A stretch of 64,000 nucleotides of DNA from a virus. Taxonomy: Duplodnaviria; Caudoviricetes. Under the pieces are notes generated by a model, which worked only from the letters and a program-made list of their open reading frames with translations, did not search any database and was not told the DNA's origin. The stretch's first letter is position 1. Each line of letters opens with the position of its first letter. The position numbers were made by a program, and so were the translations under genes. Below are positions 1 to 64,000 of the stretch, piece by piece. The DNA lies in the IMG/VR virus record IMGVR_UViG_3300014205_000173. The stretch is one strand, 5' to 3'.

Positions 1-460
1 ATTTTTCTCTTCTAATTAAATTACTGTTTAAATCATATTCTCTTTTTTCCCAACAACCATTTACATCTTCTATTTTGATTGTATTATTATTTTCATCATA
101 TTCATATTTTTCCCAATAACCGCTATAATATTCTATTTTAATTACTTTTCCCCTATCATTAAACTCATATTTTTTACCATTTTTTTCTAATTTTAAATTA
201 GAAAGACTAACTTCTTCTAAAATCTTAATCTTATCTGTTACTGACTTATCATATTCAGTTTTAATATCTCCTAAAGCTTCTATTTTAAAAACTTTAATAT
301 CTTTATTTGGAGGATAATAACGAAATGCATCAATTAAATCTTGACAGAAATGAAAGCCATTCAAACACATTATTAATTCACCATCTAAAATATATGTTTG
401 TCCAACTTCATAAAGTTGATCTTTACATTTACCATTTCTAGTTGCTTTATATCCAATCAT
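1..460 (-). CDS. MIGYKAT-family paralog (DUF7666-like N-terminus + YD-like ~23-aa repeats), runs off window
   Basis: ATG at 460-458 reads MIGYKATRNGKCKDQLYEVGQTY; same GFHFC motif and repeats as the other paralogs; open to position 1. Confidence 0.85.
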   Translation of the reverse strand, partial: MIGYKATRNGKCKDQLYEVGQTYILDGELIMCLNGFHFCQDLIDAFRYYPPNKDIKVFKIEALGDIKTEYDKSVTDKIKILEEVSLSNLKLEKNGKKYEFNDRGKVIKIEYYSGYWEKYEYDENNNTIKIEDVNGCWEKREYDLNSNLIRREK

Positions 461-465
461 ATTGA

Positions 466-1137
466 TTATCCTTTACCTCTTTCTATTTTAAGACGGTTAT
501 TACTTTCATCATATTCATATTTTTCCCAAAACCCAACAGAATCTTCTCTTTCAATTAAATAATTATTTTCATTATATTTATATTTCACCCAATATCCATT
601 ATCTTCTTCTCTTTTAATTTCATTGTTATTTTTATCATATTCAATTTTTTCCCAAGAACCATCCGATTTTTCTATTCTAATTAAATTACCATTTGAATCA
701 TATTCATATTTCCACCAAGAACCATTTATATCTTCTATTTTGATACAGTCATTGTTTTCATTATATTCATATTTTTCCCAATAACCGCTAGAACATTCTA
801 TTTTAATTACTCTTCCCCTATCATTAAATTCATATTTTTTACCATATTCTCTACCATTTTTTTTTAATTTTAAATTAGCGAGACTAACTTCTTCCAAAAT
901 CTTAATTTTATCTGTTACTGACTTATCATCATTAGTTATAGTATTTCCTAAAGCTTCTACTTTAAAAACTTTAGTATTTTTATTGGGAGGATAATAATCA
1001 AAAACATCAAACAAGTCTTCACAAAAATGAAATCCTTTTTTACACATTATTAATTCATCGTCTAAAACATATATTTGACCAACTTCATAAAGTTGATCTT
1101 TACATCTACCATTAATAGTTGCTTTGTATCCAATCAT
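466..1137 (-). CDS. MIGYKAT-family paralog
   Basis: MIGYKAT..C..GFHFC..VEALG..DKSVT domain followed by WEKYEYD.NNN.IK.E repeats. Confidence 0.9.
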   Translation of the reverse strand: MIGYKATINGRCKDQLYEVGQIYVLDDELIMCKKGFHFCEDLFDVFDYYPPNKNTKVFKVEALGNTITNDDKSVTDKIKILEEVSLANLKLKKNGREYGKKYEFNDRGRVIKIECSSGYWEKYEYNENNDCIKIEDINGSWWKYEYDSNGNLIRIEKSDGSWEKIEYDKNNNEIKREEDNGYWVKYKYNENNYLIEREDSVGFWEKYEYDESNNRLKIERGKG

Positions 1138-1142
1138 ACTAA

Positions 1143-1430
1143 TTATCCTTTAGTTATTTTATCTGGAACAAAAGATATTTCACATCCATCATCGGAAATA
1201 TTTAAGTTAAGAAATCCTCTAAAAACAGCTCTCCACAAGATACATCTAATATTGTCTCTCTTATATTGCTCTAATGCATTTATAATATCTTTTTCTGATA
1301 TATTCTCTTTAGTGTTTGAAATAGCTTTAGTTAAATTTTCAATACTTTCTATATCAGTTTTTATATTAATAGAATTTTCTATATCGTTTAAGAAACTTTC
1401 AAAATCATCTTCTGTGAAAACTATAGACAT
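1143..1430 (-). CDS. hypothetical protein
   Basis: ORF tiles with neighbours on the coding strand. Confidence 0.7.
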   Translation of the reverse strand: MSIVFTEDDFESFLNDIENSINIKTDIESIENLTKAISNTKENISEKDIINALEQYKRDNIRCILWRAVFRGFLNLNISDDGCEISFVPDKITKG

Positions 1431-1882
1431 TAGAATATACTTTTAACTTTCTTTTGTTCTTTTTTAGTACTTTTATTTTCAGTCATACTATCATCTTTTT
1501 TGATTGTATTTGGTATTAATTCAATATCTGGCAATTTAATATTTTTGTCTATTGCATTAACTAAAACCTCTGCATATGGTTTGTAGTCGTAAGCAATATT
1601 CTTTCCCTTTAAATATTTTATATTTAATAAAAGCCATTTTCTTTTTTTTTGTAGAATGTCAAGAAAATCTTCTCCCCATAACCACTTTTTAAAATTACTA
1701 ACAGCCTCTTCTTGAGAATCAACTTCAAAACCATTGTTTTGAATAGTAAAATCCCAAGGATTTCCCCAGTTACTATTTTTATGTAAATAGAAAGCATATT
1801 TTGTTTTTTGATTTTTGTATTCAACTAAAATAGGATCGCCCTCAAGAACATAAGGGTCCTTTTCTTCTATTTTGTTTTCCAT
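1430..1882 (-). CDS. DUF4326-like protein (degenerate)
   Basis: WGNPW and LKGKNIAY resemble the GNPF..LKGK.L.C pattern of 59443..59823, but without the Cys/His residues. Confidence 0.55.
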   Translation of the reverse strand: MENKIEEKDPYVLEGDPILVEYKNQKTKYAFYLHKNSNWGNPWDFTIQNNGFEVDSQEEAVSNFKKWLWGEDFLDILQKKRKWLLLNIKYLKGKNIAYDYKPYAEVLVNAIDKNIKLPDIELIPNTIKKDDSMTENKSTKKEQKKVKSIF

Positions 1883-1894
1883 TTTAAAAACTTT

Positions 1895-2416
1895 CTATTC
1901 TTCTTTTGACTCCAGCTTATCTTGAAGCATAGAAGAAACGTAATCTAATTCAGGATAACTTAAACAGTCAATGTCTACACCATCACCTAAATCTAATTCC
2001 TTTTCATATTCTTTTAAAGGTATCTCAAGTTCATCTAAAAGAGCAAATATCTCAAAACAAACCTCTTCGCACTTCAAACGATCTTGCTCAGTGCAATCAA
2101 AATCTACAGGTTGTCCTTGATATAAATTGAATATATCTTTAGATAATTCTTCAAAATCTTCTGGAGTAAAAGCAAACTCCATATCATCCTTACACATATC
2201 TAAAAAATCATTAAAAATACCAGCAACAGTTTGACAAATTTTTTCTGAAGAAAAATTCTTATTTACTTTTTTTATTAAGAAACGAACCTCTTCATTGTAA
2301 GATTCCTTTCCATGAGAAAGCGAATAACAATCAAGAACATCATGCTTTTGAAAAATCAATAAAAGTTTTTGATACATACTTAGGTTTTTGCTCATAGTGT
2401 AAGCCTCTAAAACCAA
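1895..2416 (-). CDS. hypothetical protein, paralog of 44865..45464
   Basis: Shared KHD..(ES/DE)Y..E N-terminus and LD.TE.D...C C-terminal segment. Confidence 0.65.
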   Translation of the reverse strand: MVLEAYTMSKNLSMYQKLLLIFQKHDVLDCYSLSHGKESYNEEVRFLIKKVNKNFSSEKICQTVAGIFNDFLDMCKDDMEFAFTPEDFEELSKDIFNLYQGQPVDFDCTEQDRLKCEEVCFEIFALLDELEIPLKEYEKELDLGDGVDIDCLSYPELDYVSSMLQDKLESKEE

Positions 2417-2457
2417 TTTATAAAATTAGTTTTCGAGAAAAAAAAAGAATATTCCTT

Positions 2458-2874
2458 TTAGATTTCTTTATTCTTCAAAGTATTGAATTTAATTTTAGGC
2501 TTTTTATCTAACCAATTTCCAACTAATTCAAGATTTTCTGGAGCCTCAAAATATCTCCATCCTTGAAATCCTTTTTGAGGAATAGGATTAATCCACATCC
2601 AAGAATCTGCGTTAATCAAAGCATGACATTTTCCACGGTATAACTTACCTGTTGTTTGGCAAACTTTATCTTCACTATCAACCCTAAAAACAACACCAAA
2701 TCCACGAATAAACCCATCTTCAACATAAAAGATTTTACTCCCAATATCTAATTCTTTTGGTTTCTTTGAAAAAGTTCTAAAATAAATTCCTCCACCAGAA
2801 TCAATACATTGTTTTGCTTCTTTTTCAGCAACATCTGAAAGTTTTTTTGGAGTAGTTACTAAAATATCTTTCAT
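2458..2874 (-). CDS. ASCH/EVE-like (PUA superfamily) protein
   Basis: G.IRGFG.V and P.PQKGFQGWRY motifs typical of ASCH-like domains. Confidence 0.55.
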   Translation of the reverse strand: MKDILVTTPKKLSDVAEKEAKQCIDSGGGIYFRTFSKKPKELDIGSKIFYVEDGFIRGFGVVFRVDSEDKVCQTTGKLYRGKCHALINADSWMWINPIPQKGFQGWRYFEAPENLELVGNWLDKKPKIKFNTLKNKEI

Positions 2875-3200
2875 TTTATAGTTTTAACTACCTCCACCTG
2901 TTTTTCTTTTTCAAACTCGTTAAATTTCAAATTATAGTAAAAACAAAAAGAAAGATAAAAACTTAAAAAGGCTAAATACATTGAAGTATATGCAACATAT
3001 TTCAATTTTAAATATAAGCACCTATCTGTAGCTAAAAGAAAAAGAACTCCAAAAATAAAATAAGAAATCTCAAACTGATTTTCACTAAATAAAATAGCAT
3101 TTAATGAAATTATAATGAAAAAAGGTATAAAAAATATATAAAACCTAAAAGGTTCTTCAAGACTATCAAATTTACTATAAAGTTTATGTGTAAACATCAA
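2871..3200 (-). CDS. membrane protein
   Basis: Three hydrophobic segments. Confidence 0.6.
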   Translation of the reverse strand: MMFTHKLYSKFDSLEEPFRFYIFFIPFFIIISLNAILFSENQFEISYFIFGVLFLLATDRCLYLKLKYVAYTSMYLAFLSFYLSFCFYYNLKFNEFEKEKQVEVVKTIK

Positions 3201-3225
3201 ACTCTTCCTTTCTACAATTTAAAAA

Positions 3226-3304
3226 TGGCCCGTCCGGCAGGACTCGAACCTGCGACCCTCAGCTTAGAAGGCTGATGCTCTCGATCCAACTGAGCTACGG
3301 ACGG
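3226..3304 (-). tRNA. tRNA-Arg(TCT)
   Basis: Cloverleaf; loop CT-TCT-AA, T-loop TTCGAGT, encoded CCA. Confidence 0.92.
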
Positions 3305-3316
3305 ACAATGTTTGAA

Positions 3317-3697
3317 CTATTTAATTTCTATTTTATCTGCTACTTTTTCAAAACTATCTTTAACATAAGATTTGGGAGGTTCATACGAAACAATATCTTC
3401 ATATTTAACCTCAGGATAATATTGTTCAACAAATTTTTTAAAAAGAAATTCAATATGATTAATTGAAGATTTCCTAAGGGCACCTAATGCTAAAGTAATA
3501 TCTTCTTTTGAGTTATAGTCCGGACGAACACCAATTTCCATTTTCTCAAAAGCCACACCTTCTTGTGGTTCAAAAATGTTTTTATTATTATATCCAAGAG
3601 TATGCTCTACACTATTCATGTCTTTATAATTAGAATATTCAGACAAAGAATATCCTGTATTTAATATGAAACACTTTCTACTCTCTTCTTTTTCCAT
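3317..3697 (-). CDS. hypothetical protein
   Basis: ORF downstream of a predicted promoter, with RBS. Confidence 0.7.
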   Translation of the reverse strand: MEKEESRKCFILNTGYSLSEYSNYKDMNSVEHTLGYNNKNIFEPQEGVAFEKMEIGVRPDYNSKEDITLALGALRKSSINHIEFLFKKFVEQYYPEVKYEDIVSYEPPKSYVKDSFEKVADKIEIK

Positions 3698-3728
3698 TTC
3701 TTTTTCCTTCAGTTAAATTTACAGTGAT

Positions 3729-3768
3729 TTTATACGACAAACACCTTTGTTTGTCAAACTCTGGCCTA
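3729..3768 (-). promoter_or_regulatory. sigma70-like promoter with upstream GGCC box
   Basis: TTGACA-17-TATAAA; GGCC at 3763-3766. Confidence 0.7.
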
Positions 3769-3787
3769 AAATGTAATTCCTTTTAAT

Positions 3788-4225
3788 TTAAACACCTACT
3801 TTAAAAGATGTTGGATCATCAACATATTCTGAATGTTTATTTTTTGCCATTTTTTTTATTTTTTGCCAACTAATCCAGAATGTTCTTTTTTTTGCATAAT
3901 TAGCCAATAACAATTTATTTTTAAAAACATTAACAATTAAAACACTATGATATGATTTTTTAATCCCACAAAATATACCAATTTCTACTGGAATATTTTT
4001 TTTTATCCAATTTATATCCCAAACTCCTTCTTCTGTATACATTCCAAGTCTTTTAATTTCCTTATCTATAGATCCACATCCATCCTTTATACAATCAAAT
4101 TTTTCACATAACTCTTTATATTGTAAAGAGTTTATTGCCGGAACTTCTATTTTAAAATGTCTAGCTGCATTCCAAACACTTACAAGTAAACATTCATTAT
4201 AAATTTGTTCATTTTGATATTTCAC
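3788..4225 (-). CDS. putative C39-like cysteine peptidase
   Basis: Q...ECLLVSV near the N-terminus and YHSVLIV, matching a papain-like Cys/His arrangement. Confidence 0.45.
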   Translation of the reverse strand: MKYQNEQIYNECLLVSVWNAARHFKIEVPAINSLQYKELCEKFDCIKDGCGSIDKEIKRLGMYTEEGVWDINWIKKNIPVEIGIFCGIKKSYHSVLIVNVFKNKLLLANYAKKRTFWISWQKIKKMAKNKHSEYVDDPTSFKVGV

Positions 4226-4288
4226 TAATTATTCTCATTATAACTTATAATGAGAGTATTAACGATTTATGTTTGGCCATAAAAAATA

Positions 4289-4363
4289 TACTCCCACCCA
4301 GATTCGAACTGGGGACAACAGATTTAGGAAATCTGTGCTCTAATCCAACTGAGCTATGGGAGT
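4289..4363 (-). tRNA. tRNA-Arg(CCT)
   Basis: Stem CAGAT/ATCTG, loop TT-CCT-AA; CCA not encoded. Confidence 0.9.
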
Positions 4364-4407
4364 AATTTTTAATCATATTCCAATTCTTTTAAAATTCCCT
4401 TCTTTAA

Positions 4408-4935
4408 TCATACGTCATTTTTAATAAGATTATTGTATTTATCATATTCGTATACGAAACAAAAACCATAAGAATTTTCAAATTTAATACAATTGTTGTT
4501 TTCATCATATTTCCATTTTTCCCAAGAACCACTAGAAGTTTCTTCTTTTATTAAATTGTTATTTTTATCATATTCACGTTTTGCCCAAGAACCATCAGAA
4601 TTTTCTATTTTAATATAATTACCTTTATTGTTAAAATACTTTTTACTACCATATTTTTCTAATACCATATTGCTTAAATCAACTTCTTCTAAAATCTTAA
4701 TCTTATCTGTTACTGACTTATCACCTTCAGTATCAATATTACCTAAAGCTTCTACTTTAAAGATTTTAAGATCTTTATTTGTAGCATAATAAGAAAATAC
4801 ATCATATAAATCTTGGCAGAAATGAAAGCCGTTTTCACATATTACTAATTGACCATCTAAAGTATACGTTTGATCAACTTCATAAAGTTTGTAGTTAAAA
4901 CATTTTCCATTATAAGTTGCTTTATAGCCAATCAT
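4408..4935 (-). CDS. MIGYKAT-family paralog
   Basis: Same N-terminal domain and repeats. Confidence 0.9.
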   Translation of the reverse strand: MIGYKATYNGKCFNYKLYEVDQTYTLDGQLVICENGFHFCQDLYDVFSYYATNKDLKIFKVEALGNIDTEGDKSVTDKIKILEEVDLSNMVLEKYGSKKYFNNKGNYIKIENSDGSWAKREYDKNNNLIKEETSSGSWEKWKYDENNNCIKFENSYGFCFVYEYDKYNNLIKNDV

Positions 4936-4940
4936 ATTAA

Positions 4941-5507
4941 TTATCCTATTCCATATTCTGTTTTAATTATATTGTTACTTTTATCATATTTTGTTTTAAT
5001 TATATTGTTATTTTTATCATATTCAAATTTACACCAAGAACCATAAGAATTTTCTTCTTTAATGCATTTATTGTTTTCATCATATTCATACCTTATGCAA
5101 GATCCATAAGAATCTTCTCTTTTAATTCTATTTCCATTTGAATCATACTCATATTTAAACCAAGTACCATCAGGATCTTCTCTTTTAATATAATTACCTT
5201 TATCATCAAAATATCTTTTAATACCATATCTTTCTATAATCAAATTGTTTAAATTTACTTCTTCCAAAATATTAATCTTATCAGTAACTGATTTATCTTT
5301 TTCTGTTTTAATATTACCTAAAGCTTCTACTTTAAAAACTTTAACATCTTTATCTGGATGATAATATTCAAATACATCAAATAAATCTTTACAAAAATGG
5401 AAACCTCTTGCGCACATTAATAATTCGCCATCTAAAGTATATGTCTTACCAACTTCATAAAGTTGGTTTAAGCATTTCCCATTATAAGTTGCTTTATAAC
5501 CAATCAT
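4941..5507 (-). CDS. MIGYKAT-family paralog
   Basis: Same N-terminal domain and repeats. Confidence 0.9.
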   Translation of the reverse strand: MIGYKATYNGKCLNQLYEVGKTYTLDGELLMCARGFHFCKDLFDVFEYYHPDKDVKVFKVEALGNIKTEKDKSVTDKINILEEVNLNNLIIERYGIKRYFDDKGNYIKREDPDGTWFKYEYDSNGNRIKREDSYGSCIRYEYDENNKCIKEENSYGSWCKFEYDKNNNIIKTKYDKSNNIIKTEYGIG

Positions 5508-5518
5508 ATTAATTATCC

Positions 5519-6838
5519 TTATAATTTCTTTGGCTTGGAAACAAGATTGTAAACAACTTTATGCTCATCTATATTGCTAAGGTAAATATGAGAAAAAGAC
5601 CAATGAATTGCTTCTTCATCTAGAGTATCAATCCAAGAAACTAAATAATACTCATTATTATTAAGACCTAATCTTATTGCAAGTCCCTCTACAAGAGACT
5701 GATCTTCTGTATTTAAAAAATGAAGTATTTCTCTACCACTACGCAATTTAACCGCCAAACCAATTCTATTATCTTTTTTCATTTTTTCTCTATTCTATCT
5801 TTTTTTACAAAATAAAGCTACACTGACGGAAATATAGGATCTTCCTCTATACTTTGAATATCTTCAGGTTTAAACCATCTTGGTTTTCCTCTCTTTCCAA
5901 GCCAATAATATGGCGTTCCATCTCCTTTAAATTCAGCGGAAGCACAAGAAAGACAAATTTTATTACGCCCAAAAGAAATTTTTACAAGACGCCCAAGATA
6001 AACAGCACCATCTGGCTTATTTTTCCTAGCCACTCTTTTTATTTTCACATGCTTTAAATGAAACGGTTTAAAATCTCTTAATTCCATAATATTTTACCTT
6101 GCTTGTTTTTCTAATACAACAAGATCCTCTTCTATTTTCATCCCAGATCCCAATGGTGTAATAGTATAAACTATACTATCATTTATCTCAATACTAATAC
6201 GCTCTCGCTTATTTGAATATCCAACAAAATAAGACTTATAATATCCACTACTAACAGTAAGGTCTCGAACAACAACAACCTGTTTGATTTTTCCATCCAT
6301 ATAACTAATTGAATACCAAGTATACATATTTGCTTTATCACAACCAACAAGCAAGAATAAAAGAATATATAATGAAAACAGCATTGCATAGATTCTTTTC
6401 ATATTAGTCTTTCTTTTCTTTATTTTTTTCTTTATTCATTTCATCTCTAAAAAGTTTCGCTTTTTTATTCCATACTTCAGCTTGCTCCTCTGACATTTCT
6501 GCAAGATACTTATAATTTAATTGTTTTAAAATATGTGAATCACCATCTAAAGATCTATTTAAATATTCCTCAAATTTAAGTTTCAATTCTTTCCAAAAAG
6601 ATTCGCTATATTCTGGAATATTACTATTTAATGCATGATCACACTCAAACGAATTAAACAAACTAATACATTTACATAAAGCCATTCTTAAAATCCCTAG
6701 GGATGTATTTATATGGCTATTTTTTCTGTTAAACTCCGCTTCAGCATAATCAAAACCATTGCTAAATGCGATTTTTTCACGAAGATCTAGATATGACCAA
6801 TACTCTAAATCACTTGACTTGTTTTTTTCATCATTCAT
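5519..6838 (-). CDS. four small hypothetical proteins (5519-5782, 5818-6087, 6094-6402 probable lipoprotein, 6404-6838)
   Basis: Tightly tiled ORFs; 6094-6402 has a hydrophobic signal and LVGC lipobox. Confidence 0.65.
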
Positions 6839-6846
6839 AAAAAATC

Positions 6847-7383
6847 CTATAAAAAATTATATTTAGTTTTAATTAATTTATTGTTTTTTCCATATTCGTA
6901 TGTATATATATTCCCACATGAATCTTCTTCTTCAATTAAATTGTTTTTATTATCATATTTATATGTTACCCAAAAGTCATTAGAAGTTTTTTCTTCTATT
7001 AAATTGTTATTTTTATCATATTTATATTTTGAAAAACCACCATATGGATAGTCAACCCTAATTAAATTTGAATTTTTATTAAATCTGAATTTGTTATTAT
7101 TCTTTTTAATTCTTCTATTAGCCAAACTAACTTCCTCTAAAATCTTAATCTTATTAGTTACAGATTTATCGCCTTCAGTTTTAATATTGCCTAAAGCTTC
7201 TACTTTAAAAACTTTAAGTCCCTTTTCATTAGGCTCATAATAGTTGAATACATCATATAAACATTTACAAAAGTGAAAACCTTTTTCACACATTTTCATT
7301 TTGCCATCCAAAGTATATGTTTTACCAAGTTTATATAATTGGTTTTTACATTTACCATTAATGGTTGCTTTATAACCTATCAT
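6847..7383 (-). CDS. MIGYKAT-family paralog
   Basis: Same domain; close relative of 7442..7987. Confidence 0.9.
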   Translation of the reverse strand: MIGYKATINGKCKNQLYKLGKTYTLDGKMKMCEKGFHFCKCLYDVFNYYEPNEKGLKVFKVEALGNIKTEGDKSVTNKIKILEEVSLANRRIKKNNNKFRFNKNSNLIRVDYPYGGFSKYKYDKNNNLIEEKTSNDFWVTYKYDNKNNLIEEEDSCGNIYTYEYGKNNKLIKTKYNFL

Positions 7384-7441
7384 ATTGTTAGTCCAAATTA
7401 TGCCTAGAGGTATAGTCGTTCATAAAAAAGTATACAAAACA

Positions 7442-7987
7442 TTATTTTACATTAGTTTTAATTAGTTCATTATTTTTCCCATATATATATGTTAATATAT
7501 TGCCATCACAATCTTCTTCTTCAATTAAATTATTTTTATTATCATATTTATATTTATTCCAATATCCCTCAGAAGTTTTTTCTTCTATTAAATTTCTATT
7601 TTTGTCATATTTAAATGTTGAATAACTATTAAAACTAAATGGACGATCAACTCTAATTAAGTTTGAATTTTTATCAAATCTATATTTATATTTATCTTTT
7701 TGAATTCTACGGTTAGAAAGATTGACTTCTTCTAAAATCTTAATTTTATTAGTAACTGATTTATCTCCAATAGTTATAATTTTCCCTAAAGCTTCAACTT
7801 TAAAGATTTTAATACCTATTTCATCAGGTTCGTAATAGTTAAATACATCAAACAAATCTTTACAGAAATGAAAGCCACTATAACACATTTCTAATTTACC
7901 TCTTAATGTGTAAGTTTTACCAAGTTTATATGTTTTATTTTTACACTTACCATTAATGGTTGCTTTATAACCTATCATATTAGTCAT
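7442..7987 (-). CDS. MIGYKAT-family paralog (likely start 7978)
   Basis: Same domain and repeats. Confidence 0.9.
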   Translation of the reverse strand: MTNMIGYKATINGKCKNKTYKLGKTYTLRGKLEMCYSGFHFCKDLFDVFNYYEPDEIGIKIFKVEALGKIITIGDKSVTNKIKILEEVNLSNRRIQKDKYKYRFDKNSNLIRVDRPFSFNSYSTFKYDKNRNLIEEKTSEGYWNKYKYDNKNNLIEEEDCDGNILTYIYGKNNELIKTNVK

Positions 7988-8708
7988 CCAGATTATGTCT
8001 AGAGGTATAATCGTTAATTTGCTCTTGGGTATATCCTCTTTGCTTTAATTTTTTTTCAGCTTCTTCAACAACAGAATCTATTGTGTGATCATCACCACAA
8101 TTATTTAGTAATTCTTTATTAGTTGTTTTTTCATCAAAATAAAAACCCATAAGTAAATTCCCTGTTATAATTTTTACACCCAAAAATCACATGGTAAAAC
8201 TTTCTTTACAATATTATCACTAATATATTTCTTAATTTCACTTGGTTTAAGTCCTCCATGCCAACACCATGACTTATATCTAAGCTTTTCTAAACATGAA
8301 ACACTTATTCCCATTAAGTCTGCTATATGTATGTTTTTTCGAATTCCATATGGATTCCAAATAGCAACAAAACTACGACCAATTGAATAATTATAAATCT
8401 TTTCATCTATGTGAATTTTTCTTTTATTCATTTTACTATTCTAAAATACTTTCAGTTAATGCATCCTTAAACCTATCAAATAATTGATAGGTGTTTTTAG
8501 AAGAATCACTGATTGCCTCTTCAACAAGTTCTGGATGAACATAACCCATCAAGATTCCCTTTCTAAAAGCTTCTTCGGTCGCAGAATAAATGTCCTGTAA
8601 TACACCTTGATCTTCAACCGTAATATCTAATTCCCAAGCTTTTACAATTTCTTTACTGTAATTTTCTATCATTTTATTTTTCCTTATGTTGTATTTTATT
8701 AAAGCCAA
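7980..8708 (-). CDS. three small hypothetical proteins (7980-8183, 8174-8431, 8436-8708)
   Basis: Overlapping or abutting ORFs on the coding strand. Confidence 0.6.
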
Positions 8709-8714
8709 TTTAAT

Positions 8715-8791
8715 TGGTGGACCGGGTGAGAATCGAACTCACAACCAAATGCCTGCAAAGCACTTTCGCTAACCTTAGAACATGCCAGCCC
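8715..8791 (-). tRNA. tRNA-Ala(TGC)
   Basis: Loop TT-TGC-AG; acceptor GGGCTGG/CCGGTCC with the G3:U70 Ala determinant; CCA. Confidence 0.85.
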
Positions 8792-8797
8792 AAAAAA

Positions 8798-8873
8798 TGG
8801 TGCCAATTCCCCGAGTCGAACGGGGGACGCTCTGCGCTTCAAGCAGACGCTCTACCAACTGAGCTAAATTGGC
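8798..8873 (-). tRNA. tRNA-Phe(GAA)
   Basis: Stem TCTGC/GCAGA, loop TT-GAA-GC; CCA. Confidence 0.92.
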
Positions 8874-8921
8874 ACAATTCATTTAACTAAACATACTACA
8901 TTAAATCAAGAAAATAGGCCA

Positions 8922-9110
8922 CTAATTACATTTTTGGACACTATTCTTTAAAATCCATTCTTTTTTAAAAGAATGTGAATAATTTTCAATCCAATCAAGC
9001 AAGGCTTCTTGTCCTAAATCAAAGCCAACCTTTTCACTTTCAATCCATTTATGACGATTCATTTCACTTATTTCATCTTTAAGAAAGTTTACCAAATCAC
9101 CTTGATTCAT
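8922..9110 (-). CDS. DUF4032-like small protein
   Basis: EI..HKWIESEKVGFDLG.EA..DW motif. Confidence 0.6.
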   Translation of the reverse strand: MNQGDLVNFLKDEISEMNRHKWIESEKVGFDLGQEALLDWIENYSHSFKKEWILKNSVQKCN

Positions 9111-9138
9111 ATCTTATTTACCATTTTGTAAATTGAAA

Positions 9139-9468
9139 TTAAATTTCAAGGAAAGGGTTTAATTCTTCTTTTAATTCTTCTTTTAATTCTTCTTTTAATT
9201 CTTCTTTTAATTCTTCTTTTAATTCTTCTTCCAAAACAAATGTTTTTTTATTACGAATGTTTTTTTCGTTGAGTAGATTTGTAAGCATAATTTTACTACT
9301 ATTAATCTGTCTTTCGATGGCTAATTTTTCTAAACCTAATCTAAGGCTTCTTGTTTCTTCTGTCCATCCAGATCTTCTAATTTCTGCCAATAAAAAAGTT
9401 TCATACATTAAATATTCAGCATCGCTTAAATATTCACGAACAGCTTGCGGTCCCAAATTTCTTGGCAT
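9139..9468 (-). CDS. hypothetical protein with EELK repeats
   Basis: ORF ending (EELK)n-NPFLEI. Confidence 0.7.
   Translation of the reverse strand: MPRNLGPQAVREYLSDAEYLMYETFLLAEIRRSGWTEETRSLRLGLEKLAIERQINSSKIMLTNLLNEKNIRNKKTFVLEEELKEELKEELKEELKEELKEELNPFLEI
9158..9230. repeat. 12-bp tandem repeat (TTTAATTCTTCT) x~6
   Basis: Directly visible; encodes EELK. Confidence 0.9.
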
Positions 9469-9756
9469 TTAAAACTCCGAAGAAGCAAAATATCCCTTAC
9501 AGGATTTAATTGTCCATTCCTCAATCGTTTGAGTTACTCCACCCAAAGAACATTCATCATAAAGAGTAAAGAGGTCTGAATACTCTTTCTCATACCAACC
9601 ATTAAAATCAATTATTCTTTTACAACTATCATCTAAAGATACATAAGAAATATTTTCTCCATATAACATTTTACACATAATTTCTTTTGCTTCTTCAGTG
9701 TCTTCTGCAACAACAAAGTCAATACCATTTGTAAACATTTTAAGGTTAATCACCAT
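9469..9756 (-). CDS. hypothetical protein
   Basis: ORF with GGAGG RBS. Confidence 0.7.
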   Translation of the reverse strand: MVINLKMFTNGIDFVVAEDTEEAKEIMCKMLYGENISYVSLDDSCKRIIDFNGWYEKEYSDLFTLYDECSLGGVTQTIEEWTIKSCKGYFASSEF

Positions 9757-9792
9757 TTAAATTTCCTCCAAATTAGTATTGTTTGTTTAAGT

Positions 9793-10302
9793 CTATTTCA
9801 GTTCTTTCATAATCTTTAATTTATTTTTTCTTTCTTTTTTTAATTCAAGATCTATTTCTTTTTTTATTTTATAGTATTCTTTTTGTTTGTCTTTCTTCTT
9901 TTTCTTGTCATCTTCAAACTTTTTAACATATGCTTCCAATTCTTCTTTATATTCATCGGAATACAAATAATTAACTGGAATAGTTTCATTTAAAAAGTAT
10001 TGCCAAAAATAAAAAAAATCTTTCTTATCAATGACATTTGTGATAATGATATTTGAAATAAATGCTGGTTTCCCCTTCTCATACGATATTTCTACTTCTC
10101 CCATTTCACCTTCTTTAGCTCCATCAAAATACCAATTAACAGTAATGTCATAATCAAACAGACATAAGATATAGGAAAGAATATTACCTATTCTATCTAC
10201 AATCTTTTCTTCTATAATATATTTACTTTTTATTAAATTCTTATATTCAAGTAATTCTTCTTTGCTCAACATTTCACTCATTAGTAGATGTCTCCAATTC
10301 AA
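9793..10302 (-). CDS. hypothetical protein, paralog of 11217..11732
   Basis: Shared WYFDGAKEG.MGE and YL.SD.YKE motifs. Confidence 0.75.
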   Translation of the reverse strand: MNWRHLLMSEMLSKEELLEYKNLIKSKYIIEEKIVDRIGNILSYILCLFDYDITVNWYFDGAKEGEMGEVEISYEKGKPAFISNIIITNVIDKKDFFYFWQYFLNETIPVNYLYSDEYKEELEAYVKKFEDDKKKKKDKQKEYYKIKKEIDLELKKERKNKLKIMKELK

Positions 10303-10921
10303 AATTATATGGAAATTTCATTAAATCAACCTTTTCAATAAGTTTTTTAGAAATTGTAGAACAAATATTTTCATTAACATTTTTAATTGCAGGAATAAGA
10401 ATGTGCCTAATATAATTTCTCTTATATTTAAAACTATCGTTTGAAGGATCTTCAATATAAGAAAGGTTGTTCCTGTTTGCAAAGTAAGTCATCTGTTGTT
10501 TAGTAGTCAAGAGAAATGGCCTAATGCAATTACCAGAAAAAATAGGAATTAATTTCGGATTTCCATTAATTGCAGAAAACAACCATGTCTCAACAACATC
10601 ATCAAGATTGTGAGCAGTAATAAAAACTTTCTTAAAAGATCTTAAAAAAGAGTATCTTTCTTTTCTCCAGTATTCCTCAGGAGATTCTTTTTTTTGTTTT
10701 TGATTTTGAATTGTTCCAATATGAAGCTTTTTACCCTGTTCTTCACAAATCTTAGTTACATGATATTCAGCATCTTTACCATGAGAAGTTCCATGATTAA
10801 AATAAGCCACTTCAAAATCATGTTTCCCATTTTTCAAAAACGCAAAAGCCGCCATTGAATCTGATCCACCAGAACAAGCTAAAATATAAGGAATTCTTGG
10901 CAACTTAAAAAGAGTTTTCAT
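10274..10921 (-). CDS. tilS: tRNA(Ile)-lysidine synthase, PP-loop domain only
   Basis: ACSGGSDS PP-loop, TAHNLDD..ET, RPFL, EDPSN..RNYIRH. Confidence 0.88.
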   Translation of the reverse strand: MKTLFKLPRIPYILACSGGSDSMAAFAFLKNGKHDFEVAYFNHGTSHGKDAEYHVTKICEEQGKKLHIGTIQNQKQKKESPEEYWRKERYSFLRSFKKVFITAHNLDDVVETWLFSAINGNPKLIPIFSGNCIRPFLLTTKQQMTYFANRNNLSYIEDPSNDSFKYKRNYIRHILIPAIKNVNENICSTISKKLIEKVDLMKFPYNFELETSTNE

Positions 10922-10951
10922 AAAGTATCCTTTTATTTAAGTACTCTTTTA

Positions 10952-10991
10952 ATAATAGCAGCCTTCCTCTGTTTGTCAATAGAGCGGCCAA
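10952..10991 (-). promoter_or_regulatory. sigma70-like promoter with GGCC box (tilS)
   Basis: TTGACA-16-(TGc)TATTAT; GGCC at 10986-10989. Confidence 0.7.
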
Positions 10992-11216
10992 ATACCCAAA
11001 AACCACATTTATAATTATGTATATCTTACAAGCTTTTTAGTATCTAGTATCTCTTTCAAATTCAACCAAATCTTCATCTGTCATATTGGGATAAGGACAT
11101 GGTTTTTTCCCATCAACGGTATAGTGATCAATATATGTTTTTTTTCTATAAATTAGAAACAAGGCTATCAAGAATACAATTATCAAAATAAAAAAATATA
11201 CAATATATAACATCAC

Positions 11217-11732
11217 TTAATCCATTTCATTCATTTTATATTGTCTATTTAATGCTGCATACTCATCCATTATTCTTTTACGTTCTTTTTCAAGAGTTTC
11301 ACAAACCTCTTTGTTTTTTTTATTGTAAAGTTCTTTGTTTTTTTTGTTATTTTTAATTTCTTCAAAGTATTTGTTTAGGATTTTTTTGATTTTTTCTTTA
11401 TAGTCGTCTGAAAACAAATAATCAATTAATATGCTTCCATCAAAATTGTCTGTCCAAGGTATTAGTTTTTCATAAGTATCTTTATGTAGATCTATTCTAA
11501 TATTTTCAATATATTCCTTGTTATCATGAGTTAAAATTGTTATTTCTCCCATACCACCTTCTTTAGCTCCATCAAAATACCATGTCCAATGTTTTCTATT
11601 CTTAAAGCCAATAGAAGTCATTATAAACTCTATTATTTCATCAAGCCTATCGTTAATTGAATATTCAAGTTTTTCCAGTTTGCTTTTAGCTGAAAAATAT
11701 TCATCTATTGTTTCTTTATAAATTTTAGCCAT
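11217..11732 (-). CDS. hypothetical protein, paralog of 9793..10302
   Basis: WYFDGAKEGGMGE motif. Confidence 0.75.
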   Translation of the reverse strand: MAKIYKETIDEYFSAKSKLEKLEYSINDRLDEIIEFIMTSIGFKNRKHWTWYFDGAKEGGMGEITILTHDNKEYIENIRIDLHKDTYEKLIPWTDNFDGSILIDYLFSDDYKEKIKKILNKYFEEIKNNKKNKELYNKKNKEVCETLEKERKRIMDEYAALNRQYKMNEMD

Positions 11733-12050
11733 TTAACAATCTTCCCAATAAATTTCTTTACTTTTCATATCATTAATGACATAATAAGTTCCTGACTCAG
11801 GATCGTTTCCCTGCCAATTAACAAGATCATATGTTGTTCTGTCTTCTTTAAGAAGAAAACAACTAATGGGTGGTAAAATTTCAGCAAGCTGAGAAACTGT
11901 CTTAAAAGCAACCTCAGAACAATCAACGTCAAAAACAACAATATTCTTTTTTGTCATTTCAGTCAAAATCTGTATTGTTTGAAAAGTAAGACATGATTTT
12001 AAATGCTCAGGAACTTCAACATCAATATTTGCAATTACTTTAACTTCCAT
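11733..12050 (-). CDS. hypothetical protein
   Basis: Abutting ORF. Confidence 0.65.
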   Translation of the reverse strand: MEVKVIANIDVEVPEHLKSCLTFQTIQILTEMTKKNIVVFDVDCSEVAFKTVSQLAEILPPISCFLLKEDRTTYDLVNWQGNDPESGTYYVINDMKSKEIYWEDC

Positions 12051-12231
12051 ATTATTTCACCATTTTATCTTTCTTTATTAAATTGTAGTTTTCATAAAAA
12101 TCAATACACTTTTCCCCATCCCACGGAATTTCGACAAAATAAGATTGTCTAATACTTGGCAATGAAGTAAACCTAAAACAGTTATCTCTTATTGGACACC
12201 CATCGCCTTTACACTTACAAATATCTGGCAT

Positions 12232-12744
12232 TTAATAGTCTTCCACTGTATAGACTTTAGGATTATGATAATTAATTTCTTGTCCAAATCTACTAAACTT
12301 TTCTCCCCAAGCAATAACAAAGCTCTCCTCTTTTTTAAGAAGAGAGAAAATTTCTTCTGGAGATAAACCATCCACATCAAAACTAATCCCAACAAAAGTC
12401 TTAATCACAACCCAAACACTTAAACATTTTTCTTTTTCATCACCTTTGTTGAATTCTTTATTTAGATATTCTACCAAAGAAGATAAAAAATATTCCGGAT
12501 ACAAACAGTTATACTTTAAATTTGTTGGTAATTCATTATATTTTTCAATATAATACTCATCATTATTATGAACTAAATATCCTCCAGAACTATCTTCAAC
12601 ATAATTGTATTGAGCGACACCTTTAATCGTTACGTCCGGAAGTTTTTTCCCTGTTTTACAACAAAATCTTTCTTCTGTTCTAGAGGGAGAAAAGTATGTT
12701 TTAATTTTCGGTTCAAAACAATAACCAAGAACTAAAGAAGCCAT
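12232..12744 (-). CDS. hypothetical protein
   Basis: 170-aa ORF after the tRNA. Confidence 0.7.
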   Translation of the reverse strand: MASLVLGYCFEPKIKTYFSPSRTEERFCCKTGKKLPDVTIKGVAQYNYVEDSSGGYLVHNNDEYYIEKYNELPTNLKYNCLYPEYFLSSLVEYLNKEFNKGDEKEKCLSVWVVIKTFVGISFDVDGLSPEEIFSLLKKEESFVIAWGEKFSRFGQEINYHNPKVYTVEDY

Positions 12745-12772
12745 TTTTGTAACCTTTTCTTTTTGTAAAATA

Positions 12773-12849
12773 TGGTGGGACTACTCAGACTTGAACTGAG
12801 AACCTAAAGATTATGAGTCTTTTGCTCTAACCAATTGAGCTATAGTCCC
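12773..12849 (-). tRNA. tRNA with CAT anticodon, probably Ile2 (lysidine)
   Basis: Loop CT-CAT-AA; G1-C72 paired and no GGG/CCC anticodon stem, so not initiator; tilS lies 1.9 kb away. Confidence 0.8.
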
Positions 12850-12871
12850 ACTTGCTTCCATCAACAAATTC

Positions 12872-12912
12872 ATTCTACATTCCCTCTACCATAAGGCAAG
12901 TGAATTGGCCAA
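12872..12912 (-). promoter_or_regulatory. sigma70-like promoter with GGCC box (tRNA)
   Basis: TTGCCT-16-TAGAAT; GGCC at 12907-12910. Confidence 0.6.
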
Positions 12913-12921
12913 ATTCTTAAA

Positions 12922-13668
12922 TCAAACTCTTTTATCTATAATCCAACCATCGTCTATAATAGACTCTGTAGAAGAATACTCTTTTTTGCCAATAAATTCA
13001 TTTGTATTTATATTTATTATTATAATAGTAGGATCAACTTTATTTGCTACAGAAATAAGACATCCAAACTCTAAAACATTACCAATTTTTCTTTTCAAAT
13101 AAACCTTTTTCTCTCTTTTCCCAATCCATAAAATTGGATTATTCAAAAAATCAACCGGACTTCTAAAAGACATTTTTTCCATTAGGTTTTTCCAAATCTA
13201 TTTTCTTGTTTTAATTTCAAACCCTGAAGTCCACATTAAATTACCATTAAAACAAATATGAATAGGAACACTTCCCTTTAAATAATAAGACCAAAATTTT
13301 GGTTGTTTTAAATCTCTAATTTCACTTTTTTCAAATTTAAGTGGAAATAAACTAAAATGTTGTGTTATAACTTTAACCTTTGTATCCTTTAAATAAACAT
13401 CTTCTATCCTAGAATAATCTAACAAGATCTTTTCAAACATTTTTTCATCACAATTATAAAGATGATCATAGTTGTAATTATATTCATGTATCTTCATGTT
13501 TCCTTTAATGTTTAATAAATTATTTTTACTATAATCATACCAAACATCTGCATCTACCAATACTACATCACAATAATTTTGAGGACTTTTACTTTCATAA
13601 ATTACAATATTACCATTTTTTAAAAAACCGATACAAAGATTTTTATACTTACCCTCTTTAAAAAACAT
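12922..13668 (-). CDS. two hypothetical proteins (12922-13182, 13198-13668)
   Basis: Tiled ORFs. Confidence 0.65.
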
Positions 13669-13743
13669 ATTAAAACCACCTAATTAAAATTTTAATACAA
13701 AACTCTACTATCTAAAGTTCAAACACAATGAAATCTTTTTTAT

Positions 13744-13971
13744 TTAAAACCAAAACCATTTTCTATATTTGTATAGTAAAAAAAATCCTTCCTCTATTTT
13801 CTCTTGATTTTTATTTTGAAAATCAAAACAATGAGGATGCCATAGTCTTGTTAAACTAAGTGAAAAAAGAATCTTTTTCTTAACAACCTTCCATTCTTTA
13901 TCAGTTAGCTCCCGTCCCAAACAAGCTTCGTAAGGAGGTCCCGCATAAGTTATTTCAAAAATTCTTTTTAC
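13744..13971 (-). pseudogene. 76-aa gene split from its ATG (15378-15376) by the IS insertion
   Basis: Joining across the GG gives ATG GTA AAA AGA ATT TTT GAA.. = MVKRIFEITYAGPPYEACLGRELTDKEW..WFWF, stop at 13746-13744. Confidence 0.75.
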
Positions 13972-14110
13972 CGTTCCTTAGAATCTACAAAAATCTACAA
14001 ACATCAGACTTTCTATCTAATTTCTGCTTCACAGAGAACAACCTCAAATACAACCACGGTTTTACACTCTCTCCACAGACTTATAATCCCGGCAAAACTG
14101 ACGGTATTTT
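13971..14110 (-). ncRNA. putative TnpB omega-RNA scaffold (boundaries approximate)
   Basis: Non-coding segment between the tnpB 3' end and the element right end, where omega-RNAs are known to lie. Confidence 0.55.
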
Positions 14111-15220
14111 ACTACTCAAACTATCATAACAAAACTTTAGATTCAAAGACGCATTCAAATCTCTATCAATCTCGTTTTTACAACAATTACACACAAAAAC
14201 TCTATCAGATAAACTTAAGGTTTTCTTTAACGCTCTACAATGGGAACAGATTTTAGAAGATGGGTAAAATCTATCGACAAACAATGTCTTTGAACCTATC
14301 CACTTCAATTTATATTCCGATTGTCTTCTGAACTCAGAGAATCCTGCGTCCTGAATACTCCGAGCTAAACAATGATTCTTCATCATGCCACTTGTATTCA
14401 AGTCTTCTAAAATAACGGCTTTTGGCTTGGTTTTCGCTATCAAGCTTGTTATTTTATGAAGACTATCTTTTCTAATATTTGCTATTCGATAATGAATCTT
14501 TTGAACTTTCTTTTTCGCTTTCTCCCTATTTTTGGATTTATCTTGCTTTCTGCTTAAAGACTGTTGCGCTCTTTTCAGATTCTTCAAGTTCTTCTTCAGA
14601 GATTTAGGACTATCAAAAACTTGACCATCAGAACACGTTGCTAAATGGTTAATTCCTAAGTCAATTCCAAGGATTTCTCCTTCTTCTATTTTCTGGACCT
14701 CAACTTCTTTTTCTGTATGAAGTGAAACAAACCAATGTCCTGCTTTTTCGCTCACTGTTATTGTTGATGGAGAACTTATTGGAAGTCTGTCTTTTTCCTT
14801 TAATCTTATCCATCCTAAACGTGGGAGCTTAACTCGATTGCTTTCGACATGAATAGAGCCCGTGAGTCTAAAACTTCCAATTCCTTTTTTCTTTGACTTG
14901 AATTTCGGGAAACCAGCTTTCTTCTTTTTCTTTATATTTCGGAAGAAGTTTTTGAAAGCTGTGTCTAAATCTCTTAGTGCTTCTTGTGGGGCGCATTTAG
15001 AGACCTCGTATAACCATGGAAACTCTTTTGATTTTAGTTTATTGAGTTCTCTATGTTGTTCTGGTGCTGAGGTTGATTTCTTTTCTTTTTTATAAAGGTT
15101 AATACGTTGAGCGAGTCCCCAATTATAAACGAATCTTGCTGCTCCTGCGTGTTGTAGGAGTTTCATTCTTTGTTTGTTATTGGGCTTTAACTCAACCTTG
15201 TATCCTTTATTTATTTTCAT
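14081..15220 (-). CDS. tnpB: RNA-guided endonuclease TnpB
   Basis: N-terminal HTH, RuvC motifs GIDLG / ILEDL / DRDLNAS, and CSHC..CNCC zinc ribbon. Confidence 0.95.
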   Translation of the reverse strand: MKINKGYKVELKPNNKQRMKLLQHAGAARFVYNWGLAQRINLYKKEKKSTSAPEQHRELNKLKSKEFPWLYEVSKCAPQEALRDLDTAFKNFFRNIKKKKKAGFPKFKSKKKGIGSFRLTGSIHVESNRVKLPRLGWIRLKEKDRLPISSPSTITVSEKAGHWFVSLHTEKEVEVQKIEEGEILGIDLGINHLATCSDGQVFDSPKSLKKNLKNLKRAQQSLSRKQDKSKNREKAKKKVQKIHYRIANIRKDSLHKITSLIAKTKPKAVILEDLNTSGMMKNHCLARSIQDAGFSEFRRQSEYKLKWIGSKTLFVDRFYPSSKICSHCRALKKTLSLSDRVFVCNCCKNEIDRDLNASLNLKFCYDSLSSKIPSVLPGL

Positions 15221-15389
15221 TAAATTTTCATCTTTTTTATTGAATTTCTTATTGTTTCTGGACGAAAACGAAAATCAGACCAATCATAGGTCATTTCATT
15301 AAAAAATTTATAAAACTCTTCACACATTTTGCCTTTACTGTGTGTTTTATTGTGTTTTTTAATTAGCTAACGTTCCATATTTCTTTATT

Positions 15390-16215
15390 TTATTTTTCGT
15401 CATAAAAAACCTCATATGACAATTTTACTTTAGTGTCCCTTAAATATATTTTCATAGGAATGCCATGAAAATTAGTACTTATGTAAATCTTATGATTCAT
15501 TCCAGAATATGTTTTACCCATATCAGAATACTCAAGCGTAGTTTTTTCTATATTAACATATAAAACTTCTTCTGATTCATCTGGAAATCTAACGAGATAT
15601 TTTCCGGGAACAAAGTCCTTGTATTTGTATACTTTGTCCTTATTTTGTTTATCTTCTTCAATATAATCAATAAAACAATAATTACTATAAGTTTTTACTT
15701 TAAAGAACTTTGACATTTTATTTCCTCGTTAAAAGGGCTGTTCTTCTTAATTTTTCAAAGTTTTTTTCAATTAACTTCTTTCTTTCTTCCTCTGAAAATT
15801 CACCATTTGAAATCCAATATCTCCAATTTCCTATATCATTCAATATGTCCTTGACCTTTTCTTCATTCAAACAAATTTCTCTGTTTAAATATAGTTCATC
15901 AAAGATCATCTCTAAATTATTTATATATTGCAATCTATTGAATTCTTCTACAAGTTCGTTATCAGTTACTTCTTCTGGTGTAAGATTTTTAAGATTGCCT
16001 CTTTTTGGATAAAATAGGAAAAGATTTTCACTTGAATTCAACTTTTCGTGAAATTCTCTTCCATTAAAACTTTCTCCGAAAATCTCTATTGTATCTTTAG
16101 AGTCTATAGAACTTACTGTTGCTCTAACAACTTGACCATATTTCATAAACCAAAGGTGCATATCAAGATAAATATTTTGATTATCAGCAGTTTTTAAAAA
16201 AGATTTATTATTCAT
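15390..16215 (-). CDS. two hypothetical proteins (15390-15716, 15718-16215)
   Basis: Tiled ORFs. Confidence 0.65.
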
Positions 16216-16224
16216 TAAAGTCTC

Positions 16225-16956
16225 CTAACTTAGTTCTAAAAGATCAAAAGAGTTTTCGACATCTTCGAATCCATCTTCACCTTCTTTGTCAAACTTTAAA
16301 TAGTTTTTATTATTTATTGCCTTATTCATAGCATCTTCAAATAAGATTGGAGAATACCCATTATTATCTACACCCACATCATATGAGTTTCTCGATGGAA
16401 TAAATGGTTTTAATGGAGAAGAATGAACATGTCCAAAAAAATGTATTCTATTATGGAACTTCGCATTCCATGACAACATTGGATAGTGATTGAGAATTAC
16501 CTTAACTCCATTAATAGACGTTCCTCTATTTACAGGAGGCTCTTTAAATATGCAATTAAAGTATTTAGAAAAACTTTCAATCCCCTTATCGTGATTACCC
16601 TTTATTAGGATTTTATCTCCATTTAATCTTTTTAGTATTCTTTCTTGATTGAAAAGTGAGAAGTCTCCTAAATGATACACTGTATCTTTTTGTTTAATAT
16701 TTAAGTTCCAATTTTGTATAAGCGTTTCATCATGTAAATTTAAGTCTACAATTTCAAGCAGTTTATCTTTATCTGGTCTTCCTGTTGTACTTGCAAGGAA
16801 ACCATTAAGATCATCCATAGTATATCCATGTTTAAAAAATGGACGACGTGTATATGCAATTATATTTAAATGGGAAAAATGCGTGTCTGCCAAAATCCAA
16901 ACATTATTTAAATTACGACTAGATACTATATTTACATTTCCATCAATAATACTCAT
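16225..16956 (-). CDS. calcineurin-like metallophosphoesterase
   Basis: DTHF, LGD, GNHD, HYP, GHVH motifs. Confidence 0.9.
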   Translation of the reverse strand: MSIIDGNVNIVSSRNLNNVWILADTHFSHLNIIAYTRRPFFKHGYTMDDLNGFLASTTGRPDKDKLLEIVDLNLHDETLIQNWNLNIKQKDTVYHLGDFSLFNQERILKRLNGDKILIKGNHDKGIESFSKYFNCIFKEPPVNRGTSINGVKVILNHYPMLSWNAKFHNRIHFFGHVHSSPLKPFIPSRNSYDVGVDNNGYSPILFEDAMNKAINNKNYLKFDKEGEDGFEDVENSFDLLELS

Positions 16957-16984
16957 TTTCTATCCTTTCTTTTGTCTTACAACA

Positions 16985-17036
16985 AGCCTACTTAAAAAAA
17001 ACAAGCAAGTCAAGACACAAAAGAAAATTAGGCCAA
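16985..17036 (-). promoter_or_regulatory. sigma70-like promoter with GGCC box
   Basis: TTGACT-17-TAGGCT; GGCC at 17031-17034. Confidence 0.55.
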
Positions 17037-17043
17037 AAACAAA

Positions 17044-17754
17044 TTATTCGATTTGTTTTTCGTTAACATTTAAATTTTTCTGTAACTCATTTGAGCTATA
17101 TTCTAATTCTGAAAAATTTACATTACAAATTCCATTAGATACTTTTTGAAACACAATTGCATTTTCTAAAATTTCAATTCCAGTTCTAATTTGATTTTTT
17201 AACTCTTTAATCTTATTATTAGTGCTCCTTTTATTTGTTCTTGATTTTAATTTATAATTTAAACTTCTAATATCAATAATAACTATTAGCTCTTTTATGC
17301 ATTCAGAAAAAAGACTTTCAATTTTTATTTTCATATCAAGACTTTCAATTTTATCAAAAACACCATCAGCTATTTCTTTTTCAAAAACAATCTTTAAACT
17401 ATTTAATCTTTCGTAAAGCTCTAACTCTTCTTTCATTAATATTTTTTTTTCTCTATATAAAACCTTATCTCGTAATTTATTAAAAACTCCCTCTAAAAAA
17501 ACAGCATTAAGTTCTTTGTCTTTATTACATTTATTGTTTTCAATTATCTTGTTTCCAGTAATAATAAAATCATTAAAAATAATACAAACAGAAACTAAAA
17601 AGGCTGTTATTCCGGAAATAAAAATAGGAACTCTTAAAAAAACAACTCCCAACATTATTACAAATAAGCTAATAAATAATATGGCTTTGTTTAGCGGCTT
17701 TTTTAATACTGTTAGGAACATGCTTTTACTACCATCACTTTCTTCTGGTTTCAT
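17044..17754 (-). CDS. membrane-anchored coiled-coil protein
   Basis: Two N-terminal hydrophobic helices. Confidence 0.65.
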   Translation of the reverse strand: MKPEESDGSKSMFLTVLKKPLNKAILFISLFVIMLGVVFLRVPIFISGITAFLVSVCIIFNDFIITGNKIIENNKCNKDKELNAVFLEGVFNKLRDKVLYREKKILMKEELELYERLNSLKIVFEKEIADGVFDKIESLDMKIKIESLFSECIKELIVIIDIRSLNYKLKSRTNKRSTNNKIKELKNQIRTGIEILENAIVFQKVSNGICNVNFSELEYSSNELQKNLNVNEKQIE

Positions 17755-17755
17755 T

Positions 17756-19660
17756 TTATTTGCTTTCTATAAGAACTAAAAACTCTTTTTCATTAATTAC
17801 TTTAATGGTAGCACCTTGATCGTTCAATTTAAGTGCCTTTTTGCTTTTTGAACTATCCTTTTCGTCTCCACCAACAACAAGATATGTTAGATTTTTAGAA
17901 ACAGAAGAAGAGATTTCTCCACCATTTTTTAAAACTAAATCTTGTGCCTCTTTTCTTCCCATACCCTCAAGGGTGCCAGTAAAAAGAAAAGACTGTCCAT
18001 TAAGTTTTCCATTTTTGTCACAAACATCTTCATAATCAAGAACCTTTACTTGCTTTAATAGTTTGTCAATCATGTCCGAATTTTTTTGCAATCCTAGAAC
18101 CACTGCAATTGCAATCTTGCTACCAATGCCATCCATCACTTCTAGCTCCAATTGTGTTACCTTGCGAACTGCATCAAGATTTTTGAATCGTTTTGCAATA
18201 TCCTTAGATACACTTCTACCCAACTCATCAATTCCAATAGATCGAATGAAAGTAGAAAGTGGAATTGTTCTATGTTTATTTATCTCTGTCAATAACTTTG
18301 AAATCATTTTATCACCAGAACGATCAATACCATTCATCAGATCTGCACCAGTTAAAGTAAATAAATCTACAATAGACTTAACAATCCCTCTATTATAAAG
18401 TTGTGCAAGAATTTTATCTCCCCATCCATCAGCTTCAATTACGGAACAGAAATGAACTAACCTAGAGATTTGTACTTCTGGATGAAGTTCTGGGTTCTTT
18501 AGGTAAAGAAAGTCATCTATCATTTCAACAGGATGACCATTTACTTCTTTTGGAATTTCAAATAACTTCGAACCAGCTTTAACAACTCTTTCGATATGAG
18601 GAATAACACCACCTCGTCTTGTCATTTCAACAACTGCACCCTTTGAAAGTTTTTTTGAAATAACAAACCCCGCATGGTGGATTGTCGATCTTTCAATTGT
18701 TGCACCAGACAATTCTACAGGTTCAACAATAGCGACAGGAGTTACTTGACCTGTTCTTGAAATACTCCATTCAATATCTTTCAAAATTGTAGTATTTGAT
18801 TCACCTTGAAACTTCCATGCAATTGAATATCTTGGATGATGAGAGTTTCTACCTAACTGTTGTTGATTTGAAACTTGATTAACCGTAAAAACAACGCCAT
18901 CAATCTCAAAATCTAAATCATCCCTTTTGTTCATAAAATTTAAATAAACTTCTTCTAGTGTGTCTATTGTTGCAAAATGTATTTCAACTGTTCTAAAATT
19001 ATTGTCTCTTAGGAATTGAAATTCTTGTCCTTCTGTTTCAAGAACATTATTACCAATTATTTCATAGGCATAAAAAACAAGCCCTCTTTTTTCACTTTCA
19101 CTTGAATCTTTATGTTTTAAAGAACCAGAAGCTAAGTTTCTTGGATTTGAGTTTGAATCTTTAAAGTTTTTATTAAAAACAGAAAGAGGCATAACAATTT
19201 CACCCCTAACAAAAACTGTTCCCTTGTGTGAAATTGAATGTGGAATGTTTTTTACTTTAAGAATGTTTTGAGTTACATCTTCGCCCTTAGTTCCAGTTCC
19301 TCTAGTTGATGCTTGAACTAAACGTCCTTTGAAATACTTTAATTCACAAGCACAACCGTCCATCTTGGGGCTTACCATAAACTTCAAATCACCAGTATCT
19401 TTTGCCCACTTTACAATTTCTTCTTTAGAATATGCCTTGTTTTGAGAAAGCATTGGAGGATCATGATTTACCGGAGAATTAATAGGAGCATGATGAAGCT
19501 TATCTAAAACTGAATTTTTTGGATCTAATTGACGTAAATGACGTTCAATTAAATCAAACTCTTGATCTGAAATCTCAGGATTGTTCTCAACCCAATAAAG
19601 ATAGTTGTGTCTGACATAGGCATCAACTAAATCTTGTAATGTCATTGTTTTAATGTCCAT
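17756..19660 (-). CDS. ligA: NAD-dependent DNA ligase
   Basis: Ia domain (Y..PEISD.EFD), KMDG, TRG.G..GEDVT, OB fold, HhH repeats, BRCT domain. Confidence 0.97.
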   Translation of the reverse strand: MDIKTMTLQDLVDAYVRHNYLYWVENNPEISDQEFDLIERHLRQLDPKNSVLDKLHHAPINSPVNHDPPMLSQNKAYSKEEIVKWAKDTGDLKFMVSPKMDGCACELKYFKGRLVQASTRGTGTKGEDVTQNILKVKNIPHSISHKGTVFVRGEIVMPLSVFNKNFKDSNSNPRNLASGSLKHKDSSESEKRGLVFYAYEIIGNNVLETEGQEFQFLRDNNFRTVEIHFATIDTLEEVYLNFMNKRDDLDFEIDGVVFTVNQVSNQQQLGRNSHHPRYSIAWKFQGESNTTILKDIEWSISRTGQVTPVAIVEPVELSGATIERSTIHHAGFVISKKLSKGAVVEMTRRGGVIPHIERVVKAGSKLFEIPKEVNGHPVEMIDDFLYLKNPELHPEVQISRLVHFCSVIEADGWGDKILAQLYNRGIVKSIVDLFTLTGADLMNGIDRSGDKMISKLLTEINKHRTIPLSTFIRSIGIDELGRSVSKDIAKRFKNLDAVRKVTQLELEVMDGIGSKIAIAVVLGLQKNSDMIDKLLKQVKVLDYEDVCDKNGKLNGQSFLFTGTLEGMGRKEAQDLVLKNGGEISSSVSKNLTYLVVGGDEKDSSKSKKALKLNDQGATIKVINEKEFLVLIESK

Positions 19661-19685
19661 AACGGCTCTCCTTGATATTTAAGAG

Positions 19686-19726
19686 ATTATAAGCAAAATA
19701 TGGGATTTGTCAAATATATTGGCCAA
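19686..19726 (-). promoter_or_regulatory. sigma70-like promoter with GGCC box (ligA)
   Basis: TTGACA-16-TATAAT; GGCC at 19721-19724. Confidence 0.75.
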
Positions 19727-19775
19727 TTCCCGAAAAAACTATATTTAAAGTTATATAATTAGGTTAACTATCAAT

Positions 19776-20885
19776 TTATATAAAGTTTTTAACTACTATT
19801 GAATTATATATCCATTCAAAAATTTCTTTTGAGTTTGTATTATTTGATATCATTTTAAATAGTTCTCTAATTTTAAAACGTGATGTATATTTACAAACAT
19901 CTAAGATAGTCATTATTTCCGAAACTGATGTTTTTAATACAATGCCATTTTCAAATGAAAGTAAATATTTATCGCCATTTACTACAAATTTACCATTCAT
20001 AAATTTTGATTTTTCAAAAAAGCATTCTCTTTCCTTATCAAAAGATAAAATAAGATCACCATAAAATTGAAAATTTTCAGAAATATAAGTCCATACATCT
20101 TCTATATCTTTAATTGCAAATTCAAAAACATTACTCCACTTTTTAATTATTTCATCATATACCTTTTCTTTCTCAAAATATTCTTTTTGTTTTTTGTAAT
20201 TAAATTCGTCTTTAAACATTTTCCATATTCCTAATTCGTTAAACCCAAATATTACTCTGTATGTTTTTTGATTTTTAATGTAATCTATTGTCAATGCACC
20301 TTCAATACGATCAGACTTAAGCATTCCAACATTAACAATCTTACTTCCTATTAAATCTAGCTCTTCAAAATCAAGATAGTCTTCTGCTCCAACATTAACT
20401 TTAGTAATAAGCTCATTATATACATTATTTTTTTTCATTATAATTCCTTAACATTTAATATGCTTATAACCGTATAGTTACAAGAAACCTTTTTAGTATC
20501 CATTTAAAAGATGATCGTCTTTAGTTTTAGAGTCGTCTTTAGTTTTAGAGTCGTCTTTAATTTTAGAATCTTCTATTAATTCATATCCTTTTTCTATTAA
20601 TATATCTTTATTTTTTTCGATATAAATATTATCATATTTATCCTTAAAAATATAATTTCCCCAATAGATATAGAAAATATTTTCTTTTGAAAAATCTTGT
20701 AAGGCTAATCTTCCATTCCAAAAAGTAAATAATAAATGAGGCTTTAACCACTGAGGAAATTTACTTGATATTTCTTCAATTGTCTTAAATTTTCCATTAT
20801 TATTAACGACATCTAACATGTCTTCTGTTATCATTAAAACTCTTTTAATTTCCTCAAAAGACACGTTCTTTTTAATTAATTTCAT
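19776..20885 (-). CDS. two hypothetical proteins (19776-20438, 20493-20885)
   Basis: Long ORFs; the second has an 18-bp repeat (KTKDDS) at ~20515-20568. Confidence 0.65.
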
Positions 20886-20996
20886 TTTATAGTCCTTTTT
20901 TATATATTACAAATCTTAGCTGCTGTTAGATCAATGCTAACCATACACTTTATCAATGGCAGGCCAATAGCTAAATAGAAAATCAATAAATTTTTC

Positions 20997-21419
20997 TCAA
21001 ACGTTTTTGTTAATTATTTTTAAATTCCCATAAAGTATGTCGTAAATATTTTTCCAATCTATATCAGTAAATTTAGATTCTGTCACATTATATCCAGCCA
21101 TTCCTAATTTGAAAAACATAGTTCTTCTGGCAGGATCATTACAAGAATGAAGATATATTTTTTTAATATCTTTATGATTATTCTCAAGGAATCTAACGAC
21201 TTCCATTCCACAATCAACTCTATTACTATCAACAAAAACTTCATCCCCTAAATCATGGTCAAGGAATAAGAAGTGAAAATCCTCATAATTTAGCCAATCA
21301 ATACATTCTTTTGCTGTTTTAACCGCTATAATGGTGTCTGTCTGTTTCCCAAGAAAATTTAATTTAAAAACTTCTATTCTGTTAATATTATCATCTAAAA
21401 ATAAAACTTTCATTTTCAA
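20997..21419 (-). CDS. receiver-like domain protein (cyclic-phosphate-processing receiver type)
   Basis: LFLDD, LDHDLG, G..V, LHS.N motifs. Confidence 0.75.
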   Translation of the reverse strand: MKMKVLFLDDNINRIEVFKLNFLGKQTDTIIAVKTAKECIDWLNYEDFHFLFLDHDLGDEVFVDSNRVDCGMEVVRFLENNHKDIKKIYLHSCNDPARRTMFFKLGMAGYNVTESKFTDIDWKNIYDILYGNLKIINKNV

Positions 21420-21640
21420 ATCTCCAATTGTTCAACTTGAGTTAATACTGTTGGTTTTTTAGGAAGCATATCTTTTGTTATGGCAACTTTCACTTCTGGT
21501 AAAATAGCATTAAAAAACTCATCTGGAATTTCAATCTTTAATTTAAATGCAATTTGAGTTGAAGATATTTTTGGTCTTTTTTTAGTAAACTTTTGAATAA
21601 CTCCATCCGAACTAACAGTTACAAAACATTCTGATTTCAT
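21416..21640 (-). CDS. hypothetical protein
   Basis: ATGA-coupled to both neighbours. Confidence 0.7.
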   Translation of the reverse strand: MKSECFVTVSSDGVIQKFTKKRPKISSTQIAFKLKIEIPDEFFNAILPEVKVAITKDMLPKKPTVLTQVEQLEI

Positions 21641-22065
21641 TTTATTTCCCTTTCAATAATTGTTATTCCATTTAGGTGGTCTAATTCGTGGGCGAATACT
21701 CGTGCCTCTATTCCTGAAATGTTTTCTATAACTTCTTCTAATTTCAAATTCATATATTTAACCTTTATATTTTTAGATCTTGAAACTAAAACATAAACAT
21801 CGGGAAAAGACAAACATCCCTCTTTTAAAACTTCTTCTTCTAAACTTTTTTCCAAAATCTCAGGATTAATAGCAACCTTATTTTTAAAAACAAAATATCT
21901 TCTCATATCACCTATTTGCGGTGCTGACAATCCTAATCCGTTTTTTTTCTTCATTTTCTTAATCATATTAACTATATTAACATGAAATAAAAAATCAATT
22001 TCTGAACATTCTACAGGTCTACAAGATTCTCTAAGTCTTTTATCATCACAATAAATCAAATACAT
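21637..22065 (-). CDS. def: peptide deformylase
   Basis: GLSAPQIG, EGCLS, HELDH. Confidence 0.96.
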   Translation of the reverse strand: MYLIYCDDKRLRESCRPVECSEIDFLFHVNIVNMIKKMKKKNGLGLSAPQIGDMRRYFVFKNKVAINPEILEKSLEEEVLKEGCLSFPDVYVLVSRSKNIKVKYMNLKLEEVIENISGIEARVFAHELDHLNGITIIEREIK

Positions 22066-22083
22066 AATTTTTCTCTAGTTTAT

Positions 22084-22959
22084 TTATGGTACAAAACAAA
22101 GGGCGCCTTTCTTTATCCAACTATAAGCAACTATACCATTCTGAAAAACAACAAGCTGTCTAACATAGTCTTTTTTTGGATTATGTCTTGTTACATAATC
22201 CGTCAATCTAACTAAGGTTCCATTGTAATCATAAACTCCGCCACCCCAGATATGTCCGTGACATAACTCTGTATTCATTTTTAGCCACAAACGAATACCA
22301 AGCATACTTAATCTTGATGGAGAAAATTCATTTCTTGTTCCATCAGGACTAGCAATCATCCAACTTGTAATATTTTTTACGTTCATAGAAACAAGACTAT
22401 CAATTGCTTGTGAATATTTTTTATAATTATCTATTCCGTTTTTCCTTAAAAGAACAGTTGCACGACATTGCAAATCATGTCTCTTTATATTATCAAATAT
22501 CTTTTTTAAATCCGGATATGACTTCAAATTATAAGCATTTGCTTGTTCTTCAGAAGAAACACCATGAATAGATACAGCAATTGCTGTAAGTCCTAAAGAT
22601 TTCCATATTGGTAAATAAGTATCACAAAAATCATCATTTGCCAAATTAATTCCATTTGTAAATAGATTTACATTAGGAAAATAAGCCCCTTGATTGGCAC
22701 AATCTTGATAGTCTTCTAACGCATTTGTAATGGCTTCTGGAGAACATGTTGGTTCTCCACTACTTGTAAGAGATAAACTCCAACCACCATATCTAGCAGA
22801 AAGCTTTATTGCCGACTTAAAAGTTGAAGGCATTCTTGAATTATTAGAATTTGGAGCTTGTTTTCTCAATTCTGTTGCTGCACAAAAACTACAATTACCA
22901 TTACATGTAGAACTTCCAACCAAAGCACTAACACTATATATTTTTTCTATACAAGCCAT
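22084..22959 (-). CDS. radical SAM protein
   Basis: CNGNCSFC, SGEP, FTNG, AVSIHG. Confidence 0.9.
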   Translation of the reverse strand: MACIEKIYSVSALVGSSTCNGNCSFCAATELRKQAPNSNNSRMPSTFKSAIKLSARYGGWSLSLTSSGEPTCSPEAITNALEDYQDCANQGAYFPNVNLFTNGINLANDDFCDTYLPIWKSLGLTAIAVSIHGVSSEEQANAYNLKSYPDLKKIFDNIKRHDLQCRATVLLRKNGIDNYKKYSQAIDSLVSMNVKNITSWMIASPDGTRNEFSPSRLSMLGIRLWLKMNTELCHGHIWGGGVYDYNGTLVRLTDYVTRHNPKKDYVRQLVVFQNGIVAYSWIKKGALCFVP

Positions 22960-23506
22960 AAGGTTCTCCTGTTAGTTCCGTATAACGGGTTAAAAAATCA
23001 AGAGCTACATCATTTTGATTTTTATAAACAATAAATTTATTAACTATATCTTCCGAATATAAATCAACTCCAAAAGATTTCCAGTTCCAATTTTTATGAC
23101 AAAGCATCTTCCCTTCAGTAGCCAAACATTTTTTATCAACAATATGAATTTCTTCTGGGAAAGGATATTTAAAATTAAGTTTTAAAGCTATAGCCCCTGC
23201 TAGACGATCTTCAATAGCCCCATAATAAGGAATCAATCTCTTTAATGGTTTAGGTAAATCCATCATATACGCTTCAGTGGCATCATGCATTAGTGCTTCT
23301 AATGGAAATTCTTTACAAACATAGCTACACATTAAACAATGTTGTGCTACTGAATAAAAAAATCTAGTATGCCCACAAAATCTAGGTATTCTAGATAGAG
23401 CATTGCTAATATCATTAATGTTAATTGAATCTGGATCTGGTTTTGAAAAATTAACCTCAACACCAGATAGTGTCATTATTGTTGGAGTTCCACAAAATGA
23501 TGTCAT
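22934..23506 (-). CDS. HD-domain phosphohydrolase (YfbR-like 5'-deoxynucleotidase)
   Basis: RFCGH..YSVAQH, LMHDATEAY..D.P.PLK. Confidence 0.88.
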   Translation of the reverse strand: MTSFCGTPTIMTLSGVEVNFSKPDPDSININDISNALSRIPRFCGHTRFFYSVAQHCLMCSYVCKEFPLEALMHDATEAYMMDLPKPLKRLIPYYGAIEDRLAGAIALKLNFKYPFPEEIHIVDKKCLATEGKMLCHKNWNWKSFGVDLYSEDIVNKFIVYKNQNDVALDFLTRYTELTGEPYGLYRKNI

Positions 23507-23518
23507 AAAAAATCTCTT

Positions 23519-25437
23519 TTAAATAATATAAAATGTTGGAGTATATCCATTTTTAATTGCTTCTATAATTTCCTTTTCTTCCCACCATTCTAATTTAATT
23601 TCAGCATCAAACGTTGTTCCGCTGTGAAAGGGACCAAGCGATAAACTAAAACCTTTTTCTGAAGAAGAAATATCTTCACCATCCTTTTGCCAACCATCAA
23701 AAACTAATTTTATTTTCATTTAGTTTTCTTTCACAAAATTTAAGGAATTTTCATACTCTTCAAGAACTACTAAAATAAGATTCTTTGCAGCACTATCAAC
23801 TTTTTCGTGGATAGGTAGAGATTCTTCCCAAATTTCAATTCTTTGCTTAAGAGTATCTACTATTTTTTTTAAAAAATCTGCGTCATAACAATCATTAGAT
23901 CCTTTAATTGTACTGCTTAAAAAAATAGCTAAATTTACAATAGATCCCGGCATATCCACACTAAGGTTTTCAACGGCTTGCCTATTGGAAAGCCATTCTT
24001 TTTCATTTTTTACCATAGATACTCTCCATTACTTAAATTAATAAAAATATTATTTGAATTCAACAATTTCAAATTTAAATCTTTTCCAAATGTCTGGAAA
24101 AGTTTTTTTACAAACTTCAACCATTAGATCAAATGGAACCATTCCTTTTACAAAAAAAGAACTATGACTCTGATATCTACTATCTATACTTCTATCCCAA
24201 AAAGATAAAAATGTAACATTATTCTTTTGTGTTAATTTAGCAACACCTTCTTTTTGATAGGAAGAACTTATTTCGGGACATAATCCTCCATCTAACTCTA
24301 CGTACATTTCGTTACTTATCCAATTTGGCATTTTGTTTTGATAAACAACTTCACTATAGCTATTATAAAGAAAATGACCAACACTATTCAAACATCCAAA
24401 ATAAAAAACATCTTCTTTTTTAGGCATATAATTATAAAAAACTAGCTGATCTTCATGCGTAATACAAGGGCTATCCTTGCTAGGATAAATAGCCGCAATA
24501 AACTTAGAATAGTGATCTTCTTTTATATTTGGGAAAGTTCTTTTTACTCTTTCATCCGTTCCACTTATAATTTCAACAATAGTGTTATCCGGATATAAGG
24601 TATCACCAATTTTTGTTGGATATTTTAATTTTGCAAATTTCATTTTTATTATCCTATTTAGATTTTTTATTCGTTATTAGTCTTTTGTTATAATTTTTTT
24701 ATAATACTCAATCCAATGATTACATCTAGGAATTATTGTATTATTAATTCTGTCTCTATTTGTTTTATCATAAGCATATCCATATTCTGGTCTTGAATTT
24801 AACCATTCTTCTGACTTGCTTTCAAGATTTTTTCTTGCCTCTTCCAATTCTTTTTCATATCTTGTAAGTTCTTCTCCAAATATAGAAAAAAGCTGTTTTT
24901 CAGAAGAAACTTCTATATATGGTTCATCATAGTTAGTCCCGACTCTTAAATAGTAAGAGTTTCCGTATTCTGTTTTAAGATTTTCTAAAAACATAATAAC
25001 ATTATTAACTTCAGTATACCCCCCATACCAACCGCTAGTGTTTTCTATAGTAACCATAGATCCTGATTTACTTGCAACTATTTTATCATTAATATAATTC
25101 ATTTTGTTATTCCTATAATCTTTATATATTATTTTTTAGTTTAACAAAAAACTACATACTAATTAGTAGTATTGTTTTGAATATCTATTGTTTCATAATA
25201 TGCGTCTAATTGATACATCAAAACTTCACCATTATCTCCATCGCCACCTTTTTTCCAACAAAAAGAATCACTATAATCATTAAAGTCATGAATGGCTAAA
25301 AAGTTCATTAGCTCTATACTTTTTGGATGATGTTCTATACCAGAACTCCATCTATCAATATCAGTAATTCCATTCTGTTTGGCTAAATCGTAAATTTTAC
25401 TTTTGCTCATCTTTATACTCAGGACATAAGAAATCAA
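23519..25437 (-). CDS. five hypothetical proteins (23519-23719, 23720-24016, 24050-24643, 24677-25102, 25159-25437)
   Basis: Tiled ORFs on the coding strand. Confidence 0.65.
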
Positions 25438-25523
25438 TGTCTTCTTTTATATTTTTCACAGAAGATACAACTCCACAAAAAGGACACTTTTTGTTATACA
25501 TTTTCAATCCTTAAAAAATATGA

Positions 25524-25597
25524 AGCTGCCTCTAGGATTCGAACCTAGGACCTTTTAGATTACAAATCTAAAGCTCTACCAACTGAGCTAAAGCAGC
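25524..25597 (-). tRNA. tRNA-Thr(TGT)
   Basis: Stem TTAGA/TCTAA, loop TT-TGT-AA, short variable loop. Confidence 0.9.
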
Positions 25598-25607
25598 AAA
25601 TTTTTAT

Positions 25608-26629
25608 TTAATTTATATACGATATAGAAAACGAATCATTGCCTCTTGGTCTATCACAAGCTTCAACATCTCCATTGGAAAGTGGATGATGAAGAGTCCA
25701 ATAAACACCATCATTCATATAGCATTTTTCTCCAGAACATTCCAGACTAACAACACTCTCTTCATTAGAGTCTTCTTCGTTTAAATAGAAAAGTTTACTA
25801 CCACATACTGGACAATGATAGTTAGACATTACTTTCATTTTAATTTCCTTTTCTCTAATTCTTTTCTTAAGGGTGTTAGTTTTAAAATCAATTCTTCAAT
25901 CTCATCAGGATACCAAACTGTCTCGTCTATGCTATATCCTCTTTCGTACTGACAAACTATTTTATAAATATAATTGATTGAGTTTTCAATATGTTCATTA
26001 GACATATCTTTAATTAAGATTATTTCTCCAGAACGAGTTCTCCATTTCATTTTAGTTTGCCTTTTTCAAGACTGCAATTCCAACCCATTCATTTGTATCT
26101 ACATCATATACAAATTGATGACCTTCTGTTTCCTTGGGGAATGCAACTAAAATATAAGTAACTCCATCCTTATTCATAACTTTTTCGGTGGTTAATCTTA
26201 AAACTTCAGAAGGACCATTATCTTCAACAACATCACTAGAATCAACACTAACACATCCAACAAACATAAAAACAAAAATAAAAACTAAAAACATTAAGTT
26301 TTTTTTCATTTCTTATCCCTTTTATATTGGTCAATTAAAGAAGAAGCTCTTTTGTCGGTAATTGGTAATGCCTTTACTTTTTCCTCTACAATTTTTTGAG
26401 CTATTTTTATTTCTTCTTGTTTCTTGTTTCTTTCTTCTTCTGACAAAGTACTTATGTAGTCAATTTGTTTTTTTGCACTTTTAACTTCTTCTGTTTGAGG
26501 AATAGAATCAAGACCTTCTTTAATTACATTAATATTTTCTTCAGTTATATTGACTTCTTTATTAGAACTGAATAAAATTCTAATAATTTCAATCAGTGGT
26601 TTTAGTAGTAATAAAATTTTTTTTATCAT
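25608..26629 (-). CDS. four small proteins (25608-25838 Zn-ribbon-like, 25835-26050, 26052-26309 lipoprotein, 26306-26629)
   Basis: CPVC..C motif; FVGC lipobox; translational coupling. Confidence 0.65.
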
Positions 26630-26650
26630 TTTATATCCTTTAAATTTTAA

Positions 26651-26741
26651 TGGCGGAAGGTAAGAGAATCGAACTCTTGCTACCTTTTAGGTAGAGTGGT
26701 TTAGCAAACCACCCCAACAAACCAACATTTGGCTACCCTCC
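26651..26741 (-). tRNA. tRNA-Ser(GCT)
   Basis: Loop TT-GCT-AA, long variable arm, G73, CCA. Confidence 0.9.
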
Positions 26742-26756
26742 ATTTTTCTGACACTA

Positions 26757-27442
26757 TTAAAAAACATTTTTAGAAACTGTTTGTTTAAGCTTATCAAAGC
26801 AGATAGTATCTGTTTTGATTATTTCTGGACTAATATACCAACAATTTATTTTATAATCTGCATATGCAACAGTTTCTCTTTGATAATAAATAAAAACTTG
26901 ATGGGGACATTTACTTAAGTATTCATGGAAATATTTGTGTTTTTGATCTTGTGGAAAATAAATATTATATTTCAATATATGTCTATCATCAAATTCTATA
27001 TATGGACCTCTCTCACCAATAACAACTCTTAAATATCCTTTAGCTAATTTATAATCACATTTACAGCAATAAAAATCAGTTACTTCATCGCCTAAAATAG
27101 GAATATTTAAACAACCAATAATTTCTCTTTTCTTTTTTAAAGAAATCATTTTAACTATAAAGATTTAAATATTTTATTTTCAACTTCATTTTCCCAAATT
27201 CTTAATCCATTTTCAGGAATAACAAGATCATCATTAACAAAAACTTCCATAGTCTCTTCAGGATTTGTATACGATTCAGGGGTAACACCTTTGTTTTTAC
27301 TATATTCTTTTTTTCTTTCTTTATTAAAATCACTCAAACATTTTTCTCTATCTGCTACTTGGTTAAAAACAGTAACGCCATCCCACTCTGGACCACTCCA
27401 TGAGTCTCTTTCAAGCCATCGGATTGCATAAACTTTTTTCAT
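26757..27442 (-). CDS. two hypothetical proteins (26757-27149, 27155-27442)
   Basis: Tiled ORFs. Confidence 0.65.
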
Positions 27443-27486
27443 AATAGTTTCCTAAACCAAACAGATATCAATTTTCTAACAAAAAT

Positions 27487-27515
27487 TGATGCTCTTTGAG
27501 AGAATTGAACTCACG
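27487..27515 (-). pseudogene. tRNA 3'-half remnant
   Basis: GTGAG-TTCAATT-CTCTC T-arm plus AAAGAGC-A-TCA; no 5' half found. Confidence 0.5.
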
Positions 27516-27815
27516 TCAGAAACAAAGACCAACTTCTTCTTTATTGACCAATTTAAAACTAATAATTCTACCGCTTCCTTCTTCTAAAACTTTAGCAAGA
27601 ACCTTCCCATTTGTTCCAGCCAAACCTTGAAGAAGTCCTAAGACACTTAATGTATATCCACCAAAAAAATCACTTACAACAATATTTGGATGTTTTTCCA
27701 TTTCTTCATTTACAATAACGCAACTATTCATTAAACATGTTATTCCTACAGGGTCAAGTAAAAGTGCTTCATTTAATAAATCACATACTTTTTGATCAAT
27801 CATATAAAATCTCAC
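27516..27815 (-). CDS. hypothetical protein
   Basis: ORF between tRNA elements. Confidence 0.7.
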   Translation of the reverse strand: MRFYMIDQKVCDLLNEALLLDPVGITCLMNSCVIVNEEMEKHPNIVVSDFFGGYTLSVLGLLQGLAGTNGKVLAKVLEEGSGRIISFKLVNKEEVGLCF

Positions 27816-27830
27816 TTATATTATAAAAGA

Positions 27831-27908
27831 TGGAGCAGGTAGCCGGATTTGAACCGGCGTGTCTAACTTGGAAGGATAGCATCTTAAACCAGACTAGATG
27901 ATACCTGC
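27831..27908 (-). tRNA. tRNA-Gly(TCC)
   Basis: Loop CT-TCC-AA, U73, CCA. Confidence 0.88.
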
Positions 27909-27923
27909 TTTATTACTTTACTC

Positions 27924-28011
27924 TGGATCTGAGAGTGAGATTTGAACTCACGATGTGGTTTCCCAGCAGGATTACAAATCCTGTGCAATCGACCAACTAT
28001 GCGATCCCAGA
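27924..28011 (-). tRNA. tRNA-Thr(TGT) with long variable arm
   Basis: Stem CAGGA/TCCTG, loop TT-TGT-AA, variable arm CTGGGAAACCACATC, CCA. Confidence 0.8.
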
Positions 28012-28037
28012 ACTTACTAAATCAACTTTACACATAT

Positions 28038-28082
28038 ACGATAAAAGTAATTAGGCTCTAAGTCAATCATTTTTTTGGCCAA
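28038..28082 (-). promoter_or_regulatory. sigma70-like promoter with GGCC box (tRNA pair)
   Basis: TTGACT-17-TATCGT; GGCC at 28077-28080. Confidence 0.55.
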
Positions 28083-28096
28083 GATTAATTTTTAAA

Positions 28097-29156
28097 TTAA
28101 AAATTAGACTCTGGGTTAACACATTCTATTTTTTTAAAAGAAATTAATTCTTTTGAAGAATAGAAATTTGGTTGTATAGCCCAAGATGTATAATTTATTT
28201 TGTAAGAATTTCCTATGTTCCTAATAAGATCTTTAGCCATTTCACTATCTTTTGTAGATATGTAATTAATTTCAGTTTTTTCAGAAACAATTTTAAAGAC
28301 CCAAAAATCTACTTCCCCTTTAGCCTCGCCCTTAACTATAGTTCCAACAACTTGCCCAGAAGAAAAATTTTTATTAAATCCACCAAAAAATATAATTATG
28401 GGATAAAACGCACCCAACCAAATACATGCCGAGGCTATTCTTGACATTAATATTAAATCTTCAAAAATAATTTTTTTAACATTAATTTCTATAAAAAAAA
28501 GAATAGAAATAAAAAACAAACCAATTATCCAACATATTAATCCCATTTTAAGTTCCTTTAATATAAATTATTTTTATTTATCAAACATAAACTCTTCTAA
28601 AGGTATTCTTTTCCCTGTGTCTATAAATGCTTCCATTGATTTACTATATTTTAAAAAATTGTATCCTCCTTCAACATCTTCCGTTCTTATAATCCTTTTT
28701 GATGTTGGTTTATATTCTTTATCAAGCTTTAATAGAGTAACACATCTTCCACCATTAATAACATCATTATGACATCTCCTTTCTGAAAAATTATTTACAC
28801 TTAAAACAAGCCAGTTTGTTCTTCCTTTTCTAAATCTTACTACCTGACATGGGAAAAGCATTTTAGGCGAATCCATTTTATTTCCTTATTATAATAAATT
28901 TACTTAGAAAAACTTACTTTTTCTTTCCGATAAGACATGTTACCAAATCATCTCCTGAAAGTTTTTTACAAAAAGCTGTTGTAAGGCTTTTTGTCGCACA
29001 TTCTGGACATAAATCAATCTTTTTAACAATGTCACTATAACCATTTCCAGAAGCATCCATTTCAGAACCTGTAATAATTTCTATTGTAACAGTATTAAGT
29101 GGGCATATTTCATTTTTACATCTATCACAATATATTCTTACCAGACTTTTTCTCAT
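28097..29156 (-). CDS. three hypothetical proteins (28097-28546 membrane, 28574-28876, 28914-29156 CxxC..CxxC)
   Basis: Tiled ORFs. Confidence 0.65.
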
Positions 29157-29746
29157 TATGCTTCTTTTCCATGTAAGGAGTATAGTGTATCAAAACTACT
29201 AAGTGTATTCTTATAAACCTCATAATCTTCCATGTTAAAACAAACTATAACTATTTCTTCAATTGTTGTTTTTGAAAAATCATTATCAAAATTTTTAATT
29301 GCTTTAATTGCAATTTCAGAAGCTTGAGTAATTGGAAATGCAAAAATACCAGTTGAAATAGATGGAAACGCAATTGTTTTTAAATTGTAAGCATTTGCAA
29401 TTTTCAAGCAGTTTGACCAGCAATTATATAATTGCTTTTTATTTTCTTCACTAACGATGCCTTTAAAACATCTTGGACCAACTGTATGAATTATAAATTG
29501 TGATGGCAAATTGTAGCCCTTAGTAATTTCAGCGTCACCGGTTAAACACCTAACTTGACCATTACTGATTTTTACTGGGAATTTTAAACACTCCTTAAGT
29601 AATTCTGGACCAGCAGCCCTATGGATGGCACCATCAACACCACCACCACCCAACAAGGTTTCATTTGCTGCATTTACAATAACATCTACATTTTCTTTAG
29701 TAATGTCTCCTTGTTTAATCACCAATGTTATCATTTTTGTCTCCAT
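29156..29746 (-). CDS. macrodomain ADP-ribose hydrolase (YmdB/MacroD-like)
   Basis: GDIT, VNAAN..L.GGGGVDGAIH.AAGP, HTVGP, FPSISTGIF. Confidence 0.95.
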   Translation of the reverse strand: METKMITLVIKQGDITKENVDVIVNAANETLLGGGGVDGAIHRAAGPELLKECLKFPVKISNGQVRCLTGDAEITKGYNLPSQFIIHTVGPRCFKGIVSEENKKQLYNCWSNCLKIANAYNLKTIAFPSISTGIFAFPITQASEIAIKAIKNFDNDFSKTTIEEIVIVCFNMEDYEVYKNTLSSFDTLYSLHGKEA

Positions 29747-30710
29747 CTAAAGAATAATTTCCACAATCTAAATAACCGGCGTTTTTGATTTTATTATAAC
29801 TTTCTAGAATTTGTTCTTTAGTAACAATTGGTCCAACAATTGGTTCAGTATAATCAACAATTATATTTTGAATACCAACATTTGGAATAACAATATTAGG
29901 AGGGTTAAAATTAGGAGAATTGAAAATAGGGTTATTAATATTTGGATTAGTATCTAGGGGAATAATTGTTGGAGGACTAAGGGCAGGAGAATCTGATGAT
30001 TCAGTATCTGGTCTATATTGAAGGTCTTGATTTGGATCAACATAAAAGTTATTAACTGCACCAATCCCAGCAGAACGAGCGGAACTATAAGATCTAATTC
30101 CCCTAGTCATATCTTGACTTCCTTCTGCAAATCCTTGTGGTGTAAAGTTAAGATTTTGAACATTAGAAGGACTAATTCCAATTGTTCTACTTAATTTTTG
30201 CAAATCAATATTTGCGCCAAGAACGGTAAATGTCCATCTATTAGATTCTTGAAGATCTTTAATAAATGCAGATAAAGATTCTCCACGAAATTCTTTAGAA
30301 TTATTTTCTTCACCATCTGTAATTACTAAAATTAAGAATGAAATATCAACATCATCGTAATCTTTAACTTTCTTGAAAGTATTAATTGCTAACCCAATAC
30401 CATCATATAAAGCTGTCATTCCACTAGGATTATATGTTCCTTTATTTATTTTTTCAACATTGCGCACAGGCACGTTTTCACAAACAATTTCGGTATCAGA
30501 AGAAAACTTTATGATTGTAACAATATTTTCAATATTGTTTTTTTCTCCCTCAATTTTCAATGTGTCTAAGTTTTCATTAAATAGACTAATTGCTTGCTTA
30601 TTCATACTACCCATAGAAGAACTTTCATCTAAAACAAAAGCCACATAGGTCTTTCTCTTTTTTGGTTGAACATTTTCAATTTGAATTTCTATGTTATCAA
30701 TGTTTGTCAT
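29715..30710 (-). CDS. vWA-domain protein with Pro/Asn-rich tail
   Basis: MIDAS DESSSM, TALYDGIG, ITDGEEN.S. Confidence 0.9.
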   Translation of the reverse strand: MTNIDNIEIQIENVQPKKRKTYVAFVLDESSSMGSMNKQAISLFNENLDTLKIEGEKNNIENIVTIIKFSSDTEIVCENVPVRNVEKINKGTYNPSGMTALYDGIGLAINTFKKVKDYDDVDISFLILVITDGEENNSKEFRGESLSAFIKDLQESNRWTFTVLGANIDLQKLSRTIGISPSNVQNLNFTPQGFAEGSQDMTRGIRSYSSARSAGIGAVNNFYVDPNQDLQYRPDTESSDSPALSPPTIIPLDTNPNINNPIFNSPNFNPPNIVIPNVGIQNIIVDYTEPIVGPIVTKEQILESYNKIKNAGYLDCGNYSLDGDKNDNIGD

Positions 30711-31783
30711 TTAACAAACTCCTTCTTCTTTAGTTTAAATTTTATTTCTTTTTTCTTTTTTTTAATATTTTTTTCTTGAACTATAATTGCCGATACAGGT
30801 TGTTGTTCCATGTAAGTGTTATAATAGGAAAACTGTCTTATATCAAACATTTTATTGTTACATGGAGGTATCATATTGTCTGAGTTTCTTCTACCTCTAT
30901 TATAAATAGAGATTATTTCATTTAATATTGAGTAAAATCTACTTCCTCCTTCTACTAACATTTTACTTTTCTGATAAACATTATCCCAGTTTTTTATAGA
31001 AACAAGAAATTCAGAAATCTTTTCATTGTTCTTAAAGGTATTACCAAATCTCATATGAAACAAAACAACAAACCGAAATACTGCCAAGTAAAGATCCGCT
31101 TTTGACCAAAAGTTTTTATTTACATTACAATCAAACTGACAAGCTTCATTTAATATTGAAACTACTTGACTAAAATAGTTATAAGAATTATCAGTTAGAT
31201 TGTCTAAAAAGAAAGGAAGTTTTTTAATGTCTCTTTTAGGCGTTGATGACGATAGTAGTGAAATTGCTCCTACAAAATTAAGTTTTGATATACATGACTC
31301 ATTAGTGTCCCAGCCAATCAACTGATCATCAAGAATGTTATATACTCGTTTAACATTGCTGTCAAGTCGGGCCAATAAATCCATTCGATGCCCCGCTGAC
31401 TGCATCTTTATGTTGTTATTTATCATATACAAAATCATTTCTTCTTCAAGAGACAATCCATAATAAAAAATTGCAAAAAGACTTTTTTTTGTCTTAATTG
31501 CTGCATAAGCTCTATGTTGTCCGTCTATTATTATTTTTGAATTATCATCTCTTACAGACACAGCAATAGGATATGTATATTGACAAAAATTAAAATTCTT
31601 ATAGTATTTTGAAAAGTTTTTACAGATATCGGAAGCATGAGGTTGGTTTAATTTCCTCATATATCTTTTATCTACTTCAAATTCTTTTAGTTTTATTGGA
31701 GTTAAAAGAGTTAGCTCAAATCTTTTAGATTCAAAACTAAAAAAATTATTTTCTTTAATTGGTACTTTATTTTCTAAAGTCAT
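30707..31783 (-). CDS. ParB/Srx-like DGQHR protein
   Basis: IIDGQHR motif. Confidence 0.75.
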   Translation of the reverse strand: MTLENKVPIKENNFFSFESKRFELTLLTPIKLKEFEVDKRYMRKLNQPHASDICKNFSKYYKNFNFCQYTYPIAVSVRDDNSKIIIDGQHRAYAAIKTKKSLFAIFYYGLSLEEEMILYMINNNIKMQSAGHRMDLLARLDSNVKRVYNILDDQLIGWDTNESCISKLNFVGAISLLSSSTPKRDIKKLPFFLDNLTDNSYNYFSQVVSILNEACQFDCNVNKNFWSKADLYLAVFRFVVLFHMRFGNTFKNNEKISEFLVSIKNWDNVYQKSKMLVEGGSRFYSILNEIISIYNRGRRNSDNMIPPCNNKMFDIRQFSYYNTYMEQQPVSAIIVQEKNIKKKKKEIKFKLKKKEFVK

Positions 31784-32044
31784 CTATTCATCGTCTTCTT
31801 CCTCAAACTCACCAAAGTCTTCTAGATCAGTTTGAATTTCAATAAATCCAGCTTCTGTGTTAACTATAAAATCATCATAATCATAATCAAAATTAACAAC
31901 AGCCGTTGGTTCGGTTAAATCTCCATAACTATCTTCTGTGTTCTTTAAAAAATCCCAATAATTGTCTTGTCCCTGATTCTCTAACCAAGACATAAACCTT
32001 TCAACACAAAGTTCATTTTCAAAATTAATTGTAAGCTTAACCAT
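31784..32044 (-). CDS. small acidic protein
   Basis: Strongly Asp/Glu-rich 86-aa ORF. Confidence 0.7.
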   Translation of the reverse strand: MVKLTINFENELCVERFMSWLENQGQDNYWDFLKNTEDSYGDLTEPTAVVNFDYDYDDFIVNTEAGFIEIQTDLEDFGEFEEEDDE

Positions 32045-32160
32045 TTTCGAATTTCTCCTAAATATTTACAGTTCCTTTAACAATAGGACAAAAAACATGG
32101 CCAAATCAGTAAAGGTATCTGTAAGAGCAATTCGAAGAATTTCTTAAAACTCCTTTATTT

Positions 32161-32787
32161 TTATATCTTATCAAAAAAGTTATTTGCTATTGGAATATCT
32201 ATTTTTTTAGACTCTCCAATATTCAAGCAAATAAATCTACATCCATTCATCTCACAATCTATTGATTGATGATGGTGTCCAAAAATCCAAAGTTTTGGTT
32301 TGAAACGATTAAAAATTACCTCTAAAGCTTTGTTGCTTGAGGCAAAGTTTTCATATACTTTATAAACTATTTCTTTTAATAAGAAATATGGACAATCATG
32401 GGCTACTACAACTTCAATTTTCTTTTTAATATTTAAAATATTTTCAACTTGTTTTTGTGTTATTTCTTCTTCAGGAAACCAATCTCTACCTGCCAACCTA
32501 AGTCTTTTATCAATAGAACCAGCCCCTCCAATAAACAAAACATTACCTGAAACATATCCACGAGGAATGTAGGTTAAATTTTTAACTATTTCATATGGTT
32601 CTTTTGCGTCTGGATTTAATGCCGGGAAGCATTCATGATTTCCATCAATAAAAAAATGATTGCCACTATTAAATGTCCACTTAGAATAGTCTACTAAACA
32701 CAAATCTCCAATTTGAATTGTGTTTTTTGTAAATCTTTTTTTAAAACATAAATCACAATGAACATCACCAAGAAATCTAACTTTCAT
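32161..32787 (-). CDS. calcineurin-like metallophosphoesterase
   Basis: GDVH, GD, GNHE, HDCP, GHHH. Confidence 0.9.
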   Translation of the reverse strand: MKVRFLGDVHCDLCFKKRFTKNTIQIGDLCLVDYSKWTFNSGNHFFIDGNHECFPALNPDAKEPYEIVKNLTYIPRGYVSGNVLFIGGAGSIDKRLRLAGRDWFPEEEITQKQVENILNIKKKIEVVVAHDCPYFLLKEIVYKVYENFASSNKALEVIFNRFKPKLWIFGHHHQSIDCEMNGCRFICLNIGESKKIDIPIANNFFDKI

Positions 32788-32807
32788 ATATTTTCCTATT
32801 AATATTT

Positions 32808-33406
32808 TTATTCTATATCTTCACATGTTTCAATGCTTCTGAATCCAGAAAATCTTTCAACCCTAATATCAAGATCCGCATAGAATATTTCATTCTTTAT
32901 ATTTGTACAAAGCAAATATTCTTTTTTATAAAATTGAATTGGTTCTTGCTTACTTTCTAAAATAAATTTCCAAATTAAAGTCTTTATATATTTTGGACGA
33001 TATTTTAAACTAAAAATATTTGAAAGACAATTTTCAGAAAAAGAAAATGCAAGAGACTCATTAAGTGTTGAAAAAACAAACCTCTTTTTTATCTCTTTAT
33101 TATAATGAATCTCTTCTTCTACTACATAACAAAACTCATTCATTTTTTTATTTTTCCAGAGGAAAATAAATATGCAATAATTATTATCAATAACGAAATT
33201 AACGGCCAAAAAACCAACATAAAAGATAGGTTTAAAATAGAATAAAATATATTTCCATTTCTTTCCCTATCAAAACCATTTTTAGATAAATTGTTAACCC
33301 CAACACAATCAATTAGTGTTGAAATAGAAACTAACAAAAATGCCAGTCCAGTAAAGAACCAACAGCTCCAAAAAACTATTATGAAGTTTAAAAATTCCTG
33401 ATTCAT
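32808..33406 (-). CDS. two hypothetical proteins (32808-33209; 33140-33406 membrane)
   Basis: Tiled ORFs. Confidence 0.6.
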
Positions 33407-33411
33407 TATGC

Positions 33412-34626
33412 TCAGATTTCTAGAAAGTCAAAAATATTACCTTCATTGACATTCTTTAAATTTTCTTCTTTACACTTTTCATTATCTAAAACATTTAGGT
33501 CTTTAATTAAATAACTATATTTTTTAGGAACATTTCTTCCCTTACCTACCCATAAATTCAATGCGATTCTGGTTAAAAAAGAATCTATTATTTCATTAAC
33601 TACCCTTTCAAGCCCAATTTCAAACTCTCCCGGATAAGTTTGAAAGGTTTGAATACGAAAAAGATAATCATTATAATTAGATACATATGCATCATATATT
33701 ATATTTAATGTTATAGTCGGAATATATGATTCTGTTTTATAGTAACCATTCTTAAAATAATAGAAACTTTTTCCTAATGATTTTATTAAATTATCTAAAC
33801 ATCGAAATATACTTGCGTCAAAAACAATATCAGCATCACGATAAATTTCTTTTTTATTTAAAATAAAAAGTTTTTCAAATGCGCCTTCTATTTCTAATAA
33901 TTTTTGATAGTCTGTATTCTGATTTAAAAATATTGATTGAAAATCATTATATGCATTTGAAAAAATAATTTTTTGATCAGGATCATATATTTTTTCTTTA
34001 AGAGTCATATTTAACTTCCTAAAACTTTAAATTTCTAAAAAGTCAAAATCATTAACATCATCATCTTTTTTCTGTACTTTATCAATATTTTTGTCTAACA
34101 TTTCTATATTGTTATCAATTAAATGGAGATATTCCGAGGGAACACTTCTTCCTGCTTTAACCCACAAATTCAAAGCAACTTTTAATAAAAAAAAGTCTTT
34201 TTTATTATGGAACACTTCTTCATCGGCAAAATTTATTTCAGGATAAAGATCCCTTGAGGTAAAAAAAACACCTTTAACATAATCATAAGCGGAATATAAA
34301 TTATAAATGGTAACAACTGGATTGTCATAATCGCTATCATAATATCCATTATCTAAACAATTCCATAACCATTCTTTAAGACCATCCAATGATGGAAATG
34401 AATGCACATTAACCATATCATGAACAACTTCACTGTCCTCATAAATTTGATTTTGATTTAAAATAAAAAGGTTTTCAAAAACCTCTATAGCCCTAATTTC
34501 CTTTTTATAAATATCTGAAGTTGTTTCTTCAAAAAAAACTTTTTCAAACTCATTATAGGCATTTGAAAAAATGTTTCTTTGAACTATATCAAGCCCCAAC
34601 TCATCTAAAGCCGATTGACTAATCAT
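33412..34626 (-). CDS. tandem paralog pair (33412-34008, 34027-34626)
   Basis: Shared IFSNAYN, FE.LFILN, ALNLWV..GR.VP and terminal FDFLEI. Confidence 0.8.
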
Positions 34627-34673
34627 TTATTATTCCAATCATAATACTCAATTAAAATCCAATCTTAGTAACA

Positions 34674-35222
34674 TTAATATTTTACAGAATAGCCATCAGA
34701 GCATTCTTTTTTAATTAATTTATTAGTTTCATTATACTCACATTTTTCCCAATAACCAGTAGAATCTTCAAATTTAATTCTATTTTTGTTTTCATCATAT
34801 TCGTATTTTGACCAACAACCATCAGAATCTTCTCTTTTAATTAAATTACTTTCTTCATCATATTCATACTTTTCCCAATAACCATCAACCATTAAATATT
34901 CACTAAGCTTACCGTTACTATTAAACTCATATTTTTTACCGTTTTTTTCTAATTTTAAATTAGAAAGATTAACCTCTTCTAATATTTTTAGTTTGTTAGC
35001 TATTGACTTATCATCATTAGTTATAGTATCTTCCAAAGATTCTACTTTAAAGACTTTAAGATTCTTATTTGGAGGATAATAATTAAATATATCAAATAAA
35101 TCTTGACAAAAATGAAACCCATTTACACACATTACTAATTCACCATTTAAAGTATATGTTTGACCAACCTCATAAAACTGACCTAAACACCAACCATTAT
35201 ATGTAGCCTTATAACCTATCAT
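34674..35222 (-). CDS. MIGYKAT-family paralog
   Basis: Same domain and repeats. Confidence 0.88.
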   Translation of the reverse strand: MIGYKATYNGWCLGQFYEVGQTYTLNGELVMCVNGFHFCQDLFDIFNYYPPNKNLKVFKVESLEDTITNDDKSIANKLKILEEVNLSNLKLEKNGKKYEFNSNGKLSEYLMVDGYWEKYEYDEESNLIKREDSDGCWSKYEYDENKNRIKFEDSTGYWEKCEYNETNKLIKKECSDGYSVKY

Positions 35223-35247
35223 TATAAATTCCTTATTAAATAAAAAA

Positions 35248-35324
35248 TGGTGGAACAGACCAGAGTTGAACTGGCATTTAAATGAGTGAAGGTCATTTTT
35301 CCTAAACCATTAGAAGACTGTTCC
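35248..35324 (-). tRNA. tRNA-Glu(TTC), C33 variant
   Basis: Stem AATGA/TCATT, loop CC-TTC-AC; CCA. Confidence 0.8.
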
Positions 35325-35358
35325 ACAAAATAAAAACTAAAAAAAATAAGGATTAAAG

Positions 35359-35790
35359 TCAACTATATTCGGCCAATTTCTTAAAAACTCTAGAAACAGT
35401 TTGATGAGTTATCAAAATTGCTCTTTCTAAAGGAACCCAAGCAAAATCATCATGCTCCGGTTTTCCCCTAAATGGACCATCTTCAATATAGGAGATACAT
35501 TGAAGTTGTTCTTTTACCAAATCAATATTTGACTCCAATAAAAATGCTATTAATTCCTTATGTTTCCCATAATACTTAAACTTACCTAAAATAGAAAGAT
35601 CGCCCTCAACCTCCAATAAATTAAGTCCTGTCTCTTCTTTCATTTCACGAAAAGCTGTTTCTAATTCAGATTCACCTTCTATCATATTCCCTTTAGGAAT
35701 ATCCCAACAGGTGTTTTTTGGAGCACCTGTTGGGTGACATAATAAATATAAATTAGAATATTCAACAACTAATCCACAGCTAGTTTGCAT
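35359..35790 (-). CDS. NUDIX hydrolase
   Basis: PKG....GES....AFREMKEETGL Nudix box. Confidence 0.93.
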   Translation of the reverse strand: MQTSCGLVVEYSNLYLLCHPTGAPKNTCWDIPKGNMIEGESELETAFREMKEETGLNLLEVEGDLSILGKFKYYGKHKELIAFLLESNIDLVKEQLQCISYIEDGPFRGKPEHDDFAWVPLERAILITHQTVSRVFKKLAEYS

Positions 35791-35870
35791 AAAAACATTT
35801 CTCCAAGTATCAATAAGATACTATATTATTGGCCAATAAATTCTTAAAACACATTAAGTGTTTCTTAAAT

Positions 35871-36563
35871 TTATTGAACAATCAAATACTTTGGAGGAAT
35901 ACTACCTTTAACACACCACTGAGATCCATATCCGAAATCTCTTTGTTCAACATTAATTTTGTCATATTCAAGCTCTTCCTTATCAACACTAATAACTACA
36001 ATATCGGGATCACCATGTCTTTGAGCAACATTAATTGCTTCTGCCTGATCATCAAATAAATAAACATACTTTCTCTTACCCGATTGAAGTCCATTAGCCA
36101 AAATTGAAGCTACATTCACTCTTGCAGTTGCATGATAAAGCTTTTTGTTTGGCAAATTCAACATACTATTTACTTGCTGTACATTTAAAACAACTGGATC
36201 AGAATCATCATCATAATTATCATAAGTATCAATGCTACTTATACCATTATCTTCATCGTCAGTAATATTTAATAATTCCGTACAAAGAGCTTCATGAATA
36301 CCAACTTCTTTTCTAAGCAAATCTATTTTTTTATCAATTGCTAAATAAATAGTCTCATAAAGTTTTTGCCTAATTTCATCACTTGAAACATTATCCCAAA
36401 TAAAAGCTGGAGATTGTTGGTTATCAAAAATCAACTTCAAAATTAAAACATTATCAACAGAATTATTAAAGGTATCAAAACACGAAGAAATAACAAGGTT
36501 TCGATACTTCTTAAACATCTCTACAAACTTCTTTCTTTTCTTTTGTGACTGATCAAATTTCAT
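35871..36563 (-). CDS. Tpt1/KptA-like ADP-ribosyltransferase domain protein
   Basis: C-terminal LYHAT..I..NGL..GKRKYVYL..A..RHG..W..IPPKYL; the N-terminus does not resemble the Tpt1 RNA lobe. Confidence 0.72.
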   Translation of the reverse strand: MKFDQSQKKRKKFVEMFKKYRNLVISSCFDTFNNSVDNVLILKLIFDNQQSPAFIWDNVSSDEIRQKLYETIYLAIDKKIDLLRKEVGIHEALCTELLNITDDEDNGISSIDTYDNYDDDSDPVVLNVQQVNSMLNLPNKKLYHATARVNVASILANGLQSGKRKYVYLFDDQAEAINVAQRHGDPDIVVISVDKEELEYDKINVEQRDFGYGSQWCVKGSIPPKYLIVQ

Positions 36564-37134
36564 TTTGATCTCCTTTATTTTTTAGGGTTTCTTTTTCTAA
36601 TTCTTTTTTTAGTTTATCTAATGAGAATGGAGTACACTTTGTTTTTAAGAATGTTTCCATTTCAGACAAAGTAATTTCAGTAAACTCTGCATCTTTTGGA
36701 AATTCCGGATTTTCTCCAACGTAACCAACCACACCACATACAGCTTCATTATTTCCAAAAAATGAATGACTATAACAATAGTTACCATCAAAACACAATC
36801 CCAAACCCAACCTTTCTTCAACATTATCTTCAGAAGGTATTCCTAAACTTTCTAATTCTTTTGAAATACTTTTACCTTCCTTAGTCTTTTTGTTTGGAAC
36901 AAACATTTCACTATTTCTTTTATCTTTTTTCCAAAACTTAGAAAACTCATCAGAAATTTTTGGTAAACCTCCAATTGAAATTTTTCCTAACAACTCTTTT
37001 TCATACCAACTTTCAGAGCCATAAGTCTTAGCAAATAAATACACCTTTTTGTAAGCTTCTTTCTTTAATTCAACATCTCTCTGATAAGCTTCAAGTGTCT
37101 TTGAATCTTCAAATCTAAAATATTTAACTTTCAT
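36553..37134 (-). CDS. hypothetical protein
   Basis: 193-aa ORF. Confidence 0.7.
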   Translation of the reverse strand: MKVKYFRFEDSKTLEAYQRDVELKKEAYKKVYLFAKTYGSESWYEKELLGKISIGGLPKISDEFSKFWKKDKRNSEMFVPNKKTKEGKSISKELESLGIPSEDNVEERLGLGLCFDGNYCYSHSFFGNNEAVCGVVGYVGENPEFPKDAEFTEITLSEMETFLKTKCTPFSLDKLKKELEKETLKNKGDQNEI

Positions 37135-37145
37135 ATAATTTATCC

Positions 37146-38234
37146 TTATGAAATTTTAGCTTTCTCACTAACAACCTTACTAAAATACGTAGAACCAATA
37201 AGATCTAATAGATTTTTTAAAGAGTTTTTATTTTCATCAAACAAAGCTTTATCAATCATCAATGACAAAGTATCATCTAGATTTGTTGATCCTCCACCAC
37301 TTCCTTCTCTTCCACCAAATTCAGGACCAAAAACAGCTTTCATAAAATCATTTGTATCAATAACATCCCCGGTATTTCTAAAGCTTACAGACAATGCTTT
37401 TTTCTGATTCTCTCCGGGATTTATAATAGATATAATACAACAATGTTTGATTGTTTCAATTCTCAATATTTCATCTGCTATTTCGGCAACAAGACTTCTT
37501 TGTTCTGGCAATATAATGCCAGAATTACAAAACGCAATATCTCCTTCCTTCTTTAATGAACTATAAATATTACTTCTCAAACAAATTGTTGAAACTGGTT
37601 TTGGATAATTTATAATTCTAAGATATTTTTCTGGATCAATTTTTTCCATCAATTCATCACGAATTTCTTTATCGGTTTCTGTTGTTCCCTTTTTTCTAAG
37701 GTTATCGGTATCTGAATCAATACCAATAATAAATGCTGTTGCTAGGGTTCTGTTTATTTCAAGACCATAACTCTTTATAAGTTCATAAACTGTTGTTGAA
37801 CAAGACCCATGATTTTTGTTAAAATAAACACCTTCTTCACAACAACCAGAATGATGGTCAATAACTAAATCTCTTGACCTTCCACTAAAAAAACTACCAA
37901 TTCCAGTCATATTTCCAGTTCCTAAAGGATTTGAAGAATCAACAACAATTATCTTACTTCCTTTAGATTTTTCTTCTATAATTTCTGCTTGTTGGCTATT
38001 TGTTTTAATGGCATCTATTTTTAAAACATTGTAGAGGATTCTATTTTGAATATGAGTTAATTCACCATGCCAAAAAATTTGAGAATTATGACCAAAACTT
38101 TCCAGTAAAAATCTAACCCCCATACCACAAGCAAGGGCATCTGGATCTGGATTATCATGTAAAAGAATCGAAAAAGTCAAAGACTTCTTTTTCTTTTTTA
38201 ACTCATCAAAATATTCTACAATTGTTTTATTCAT
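37146..38234 (-). CDS. DHH-family phosphoesterase
   Basis: HDNPDPDA, VVD, IDHH, SDT, GG.GGG. Confidence 0.92.
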   Translation of the reverse strand: MNKTIVEYFDELKKKKKSLTFSILLHDNPDPDALACGMGVRFLLESFGHNSQIFWHGELTHIQNRILYNVLKIDAIKTNSQQAEIIEEKSKGSKIIVVDSSNPLGTGNMTGIGSFFSGRSRDLVIDHHSGCCEEGVYFNKNHGSCSTTVYELIKSYGLEINRTLATAFIIGIDSDTDNLRKKGTTETDKEIRDELMEKIDPEKYLRIINYPKPVSTICLRSNIYSSLKKEGDIAFCNSGIILPEQRSLVAEIADEILRIETIKHCCIISIINPGENQKKALSVSFRNTGDVIDTNDFMKAVFGPEFGGREGSGGGSTNLDDTLSLMIDKALFDENKNSLKNLLDLIGSTYFSKVVSEKAKIS

Positions 38235-38266
38235 AGTTTGTTTCCAGTATAAAGTTTTTTTCTATT

Positions 38267-38297
38267 TAAAGAATGGTCTGTAAAGAATGGTCTGTAA
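38267..38297. repeat. 14-bp direct repeat TAAAGAATGGTCTG x2
   Basis: Directly visible in the intergenic gap. Confidence 0.85.
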
Positions 38298-38309
38298 TGA
38301 CTATTCTAC

Positions 38310-39237
38310 TTAATTCCAATACTGATTCATATACAATTCTATTGGTCTTCTTTCAAATTCAGGATACTTTTTTAATTCTTCTTTAATTTCTTCTAGAATA
38401 CAATTTAGTTTTACATATGAAAATGAAGTTGGCTTCGTATTATAACTATCAATTTTAATTAAATATGCCCCTAAAACATATCTCTTTGCCTTAGAAAAAA
38501 AATCATCAAGAGAATATATCCCAAACTGACCAGAATCAATACCGTAAACTTCTTCTTCAATTATTGGAAGATATTTTTCATTAACATTAAAATCTTCTTT
38601 TTTTCCAAGACCGCATTCAGGACAATGCTTAAAATTTTTATCATATTCATGATTACATTTTGGTATCATTATATTTTCAATAATTTCAGACCTTTTTAAT
38701 TCAACTCCTAAAAACAATTCAGTACAAACTTTGTCTCCCATTTTATTTTACCTTTTTTAATGAATTCTCTAACTTCTCAATCTTTTTCTTAGCCACTTCC
38801 AATTTCTTTAATCTCTTTTGCTCTTCCCTAATTTCTTTTGCTTCTTCTTCATGCTTAATCTTTAGTTTAGCTTTCTCCATTAAAGAAGGACAAACAGAAT
38901 TGGGATCAATCTTTCTTACAATATAGGCAGTTCCATTTACAAGATTCCTAGCATCACCAATATTTATTTTTTCAGAATTAATATTAGAAATACTACAAGA
39001 ACTAAATCCTCCTACACCACTATTAACAATCATAAAATCTTCTAATTCAACAGGCTTAATTCCATTTGGAAGTTTTTTATAATATCCCAATAAAGACAAT
39101 GTTGTTTCAAGGCTTGATATGTTTTCTCTTAAAAAGTCTTCGGCAGAATCATATGTATTAACATCTAAATTAACATCTTTACCTTCAGGATAATAGGTAT
39201 AGTTCGTATCAACTACAATTATTTTCTTTTCACTCAT
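38310..39237 (-). CDS. two hypothetical proteins (38310-38741 Zn-ribbon, 38743-39237)
   Basis: Tiled ORFs; C.H..CPECG in the first. Confidence 0.65.
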
Positions 39238-39279
39238 TTTAATTGTCCCTATATTAGTTTTATCATGGTAATTTTAAAG

Positions 39280-40512
39280 CTATCCCATTAATTCTACAAG
39301 ATATTTAATGGTTACTTGATCTGGTTTGTATACAATGAATTCGTCATTTCTAAGATCTGCACCCTTAACGCCATATGCAGAATGAAAATCTCCCTTTTTT
39401 CTCAAAACATTCCAATTTAAATCATAACACCAAGAAGAATGCTTATGGATCAAAAGTTGATTTCCAACATGAAAATCAAACAAAGACATAAAACATCTAC
39501 TAGAAGAACCTTTTGCCCAATAAGAACCCTTTGCACTTGTATAACCATATGATTTACGAGAAAGTGATGCCCCATAAATACCATCACCGTACATCGAACC
39601 TGTATATACTGCACTTGAAGGTCTAATCATAAGACCACTATCAATAATAGACCACCAATTTTCATTTCTAGAACCATGCCAAAACAATTCAGTCTTTTTG
39701 TTTGAGACTGTTGAAACAAAGTTATTAAACTTCTCTTGAGTTCTATTGTTTACAATTTTCCATGCTGACGTAAATTTATCTTTAATTTCACCAAGTTTGC
39801 TTTTAATAACCTTAACGTCATCATCATCTGCAAGAGAAAATTTAATTCCCATTGCATCAAGAATATTTAGATCAGAAGAATCGTCTTGATTTTTTTGAAC
39901 ATTAGAAACGTTAACTTGTCCTCTCATAATATCCAATGACGATTGTTCTTCAACTAATAGCTTGTTCGTAAAATCAAATTTATCTGGACTATTAAAAGTC
40001 CCAAATTGCAAAACTGCCTCTCTTGTATTTGCAATTCTACGAGGAACTGTTGTCCAAAGTTTAATAAGACAATCGTTAAATCTACTTGTTGAAGAATCAT
40101 TTTTAACTAAAGACGAAAGCTCATTTAAAATTAATTGAGCCGTATCAATTTGTTTTTGTGTAACCTGATCTGTTGTTACTGTATAGTTTGCAGCTACAGA
40201 CTTATTTGCGAATGACTGCAAATCACGTACAATTAAAGCAATACTAGAGTCTTTAATCCCAATAAAATCCCTTTTATTGCTAGCAACAACAAATAATTCT
40301 GTTTGATCTTTATATCCCTTTTTTAACTTCTCTCTATACTTACTTTCCCATTCATTCATTGAATATATTTTTTTACTTGAAGTAACTCCTACTCTTCCCC
40401 ATGTAGCTTCCCACTCACTACTATTAAGTTGTTGCATATCATAATATTTATTATTATTATCTAAGGTTACACAAACTAGTTTTTTTGTTTTATATCCAGA
40501 TTTAACGTCCAT
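39280..40512 (-). CDS. WGR-domain PARP-like ADP-ribosyltransferase
   Basis: NKYY..WGRVG..KKGY WGR domain; WHGSR, MYGDGIYGA, KS.GY, NDEFIVY (H-Y-E triad). Confidence 0.92.
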   Translation of the reverse strand: MDVKSGYKTKKLVCVTLDNNNKYYDMQQLNSSEWEATWGRVGVTSSKKIYSMNEWESKYREKLKKGYKDQTELFVVASNKRDFIGIKDSSIALIVRDLQSFANKSVAANYTVTTDQVTQKQIDTAQLILNELSSLVKNDSSTSRFNDCLIKLWTTVPRRIANTREAVLQFGTFNSPDKFDFTNKLLVEEQSSLDIMRGQVNVSNVQKNQDDSSDLNILDAMGIKFSLADDDDVKVIKSKLGEIKDKFTSAWKIVNNRTQEKFNNFVSTVSNKKTELFWHGSRNENWWSIIDSGLMIRPSSAVYTGSMYGDGIYGASLSRKSYGYTSAKGSYWAKGSSSRCFMSLFDFHVGNQLLIHKHSSWCYDLNWNVLRKKGDFHSAYGVKGADLRNDEFIVYKPDQVTIKYLVELMG

Positions 40513-40547
40513 AAAAATCTCCTAGATGCTTAGATCAACCTAGATAT

Positions 40548-40589
40548 AGGTTATCACAACCAGCCCTTATGTCAATGGTAGCTGGCCAA
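40548..40589 (-). promoter_or_regulatory. sigma70-like promoter with GGCC box (PARP)
   Basis: TTGACA-16-(TGa)TAACCT; GGCC at 40584-40587. Confidence 0.65.
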
Positions 40590-41424
40590 AAATCTCAATT
40601 CCAAATTTCTTTTCTAATTTTTTATCTAACTCAATTAAATAGTCTCCCCCGAATTCTCCATTTTCAAAACAAAAAAGATCTTGACTAAATGGTGCTCCAT
40701 ACTGATTTTTTGAAACGGAAGCACAACCCATTGCTACTGCTGCTACAGAATCAGTATCTCCTGTTAATGCAACAGAATTAATAAGTATGTCTTGAAATGA
40801 ATCACTTTTTTCTAAAACCATTAAAGCTGCCCTAACAACGTGTTCTGCTTTATTTAAAACTTTACCATCCCACCGAACACCCCAATTAATTCCCGGTACT
40901 TTTTCTAAAAGCAAATCTTTAATATCTAACGGGTCTAAGTTGTCATATATAAATCCATGAGAAATCAAAGCAACTGCTTTTGTTGATAAAATTGCAATTT
41001 CTGGAGTATGAGTAATTTTTGCTTGAATTTCTGTTTTTTCTAAAAGTTCATCAATATTTTTTATTAGTCCTAATGGAACTGCCCTCATTACACATCCGCA
41101 ACTATCTCTAGATGGATCAATTTTTTTAAGAAAATCTTCACCATTAGAAACTTCTGTAAATAACTGAAAAAGCCTTTTAGAATATCCAAATCTAGGATCT
41201 CTCTTAAATGTATTAACAAACCTTTCTGACAAACTTTCTGGAGTCCACAAATCATCCTCAAGAAGAGCTTCTGCTATTGCTAAAGACATTTGTGTATCAT
41301 CTGTATAGATACCAACCTCATTAGGATAGTATGATTTTCCACTATTATATTTTTTTATATATTTTTCTTCTGCGAATTCAAATTCACTACCATAAGCATC
41401 ACCAATTGCAATTTCAAGTAACAT
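40567..41424 (-). CDS. ADP-ribosylglycohydrolase (DraG/ARH family)
   Basis: AIGDAYG..E, YTDDTQM, G..MRA.P, TH, GDTDS. Confidence 0.94.
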   Translation of the reverse strand: MLLEIAIGDAYGSEFEFAEEKYIKKYNSGKSYYPNEVGIYTDDTQMSLAIAEALLEDDLWTPESLSERFVNTFKRDPRFGYSKRLFQLFTEVSNGEDFLKKIDPSRDSCGCVMRAVPLGLIKNIDELLEKTEIQAKITHTPEIAILSTKAVALISHGFIYDNLDPLDIKDLLLEKVPGINWGVRWDGKVLNKAEHVVRAALMVLEKSDSFQDILINSVALTGDTDSVAAVAMGCASVSKNQYGAPFSQDLFCFENGEFGGDYLIELDKKLEKKFGIEIFGQLPLT

Positions 41425-41433
41425 TAGTATATC

Positions 41434-42164
41434 CTAGCTTCTGGGTACTAAAATTAATGCAGATACATCTGTTTTCTTATCATAAACAGATTCTTCTGTA
41501 AATCCATCTTCAATATCTTGCTTTTCCAGACTTTCCAATCCAACTTCTCCAGAATAATCATTATAGGCTCTATATGCTCCAATATTACATTGAGATAATG
41601 GAGAATACCCATTTCCTTCTCCGTCTTTTTGAATTATAATTTCTCTATTTTGATCTACATTTTTCAATAACTTAATGAGGTCTTTTACTTTCATTTTTAA
41701 TACACCTTTATTTGTATTTAGTCTTCTAATATCGTTACAACAAACCCACCCTTCATTCTAGCAAAAAACTCTTTTTTTGGTTTAAAGTCTTTTCTAATTA
41801 AGGACTCTACCCTTTCTACTGCAAACGGAAACTTCCCTGTATTTCCAGTTGTTTCTATAACTTTTTTTGTTTTTTCAGTAATAATCAAATTCTTTACCAT
41901 ATCTATGTCATATCCTAAACATCTTTCAAAAAACCTAACAATTGCATGATCCATTACATCAGATCCTTCTTTAGAAAGAGTTTTAATTTCTTTTTCAACA
42001 ATTTTTTCCTCTTCAAGTAAATTTTTCATTTCGCTTTCCACCCTTTCTTTTTCTTGAAATAAAATTTGTTTCTTAAGTCCAATCTCTTTTCTTTTTCTTT
42101 TTAGTTCTTTCAATTCTTCATATGCTGTTTTTTGCCTTACCTTAAAGTTTTTTTTACATGTCAT
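41434..42164 (-). CDS. two hypothetical proteins (41434-41694, 41718-42164)
   Basis: Tiled ORFs; the second has a coiled coil and DHAIVRF.ER. Confidence 0.65.
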
Positions 42165-42193
42165 ATGGTTATCCTTCCACAGAACTTATAGGA

Positions 42194-42235
42194 AGAATAC
42201 CTGCTATGTCCATAACTGTCAAGTGTTTGGGCCAA
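42194..42235 (-). promoter_or_regulatory. sigma70-like promoter with GGCC box
   Basis: TTGACA-17-TATTCT; GGCC at 42230-42233. Confidence 0.7.
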
Positions 42236-42240
42236 AAAGG

Positions 42241-43239
42241 TCAGGTGTTCTTTATTGGATTTGCAACAAAGACTTGTACCTTATAATTTCTTTGAGCGAA
42301 ATTTTCTATTTCTTTTTTATAATCTTCCCACTTACCTCCGCCCATATTACATCCAATACCGTGTGGGAATGCGACACTTTTTATGTCTTTAATTAAAGAA
42401 ATATCTTCTAAACATTTTCTAAAGTATACTAATCTATTTGTTCTACTATCTATTCCATCTTCAAATCTTGGTTTACCCGGAAAGACCTGAGACAACATAT
42501 TAATAACCTTCTCTCTTACAATAATTTGAGAAGGTTTTTGTTCCTTAGGAAGATCTTTTACTGTTGTATTTTTATTTCTAGTCTTATATATATCCGCCTC
42601 TGGATATCTCGTAAAGACTTTGTTTGCGAAACCGGCAGAATTAGATGTTAAGCAATTACATTGATGGGCAATATATTCTACATCTAAATCAAAAATATCT
42701 CCATCAACATATCTTACTTTATTTATAGGATAAGCCTTTTTCTTATTTTTGTCGATATATAATATAGTTGCTTTATTATAAGAAATATTTACAAAAGTAT
42801 CTTCTCTTTTGCCTCCATTCCCATCGGAAGAAATTCTTGTTTCATATTCTTTATTTTCAAAAGCAGCAAATATGTCTTTGGTATCAATTAAAATAACATG
42901 AAACTCATCATTTTTTCCCATTATGAAATATTTGTCTGAATCATTTTTGTTTTTTATTTTTCTATATGGGATATGAATCGTTGGAAATATTTTCTCAACT
43001 ATCTTATTGAATGCGTTTTTGTTTCTCATTTCCAATTCAATTTTAAATAGCTTTCCGTCACTCTTCCTTTTTAATAAACCATCATTTTTTTTATTTTCTT
43101 TCATTTCAACTAATTCATAAAAATTATAAAAAATATCAAGCTCTTGATCGAAAAAAAGTTTAAATCTTTCTTTTGCCTCTTTATCATTCTCATAAAGAGT
43201 CTCTGTGAATAATAATGTATCTTCAACTATTTCTGTCAT
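42241..43239 (-). CDS. putative PD-(D/E)xK-like domain fused to a macrodomain
   Basis: N-terminal D....IELE.R; C-terminal GDIF, AHQCNC, FP.GIGC.MGGG.W. Confidence 0.75.
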   Translation of the reverse strand: MTEIVEDTLLFTETLYENDKEAKERFKLFFDQELDIFYNFYELVEMKENKKNDGLLKRKSDGKLFKIELEMRNKNAFNKIVEKIFPTIHIPYRKIKNKNDSDKYFIMGKNDEFHVILIDTKDIFAAFENKEYETRISSDGNGGKREDTFVNISYNKATILYIDKNKKKAYPINKVRYVDGDIFDLDVEYIAHQCNCLTSNSAGFANKVFTRYPEADIYKTRNKNTTVKDLPKEQKPSQIIVREKVINMLSQVFPGKPRFEDGIDSRTNRLVYFRKCLEDISLIKDIKSVAFPHGIGCNMGGGKWEDYKKEIENFAQRNYKVQVFVANPIKNT

Positions 43240-43382
43240 TTTCTTTTCTTTTTTTTAAAGTTTCTATTAAAAAGATTTTGTCTTCTTCAGATAAATTTGA
43301 CCATTCTTTTATCTCATCAATAGTTCTTCCGCAACCAATACAAACATTGCTTTTTAAAATACAATTATTAACACATGGAGAA

Positions 43383-44326
43383 TTATTCTTTTTCATACTC
43401 TTCCTTAAGTTTTAAGTAAAGCTTTCTCCTATTTTCTTCTGACTGTTTTTTCCTTTCATTATCAAGCTCAATATGTCTTTGTCTAAGTCTTTCTTCTTCA
43501 ATTTCTTTTTCTTTTTTTATTTCAATATTTGCTTTTTCCATAGAAGTTGTAACTAAATCTTTAAAAAAGTCAGAAGACTTTATTTCATAATTCAAGGCAG
43601 CATCACAATAAGGAATATTTCCATTTTCGCTAATAATACAAAAATCAACACTTCTATTATACTTAATAGCATTCATTTGTTCTTCAAGTAAAAGTTCTTT
43701 TAACTTTTCAAAGTCTAAATTATTATACACAGAACAGTCACAAAAACAGCTATCGCTACTAAAGCGATCATAATCTTCAGTAACATAAGAGACCAATATA
43801 TATGCCATATTAAAAAACTCCATTTACAATATTCTTAAAACATTCTTTCTGTTTTCTTACCACCAATTATATTCATGGACTCTTCACTTAGAACATGAAA
43901 CCAATGTCCACAAAGGCAATGAAAACCCTTCCCCCCTGTTTCCTCACAAGTTTCTCTTGATATTGAAATATATTTCCCTATAATAGAATACACTTCTTCT
44001 TCAATTTCTTTTGGAATTTCTGATACATAAAACCTAAGTTCAGCCCATTTTTCTTTAACTTGAAAACAAACTATTGGTTTCTCATTTCTTTTAATTAAAC
44101 TTACATTTATTTCTTCTAATTCTTTAGAAAGATTATCTATTAATTTTAACCATCCAACGGGAGGATTAAAACCACATTTAACATTACTGTAAAGCAATGG
44201 ATATTTTTCCAATATTGCTTTATAAGACAATTCTGAATTAGCATATAACTTATCACATACAACTTTGTTAAATATTATTTCTTTTGAATTGTTTTTTAAA
44301 CTATTTATTGAGTCATTGTTTGTCAT
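43383..44326 (-). CDS. two hypothetical proteins (43383-43823, 43835-44326)
   Basis: The second has GW..LI..QVKEKWAELRFY..TCE.TG. Confidence 0.65.
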
Positions 44327-44345
44327 GATTAAGTCTCCTATAATC

Positions 44346-44843
44346 TTAAAGAGACTCTTTTACAATTGAATTTGCTTTTTTCCCATCATATTGTCCATTG
44401 AAATTTTCAACCAAATACTTCATAACTAAGCCAATTGATTTTGGTCCCTTTTTTTCTAATGGAATAGTAGAAATAAAATCTAAGATTTTACTTCGAAGAT
44501 CGTCATCGGTTAGTTGTGTAGGTAGATATTTGTTTAAAATAGAAATTTCAGTTTCAGCTTCTTTGCTTCCAGTAATATCAAGATTTTCTTGCACATTCTT
44601 TTTCAATCTTTTAACTGCCTCTAAAACCTGAACATCAGAAGGAAGCTCAACCTTACTTTCTTTAGCAATTAATTGTGCATTAGATATCAATAACGAAAGT
44701 AAGTTCTTCTTTATAACATCTTTATTCTTCATAGACTGAATGAAGTCATCTTTTAACTCTTTAATTAGGCTCATTTGAATTCTCCATTTTTTAATTTTAG
44801 TAATACTAACATAATTAGTACAGAAACAGTATGTTTTAGTCAA
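44346..44843 (-). CDS. GatB/YqeY-domain protein (likely start 44774)
   Basis: L..D....MK.KD, E..IL..YLP.QL, G.VMK, G.YDGK. Confidence 0.88.
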   Translation of the reverse strand: MTKTYCFCTNYVSITKIKKWRIQMSLIKELKDDFIQSMKNKDVIKKNLLSLLISNAQLIAKESKVELPSDVQVLEAVKRLKKNVQENLDITGSKEAETEISILNKYLPTQLTDDDLRSKILDFISTIPLEKKGPKSIGLVMKYLVENFNGQYDGKKANSIVKESL

Positions 44844-44864
44844 CTATAAAATAGGCCAAAACAA

Positions 44865-45464
44865 TCAAGATAACTCTGTTGGGTTAATTTTTAAAAAAAT
44901 TTGGTTTAATTCCAATTCGCTTTTTCCATCAAGAGACCATTCTCCATCAAGATCTACTTCATTCCAAAAAAAGCCACTTTCTTCCATCTTATATTTTATT
45001 TTATTCTTCAAGGAATTACAACGCATTTCATCAACTTCAGTTGTATCTAAAGAAACTTCTTTACCGCAAATATAATCATATATATCTTCTGTTAAAAAAG
45101 TATAAGCTTCATCATTCCTGTTACATGGATTTATTTTCGACGGAGTGTAATTTAAAAAAGTAAAACTTTTAGATTCTTTATTGAAAGCTAATATTGGAGT
45201 TACAGTTCCATCATTTTCATTAAAAAAATCATGAGTTCTACAAACTTCTTCAAGAATTTCCTTGTAAGTAAAACCTTTAAGTGCGAACTGATCTTTATTG
45301 TCATTTCTAATAAATAACTTAAATCTTAATCTATAGAGAATTTGAATTGCCTCAGGAAGATATTCATCCTTTGGAGCACCCATTGCCCTAAATTTAGATA
45401 TATCGTGTTTGTACAAAATTGCTGATATCATTTCTTTTGTTTCTTTGGACTTAAGCGATCTCAT
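44865..45464 (-). CDS. hypothetical protein, paralog of 1895..2416
   Basis: KHD....GAPKDEY.PEA. Confidence 0.65.
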   Translation of the reverse strand: MRSLKSKETKEMISAILYKHDISKFRAMGAPKDEYLPEAIQILYRLRFKLFIRNDNKDQFALKGFTYKEILEEVCRTHDFFNENDGTVTPILAFNKESKSFTFLNYTPSKINPCNRNDEAYTFLTEDIYDYICGKEVSLDTTEVDEMRCNSLKNKIKYKMEESGFFWNEVDLDGEWSLDGKSELELNQIFLKINPTELS

Positions 45465-45471
45465 AAATTCC

Positions 45472-46686
45472 TCAATATTTTGTAATATATATTTTTGTTT
45501 TAAGACAGAATTTGTTTACTATTTCTAATTCTTTTCCTGTTGGTGCTCTATTTGCCTTACCTGCTGCCTGAACAATTGCGTTACCTCTTATCTCTAATGT
45601 CAATATCCTTTCTCCATTTTTAGTCATTGACCAAATAGAACAATCTCCTCTTACACAAGATTCCAAATAACTTATTACACAGTGTCTTAAAGCCATCCCT
45701 TCACGTTTCAAATTTTCACCACATAGTATTTGTTTGATTTCCCATATAGTATAATTAGAATCTTCAATATGTTCTTCAAAAATAAAGTCAGGAACATTAA
45801 TCCCATTCCAATTTACCTTGCTGTTTATATTTTTAATTTTATTCATATCGTCATGCCATTTTACAGCTTCTATCAATACATTTTCTATTGTTCTTCCTTT
45901 CATTGTAAAGTTTTCATTATGAAAAACATTATTCCTGTTAAATTTTCTATCAAAAGCCCAATCAAAAATTTCAATAAATTTATTTGGGTCAAGCATTCTA
46001 TGTGGAACAAACCATCTCATAAGATCTATAAAAAAGTCTTCTTCTTCTTTTGTTGATTTAATTGTTGATCTAATCATTCTTTGAAGATATAAAATTCCAC
46101 GAGAACTAGCCATATTTCCACCCAAGCTAACAAACTGAGCAATTCTAAGTGCTTGTGATGGATGATATTTTGAATTTGATTTAGAAAACAAATGAGCTTG
46201 TCTTTTAGTTATTGGTATTGGTGAAGTCTTAACTATGCTTTCTCCTCTTGCAAGCATAAAAAACCAAACAAACCAGCCTTCAGTATAAGCAGTTGCAAGC
46301 GATGAATCTTCCCAAATATTTCTCCAGAAAAATGGCATTTTATACTCAACAAATAAATGATCCACAAGTTGAAAAAAATGAGAATCAGGACTTTTACCAC
46401 AAAAAACAACATCTTCCAAATTTCTTATATAATAATCTTTGTATTTAACTATACGTTCCAATCCTTTAAAAAAACGTGAATACATTGGAAGTTTAGTTCT
46501 TTTTTTTTCTAAAAACTTAATAAGATCAAAAAAATCTGATCTATACTTCGAATCTAACAATAAGGATGGATATTTCCTATAAAAAACCTTTTCAATGTCT
46601 TCTTCTTTAACAAGAATATTTCTGAAAAGATTTTTCGCTTGTATTTCTTTTATCCTTTTTTCTTCTCTAAGTGTTTTGTTAGTCAT
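45472..46686 (-). CDS. PcfJ-like domain protein
   Basis: WH, L..EG..LRHCV.SY, I.S, TLE, Q..G..N. Confidence 0.82.
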   Translation of the reverse strand: MTNKTLREEKRIKEIQAKNLFRNILVKEEDIEKVFYRKYPSLLLDSKYRSDFFDLIKFLEKKRTKLPMYSRFFKGLERIVKYKDYYIRNLEDVVFCGKSPDSHFFQLVDHLFVEYKMPFFWRNIWEDSSLATAYTEGWFVWFFMLARGESIVKTSPIPITKRQAHLFSKSNSKYHPSQALRIAQFVSLGGNMASSRGILYLQRMIRSTIKSTKEEEDFFIDLMRWFVPHRMLDPNKFIEIFDWAFDRKFNRNNVFHNENFTMKGRTIENVLIEAVKWHDDMNKIKNINSKVNWNGINVPDFIFEEHIEDSNYTIWEIKQILCGENLKREGMALRHCVISYLESCVRGDCSIWSMTKNGERILTLEIRGNAIVQAAGKANRAPTGKELEIVNKFCLKTKIYITKY

Positions 46687-48697
46687 ATTTTTTCACTATA
46701 AAGTTGTTAAAATGACCAAGACCTAAATTCTTTCTTCTACTATTAAAAGCTCTTTTGCTTAAATAAAAACAAACGTTTAAATCTAAATTCTTCCATGGAT
46801 TTTCAATTTTTTCATCCATTGGATCTAACCTATTTAGAATGTGGTTTCCATTATAAGGATCTTCTTTATAAAAGTTTTGCAAAAAAACAGGTAACTCATC
46901 TATTTTTTTATTACAAATTTTAGAAATAGATTCTGCTGTAGATACATAAAAGAATCCGACGATAGAAGCTTGCGTTTTGTTTTCAAAACACAATCTTTTA
47001 TTATGTTCCTTTGTATAAAAAGAAATCGGGCTAGGGAAAAATAAACTACTATGAGAAATAGAAACAACTTCTAGTATATTTCCTGTTACTTTTTTAGAAT
47101 GATCAAACCTACATACATCATCTGTCTCCTGAGTTACGCCTTCAAAGTATAATTTTGCAATAGAATTTAAAATATTTTCTTTATTCTCTAAGATACACTT
47201 TTTATACCAATCTACTATCTCTTCTCTCTTCTCTTCAAACTCTTTTTTTGCTAGTTCATAAACTATTTGTGACTGATTGTATCTGGCAATATATCTTACA
47301 TCTTTTTCCATATTTCTTTTTTCTGAAAATTCTGTTACATTAAAAAATTGAATTTCATTTAAAGAATCTTTGTTACCAAACAATTTAATTGACTCTTCTT
47401 GCAAAAAAGTTAGAGGGCTTTCTTTTTTATCACAAGAAGAAATAAGTCTCTCATTGTTAAATCCGATTAGATTTAATAGATTCTCTGGAACCTTATCTGA
47501 GTATCTTTCTTCCATCCAACTATTAAATCTTTTTGGAGCATGTTGATAGTCTCCATCGTGCTCTTCTAATCCCAAATCTTCTGATTTGAATTTTTTAATT
47601 TCAATAAAATCATTTTTATTAATTTTAAGAGAAGTTCTTTCTTCTAATGTTGTTGGATTTAAAACCATTTCTCCAGTATATGACAATTCTTCACATTGAA
47701 AATCTTTTTTAAAGAATTTTTCTCTAATTAGTTCAAACATCATTACTATCCAAATAAATTGTTCTGGTTCACTATCCTTTATTGTTGCCAAAGGAAAGGC
47801 GACTGTATTGTATGGAACCAATCCGTTCTGATCTTTTACTACATATTCGAATGACGAATTACCAGTTGGAGAATATTCTAAAAAATGATATGGAAAATGA
47901 TATTTAAACGCCCTTTCTCGAAACAAGCGATCAGGTCTTCTTAAAATATATTTCTGCCCGGGATAAACAAAATTCTCTTTATCAGAAATAACATAAATAT
48001 TTTCTCCTGATTTTATTAAGAATGCAAAATAAGAAAAAAGCCCTTCTTCTAAATCACGAATTAAACAAAGTGTAACCCCAGACATTTTTTGATTAGCAGC
48101 AGAAACAATTGCAGAATTTATATTCCAAAACTGAAAAACAGTATCTTGATAAGAAAAATTGTCTTCATTTTTACCTTTAGAAAACTGAGAAGTTGTAAGT
48201 TTGTCAAGAGCCAAAAGAGCATCCTTTCTCAAGTATGCCATTTCTGCCGGATTTTCAATATATTTTAAAAGATTATTTTCCCATACAACTTTTTCTTCCT
48301 TGGAAAGCTTAGAATCACCAACACTATATGTTTTTGTAACATCTTTTATCTTAACAATAAAAGAATCTACTGCTTCTTTTATATTAGGAGAATTTATTTT
48401 AGAAATTAAACTTGAAATCTCATTTATTTTATTAATTGAGGCTTTGTCTTTATTTATTATATCTAAAACTGAAATTTTTGTCTCAACAGATACTTCTTCA
48501 AAAAATGCCATAAGAATCATGGCGGTTGTAAGCCCAGTAAAATCCAAATCCTGAGTATTCTTTAAAATTTTATAGCTTTCTTCAATTTCATATCTTTTAA
48601 TTTTAGAACCTTCACAAAATTTTACCCACATTTCGAGGCATTCGTTTAATGTCTCATTAATATTTTTTTCACGATTATCTTGTTCTATAAATTCCAT
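46679..48697 (-). CDS. large hypothetical protein (672 aa)
   Basis: Long uninterrupted ORF; no motif recognised. Confidence 0.8.
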   Translation of the reverse strand: MEFIEQDNREKNINETLNECLEMWVKFCEGSKIKRYEIEESYKILKNTQDLDFTGLTTAMILMAFFEEVSVETKISVLDIINKDKASINKINEISSLISKINSPNIKEAVDSFIVKIKDVTKTYSVGDSKLSKEEKVVWENNLLKYIENPAEMAYLRKDALLALDKLTTSQFSKGKNEDNFSYQDTVFQFWNINSAIVSAANQKMSGVTLCLIRDLEEGLFSYFAFLIKSGENIYVISDKENFVYPGQKYILRRPDRLFRERAFKYHFPYHFLEYSPTGNSSFEYVVKDQNGLVPYNTVAFPLATIKDSEPEQFIWIVMMFELIREKFFKKDFQCEELSYTGEMVLNPTTLEERTSLKINKNDFIEIKKFKSEDLGLEEHDGDYQHAPKRFNSWMEERYSDKVPENLLNLIGFNNERLISSCDKKESPLTFLQEESIKLFGNKDSLNEIQFFNVTEFSEKRNMEKDVRYIARYNQSQIVYELAKKEFEEKREEIVDWYKKCILENKENILNSIAKLYFEGVTQETDDVCRFDHSKKVTGNILEVVSISHSSLFFPSPISFYTKEHNKRLCFENKTQASIVGFFYVSTAESISKICNKKIDELPVFLQNFYKEDPYNGNHILNRLDPMDEKIENPWKNLDLNVCFYLSKRAFNSRRKNLGLGHFNNFIVKKYD

Positions 48698-48711
48698 AAA
48701 ATCTGTCCAAT

Positions 48712-48742
48712 AAAAATAGGGAGATCTAAATCAAATCTCCCC
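48712..48742 (-). terminator. putative intrinsic terminator
   Basis: GGGAGAT/ATCTCCC stem followed by TATTTTT on the minus strand. Confidence 0.5.
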
Positions 48743-48774
48743 ACAGTATTCCAATTTTAGATAACCAAGTAAAG

Positions 48775-49623
48775 CTATAAGGCCACTTTCTTTCGCAAAT
48801 CAAGAATCATGTAATATTTTTCGTACTCTTCTTGTACTAAATAAACTAATATGTTTTTAGAATCCGATTTACAAGTAAATGGACCTCCTGAAATAAACCC
48901 TGAGTTTTCAAAATCTTCACTACAAATACTAACAAGACTTTCAGACCAAAAAATACTCTCCTCTTCAGAAGACTCACACCAATAATTTTCAGTTTTATCA
49001 ACAAAAATAACTTTCTCTGCCGGGTTATAAGTTATTCCAAACAAATCACATAACCCATGAATTGATGTTGAATATTCTGTTATTAACTTTTTTACTTTCA
49101 TATTTTCCTCTTTTTCTTTATATAACCTCAATGTTTCAGTAGACGACAAATCTAAAAGGCCAAGAATATGACTGTCTGAAAATTCATTTGCATTAATCTC
49201 TTCCTTTAAAGTTCTTTTTGAGTTGTAATATACACCTTCTATTGGTATTATTATTCTCAAGTCTGGATTTTTATCCAATAAACAAATAACAGTGTTTCTA
49301 TAACAAGCTCTATAGTATCCTCCAATTAAATAAATACTTTCTTTACAATAAATATCTACAATTCCACCGGGACCATAGACAGAATAATCATACAATACAT
49401 TATATTCCCACTTATCTTTTGCTGATGATTTAATCCAAATTACTGTGTCTTTATTTTCTATAAAAGAATTTATAAAAGAATCTATCTTTTTACTTCCTTC
49501 ATAAGATGAAGGATGTACTACAACTATAACCCTATTTTTAAAAGGCTCAAAAATACGATACGGCAACTCTGAAGAAAAACAAAGGAAGGGAAATATTAAG
49601 AATATTATAAACAACAGTTTCAT
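48775..49623 (-). CDS. hypothetical protein with N-terminal signal peptide
   Basis: Hydrophobic N-terminus. Confidence 0.65.
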   Translation of the reverse strand: MKLLFIIFLIFPFLCFSSELPYRIFEPFKNRVIVVVHPSSYEGSKKIDSFINSFIENKDTVIWIKSSAKDKWEYNVLYDYSVYGPGGIVDIYCKESIYLIGGYYRACYRNTVICLLDKNPDLRIIIPIEGVYYNSKRTLKEEINANEFSDSHILGLLDLSSTETLRLYKEKEENMKVKKLITEYSTSIHGLCDLFGITYNPAEKVIFVDKTENYWCESSEEESIFWSESLVSICSEDFENSGFISGGPFTCKSDSKNILVYLVQEEYEKYYMILDLRKKVAL

Positions 49624-49696
49624 AAAAACACCTTAACTGTTGTTTACATTAATTACATAAAATATCCTTTAAAATTAATTTTTCATTTATATAATA

Positions 49697-50251
49697 TTAG
49701 TTTACCTCTAAACAACCATGTGTATAATAAATTCTATTATTATTTTTATCATGTTCATATTTATACCAATTACCATTAGAATATTCTTCTTTAATTAAAT
49801 TGTTATTTGAATCATATTCGTATTTTATCCAAGAACCATCATGACCTTCATATTTAATTCTATTGTTATTTTTGTCGTATTCATATCTTTCCCAAAAGCC
49901 ACTAGAAGTTTCATATTTAATATAATTGCCTTTATCATCAAAATATTTCTTAAAATATTTCTTACTATTATATTTTTCTACAATTAAATTAGATAAATTA
50001 ACTTCTTCCAAAATCTTAATTTTATTTGTAACAGACTTATCCTCTCTACTATCAATATCCCCTAAAGCTTCTACCTTAAATATTTTAAGATTTTTATTTG
50101 GAGAATAATAGTTAAACACATCAATTAAATCTTGACAGAAATGAAACCCATTTTTACATATTTCCAATTCACCATCTAAAGTATAGGTTTCTCCAACTTT
50201 ATAGAGTTGGTTCAAACAATATCCATTATAAGTTGCCTTATAGCCAATCAT
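49697..50251 (-). CDS. MIGYKAT-family paralog
   Basis: Same domain and repeats. Confidence 0.9.
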   Translation of the reverse strand: MIGYKATYNGYCLNQLYKVGETYTLDGELEICKNGFHFCQDLIDVFNYYSPNKNLKIFKVEALGDIDSREDKSVTNKIKILEEVNLSNLIVEKYNSKKYFKKYFDDKGNYIKYETSSGFWERYEYDKNNNRIKYEGHDGSWIKYEYDSNNNLIKEEYSNGNWYKYEHDKNNNRIYYTHGCLEVN

Positions 50252-50264
50252 ATACTTATCCTTA

Positions 50265-50714
50265 TCAAAATTCTAACATTTCAAAAAAATCGTAGCTATC
50301 ATTTGTTTTAAAATAAATATTATTTTCTTTTTTAATATTAAATCTTTTTACATTTTCTTTACTGTTGCATTCATGATGAAAATATGATCCACAAGACGAA
50401 TAATTATAACATTCATTTCTGTTTCTAAAAACAAGCAAATAACAGTTACATTTAGAACAAATTTTATTTTCAATTATTAAAACTGAATTTTCATATATAA
50501 AATTTAAAAGGTTTTTTCCAAAATCTTTTCCTATTAATTCTACTGGCTCTTTAAATTTAATACCAAAACGATCTATCTTTGAAATTTTCCAGTATCTTTT
50601 TATTATTTCAACGTCATCTTCTTTTAATTTTTCTGTTAAGAAAAGAATTTTCCCACTATTTTTTAAATCTTTAGAAAAATTAAGGTTTTTAGCCAAATTA
50701 GATAACATTGCCAT
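50265..50714 (-). CDS. hypothetical protein
   Basis: CxxC..H.C; ends FFEMLEF. Confidence 0.65.
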   Translation of the reverse strand: MAMLSNLAKNLNFSKDLKNSGKILFLTEKLKEDDVEIIKRYWKISKIDRFGIKFKEPVELIGKDFGKNLLNFIYENSVLIIENKICSKCNCYLLVFRNRNECYNYSSCGSYFHHECNSKENVKRFNIKKENNIYFKTNDSYDFFEMLEF

Positions 50715-50726
50715 ATTTTTTCCATT

Positions 50727-51209
50727 CTATTTTATTCTATCTGTACTACCAAATCCATTTTCTCCACGGTCAGTAGCTTCAAATTCTTCTACAATTTCAA
50801 ATTTTGGAAGATACACCATTTCAAATAAAAGTTGAGCTATTCTATCTTCAACCTTTATTTCAACAGAATTATCTGTAGTATTGTGTAAAATAACTTTCAA
50901 TGGACCAGTATAGTTTTGGTCTACTATACCTGGAGAATTTAAAACTTCAACACCATTTTTTGCTGCCATTCCAGACCTACAACAAACCTTACATACTAAA
51001 GCAGTTTTTTCGAATTCTTCAGTATCTTCATAGACAAATCTCCAAAGATTTATATTAATACCAGTGTCTACTACAACAGTAGAATGTGGTAGAATTATAA
51101 CATTTTCAATAGAAAAAACATCATATCCAGCATCATTACTATGAGACTGTTTTGGTAGTTTTGCTTCTGAATGTCTTTTTTTTACTTTAACAATATAATC
51201 AAAATTCAT
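50727..51209 (-). CDS. dut: trimeric dUTPase
   Basis: AGYD, RSG, GIVD.NYTG, RIAQL, RGENGFGST. Confidence 0.96.
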   Translation of the reverse strand: MNFDYIVKVKKRHSEAKLPKQSHSNDAGYDVFSIENVIILPHSTVVVDTGININLWRFVYEDTEEFEKTALVCKVCCRSGMAAKNGVEVLNSPGIVDQNYTGPLKVILHNTTDNSVEIKVEDRIAQLLFEMVYLPKFEIVEEFEATDRGENGFGSTDRIK

Positions 51210-52345
51210 TTTAATTTCCTTGGTTGGTCTATTCCATCAGTATCATTTGTAGCAAAAAATTCTTCCCAATGTCTAACTCTCCACTCAAAACCAGCAGAAA
51301 TAAGCTGGTTTTCTGGGCTTAAAGTTTCATAAATATTTATATTGTGATTTTCACAATCAATCCATTTGAACTTAAAAACCTCCTCTAAAATTCTATCACG
51401 AACTCTTATGCTTGGTTTGTAATTCATTATTCCAAACACAATATTATCTTTCTGCTCTTCAGAAAGCTCATTTAAATTTTGTATAGTAATATTTTTCATT
51501 TAAACTAAATTTATCCTAACGTAATAATATCTTTTTTATCAACAAGAGAAAGCGAAATATCTTCATCAAAAAAATCTATTTTCCAAAATGTATTTAAAAC
51601 AACCAAATCTCTCTTAGTATCAAAACCATCTTTTAAATTAAACATTAATCCTGTAGACACTACTTTTTTTGCAACAACAAGGAGTTCTTCTGTAGCTAAA
51701 GATAAATCAAAATAATTTTGTTCTTTAATTTCACTATATGACCAACTAAGACGATCTTTTGTTGAATTATATATTCCTTCAATTGGAATATTATCTATAT
51801 TAAGTATTACTAAATAATCCTTATTATTATCAAGACCAGATAAATCATCTTCATAAAACATGAATTTATCTTTAACAATTATTTTATAGTCATTCATTTC
51901 ACAAAAGAAATCATAAACAGGAAGACCTACTTCTTTTTTATTTTTGTTTAAATTATCGTTTTCTTCTAGCTTTCTAAAACATTCTTTTTGTAGATCTTTT
52001 AATTCTAATCCTGATAGTATTTTTGTTATTAATAGTAAATTTAACATTTTGTTATCTTTCTTAAAAGGAAGGAAATTCAAATCCATCTTTTTCCGCACTA
52101 TCATAATTCACAATTCCTTCAGGATAGTTACAATTTCCTAAAGATCTAATTTTAACCTTAAAATAATCTCTTACATCTGTATGATTACAATGTTTTTTAT
52201 GATAAAAATATTTTGCTTTACTTCTTGTTTCTGCTGCAATAAACAAAACATCTCGCCCAAGATATGTTGGACCAGAAAATTCTGGATATCCTAACTCAAT
52301 TTCCTTATATTCATATTCTTCAGATAGAAGAGCAAATAATTTCAT
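51206..52345 (-). CDS. three hypothetical proteins (51206-51499, 51511-52104, 52061-52345)
   Basis: Tiled ORFs. Confidence 0.6.
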
Positions 52346-52617
52346 AATAGCTTTTCCTTTTTAGCAACAATTGCACGAATACAAACAAATGAAACATCCA
52401 GAATCTCGGATTCAAAACATAACACATCTTGCAAATGAGCCTCTTCACAGGCTTCACCATATTCCTCAGTGAGCTTACCTACAGCCTCAGACAATGAGAC
52501 AAATGGATATTGAGAAGATTTCTTTTTTGATATTTTTTCCATTGCTCTCTTTTTCATCTTAAGAAGAGCAAAATCAATATCGCTTTCTGTCAACTCTTTG
52601 ATTTCTATTTTTTTCAA
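52342..52617 (-). CDS. MazG-like NTP pyrophosphatase
   Basis: L.EE.GE...E....E..DV pattern. Confidence 0.6.
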   Translation of the reverse strand: MKKIEIKELTESDIDFALLKMKKRAMEKISKKKSSQYPFVSLSEAVGKLTEEYGEACEEAHLQDVLCFESEILDVSFVCIRAIVAKKEKLL

Positions 52618-52650
52618 TAAAGATCTTCCAATAAGAGATTATATTAAAAC

Positions 52651-52700
52651 AGAATATTTTGTCATACTTTTAAAGTCAACCACCATTTAAATTGGGCCAA
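52651..52700 (-). promoter_or_regulatory. sigma70-like promoter with GGCC box
   Basis: TTGACT-17-TATTCT; GGCC at 52695-52698. Confidence 0.6.
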
Positions 52701-52708
52701 ATAAAACA

Positions 52709-53110
52709 CTACAACAAACTAAATGACTGAGTTTCAAAATCAACATTCCATCCATTTCTAGAAAGAATGTCGTAAATTTCGTCATTAGTAACAAAAATAT
52801 CTTTATATTCCAATATTACCCTAACTTCCTCAACCCTTACCCATTCTGACTCTCTTCTCTTTGTATTTGATGCAATTTCTTTAATGGAAATTAAAACATA
52901 AGGATAAATATTATTATCCAGATACTTTTCTCTTTCTACTATTGAGTTTTTATATATTTCAGCAACTTCCTTCATAAACTTATTTGGTAATGGACTTGTA
53001 AGCTTAACATATATAAGCATGGAAACAATAAACGCAAACACCACAACTGTACCAATTTCAATTGGACCCATTACTGTAAGAATTTCAATTAGACATTTTT
53101 TGGGTTTCAT
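52709..53110 (-). CDS. membrane-anchored hypothetical protein
   Basis: One hydrophobic helix. Confidence 0.6.
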   Translation of the reverse strand: MKPKKCLIEILTVMGPIEIGTVVVFAFIVSMLIYVKLTSPLPNKFMKEVAEIYKNSIVEREKYLDNNIYPYVLISIKEIASNTKRRESEWVRVEEVRVILEYKDIFVTNDEIYDILSRNGWNVDFETQSFSLL

Positions 53111-53141
53111 AAAATTTCATCTCAACAAATAAACATTATAT

Positions 53142-53942
53142 CTACCATTTTATATTTTCAATACACATCAAAATCTTTTGAATATCAGCACAATAAAATC
53201 CCGCACAATTAATACATCCACATTCAATGATTTTACATCCTTCATCCGTTAACGCAATATCCATTACAAATGCCTTTGCAAGCTGATAGACATCAACCAT
53301 TTTTTGGCAAAAATTTGCTGATTCTTCATCAACCATATCTATAATAGATACTCTTCCGTTCATTTTATATTGACTTCCAGTAATTACTTTACCATCTACA
53401 ATATAAAATCTAAATTCCCTATAAATTTTTTTTGGAGAAGAAATCTGAATCATAGTTGATTTTCTTGCAAAATCATTATTCCAATGAATATCACGGGACT
53501 TAATCCATTCATCTTTCGTAAAAAATACTTTACCATCAAATTCTTTAGTGTCCAAAGTTGGCCTAATGAATTTTGGACCATCCCATTCCCACTCATCATC
53601 CATTCTACAAACAATGGAATCGTAATTTAGTAGATTAGATCCATATTTATCTCTATAAATTTCAAAATTATGATTCTCAGTCATGAGAGAACCCGGAATC
53701 CAATCGTACTTCTTTGCTAAACGAGCAAGTTTAATTGCTCCAAATACAAATACATCTTTTCTATCTGTTTGAAAATCTAATTCTTCAATAAAATGACGAA
53801 CATTGATAAATTCATGATCCAAACCTAGTCTTTCTAGTGACGCAACAAGATTCCTATATCCATTTTCACAAAAAAGATTATTCTGTACTAGATAAAACAT
53901 ATCAAATCTTCCTATACATATCTTTATATAAAAAATAAGCAC
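53142..53942 (-). CDS. ATP-grasp domain protein (DUF4343/R2K-like; likely start 53900)
   Basis: FIRP...K.F.G.V, EFRFYIV, VMDIA, IIE....AGFY. Confidence 0.8.
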   Translation of the reverse strand: MLIFYIKICIGRFDMFYLVQNNLFCENGYRNLVASLERLGLDHEFINVRHFIEELDFQTDRKDVFVFGAIKLARLAKKYDWIPGSLMTENHNFEIYRDKYGSNLLNYDSIVCRMDDEWEWDGPKFIRPTLDTKEFDGKVFFTKDEWIKSRDIHWNNDFARKSTMIQISSPKKIYREFRFYIVDGKVITGSQYKMNGRVSIIDMVDEESANFCQKMVDVYQLAKAFVMDIALTDEGCKIIECGCINCAGFYCADIQKILMCIENIKW

Positions 53943-54022
53943 ATGGAGGGATTCGAACCCCCGAAGAACTTTCGTTCAACTGCTTTGCAGGCAGCTTCAA
54001 TTGACCACTCTGACACATGTGC
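53938..54022 (-). tRNA. tRNA-Cys(GCA) with long variable arm
   Basis: Loop CT-GCA-AA, U73, variable hairpin GAAC-GAAA-GTTC. Confidence 0.82.
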
Positions 54023-54044
54023 AATTCAAACAACTATTATATTT

Positions 54045-54272
54045 TTAATAATCTATCTTTATATTAGGCTTTAACTCTTCTGCATATTCACAACACCTTA
54101 CCCATCTTGCCCAACTCAACGGCTTAATGCGAAGAAGACCTAATCCAACTGGAGCATCTTTCATTTTTTTTAATTGTTCCATTTTATACAAAAAAAATGG
54201 ATAGGTTACATATTGATTAATCCATAAAACAAAAACTCTACAATACCACAACTTACTTTTTTCTATTTTCAT
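54045..54272 (-). CDS. hypothetical protein
   Basis: ORF between tRNAs with AGGAG RBS. Confidence 0.6.
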   Translation of the reverse strand: MKIEKSKLWYCRVFVLWINQYVTYPFFLYKMEQLKKMKDAPVGLGLLRIKPLSWARWVRCCEYAEELKPNIKIDY

Positions 54273-54302
54273 TATTATCTCCTTTTTTCATCTTTTATAA
54301 AG

Positions 54303-54378
54303 TGGTCAGGATGGTCAGGATCGAACTGACGACATCTCGCTCCCAAAGCGAGTGCTCTACCATCTGAGCTACACCCTG
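54303..54378 (-). tRNA. tRNA-Pro(TGG)
   Basis: Stem CTCGC/GCGAG, loop TT-TGG-GA; CCA. Confidence 0.93.
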
Positions 54379-54393
54379 ACAATTCAAAAACTA

Positions 54394-54538
54394 AGGTAAG
54401 AAAAGTGAGATTCGAACTCACACAAATAGGTCTTCCCTGTTTCGAGAAACAAGCAATCACGTTAATTGCCTGTTTTTATCTCTCTCGTCCTTTTTATTAT
54501 AAGGCAAACGGCTATACCAATAACCGAATATTCTTACC
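54394..54538 (-). ncRNA. 145-nt tRNA-like RNA with extra arms
   Basis: Closing stem GGTAAGAA/TTCTTACC, D-like arm CGGTTA-TTGGTA-TAGCCG, perfect T-arm GTGAG-TTCGAAT-CTCAC, three internal hairpins. Confidence 0.7.
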
Positions 54539-54548
54539 AAATTTAAAA

Positions 54549-54625
54549 TGGGGTGGCTGAAGAGGTTCGAACTCTCTACCTTCTGACTCACAATCAGACG
54601 TTCTTCCAAATGAACTACAACCACC
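54549..54625 (-). tRNA. tRNA-His(GTG)
   Basis: Loop TT-GTG-AG, G-1:C73, CCA. Confidence 0.92.
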
Positions 54626-54655
54626 ATAAAATTTTTTGCTCCAATTAAAAAAATT

Positions 54656-54731
54656 TGGCTCCCCCACATGGGCTCGAACCACGAACCTACGGATTAACAA
54701 TCCGCCGCTCTACCGATTGAGCTATAGGGGA
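54656..54731 (-). tRNA. tRNA-Asn(GTT)
   Basis: Loop TT-GTT-AA, G73, CCA. Confidence 0.93.
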
Positions 54732-54739
54732 ACATTAAA

Positions 54740-55187
54740 CAGAGCACCTGATTACTTACTACTACGATTTTCATCGCCAACTTTTAACCTTGGATGAATC
54801 ATCATCTGTATTAAAATGTTGTTTGTAGTCTGGACCATGCCATAACCATGAGTCCTTGCTTGAAACCCATTCCATCCTTAGTAGAAGTTGGTATTTCAAT
54901 AGGATTTCTTTTAGGTCCCTACCGTCTGGCCTCTACACATTCCATATTTCCTAATTCCGAATGGGAATTCAGCCCATTATCTTCTCTTTTGGAGGGAGAC
55001 GCTCTAACTTAAGCTACTTCACAGAAATATGTTAGCTCGGCGTTGTCTCAATGCTAGCTAGTTCATTAGGGAGTTCACCGCAAATATAGAATTTTTTACC
55101 AGAAAATTTATATTTGTTTGATTTGATAGGTTTTTCAATCATAGTTTCCTATGAAAGCTGCTATTCAGTTTACAGTCAGGTGCTCTG
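54740..55187 (-). ncRNA. host of the intron: 12-bp hairpin with Asn anticodon loop
   Basis: Exons 55187-55172 and 54754-54740 join to CAGAGCACCTGA-CTGTTAA-TCAGGTGCTCTG. Confidence 0.75.
54755..55171 (-). ncRNA. group I intron (tRNA-intron/IC3-like, no ORF)
   Basis: P1 CTGT/GCAG with U.G; P10 CTGAATA/TAATCAG; P2 TCATAG-GAAA-CTATGA; Q ACAACGCCGAGCTAA; R TGTAGAGGCCAGACGG; S GCATGGTCC; terminal G. Confidence 0.85.
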
Positions 55188-55237
55188 CAAATTATTAATG
55201 CAAGAGCAAAAAATCTTATTAGTTTTTCAAAGAACAA

Positions 55238-55357
55238 TTTGGTTTGGCAAATTCTATTGTGCTGGATAGTTAGTTTCGTTTACTCGATATCTGACGAATA
55301 CGCAGCGACCCTTGAGACGTTATCTCTTCGAATTATACAACTATCTCTCAAACCAAA
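55238..55357 (-). ncRNA. candidate structured RNA of unknown class (strand inferred)
   Basis: Nested stems TTTGGTTTG/CAAACCAAA and GATAGTT/AACTATC with internal hairpins; GC-richer and non-coding. Confidence 0.45.
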
Positions 55358-55367
55358 AACACTTCAG

Positions 55368-56000
55368 TTACACCTGAATTAATTTATCAGCCAAACTTTC
55401 ATTTCTAGGAACAATAATTTCAAAGTATTTCTCATTAGTTTTAATTATGTGTTCTTTGTCATTAAGTTCCTTATCTGAGTTAACGATATTAATAGCATAA
55501 TCTTTCTTGGAAAAATATTCTGGATTAGACTTAAACAAAGCAACAATCTTTGGATTACTTCTAAATGCAATAGTTTTTTGATTAAAAGTAATAAAAGCTT
55601 TAGTTGGTCCATCGTTGGTTTCAACCATTCCACAAACATTAAAGTTAGGAAATGTCCAAACATTGTCAGAACAAAACTGAAAAAGATAGTGATTAAAATA
55701 CGTATTTTCTTTTTCAAAATGTTCTTTTGTAAAATTATCAAAATTATTTTCAATTTCAAATTCAAGTTTGTTAAAAACATATCCTCTAAAATCAATACCA
55801 GAAAAATCTAAAAAGTCTTTAATTACAAAGCTATTTTTTATGTGAGAAACAATATATTTATCAACCGTTTCTTTAACAAATTTTTTAACAGTCATATAGG
55901 AATATAAATGTTTTTCAGACTTAATTACTTCAAAAACCTTTATCGGGTTTTTAATAATACCCATATTGTCGTGGCAAATATGACCTAACAAAATTTCCAT
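55368..56000 (-). CDS. hypothetical protein
   Basis: 210-aa ORF. Confidence 0.7.
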   Translation of the reverse strand: MEILLGHICHDNMGIIKNPIKVFEVIKSEKHLYSYMTVKKFVKETVDKYIVSHIKNSFVIKDFLDFSGIDFRGYVFNKLEFEIENNFDNFTKEHFEKENTYFNHYLFQFCSDNVWTFPNFNVCGMVETNDGPTKAFITFNQKTIAFRSNPKIVALFKSNPEYFSKKDYAINIVNSDKELNDKEHIIKTNEKYFEIIVPRNESLADKLIQV

Positions 56001-56108
56001 TGTGATTTCCCTTTCAATATTTAGCTATACAGCTAAAGTTGTAAATTATTCTGAGTCATACAACTCACAGTTAAAGTATATTCTAATTCAACATATTATC
56101 TTTTAAAT

Positions 56109-56588
56109 CTAACTTGAAACTGCTTCATTCTCTTCAGAGGGCTTGAAGGAAAGTCCATGAATAGCCTTGTATCGACTAATAGCCTTTAGGTCTCCGATTG
56201 CAAAAACCCTAATCTTTCTACGAAGAGACTTGTCTTCAGTAATACTTTCAAGAGCACGATTTAATGAGATAATTCTACCGCTACGCTTAGTAAATGGATC
56301 GGAAGGACTACAGTAAGCTGTTGCAACTGCAAGTGGTGTGTAACCATCCTTATTAACCTGTTCAATTCTACATTCAACAAAACGGCAAGAAATTACCTGC
56401 CCATTACTACGACGAATTTCCTTAGTATAACTTAGCTTAGGATTTTCTTCGTTTTTCTCACCATAAAAGAATCTAACAGAAATTTCTTTCCCTAACTCTT
56501 CTACCATGAATTTACGCTTCATTGATTTACGCTTCATTGAGGTTTCCTGTTCTTTGTTTAGTTTTTCTGCTCTGTGTTTACTTTTCAT
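56109..56588 (-). CDS. hypothetical protein with A.CSP.D.F....GR.I.L.RA motif
   Basis: Motif recurrent in small phage proteins. Confidence 0.7.
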   Translation of the reverse strand: MKSKHRAEKLNKEQETSMKRKSMKRKFMVEELGKEISVRFFYGEKNEENPKLSYTKEIRRSNGQVISCRFVECRIEQVNKDGYTPLAVATAYCSPSDPFTKRSGRIISLNRALESITEDKSLRRKIRVFAIGDLKAISRYKAIHGLSFKPSEENEAVSS

Positions 56589-56714
56589 TGGAATTTCCTT
56601 TTCTTTGATAGTTTTTGGTGTTTCTTTCGCTCAACTGTTTTTATTCTACACACCCAACTTTACAACACAAGCCCTTTTGGCCACTATTTACGACAATTTC
56701 TTTACAACTTTCAC

Positions 56715-57215
56715 CTAATTAATTATACTATTATATTTTACACAATAACCATTAGAATTTTCTGTTTTAATTAAATTATTATTTGAATCATATTCAAGCT
56801 TTTCCCAATAACCACCAGCACCTTCTTCTTTAATTAAATTATTATTGGAATCATATTCAAACTCTACAAAATAACCACTACTACATTCTTGTTTAATTAA
56901 ATTACCTTTATCGTCAAAATGTTTTTTATAACCCTCTTTTTCTACAATCAAATTAGATAAATTCACTTCTTCTAAAATCTTAATCTTATCAGTTACTGAT
57001 TTATTTCCTTCTGTTTTAATTTCTCCTAAAGCTTCTACCTTAAAAACTTTAGTGTCTTTCTTTGGATAGTAATATTCAAATACATCATATAAGTCTTGAC
57101 AGAAATGAAACCCATTTTTACACATTATTAATTTACCGTCTAAATTATATGTTTGCCCAACTTCATAAAGTTGGTCTTTACATTTACCATTTTCTGTTGC
57201 CTTATAACCAATCAT
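56715..57215 (-). CDS. MIGYKAT-family paralog
   Basis: Same domain and repeats. Confidence 0.9.
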   Translation of the reverse strand: MIGYKATENGKCKDQLYEVGQTYNLDGKLIMCKNGFHFCQDLYDVFEYYYPKKDTKVFKVEALGEIKTEGNKSVTDKIKILEEVNLSNLIVEKEGYKKHFDDKGNLIKQECSSGYFVEFEYDSNNNLIKEEGAGGYWEKLEYDSNNNLIKTENSNGYCVKYNSIIN

Positions 57216-57220
57216 ATTAA

Positions 57221-57946
57221 TTATCCTTTACCATATTCTATGTCAATACATTCATTGTTTTCATCATATTTAAATTTTACCCAATTACCATTAGAATGAT
57301 CTCTTTTAATTAAATTATTATTTGAATCATATTCATCCTTTTCCCAATCACCATCAGAATTTTCATATTTAATTAAATTATTGTTTTCGTCATATTCAAA
57401 CTCTTTCCAATATCCATTAGAATATTGTTCTTTGATTACATCATTATTTGAATTATATTCCTTTTTTGCCCAATTACCATAAGAATATTCTTTTTTAATT
57501 AAATTGCTATTTAAATCATATTCATATTTCTCCCAAGAACCTCCAGAACATTCTGTTTTAATACAATTATTATTTTCATCATATTCAAACCTTTCCCAAG
57601 AGCCCTCAGAAGAATCTTCTCTTTTAATATAATTTCTTTTATCATCAAAATACTTTTTAATACCATATTTTTCTATAATCAAATTAGATAGTTTAACTTC
57701 TTCTAAAATCTTAATTTTATCAGTTACTGATTTATTTCCTTCAGTATCAATATTACCTAAAGCTTCTACATTAAAAACTTTGATATCTTTATTTGGATAG
57801 TAATATTCAAATACATCATATAAGTCTTGACAGAAATGAAACCCATTTTTACATATTTTCATTTTACCATCTAAAGTATATATTTCCCCAACTTCATAAA
57901 GCTGGTTTTTACATTTTCCATTTTTAGTTGCTTTATAACCAATCAT
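57221..57946 (-). CDS. MIGYKAT-family paralog (longest, 241 aa)
   Basis: Same domain, about 6 repeats. Confidence 0.9.
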   Translation of the reverse strand: MIGYKATKNGKCKNQLYEVGEIYTLDGKMKICKNGFHFCQDLYDVFEYYYPNKDIKVFNVEALGNIDTEGNKSVTDKIKILEEVKLSNLIIEKYGIKKYFDDKRNYIKREDSSEGSWERFEYDENNNCIKTECSGGSWEKYEYDLNSNLIKKEYSYGNWAKKEYNSNNDVIKEQYSNGYWKEFEYDENNNLIKYENSDGDWEKDEYDSNNNLIKRDHSNGNWVKFKYDENNECIDIEYGKG

Positions 57947-57968
57947 ATTTATTTTCCTTTTTACCCAA

Positions 57969-58499
57969 TCAACATAAGGATTCTGTTTTAATTAAATTAT
58001 TGTTTGAATCATATTCATATTTTTCCCAATAACCCTCAGAATCTTCATATTTAATTAAATTATTGTTTTCGTCATATTCCCATTTTTCCCAAGAATCACC
58101 AGAATATTCCGCTTTAATTAAATTATTATTTTCATCATACTCAAACTTTTCCCAAAAACCATCAGAATATTCTGTTTTAATATAATTATCTTTGTCATCA
58201 AAATACTTTTTAATACCGTATTTTTCTACAATCAAATTGCTTAAACTAACTTCTTCTAAAATCATAATCTTATCAGTAACTGATTTATTTTCTTCTGTTT
58301 CAATATTACCTAAAGCTTCTATTTTAAAAACTTTAGTGTCTTTATTTGGATAGTAATATTCAAAAACATCAATTAAATCTTTACAAAAGTGAAAACCTTT
58401 TTCACACATTTTCATTTTGCCATCCAAAGTATACGTTTGCCCAACTTCATAAAGTTGGTCTTTACATTTACCATTTTCTGTTGCTTTATAACCAATCAT
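57969..58499 (-). CDS. MIGYKAT-family paralog
   Basis: Same domain and repeats. Confidence 0.9.
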   Translation of the reverse strand: MIGYKATENGKCKDQLYEVGQTYTLDGKMKMCEKGFHFCKDLIDVFEYYYPNKDTKVFKIEALGNIETEENKSVTDKIMILEEVSLSNLIVEKYGIKKYFDDKDNYIKTEYSDGFWEKFEYDENNNLIKAEYSGDSWEKWEYDENNNLIKYEDSEGYWEKYEYDSNNNLIKTESLC

Positions 58500-58975
58500 A
58501 TTGATAGTCCTTTACCATTTATTAATTTAATAGGATTGCTATTTTCGTCATATTCACATTTTTCCCAATAACCCTTGGAATCCTCACGTTTAATTCGATC
58601 ACCATTTTCATTATATTCATATTTTACCCAATAACCATAAGAATATTCTTCTTTAATTAAGTTGCAATTATTATCAAAATATTTTTTATAACCATTTTTT
58701 TCTACAACCATATTACTTAAATTAAGTTCTTCTAAAATCTTAATCTTATCTGTTACTGATTTGCCATATACGGTTTCAGTATTTCCTAAAGCCTCTACTT
58801 TAAAAACTTTTATATTTTTATTTTCTGGATAATAAAAAAATACAGTATATAAATCTTCACAGAAATGAAATCCTCTTTTACATATTTCCATTTCACCATC
58901 TAAAGTATATGTTTGGCCAACTTCATAAAGTTGGTTTATACATTTCCCATTATAAGTTGCTTTATAACCAATCAT
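58496..58975 (-). CDS. MIGYKAT-family paralog
   Basis: Same domain and repeats. Confidence 0.9.
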   Translation of the reverse strand: MIGYKATYNGKCINQLYEVGQTYTLDGEMEICKRGFHFCEDLYTVFFYYPENKNIKVFKVEALGNTETVYGKSVTDKIKILEELNLSNMVVEKNGYKKYFDNNCNLIKEEYSYGYWVKYEYNENGDRIKREDSKGYWEKCEYDENSNPIKLINGKGLSI

Positions 58976-59002
58976 ATAAGAGTGTCCTTTAATTTAAAAA
59001 AA

Positions 59003-59091
59003 TGGAGGTGAGAGTGAGATTCGAACTCACGAAACCTTTCGGTTTGAAGGTTTTCAAGACCTTTGCAATAATCCATCTCTGCCATCTCACC
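59003..59091 (-). tRNA. tRNA-Ser(TGA)
   Basis: Loop CT-TGA-AA, long variable arm, CCA. Confidence 0.9.
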
Positions 59092-59118
59092 ATAATTTTA
59101 ATTAATATTTTTTAAAAA

Positions 59119-59367
59119 CTAATAACCTAATCCATACAAATTATACTCTAAAATTCCTTCTCTTTCTTTAATGATTGACTTCTCTTCCTGTAATGTTATT
59201 TTTTTCCAAAACTTTCTTGGATTTCCACACATAAAACAGCTACAAACTTTAGGTGTATTTGCAAGAACTCCAATTCTTTTTGAGTCATCATGTAACCAGT
59301 TAAAATTTTTTAAAACTGATTTCTTCCTTTTCTGATAAACGAATCTACGCAATGCTCTTTTTGACAT
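59119..59367 (-). CDS. small basic Cys-motif protein
   Basis: CSCFMCGNPRK. Confidence 0.7.
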   Translation of the reverse strand: MSKRALRRFVYQKRKKSVLKNFNWLHDDSKRIGVLANTPKVCSCFMCGNPRKFWKKITLQEEKSIIKEREGILEYNLYGLGY

Positions 59368-59442
59368 ATAAAACTCCTATCATTGGAAGTGGGCGTCACC
59401 CACTTGTAAGTGATAAAAGTTTTTAAGTCAAAATATTCCATT

Positions 59443-59823
59443 TCAAAAAATATCCTTAGACACTATATTCCCAGAAAAATTAAATAACTTTTCTTTAATT
59501 TTCTCTAATTGTTCGTCTGTTGAATCTGCAATTTCTGCTAATACTTGTCCGTGACAAGAAGCATTTTTTTGACAATAACATCCCAAAACCTTTCCCTTTA
59601 GCAGTCTTATTTGCTCTACAGTTGGTGGTTTCATTCCCTTTATTTCAATAATATTTAAAACCCAAAGTCTATAATTATCAACAGCTTGACTTCTGCTAGA
59701 ACATTTAACTATTGCCTTAGTTTCTAGTAAATTTTCATGCGTAAACGGATTCCCATAAATTGTTCCTCTTCCGATTCTAATATCATAATATTCTTCCCTA
59801 AGGTTTACAACAGTTGTTTTCAT
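59443..59823 (-). CDS. DUF4326 domain protein
   Basis: IGR...YGNPF, LKGKVLGCYC...CHG.VL. Confidence 0.85.
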   Translation of the reverse strand: MKTTVVNLREEYYDIRIGRGTIYGNPFTHENLLETKAIVKCSSRSQAVDNYRLWVLNIIEIKGMKPPTVEQIRLLKGKVLGCYCQKNASCHGQVLAEIADSTDEQLEKIKEKLFNFSGNIVSKDIF

Positions 59824-60190
59824 CTAAACCTTCTTGTAAAATATATTTAAATTGTTCTATTCTTCTTTTGCACTCAATACATCTGTCACACAAATCATTA
59901 TTAGAAATATCTAGATCTACATTTAAGTCAAAATATTTTGGGTAAGTTTTCTTTAAATCAGGAATATTTAACAGAGGACTTTTGTGGGACATTCCTCTTT
60001 CAATCATTTCCTTAGCCAAAATATCATGTCTTTCTAAGATGGCATTTAACTGAATTTGCACTACTGGAATAAATCTTTTATCTACACGAAACCCCTTCCT
60101 AAAGCTTGGTAAAAATTTATGCAATTCTCCATGTTCACCAATAAGGTGTTTGTTGCAGAGTTTTTTTGGATCTATCATCCACATTCTCAT
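59798..60190 (-). CDS. denV: pyrimidine-dimer DNA glycosylase (DenV-like)
   Basis: MRMW..P..L..KHL.GEH.E, EM..RG. Confidence 0.75.
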   Translation of the reverse strand: MRMWMIDPKKLCNKHLIGEHGELHKFLPSFRKGFRVDKRFIPVVQIQLNAILERHDILAKEMIERGMSHKSPLLNIPDLKKTYPKYFDLNVDLDISNNDLCDRCIECKRRIEQFKYILQEGLDENNCCKP

Positions 60191-60209
60191 ATGAAATCCA
60201 TTCTATTTT

Positions 60210-60287
60210 TGGTTGGGGAGGCAGGATTCGAACCTTTGCGACATTCGGTTTCAAGGACCGACGTTCCACCAACTGAACTACTCCCCA
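60210..60287 (-). tRNA. tRNA-Gln(TTG), C33 variant with bulged T-stem
   Basis: U1-A72, stem TCGGT/ACCGA, loop CC-TTG-AA; T-stem GCA(AA)GG/CCTGC; CCA. Confidence 0.8.
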
Positions 60288-60325
60288 AAAATTTCTACAT
60301 TTCAATAAATAAGATACGATTTTAT

Positions 60326-60772
60326 CTAATTGCTTGTTTTGTTTCCTTTTTTTGCATTGCAAATAATACACATTGGTTGATAATTAGATATTTTATTTTT
60401 TCCGCCCTTTGATTTAGGAACTATATGATCTTTGGTAATCATAATTTCTTGACCATTTTCATTAACCCCATATAAATTAAAGTGATAAGTTAAAACATTC
60501 TTTGTGTTTTTTTCTAAATGAAATTTAGTTCCTACAATTCCACAACAAACACAAACAACACCCTTTGTTTTAAATAAAATATATCTTTCACTAGTCATTT
60601 TAACTTCATTCCCATCAAAATACATAATGCCTGTTTGGCAATTTAAAGAAGAAAAAACCTCTTCAATATCATATGTTCCAACTCTTTCATATTTCTGATA
60701 TCCATAAGAGCCATCGGGACGAATAAAATTAATTACATCAACCTCTACTAACTCTTTTGGATGTTTAGCCAT
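60326..60772 (-). CDS. HNH endonuclease
   Basis: CVCC..TKDHIVPKSKGG....N...C..CN..K. Confidence 0.9.
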   Translation of the reverse strand: MAKHPKELVEVDVINFIRPDGSYGYQKYERVGTYDIEEVFSSLNCQTGIMYFDGNEVKMTSERYILFKTKGVVCVCCGIVGTKFHLEKNTKNVLTYHFNLYGVNENGQEIMITKDHIVPKSKGGKNKISNYQPMCIICNAKKGNKTSN

Positions 60773-61287
60773 TTTTCAAACCTGTTTTTTGTTTCAATTT
60801 TACCCAAATTTAAAATTTCTATATTGAACTTCTTTGCAATTCTAATTGCCCACCTTGTTCCTCCAACTTCTTGTGCGTTTGTTGTGTAACATATTACAGA
60901 TTTAACAGGCTTTTTTAAATCTTCTCCTAATATTTGATGCATATTCCTTCCTAAAAGAAGCCAATACCAATCATTACTTTCCTTTAAATAATCACCATAT
61001 TCATTAGCTAAATCTTTTACCAAACTAATTGCTTCTTTTGAAGGAGAACAAATATCTGAAGAGCATGATTTTCTTTTCCACTTTTTCCCAAAATCTTTCC
61101 AAGGAAGAAAAATTTTCTTTTTACCACAAACATCATCACAACCATTTTCAAAAGTAAAATCGCAACCAATTGCTCCGCCACTAAAAAGTGTCCAATCTTC
61201 TAAAGCTAACTTTCTAGATATTTTAAATATTAGTTCCTGAATTTCTTTAGGAACTTCTCTAGATCCAATTCCAGCATATGATTTCAT
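60748..61287 (-). CDS. SLOG/DprA-like nucleotide-binding protein
   Basis: YAGIGSR, SGGA.G.D, RN..QILG, GGT..A. Confidence 0.8.
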   Translation of the reverse strand: MKSYAGIGSREVPKEIQELIFKISRKLALEDWTLFSGGAIGCDFTFENGCDDVCGKKKIFLPWKDFGKKWKRKSCSSDICSPSKEAISLVKDLANEYGDYLKESNDWYWLLLGRNMHQILGEDLKKPVKSVICYTTNAQEVGGTRWAIRIAKKFNIEILNLGKIETKNRFEKWLNIQKS

Positions 61288-61293
61288 ATTAAG

Positions 61294-62106
61294 CTACCAA
61301 TCAACTTCAAATAAAATAAACTCTCCATCACAAGCTTTACTGCATTCTAAATAGTAAATTTCTCTAATTTTTGCAAAAATTGGATCTTCGTCTTTTACAT
61401 ATATACTCATGTAATTTTTACCACCACGTTTTAATTCTACAAAATCTTCATTCAACAAATAATGCCAATGATCAATATATGGAATTACTGGAATTGTATG
61501 TCTCCAACGTCCACAAGAACCTATATAATGACTAAATATAAAGAAAATTCTTGCTACATCATTTTCTTCTAAAGGAGGAGTATTGTAGCCTATTTTATAT
61601 TCTTCTTTAGTAAATCCTAATTCCAATATGTTTTTCTTCACAATATCTGTTTCTAAATTCCCATATATTCCCCTGAAATTAAAACCATATGTTTTTTCAA
61701 GAACATGAGTTGCCTTATTAAAATCATAAAGATAGTTAGTTATTCCATTCCTTTTTACTTTTATTAAACAGTCCTTTAAATTTGCTCTTTTCTTACTTAA
61801 ATCAAATCCTAAAATTTTTTCATTAATTTTATCAACTTCGTCTAAACATTCTTTAATTATTTTTCGCCCAACAAAAGAAATGTTATATTTTTCATTTTCA
61901 AAAATATCATACATATAAAAACATTCATCTTTTTCGAATGTAGAAATAGTACTTAAAATAGATGCCCCAAGAATAGGATCTTTTTCTATTAAAGAAGCTG
62001 TTCTCTCACAAATTTCAAAATTATTTTTTTCTTTAAAATTTTTAATGAATTTTATTGAGTCTTTTTCAATATCATTCACTGTTCTTTTTATTATATTTTT
62101 TTTCAT
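61294..62106 (-). CDS. hypothetical protein
   Basis: 270-aa ORF. Confidence 0.7.
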   Translation of the reverse strand: MKKNIIKRTVNDIEKDSIKFIKNFKEKNNFEICERTASLIEKDPILGASILSTISTFEKDECFYMYDIFENEKYNISFVGRKIIKECLDEVDKINEKILGFDLSKKRANLKDCLIKVKRNGITNYLYDFNKATHVLEKTYGFNFRGIYGNLETDIVKKNILELGFTKEEYKIGYNTPPLEENDVARIFFIFSHYIGSCGRWRHTIPVIPYIDHWHYLLNEDFVELKRGGKNYMSIYVKDEDPIFAKIREIYYLECSKACDGEFILFEVDW

Positions 62107-62131
62107 AATGTCTCTTTATGATATTATTTGT

Positions 62132-62671
62132 TTAAAAAATTTCCTTAAGCCTAACTTCTTTTTCATTTAGTTCTTTTCTTAATTCCATTAATAGTTTTCC
62201 TAAATTATTTTCTCCAACACCCTTACAAACTCCCCAGAAGGTATCTCCCCAGTAATTACCTTCAATTAGTGTTGAATCTCCAGTTTCTATTAGCTTTTGA
62301 GACATTTTATTTCCAAAACAAAATTTCATTCTCAATGCTTTTTTCATAACTTCAATTTTAATAGAATCCCAATCAGACCTTAATGTACATGACTTTCCAA
62401 GATACTTTACTGTCTTTTTATTTTCTTCTGTTTTAGTTAGTGGTGCCAAACGGATCTCTTCTTGTTCTTTTTTGTTTAATGTTTTCATTGCTTGATAATA
62501 GTGTTCTGTTGAATCCCAATGAATTCCATTTTCATCAACAATTTCAAACAAATAAAAATTTGAGAGAAACCGATAAACTCCGTCAAATTTATCAATTACC
62601 TTTTCCATTTTTTTCCTCTTAAAATAAAAGTGAGCTTGAAATACAAGCTCACAATATACAAGGAACCACAC
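62132..62671 (-). CDS. NADAR-family protein (likely start 62608)
   Basis: FLSNFY, EHYYQAMK, R.DW, EGN.WGD.FWG, G.N.LG.LLM..R. Confidence 0.93.
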   Translation of the reverse strand: MWFLVYCELVFQAHFYFKRKKMEKVIDKFDGVYRFLSNFYLFEIVDENGIHWDSTEHYYQAMKTLNKKEQEEIRLAPLTKTEENKKTVKYLGKSCTLRSDWDSIKIEVMKKALRMKFCFGNKMSQKLIETGDSTLIEGNYWGDTFWGVCKGVGENNLGKLLMELRKELNEKEVRLKEIF

Positions 62672-62691
62672 AATGTCAATAAATTGGCCTA
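62651..62691 (-). promoter_or_regulatory. sigma70-like promoter with GGCC box (NADAR)
   Basis: TTGACA-17-TATTGT; GGCC at 62686-62689. Confidence 0.65.
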
Positions 62692-62692
62692 A

Positions 62693-63037
62693 TTATTTTA
62701 ACAGACTAAAAAGCCTTGTTATTAAAGTGCTAAAAACATTAAGGGCTAAATTCATTGTTATCTGCTTAAATGGATCTTCTAGTTTTGAAATTCCAGATAT
62801 AATCGTACTTAAAAGTGCTGAAATAGTATGATTTAAGCTAGTAGAAACTCTTGAAATATCATTTTGATTACCAGAAACCTTTGCAACAATAAGATCTTTT
62901 GAAAGCTTAACAATAAGTTTAAATGAGCTTTCTGCTAAATTCTTATATTCAGAAGGTAGTTGAGACCATAACATTTCAAAAGCTGGTTTTAAATCTTCAA
63001 ACAAACTATCAAGAACATCTTTTATATTTGGTTCCAT
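62693..63037 (-). CDS. hypothetical helical protein
   Basis: ORF with AGGAG RBS. Confidence 0.7.
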   Translation of the reverse strand: MEPNIKDVLDSLFEDLKPAFEMLWSQLPSEYKNLAESSFKLIVKLSKDLIVAKVSGNQNDISRVSTSLNHTISALLSTIISGISKLEDPFKQITMNLALNVFSTLITRLFSLLK

Positions 63038-63039
63038 TA

Positions 63040-63468
63040 TTAATTCTCCTTAATTGTTTGATCAGACCAAGGTGCTACACCAAGTCTTTCTTCAAGATTT
63101 AGTTCCCAAGACTGAACATTTAAATCTCTCGATTCTACATCATTCCCTGTTAGATAGTCATCTGTTTTGTAATAAACAGAATAAGATCCTGTATTCCCAT
63201 CTTGACCAACTAAAACTTCGTATGTTGACCAAGAAGACCCATTTAAAGACCATTCATCAACAACCTTTGTCTTTAAGGTTTTTGTTTCAGAAGTAAGACT
63301 ATCATCATCTGATACATACCTTACGTATTCTGTTCCAATTGTATCTAAATGATACTGATCTGCTGTTGTTAAATTATATGGAAGAGTTCCTGTGTTAGAA
63401 CCAAACCACTTACAGGAAGTTATTCCAAGCAATGTAACTGCAATTAACGCAATTCCTATTTTTCTCAT
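63040..63468 (-). CDS. probable lipoprotein
   Basis: Signal peptide with ITSC lipobox. Confidence 0.7.
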   Translation of the reverse strand: MRKIGIALIAVTLLGITSCKWFGSNTGTLPYNLTTADQYHLDTIGTEYVRYVSDDDSLTSETKTLKTKVVDEWSLNGSSWSTYEVLVGQDGNTGSYSVYYKTDDYLTGNDVESRDLNVQSWELNLEERLGVAPWSDQTIKEN

Positions 63469-63536
63469 TTCTTTCTCCTTAAATTAGTCTACAAGTATAA
63501 GTACGTTTTTGCTGTAGGCCAAAACATAAATCTCTA

Positions 63537-63968
63537 TTATTTATCTAATTCTCCTGCTTCCAATAGAATCTTTTTTGCCTTTTCTATTTCTTTTAATTTT
63601 ATTTTCTTTTCTAGTTCTTTTTTCCTAGCCTTTCTTGTTTCTTCACTTTTAAGAAATTGTTTTCTTTTTTTACAATAAGTATCCTTTCCTTTTTCAAATA
63701 AAACACTTTCAATATCTACCTTTTGAATAATAAATGATTTGCCACTTGCAAAACTACCACTATAATAATCGTCATCTCTTCCGGGAACAAACTCTGAAAT
63801 AAATTCTTCTTCATTTTTATTAACAACAAAAAATTTATTTTCTAATTTTATTTTTTTATTAGTAAAAAAACCTCTTTTATTCAACTCAATAATAAATCTT
63901 TCGTTTTCTAGCAATATATCTAAAGCTTCAGTAAAAATTTCTACAAACATAAAACAATTATTTTTCAT
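63537..63968 (-). CDS. hypothetical protein
   Basis: Lys/Glu-rich tail like 38743..39237. Confidence 0.65.
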   Translation of the reverse strand: MKNNCFMFVEIFTEALDILLENERFIIELNKRGFFTNKKIKLENKFFVVNKNEEEFISEFVPGRDDDYYSGSFASGKSFIIQKVDIESVLFEKGKDTYCKKRKQFLKSEETRKARKKELEKKIKLKEIEKAKKILLEAGELDK

Positions 63969-64000
63969 TATGTTTTTTATATAATCTATAATCCCTCCAG

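Follow-up and report, generated by a model that had tools for sequence, protein, structure and literature searches.

The 145-nt minus-strand segment at positions 54394-54538 of the window, i.e., of the whole 64,000-nt stretch of phage DNA analyzed here, contains no open reading frame and, in the reading to which we lean with modest confidence, specifies a small, stable RNA of a narrow huge-phage lineage which mimics tRNA and does not decode. As far as can be judged from the sequences, its RNA is a real tRNA look-alike with a conserved, tRNA-shaped predicted fold and no anticodon arm, and it probably cannot decode. The window is a section of a 287,662-bp metagenome contig deposited in ENA; its gene content is of the phage type (NAD-dependent ligase, transposase and a protein related to tRNA nucleotidyltransferase), and 16 tRNAs lie in the window. 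The closest GenBank records by protein are those of 'uncultured phage' LR756500, LR756501 and LR756503 (462-735 kb), with 38-47% identity. The element and its immediate neighbors are located as follows:

54303..54378, minus strand: tRNA-Pro(UGG), downstream neighbor; CCA encoded; detected by ARAGORN and Rfam
54394..54538, minus strand: the whole 145-nt tRNA-like element, with the limits given in the preliminary description; based on sequence, MFE z-score, its own match to models R1 and R2, and two full-length homologues
54549..54624, minus strand: tRNA-His(GUG), upstream neighbor; CCA encoded; detected by ARAGORN and Rfam

The spacers, 10 nt from tRNA-His(GUG) and 15 nt to tRNA-Pro(UGG), bear out the site and the tRNA-like spacing given in the preliminary description of this DNA, and the gene order is Asn-His-X-Pro-(75-aa ORF)-Cys, where X stands for the element. 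Since the element is spaced in the same way as the flanking tRNAs, its co-transcription with them and tRNA-type processing would be the simplest expectation. No second copy was found in the 9.5 kb past the left end of the window, and an ARAGORN scan of the 8 kb past its right end detected tRNA-Trp only. The 210-aa ORF upstream of the element is an orphan.

Covariance modeling, proposed in the preliminary description, yielded two covarying phage homologues. Model R1, a covariance model built from the single window sequence, gave full-length matches in two huge-phage contigs of the nearest relatives, at positions 18793-18962 of L015 (Logan SRR34848657; 40.8 bits, E 7e-8) and at positions 16866-17021 of L044 (a 120.5-kb contig, ENA ERZ22308622; 41.9 bits, E 6e-9). 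Syntenic proteins of the three phages are 50-77% identical, and the RNA sequences of the element are strongly diverged. The copies were compared in alignment A3, which consists of three model-fitted rows from one phage lineage overlaid with the refined seven-helix structure. In this alignment, 94.4% of the 125 cells were paired and 21 of the 44 pairs had changed on both sides, as compared to 37-49% of cells paired and 2-3 both-sided pairs when the 3' partners were slid by 1-3 columns; 500 shuffles gave a mean of 8.9 both-sided pairs, none of them reaching the observed number. RNAalifold, by its own prediction, returned the same seven helices with 22 of 44 pairs compensatory. Considering the size of the effect and the outcome of the slid control, a chance or artefactual origin of the predicted structure appears very unlikely, despite the three-row, model-fitted alignment. 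Invariant in the three copies are the D-loop UUGGU, the T-loop UUCrAwU, A73 and U-1.

The same data bear on the possibility that the element is a decaying tRNA gene, e.g., one of class II which lost its anticodon arm to an insertion or an intron remnant. Several observations agree with it: the acceptor stem resembles that of the window tRNA-Ser(UGA), the T arm being identical; in its 5' half, the L044 copy is similar to the tRNA-Tyr of a fourth relative; and group I introns and homing-endonuclease-like genes are abundant in the neighborhood. However, all seven helices, including the inserted ones, are kept in three diverged copies with 21 compensatory changes, which are not expected of a pseudogene and thus disfavor this reading. 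Moreover, the insertion is too small to hold a group I intron and matches no Rfam intron: the Intron_gpI model found nothing in 53800-55400 with E values of up to 10, and the same model scored 108-109 bits on the introns of the relatives' tmRNA genes. A tRNA gene in decay is thus very improbable.

The window copy folds with a minimum free energy of -46.3 kcal/mol (z = -4.6; none of 200 shuffles was as stable), and its minimum-energy fold comprises the same elements as were listed in the preliminary description, the three central arms, the perfect T arm and the GG-containing D loop all being read on the minus strand. From the 5' to the 3' end, its parts are:

54397..54536, minus strand: core kept in all copies, from U-1 to the discriminator A73 (A3 columns 3-189; U-1 and A73 in three of three copies)
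54529..54535, minus strand: 5' strand of the acceptor stem, AAGAAUA (helix 1: 8 pairs, 5 changed on both sides, 95.8% of cells paired)
54509..54526, minus strand: D arm, CGGUUAU-UGGU-AUAGCCG (helix 2: 2 of 4 pairs compensatory)
54489..54504, minus strand: hairpin H2, CCUU-AUAAUAAA-AAGG (helix 3: 4 pairs, 3 compensatory, 100% paired)
54483..54488, minus strand: purine-rich junction ACGAGA (family pattern AC...AGrG leading into the H3 base; A3 columns 66-74, single-stranded and partly conserved)
54444..54482, minus strand: long hairpin H3 (helices 4 and 5: 16 pairs, 9 compensatory)
54424..54442, minus strand: hairpin H4, AAACAGG-GAAGA-CCUAUUU (helix 6: 7 pairs, 85.7% paired), in the position of the class II long variable arm
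54405..54421, minus strand: T arm, GUGAG-UUCGAAU-CUCAC (helix 7: 100% paired; conserved loop UUCrAwU)
54398..54404, minus strand: 3' strand of the acceptor stem, UUUUCUU, directly abutting the T stem (A73 at 54397, then CCU)

Two stems noted in the preliminary description are longer in the window copy than in the homologues. The closing stem of 8-10 bp is present in the window copy, where GGUAAGAA pairs with UUCUUACC and the helix grows to 10 bp over one U.U; its extra outer pairs, formed from U-1 (54536) and GG (54537-54538), are window-specific, so that two extra outer pairs and the U.U make up the window-only differences of the acceptor, while the homologues keep 7 bp (8 bp counting U-1:A73). 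Likewise, the 6-bp D stem stands for the window copy, and the homologues keep 3-4 bp. The kept part of this arm is the 4-bp stem CGGU/GCCG with the 10-nt loop UAUUGGUAUA containing G18 and G19, the three inner pairs occurring in the window copy only; the combination of an 8-10-bp acceptor with a 6-7-bp D stem and a 4-nt loop is thus found in this copy alone. Hairpin H3 is composed of a GAGA/UCUC base, an internal loop, a 12-13-bp stem and an ACG loop; H4 has the short form AGG-GAAGA-CCU and reaches 7 bp with one mismatch. The acceptor strand abuts the T stem in the homologues as well. The architecture conserved across the three copies is the following:

Acceptor: 7 bp, stacked straight on the 5-bp T stem
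Discriminator: A in all copies, opposite the U that immediately precedes the stem; a 7/5 branch plus A73 is indistinguishable from an 8/5 one
Linker: 2 nt
D arm: 3-4-bp stem and 10-nt loop with the invariant UUGGU
H2: 4-9 bp, with an 8-nt loop in every copy
Junction: rich in purines (AC...AGrG)
H3: long hairpin, conserved at its base and unconstrained at its apex
H4: 1-2 nt after H3; a hairpin of 6-7 bp placed and built like the variable arm of a class II tRNA
T arm: 2-4 nt after H4, with the loop UUCrAwU

The core of the family is therefore more ordinary than it was on first reading, consisting of a 7-bp acceptor, a 4-bp D stem, a variable-arm-like hairpin and a 5-bp T stem. Its body is that of a tRNA: the acceptor abuts a 5-bp T stem, the T loop conforms to UUCRANY, the D loop contains GG, and helices 1, 2 and 7 covary. 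CCA is encoded in none of the three copies, whose 3' tails are CCU, CUU and AUU. The genomic setting varies, being a tRNA cluster in the window and the vicinity of a tmRNA gene in both relatives.

The absence of an anticodon loop and of CCA, claimed from the window sequence, holds for the family: CCA is not encoded, and the copies have no 5-bp/7-nt hairpin in common. When 5-bp hairpins with 7-9-nt loops were enumerated in the three copies, none common to them was found outside the T arm, and a conserved anticodon arm (5-bp stem, 7-nt loop, U33) is absent from all three. The H2 loops, AUAAUAAA, ACUAGAUA and CCAAAAAA, share no triplet, and two of them lack U33; the H3 apices vary between the copies both in length and in sequence. 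Deletion of H2, H3 or both still leaves the RNA without an anticodon arm. Because the stand-in hairpins keep their bases but not their loops, decoding of codons by this RNA is very unlikely. The proposal that the element mimics tRNA, keeps the elbow and does not decode is supported by these data, since the acceptor, the D-loop GG, the T loop and the fold are retained and covary in three phages and the loops of the stand-in hairpins are not conserved.

Searches for known families point the same way. ARAGORN, run by default and with the intron search (-i) at the default threshold, made no call on the element, and Rfam at gathering thresholds assigned no family to it; the best Rfam match in a permissive search was the tRNA model (RF00005), with 19 bits on 54397-54482 versus the gathering score of 29. 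These two checks, which the preliminary description had recommended, thus gave no known-family match at threshold, and its suggestion of an unrecognized class of non-coding RNA is supported by the absence of any Rfam family at threshold. An unusual decoding tRNA, in which H2 would supply an anticodon loop of 8 nt or the anticodon region would contain an intron, might nevertheless be considered, given that the H2 loop is of 8 nt in three of three copies and that ARAGORN yields a tRNA-Ile(UAU) with a 51-nt intron under forced settings (threshold lowered to 80%, introns of up to 200 nt allowed). This candidate was rejected, as it breaks the covarying H2 stem and the 12-13-bp hairpin and has a mismatched anticodon stem. 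The forced model thus destroys the hairpins backed by covariation; furthermore, both ARAGORN -i at the default threshold and the Rfam tRNA model (19 vs 29 bits) reject such a tRNA, no anticodon is common to the H2 loops, two of which are without U33, and no anticodon arm is left after removal of H2 and H3. We consider a decoding tRNA of this kind to be highly improbable.

Among canonical tRNAs, those of class II (Ser, Leu and Tyr) and tRNA-Sec are similar to the element in the acceptor, the D arm with GG, the T arm and the long extra arm before the T stem, and tRNA-Leu and tRNA-Tyr also in A73; in contrast to class II tRNAs, the element is devoid of the anticodon arm and has one more helix in the central junction. 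Bacterial tRNA-Sec has the anticodon UCA and is characterized by an acceptor/T branch of 13 bp (8/5), a D stem of 6 bp capped by a loop of 4 nt, and a long variable arm. The elongated acceptor and the long D stem with its 4-nt loop, found in the window copy only, resemble these features, and an eighth acceptor pair (U-1:A73) is possible in three of three copies, where it is indistinguishable from 7 bp plus discriminator. Identity with tRNA-Sec was rejected, there being no UCA loop and the 6-7-bp D stem being confined to the window copy. Sequences with a five-stem junction resembling allo-tRNAs occur in metagenomes, and some of them are not charged or used in Escherichia coli (PMC7609411); allo-tRNAs proper possess 8/4 or 9/3 acceptor/T stems and retain the anticodon arm (Mukai et al. 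2017, PMC5389517; review PMC7609411). The element is akin to them as an irregular tRNA-shaped gene with a long variable arm and extra stems, and identity with allo-tRNAs was rejected on account of its 5-bp T stem in all copies and the lack of an anticodon arm.

The main rival in our analysis assumes that the element is a reduced paralogue of the phage tmRNA which has no working tag and acts in ribosome rescue or in interference with it, e.g., by binding SmpB or stalled ribosomes. Genes of tmRNA are present both in the relatives and in the window's own contig:

L026 12489-12855: tmRNA gene, 77.3 bits
L015 17323-17652: tmRNA gene, 80.6 bits; group I intron in the T loop
L044 10378-10726: tmRNA gene, 61.9 bits; group I intron in the T loop

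Due to their position, the copies of both relatives lend themselves to this explanation, lying downstream of the tmRNA gene at a distance of about 0.9 kb in L015 and about 5.8 kb in L044; the window copy is about 55 kb away from the tmRNA gene, which speaks against it. The tRNA-like domain of tmRNA (RF00023) resembles the element in combining an acceptor and a T arm with no anticodon arm. Within its clan, RF00023 is also the model that best matches, from end to end, the copies of L015 (20.4 bits, E 2e-4) and L044 (18.2 bits, E 1.7e-3), yet these scores fall far short of its gathering score of 47, and confident alignment is confined to the T arm and acceptor; the window copy fits the tRNA model better than RF00023. 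Motifs in common with the phage tmRNAs, namely CUCGAAACAG and G-GAAAGA-C hairpins, were found, while local similarity of the element to these tmRNAs was not above that of shuffled controls.

In the acceptor, G1-C72, G2-C71, G3.U70 and A73 constitute the alanine/tmRNA identity set, and the L044 copy has all of them. Acceptor pairs 1-3 vary between the copies, position 3-70 being G3.U70 in L044, A3-U70 in L015 and G3-C70 in the window with A73 in all, so the two other copies are each one transition from G3.U70; against a tmRNA paralogue, the alanine identity (G3.U70 plus A73) is not a property of the family, since G3.U70 is found in one of the three copies, that of L044. Whereas tmRNA is without a D stem, the element has one that covaries, and it differs from RF00023 also in having no pseudoknot ring. 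Finally, three frames of the central region were read in each of the three copies, and neither a common tag reading frame nor a common C-terminal motif was revealed, as opposed to the genuine tmRNAs of these phages, whose tags end in ..AVAA or ..ALAA. On balance, a tmRNA paralogue is decidedly unlikely.

That the element is a gene of its own is indicated by its tRNA-like spacers in the window and by the L015 copy, which stands alone between two ORFs. The motif GGCC-N4-11-TTGACA was found 20 times in five loci, all 20 being located on the coding strand, and several of the occurrences are followed by TATAAT-like hexamers. One of them ends about 32 nt upstream of the L015 copy, the 3' end of which is followed by a run of seven U; in L044, the closest one lies ahead of an ORF of 68 aa, the end of which is 8 nt from the start of the RNA, and the copy is probably on one transcript with this ORF. 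We infer putative promoter and terminator sites next to the L015 and L044 copies; a generic scan for sigma-70 promoters and terminators made no call at the sites beside them. As to the 3' end, the window encodes at 39280-40512 a relative of tRNA nucleotidyltransferase/poly(A) polymerase, and three accepted tRNAs of the window likewise have no encoded CCA, for which reasons post-transcriptional addition of CCA to the element RNA is plausible.

These features could alternatively be read as those of a cis-acting processing or stability module, i.e., tRNA-shaped punctuation cut by RNase P and RNase Z, or of a terminator, in either case having no function in trans. Such a module would account for the intact acceptor/T stack and elbow, which are read by RNase P and RNase Z, for the position of the L015 and L044 copies between ORFs (the latter probably co-transcribed with the 68-aa ORF) and for the U-rich sequence 3' of the element. 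But an acceptor/T minihelix would suffice for this purpose, and yet the D stem, H2, H3 and H4 covary; the true tRNAs flanking the window copy already provide cleavage sites; and the terminator scan was blank at the L015 and L044 copies. Punctuation of this sort is therefore quite improbable as the main role of the element.

A Y-RNA-like nature, also put forward in the preliminary description, did not withstand comparison with YrlA (RF02553). An RNA of this type would tether a Ro/Rsr protein, and in YrlA the RNA ends close the Ro-binding stem on the anticodon side. Like YrlA, the element would be a non-coding RNA with an embedded tRNA-like elbow, and the presence of such a module, together with a weak Rfam match nearby (54354-54422), agrees with the proposal. 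However, this match reaches only 18.9 bits versus the threshold of 69 and covers just the T arm, the 3' strand and a part of tRNA-Pro; the ends of the element form an acceptor stem and not a Ro-binding one, i.e., the topology is opposite; and no gene of Ro type was present among those window ORFs that were scanned. We regard a YrlA-type RNA as extremely improbable.

The distribution of the element was analyzed in several sequence collections. A blastn search of the element against 50,697 GenBank phages gave matches to the T arm only, and the exact T-arm-plus-acceptor string does not occur in IMG/VR. Three degenerate motif scans of IMG/VR, which are insensitive as such scans are, gave 17, 0 and 1 matches, and one of the JGI metagenomes gave 44; all of these were rejected by R1 and R2, the matches comprising class II tRNAs of the usual kind, intron-like archaeal tRNAs and chance occurrences. 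Over the complete 'Mahaphage'-type genomes LR756501 and LR756500, R1 and R2 recovered only tRNAs and spurious hairpins. No member was found with R2 over 45 huge-phage contigs of IMG/VR chosen by a neighboring R2K gene (eight of them at least 90% complete), the best scores, of up to 35 bits, all belonging to long-armed tRNAs. The fourth relative (L045/L046) lacks a copy at up to 10 kb from the anchor gene, and an apparent match there of 165 nt proved to be two tandem tRNA-Phe genes. Not being seen elsewhere with these tools, the element appears restricted to one huge-phage lineage, in which it has three members.

If the element is indeed the gene of a non-decoding mimic, its RNA would be freed from the tRNA-cluster transcript by RNase P and trimming of the 3' end, since neither the elbow nor the acceptor/T stack is disrupted. 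A CCA-adding enzyme, a relative of which is encoded by the phage, would then probably supply the CCA. Lacking an anticodon loop, the RNA would be barred from codon reading, and it would most likely occupy, or be acted on by, a protein which reads the acceptor, elbow and variable-arm side of class II tRNAs. Candidate partners are a host tRNA-targeting defence or toxin, an anticodon-independent charging enzyme, and a rescue factor. The first three acceptor pairs differ between the copies, which argues against a single conserved charging identity and thereby tilts the choice toward binding; a binding or decoy role is accordingly weakly favored over that of a carrier, as far as the acceptor sequences can indicate. 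Phage tRNA genes are now viewed both as weapons against host tRNA-cutting defences and as codon-usage helpers. A more far-reaching proposal, tentative and rather unlikely to hold in full, is that the element represents the first member of a class of phage tRNA-like RNAs not described before, with a body of class II tRNA/tmRNA type, matured and CCA-tailed in the way of tRNAs and non-decoding. Such RNAs would act in the translation conflict of phage and host either (a) in the manner of a decoy, diverting a host defence or toxin that targets tRNAs and reads the acceptor, elbow and variable arm, or (b) by carrying an amino acid after charging that does not depend on an anticodon, or by modulating ribosome rescue in a link with the phage tmRNA.

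The closest analogue of the element, by resemblance of predicted fold and setting, is RNA C of phage T4 (species 1, rnaC), the role of which is still unknown (PMC3014915). This is a stable RNA of 139 nt situated within a phage tRNA cluster; in its predicted fold, a canonical T arm adjoins an acceptor-like closing stem that contains U.U mismatches, and long hairpins stand where the anticodon region would be. RNA C differs from the element in that its predicted fold contains no clear D arm or variable-arm hairpin and in that it belongs to another phage group and host lineage. When R2 was run over the T4 tRNA region, only tRNA-Leu and tRNA-Ser were matched, and rnaC and rnaD (RNA D) were not; the resemblance is thus one of layout and genomic setting only, with no detectable homology. 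Besides RNA C, whose function has been a puzzle for fifty years, the element provides a second, independent example of such an RNA. An RNA which keeps the parts of a tRNA that serve processing and recognition and is without the anticodon amounts to a natural experiment in tRNA mimicry, and it may lead to a new target or partner, be it a defence nuclease, a toxin, a synthetase or a rescue factor. Since tRNA finders and Rfam miss genes of this kind, their number in huge-phage genomes is probably underestimated. The intron-interrupted tmRNA genes of L015 and L044 go uncalled by ARAGORN as well.

The phage group to which the window belongs carries tmRNA genes in two forms, split and intact, neither of which was called by ARAGORN at the loci listed here (L015 and L044, contigs of two related huge phages; L011, a further locus; L026, a locus on the window's own contig):

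L015 17323-17873, phage tmRNA gene split by a group I intron in the T loop (Rfam)
L044 10378-11034, phage tmRNA gene split by a group I intron in the T loop (Rfam)
L011 19586-20250, phage tmRNA gene split by a group I intron in the T loop
L026 12489-12855, tmRNA gene without an intron (RF00023, 77.3 bits)

The Rfam tmRNA scores of the split genes in L015 and L044 were 80.6 and 61.9 bits, and their Intron_gpI scores 107.9 and 109.2 bits, respectively; the tags of the split tmRNAs, that of L011 included, end in AVAA or ALAA. The intact gene, with an atypical T loop, is located approximately 1.4-1.7 kb past the left end of the window.

Two further stretches were considered in connection with introns:

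L015 2848-3047, group I intron match (64.4 bits) adjoining tRNA-Met
Window 54740-55187, ORF-free stretch upstream of tRNA-Asn, about 450 nt long and bounded by a 12-nt inverted repeat

The former has no forward-strand gene call. In the latter, the Rfam search at E up to 10 gave no Intron_gpI match, its sole match being a partial tRNA (54961-55016, 29.7 bits).

Four tRNAs were also noted, those with a class II body and a long variable arm being 85-88 nt in size:

Window 53938-54022, tRNA-Cys(GCA), class II body, long variable arm
Window 27924-28011, second tRNA-Thr(UGU), class II body, long variable arm
L101 7182-7267, tRNA-Trp(CCA), class II body, long variable arm
L045 (fourth relative) 14710-14809, tRNA-Tyr(GUA)

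The T arm of the tRNA-Tyr contains a 10-nt tandem duplication (UUCGAUUCCG twice). In its 5' half, this tRNA closely resembles the tRNA-like RNA of L044. Most tRNAs have an encoded CCA, which is absent from several (Arg-CCU, Thr-UGU, Cys).

The R2K/ATP-grasp-like gene (window 53142-53942; L015 9692-10453; 77% identical) adjoins the tRNA cluster in the window; in L015 it lies between tRNA-Ala and tRNA-Arg. Both this gene block and the tRNA-like RNA have changed position from one phage to another.

All 20 occurrences of the motif GGCC-N4-11-TTGACA lie on the coding strand, and many have a TATAAT-like hexamer about 17 nt past them. The motif is probably the promoter of the phage group, with an upstream element. 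The sites, apart from 13 in L015, L044, L026 and L045, are:

Window 3766, 10989, 19724, 31373, 40587, 42233, 62689 (minus strand)

A 36-kb contig from another sample (L102, Logan SRR6484325), which stops short of the tRNA-like RNA, encodes a protein identical to that of the window's 270-aa ORF (61294-62106), flanked by the same genes. The identical protein and the shared neighbours place the window's phage in this second sample as well.

Small DUF7666/RHS-repeat-like proteins occur as many tandem paralogues in the window and L026:

Window 56715-58975, 466-1137
L026 3160-6730, 10001-11908, 16811-18168

Follow-up and report, generated by a model that had tools for sequence, protein, structure and literature searches.

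The tRNA array and the element

The window, as we call the whole stretch of 64,000 nucleotides that was analysed, is part of a contig of 287,662 bp, is AT-rich with a G+C content of ~28% and contains 16 tRNA genes, all of which were placed on the minus strand by ARAGORN. Among its products are a TnpB, a PARP-like protein and an NAD-dependent ligase, as well as proteins that match those of jumbo and huge phages best. Within the tRNA array an element of 448 nt occupies positions 55187 to 54740 of the minus strand (numbered in the following from s1 = 55187). Its 3' end is separated by a spacer of 8 nt from an intact, intron-free tRNA-Asn(GTT) at 54731–54656 (minus strand), which ARAGORN and Rfam (66.3 bits) both recovered and which starts at the ninth nucleotide downstream, as had been described in the first-pass annotation.

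In the Logan assembly of one public run the stretch was found with 0 differences at a depth of 17, a run which is probably the window's own sample, is hence not independent and excludes only an assembly error specific to the submitter. The search of public sequencing runs for the stretch listed this one DNA run and no RNA run. A second copy of the 12-mer arms or of the interior was not found within the window, and a repeat or MITE was consequently rejected. An inverton, with the 12-bp inverted repeats enclosing 424 bp, was dropped because intron homology accounts for the entire interior (see below). Scanning the element's ends for promoters and terminators yielded none; a terminator formed by the hairpin and the subsequent UUUAAUGU was dismissed as well, being a poor one and located 8 nt ahead of a tRNA. 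With blastn against GenBank phages the sole match was the neighbouring tRNA-Asn, and no homologue was found for a 210-aa ORF upstream of the element. A syntenic relative was sought without success via the R2K neighbour, for which the related huge-phage contigs match a different part of the genome, and via the DUF7666 neighbour, which led to a contig (L024) with no tRNA array and with an R2K gene only 26% identical to that of the window.

Several features of the surroundings were recorded in passing. A TnpB/IS605 OrfB gene lies at 14081–15220 and a gene for a protein with PARP-catalytic and WGR domains at 39280–40512 (both minus strand), and more than 30 DUF7666 (PF24703) paralogues are spread over the 287,662-bp contig, in the window at 56715–57946. 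At NCBI the proteins of the contig are labelled 'Candidatus Gracilibacteria bacterium' (M0P65_*); the gene content is huge-phage-like, and the label may point to the host or result from an error in binning. Furthermore, a tRNA-like RNA of 145 nt is located between tRNA-His and tRNA-Pro (54394–54538, minus strand; fold z-score −4.0). Closed by a stem of 8 bp, this RNA has arms similar to D and T arms and three additional hairpins in its centre, and it may be a tRNA with a short insert of a non-group-I type, as has been reported from other huge phages.

Identification of a group I intron

The element had been taken to contain a group I intron of 417 nt (54755–55171, minus strand). The proposed check, an Infernal search with RF00028, matched neither the region nor its 3' half even at E ≤ 10. 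The same model gave the intron of a compact homologue (L010) only 32.9 bits, under the 50-bit cut-off, and since this intron is a clear homologue the miss is attributed to a limit of the model. A family-specific covariance model, R1, was based on alignment A2 of seven compact tRNA introns from other phage contigs, in which RNAalifold recovered the anticodon stem, P1, P2, P3, P4, P5, P6, P8 and P9 and found 33 of the 54 pairs to be maintained by two-sided changes. R1 matched the window element over its full length (model positions 1–230 of 230) with 77.3 bits and an E-value of 4.5e-21. The boundaries of the match are exactly 55187–54740, which agrees with the ends and the strand assigned beforehand. 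Introns of related huge phages scored 108.5 bits (L002) and 114 bits (L006).

The pairing was also counted in a nine-sequence alignment including the window and L002 for the 42 pairs of the anticodon stem, P4–P6, P7, P8 and P9. Here, 94.9% of the positions were paired, compared with 31–40% when the partners were slid by 1–3 columns, and double changes were observed at 25 of the 42 pairs. In addition, a single covariance model fits the window element together with the classical introns at the U34|A35 site of tRNA-Leu (L013, L022, L023). Judged from match, helices and covariation the 417-nt assignment holds, and the element at 55187–54740 is identified by its sequence as a tRNA-type group I intron, for which subgroup IC3 is inferred from the homology with tRNA introns. 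No ORF of note was found inside the 417 nt.

The intron core

The internal guide (55158–55168) consists of a P10 strand, CUGAAUA, followed by the P1 strand GCAG. P1 is formed by CUGU/GCAG with the wobble U16·G27 at the 5' splice site, exactly as in the tRNA-Asn introns L010, L016 and L019, and in P10 six of seven pairs are formed between CUGAAUA and the first seven bases of the 3' exon, UAAUCAG. P2 is the hairpin CAUAG-GAAA-CUAUG (55140–55153), which is fully compensated relative to the P2 of the relatives. Thus, P1 with its U·G pair, P10 and P2 could all be verified base by base as originally drawn. The 5' strand of P3, CCUAUC (s58–63, 55125–55130), pairs with GGUAGG (s265–270, 54918–54923), and this helix covaries, reading CUCGUC/GGCGAG in L002 and CUUGUC/GGCAAG in L012. 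A placement of P3 by MAFFT at UCUAU (s98–102) was rejected, as the homology of P2-J2/3-P3 with L019 favours CCUAUC.

The P4–P5 domain (55037–55079) holds a 12-nt and a 15-nt block that are the same as in relatives, GGUGAACUCCCU and GAGACAACGCCGAGC being shared with many of them. P6 retains two pairs, the third having been lost, and continues into a P6a of 9 bp. In P7 the 5' strand G-[A bulge]-GGCCA (54927–54933) pairs with UGGUCC (54832–54837), the bulged A256 lying between G255-C356 and G257-C355 as is typical of the guanosine-binding G-C pair, and the helix is 100% paired in the nine sequences. All helices of the conserved core pair, including those of the P3/P7 pseudoknot. The unusual GGCCA/UGGUC helix pointed out in the first-pass annotation is real: one of its changes is a wobble, pair 2 being G·U in the window and A-U in the eight other aligned members, and one is compensated, pair 4 being C-G in the window and U-A in the other eight. 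P7 also varies in L022 (GAGCA/UGCUC). Exact and gapped patterns of the window's variant gave, in IMG/VR, either nothing or a single chance match in GC-rich coding DNA (L001).

J7/3 reads GAC. P8 is formed by GACC/GGUU with an internal extension of 66 nt (54844–54917; helix check and fold) and is followed by J8/7, AUGGCA, which is the same as in L010, and the 3' strand of P7 (together 54832–54843). The junction strands J3/4, J4/5, J5/4, J6/7 and J8/7 all agree with those of the intron family. The P9 domain (54758–54829, fold z-score −4.9) includes a CGAU-GAAA-AUCG hairpin common to the window and the tRNA-Asn introns as well as P9 itself, ACUAC/GUAGU, whose CUAC/GUAG covaries with CCAC/GUGG in relatives. 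The intron ends with the terminal G (omega G, G433, 54755), directly before the 3' splice site UAAUC.

The surplus of ~215 nt is accommodated in four places, namely a hairpin at J3/4-P4 and extensions of P6, P8 and P9. The first is an AT-rich hairpin of 40 nt between J3/4 and the main P4 (s69–108, 55080–55119; 13-bp stem, z-score −3.8), which appears as an insertion in the alignments, falls on a sensitive junction and has no counterpart in any relative. P4 can be drawn here in two ways: either U67-A151 and C68-G150 make it continuous and the hairpin is bulged out, or C108-G150 is formed and J3/4 becomes long. The P6 extension (s157–245, 54943–55031) is a 9-bp stem around a tRNA-like cloverleaf at 54961–55016 (minus strand; Rfam tRNA 29.7 bits), which has a D arm, an arm with the loop CUCCAAA and a T-like arm and no acceptor, and whose stability does not exceed that of shuffled sequence (z −0.56). 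This cloverleaf may represent either an insert shaped like a tRNA or a nested tRNA that has decayed. The P8 extension covers s275–340.

Remnants of a tRNA-Asn around the intron

The 5' exon stump, CAGAGCA-CCUGA-CUGU (55172–55187), aligned with high posterior probability to the UAGAGCA-stem-CUGU of tRNA-Asn hosts. It contains tRNA positions ~20–26, the 5' strand of the anticodon stem and the loop bases C32, U33, G34 and U35. As the 5' exons of the relatives end in UAGAGCA-stem-CUGU, the outer part of this arm is assigned to the 3' strand of the D stem plus position 26. The 3' stump, UAA-UCAGG-UGCUCUG (54740–54754), was analysed base by base and by alignment to the hosts, and provides the last three loop bases, the 3' strand of the anticodon stem and a variable-loop-like UGCUC segment; the variable loops of complete hosts include GGGUC, UGGUC and UGGUU. 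A GCUC at 55204–55207, which precedes the 5' arm by 16 nt, is a possible remnant of the 5' strand of the D stem, since complete relatives show UAGCUC...AGAGCA. Its position would be compatible with this origin if a longer D loop had replaced the original one, and by a rough estimate the chance of such a motif in the AT-rich flank is ~3%.

Joining the exons of 16 and 15 nt at the proposed splice sites rebuilds an Asn anticodon loop, CUGU|UAA, on a perfect stem, both as claimed in the first-pass annotation: s1–12 pair with s437–448 in 12 of 12 positions, five of five in the anticodon stem, and the ligated 31-mer with its loop CUGUUAA has a folding energy of −20.4 kcal/mol. Among the family loci examined this 12-bp hairpin is a single instance. 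In complete host tRNAs positions 20–26 and 44–50 are complementary at two to four of seven positions, compared with seven of seven in the window. Because the hosts already pair to this extent, about three substitutions, starting from a loop of the UGGUC type, would suffice for the perfect stem, which reduces the earlier view of a stem kept up and not decaying to a slight indication.

The statement that the flanks lack any D arm, T arm or acceptor stem has to be corrected in one respect, as the 3' strand of the D stem, position 26 and the variable-loop-like 3' arm are present; the remainder of it stands. The 8 nt between the 3' stump and the next tRNA contain nothing similar to an acceptor strand or to a T arm, and the Rfam tRNA model had no match on the flanks of the element. 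After splicing in silico, ARAGORN detected only the neighbouring tRNA-Asn and no tRNA at the junction, while for the controls the same procedure returned tRNA-Asn (L010 and L016) and tRNA-Met (L002). Evidently, the exons derive from a tRNA yet cannot form one. The retained AGAGCA, anticodon arm and variable-loop-like UGCUC, together with the missing T arm and acceptor, fit a truncated tRNA gene, i.e. a tRNA pseudogene.

Relatives of the intron

Public collections were scanned with the GGTGAACTCC...GAGACAACGCCGAG blocks and the shared 3' end, resulting in 14 further loci (L009–L023 without L010), all of which are introns of 190–260 nt in tRNA anticodon loops. The hosts are tRNA-Asn(GUU) for L009, L010 and L016–L021, tRNA-Lys(UUU) for L012, L014 and L015, tRNA-Leu(UAA) with insertion at U34|A35 for L013, L022 and L023, and two further tRNAs in L011. 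Of the 16 loci examined, half in tRNA-Asn and half in other tRNAs, all sit in complete genes and none has the 12-bp stem, a pattern which the first-pass annotation itself had named as speaking against a maintained hairpin.

By insertion site, P1 and 3' end the tRNA-Asn introns (L009, L010, L016–L021), which occur in uncultured freshwater and other phage contigs, are the closest relatives. They share with the window the CUGU|UAA site (U35|U36), the P1 guide GCAG, the CGAU-GAAA-AUCG hairpin and a nearly identical 3' end, and those of the L010 type also have the same J8/7. In contrast to the window they are compact (195–199 nt), lie in complete hosts, carry neither the insertions nor the 12-bp stem, and their P7 reads GACUN/NAGUC instead of GGCCA/UGGUC.

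A locus of similar build was reached via the R2K protein in a related huge phage (L002), where a complete tRNA(CAU) is split by an insert of 437 nt with long blocks in common with the window element. Both introns are of similar size, have extensions of P6, P8 and P9 and a P10 that matches their own exon, and are followed by an intron-free tRNA of the same anticodon. They differ in that L002 has a complete host tRNA with the intron inserted after U36, and no sequence relationship exists between their peripheral insertions. In L002 (4953–5629) a near-duplicate of the intron-bearing tRNA(CAU), having the same anticodon and no intron, follows ~90 nt later, and it is possible that this arrangement corresponds to an earlier, precursor stage of the window locus.

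Free-standing group I ribozymes are known as well; the c-di-GMP-controlled ribozyme of Clostridioides difficile is a group I ribozyme outside genes. The likeness to the window is positional only, in that a group I core sits in a non-coding leader and splicing alters the transcript, whereas the window element has no sensor domain, and a regulated downstream coding gene was not seen. Group I introns in the anticodon loops of bacterial and plastid tRNAs usually go under the name IC3, for example those of cyanobacterial tRNA-Leu(UAA) and Azoarcus tRNA-Ile (PMC3984707; bioRxiv 10.1101/2020.01.27.920355). With these the window intron has in common the core, the junction sequences, the ORF-less build and the reliance on the anticodon stem of the exons. 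It differs in its length (417 vs ~200 nt), in the insertions at J3/4-P4, P6, P8 and P9, in having a stump instead of a tRNA gene as host and in scoring under the report thresholds of RF00028.

Origin of the element

The reading which we favour, with slightly better than even confidence, is that the element is the relic left by a tRNA-Asn(GUU) gene that carried an intron, and that this intron probably still excises itself. It is preferred because all relatives examined reside in complete tRNAs without the 12-bp stem, and because insertion site, P1 and 3' end match those of the introns in complete tRNA-Asn genes. The ancestor would have been a tRNA-Asn(GUU) gene with the intron between U35 and U36, redundant beside an intact copy. 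In a huge phage of low G+C content its tRNA body would then have been lost, the D loop being replaced and the T arm disappearing together with the two strands of the acceptor, and the remaining 3' strand of the D stem, position 26, anticodon arm and variable-loop-like stretch would have become the 12-bp helix that joins the splice sites. The downstream intron-free tRNA-Asn would supply the tRNA. The intron would excise itself from the transcript of the tRNA cluster, so that the leader of pre-tRNA-Asn would retain the 31-nt hairpin until its removal by RNase P. Persistence alone would explain such an element, and a further role need not be invoked.

That the window intron still self-splices is probable because it retains a complete core (P1–P10, the G-C pair, the bulged A and omega G) and the pairing of its exons. 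The intron of the Anabaena pre-tRNA reportedly needs the exon pairing in the anticodon stem, in work attributed to Zaug, McEvoy and Cech in 1993. Two observations go against the relic as formulated here. Catalysis could be impaired by the J3/4-P4 hairpin, by G·U as the second pair of P7 and by the loss of a pair from P6, and, with regard to a strictly neutral relic, three stem-perfecting changes would arise by chance in roughly 1 of 30–60 cases and every core helix has been kept. The changes in the stem, the compensated P7 and the P10 that fits its own exon give a modest hint at a continued folding constraint. The perfect stem could also have originated from templated mutation at a quasi-palindrome.

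The same origin combined with a dead ribozyme is the main alternative; we consider it unlikely, though a serious candidate. The element would then be an inert pseudogene, transcribed or not, which has not yet decayed, and the stem a mutational by-product, for instance of a template switch at a quasi-palindrome. In its favour, no tRNA results from splicing in silico and the host gene has certainly lost its function, the hairpin is absent from all relatives, there is an insertion at J3/4-P4, the second pair of P7 is weakened and one P6 pair is missing, and the R1 score of 77 bits is below those of L002 (108) and L006 (114). However, all core helices still pair and the conserved junction strands are unaltered, the change of U-A to C-G in P7 took two matching substitutions, and P10 complements the element's own exon, all of which goes against this alternative.

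A co-option of the element appears improbable. Here, anticodon nucleases would be decoyed by the Asn anticodon mini-helix that splicing releases, or the excised intron RNA, which includes the tRNA-like P6, would have an activity of its own. Such a role would be in line with the about three directed changes required for the perfect stem, with the true Asn anticodon loop CUGUUAA on a stable stem (−20.4 kcal/mol) after ligation, and with the retained intron core and the tRNA-like fold within P6; but this fold is no stabler than shuffled sequences, the element occurs only once while its relatives are all found in ordinary tRNAs, and neither a partner gene nor a conserved context was found, the upstream ORF being without a homologue. 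Repair of tRNA cut by such nucleases does not fit, since the 2',3'-cyclic phosphate and 5'-OH ends which they produce are not known to be joined by group I chemistry. No result of the analysis speaks for the decoy, repair or trans-splicing roles suggested in the first-pass annotation. Selection on the hairpin itself, i.e. a free-standing, exon-minimised group I ribozyme in a tRNA operon that yields an Asn mini-helix and/or a long-lived intron RNA, directed against tRNA-targeting defences or controlling the maturation of tRNA-Asn, is in our estimation quite improbable, and would, if true, make the locus a much more interesting case. An intron reverse-spliced or illegitimately homed into a non-tRNA hairpin resembling an anticodon arm is hardly credible, for although reverse splicing needs just 4–6 bases of P1 pairing (PMC3984707), the arms bear the tRNA-specific AGAGCA, the variable-loop-like UGCUC and the upstream GCUC, and the insertion site coincides exactly with the one in the tRNA-Asn genes of the relatives.

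Most likely, then, an oversized tRNA-type group I intron has outlived its host tRNA, and the element represents a known kind of intron and not a new device. As a relic it would be a group I intron that survived its host gene with its core and anticodon-stem pairing kept, the latter even strengthened, and would thereby offer a natural minimal-exon construct for studying selection on introns of dispensable host genes. The loci collected here document a phage intron family at the U35|U36 site of tRNA-Asn, oversized members of which are missed by the Rfam model, and because of this group I introns in the tRNA arrays of huge phages are probably under-annotated.

Further introns in the related contigs

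Additional group I introns were noted in the contigs of the relatives. In two related huge-phage contigs a tmRNA gene carries a group I intron (L002, 19594–20188; L006, 17323–17854), with Rfam tmRNA matches of 62–81 bits overlapping Intron_gpI matches of 108–109 bits. In L006 (2431–3081) a 620-nt group I intron interrupts a tRNA(CAU) behind U33; an ORF of 121 aa in this intron (2461–2826) lies on the opposite strand, which is unusual for an intron ORF. Finally, the L010 contig, which harbours one of the tRNA-Asn introns, has a second group I intron at 11152–11348, recognised by RF00028 with 56.6 bits.
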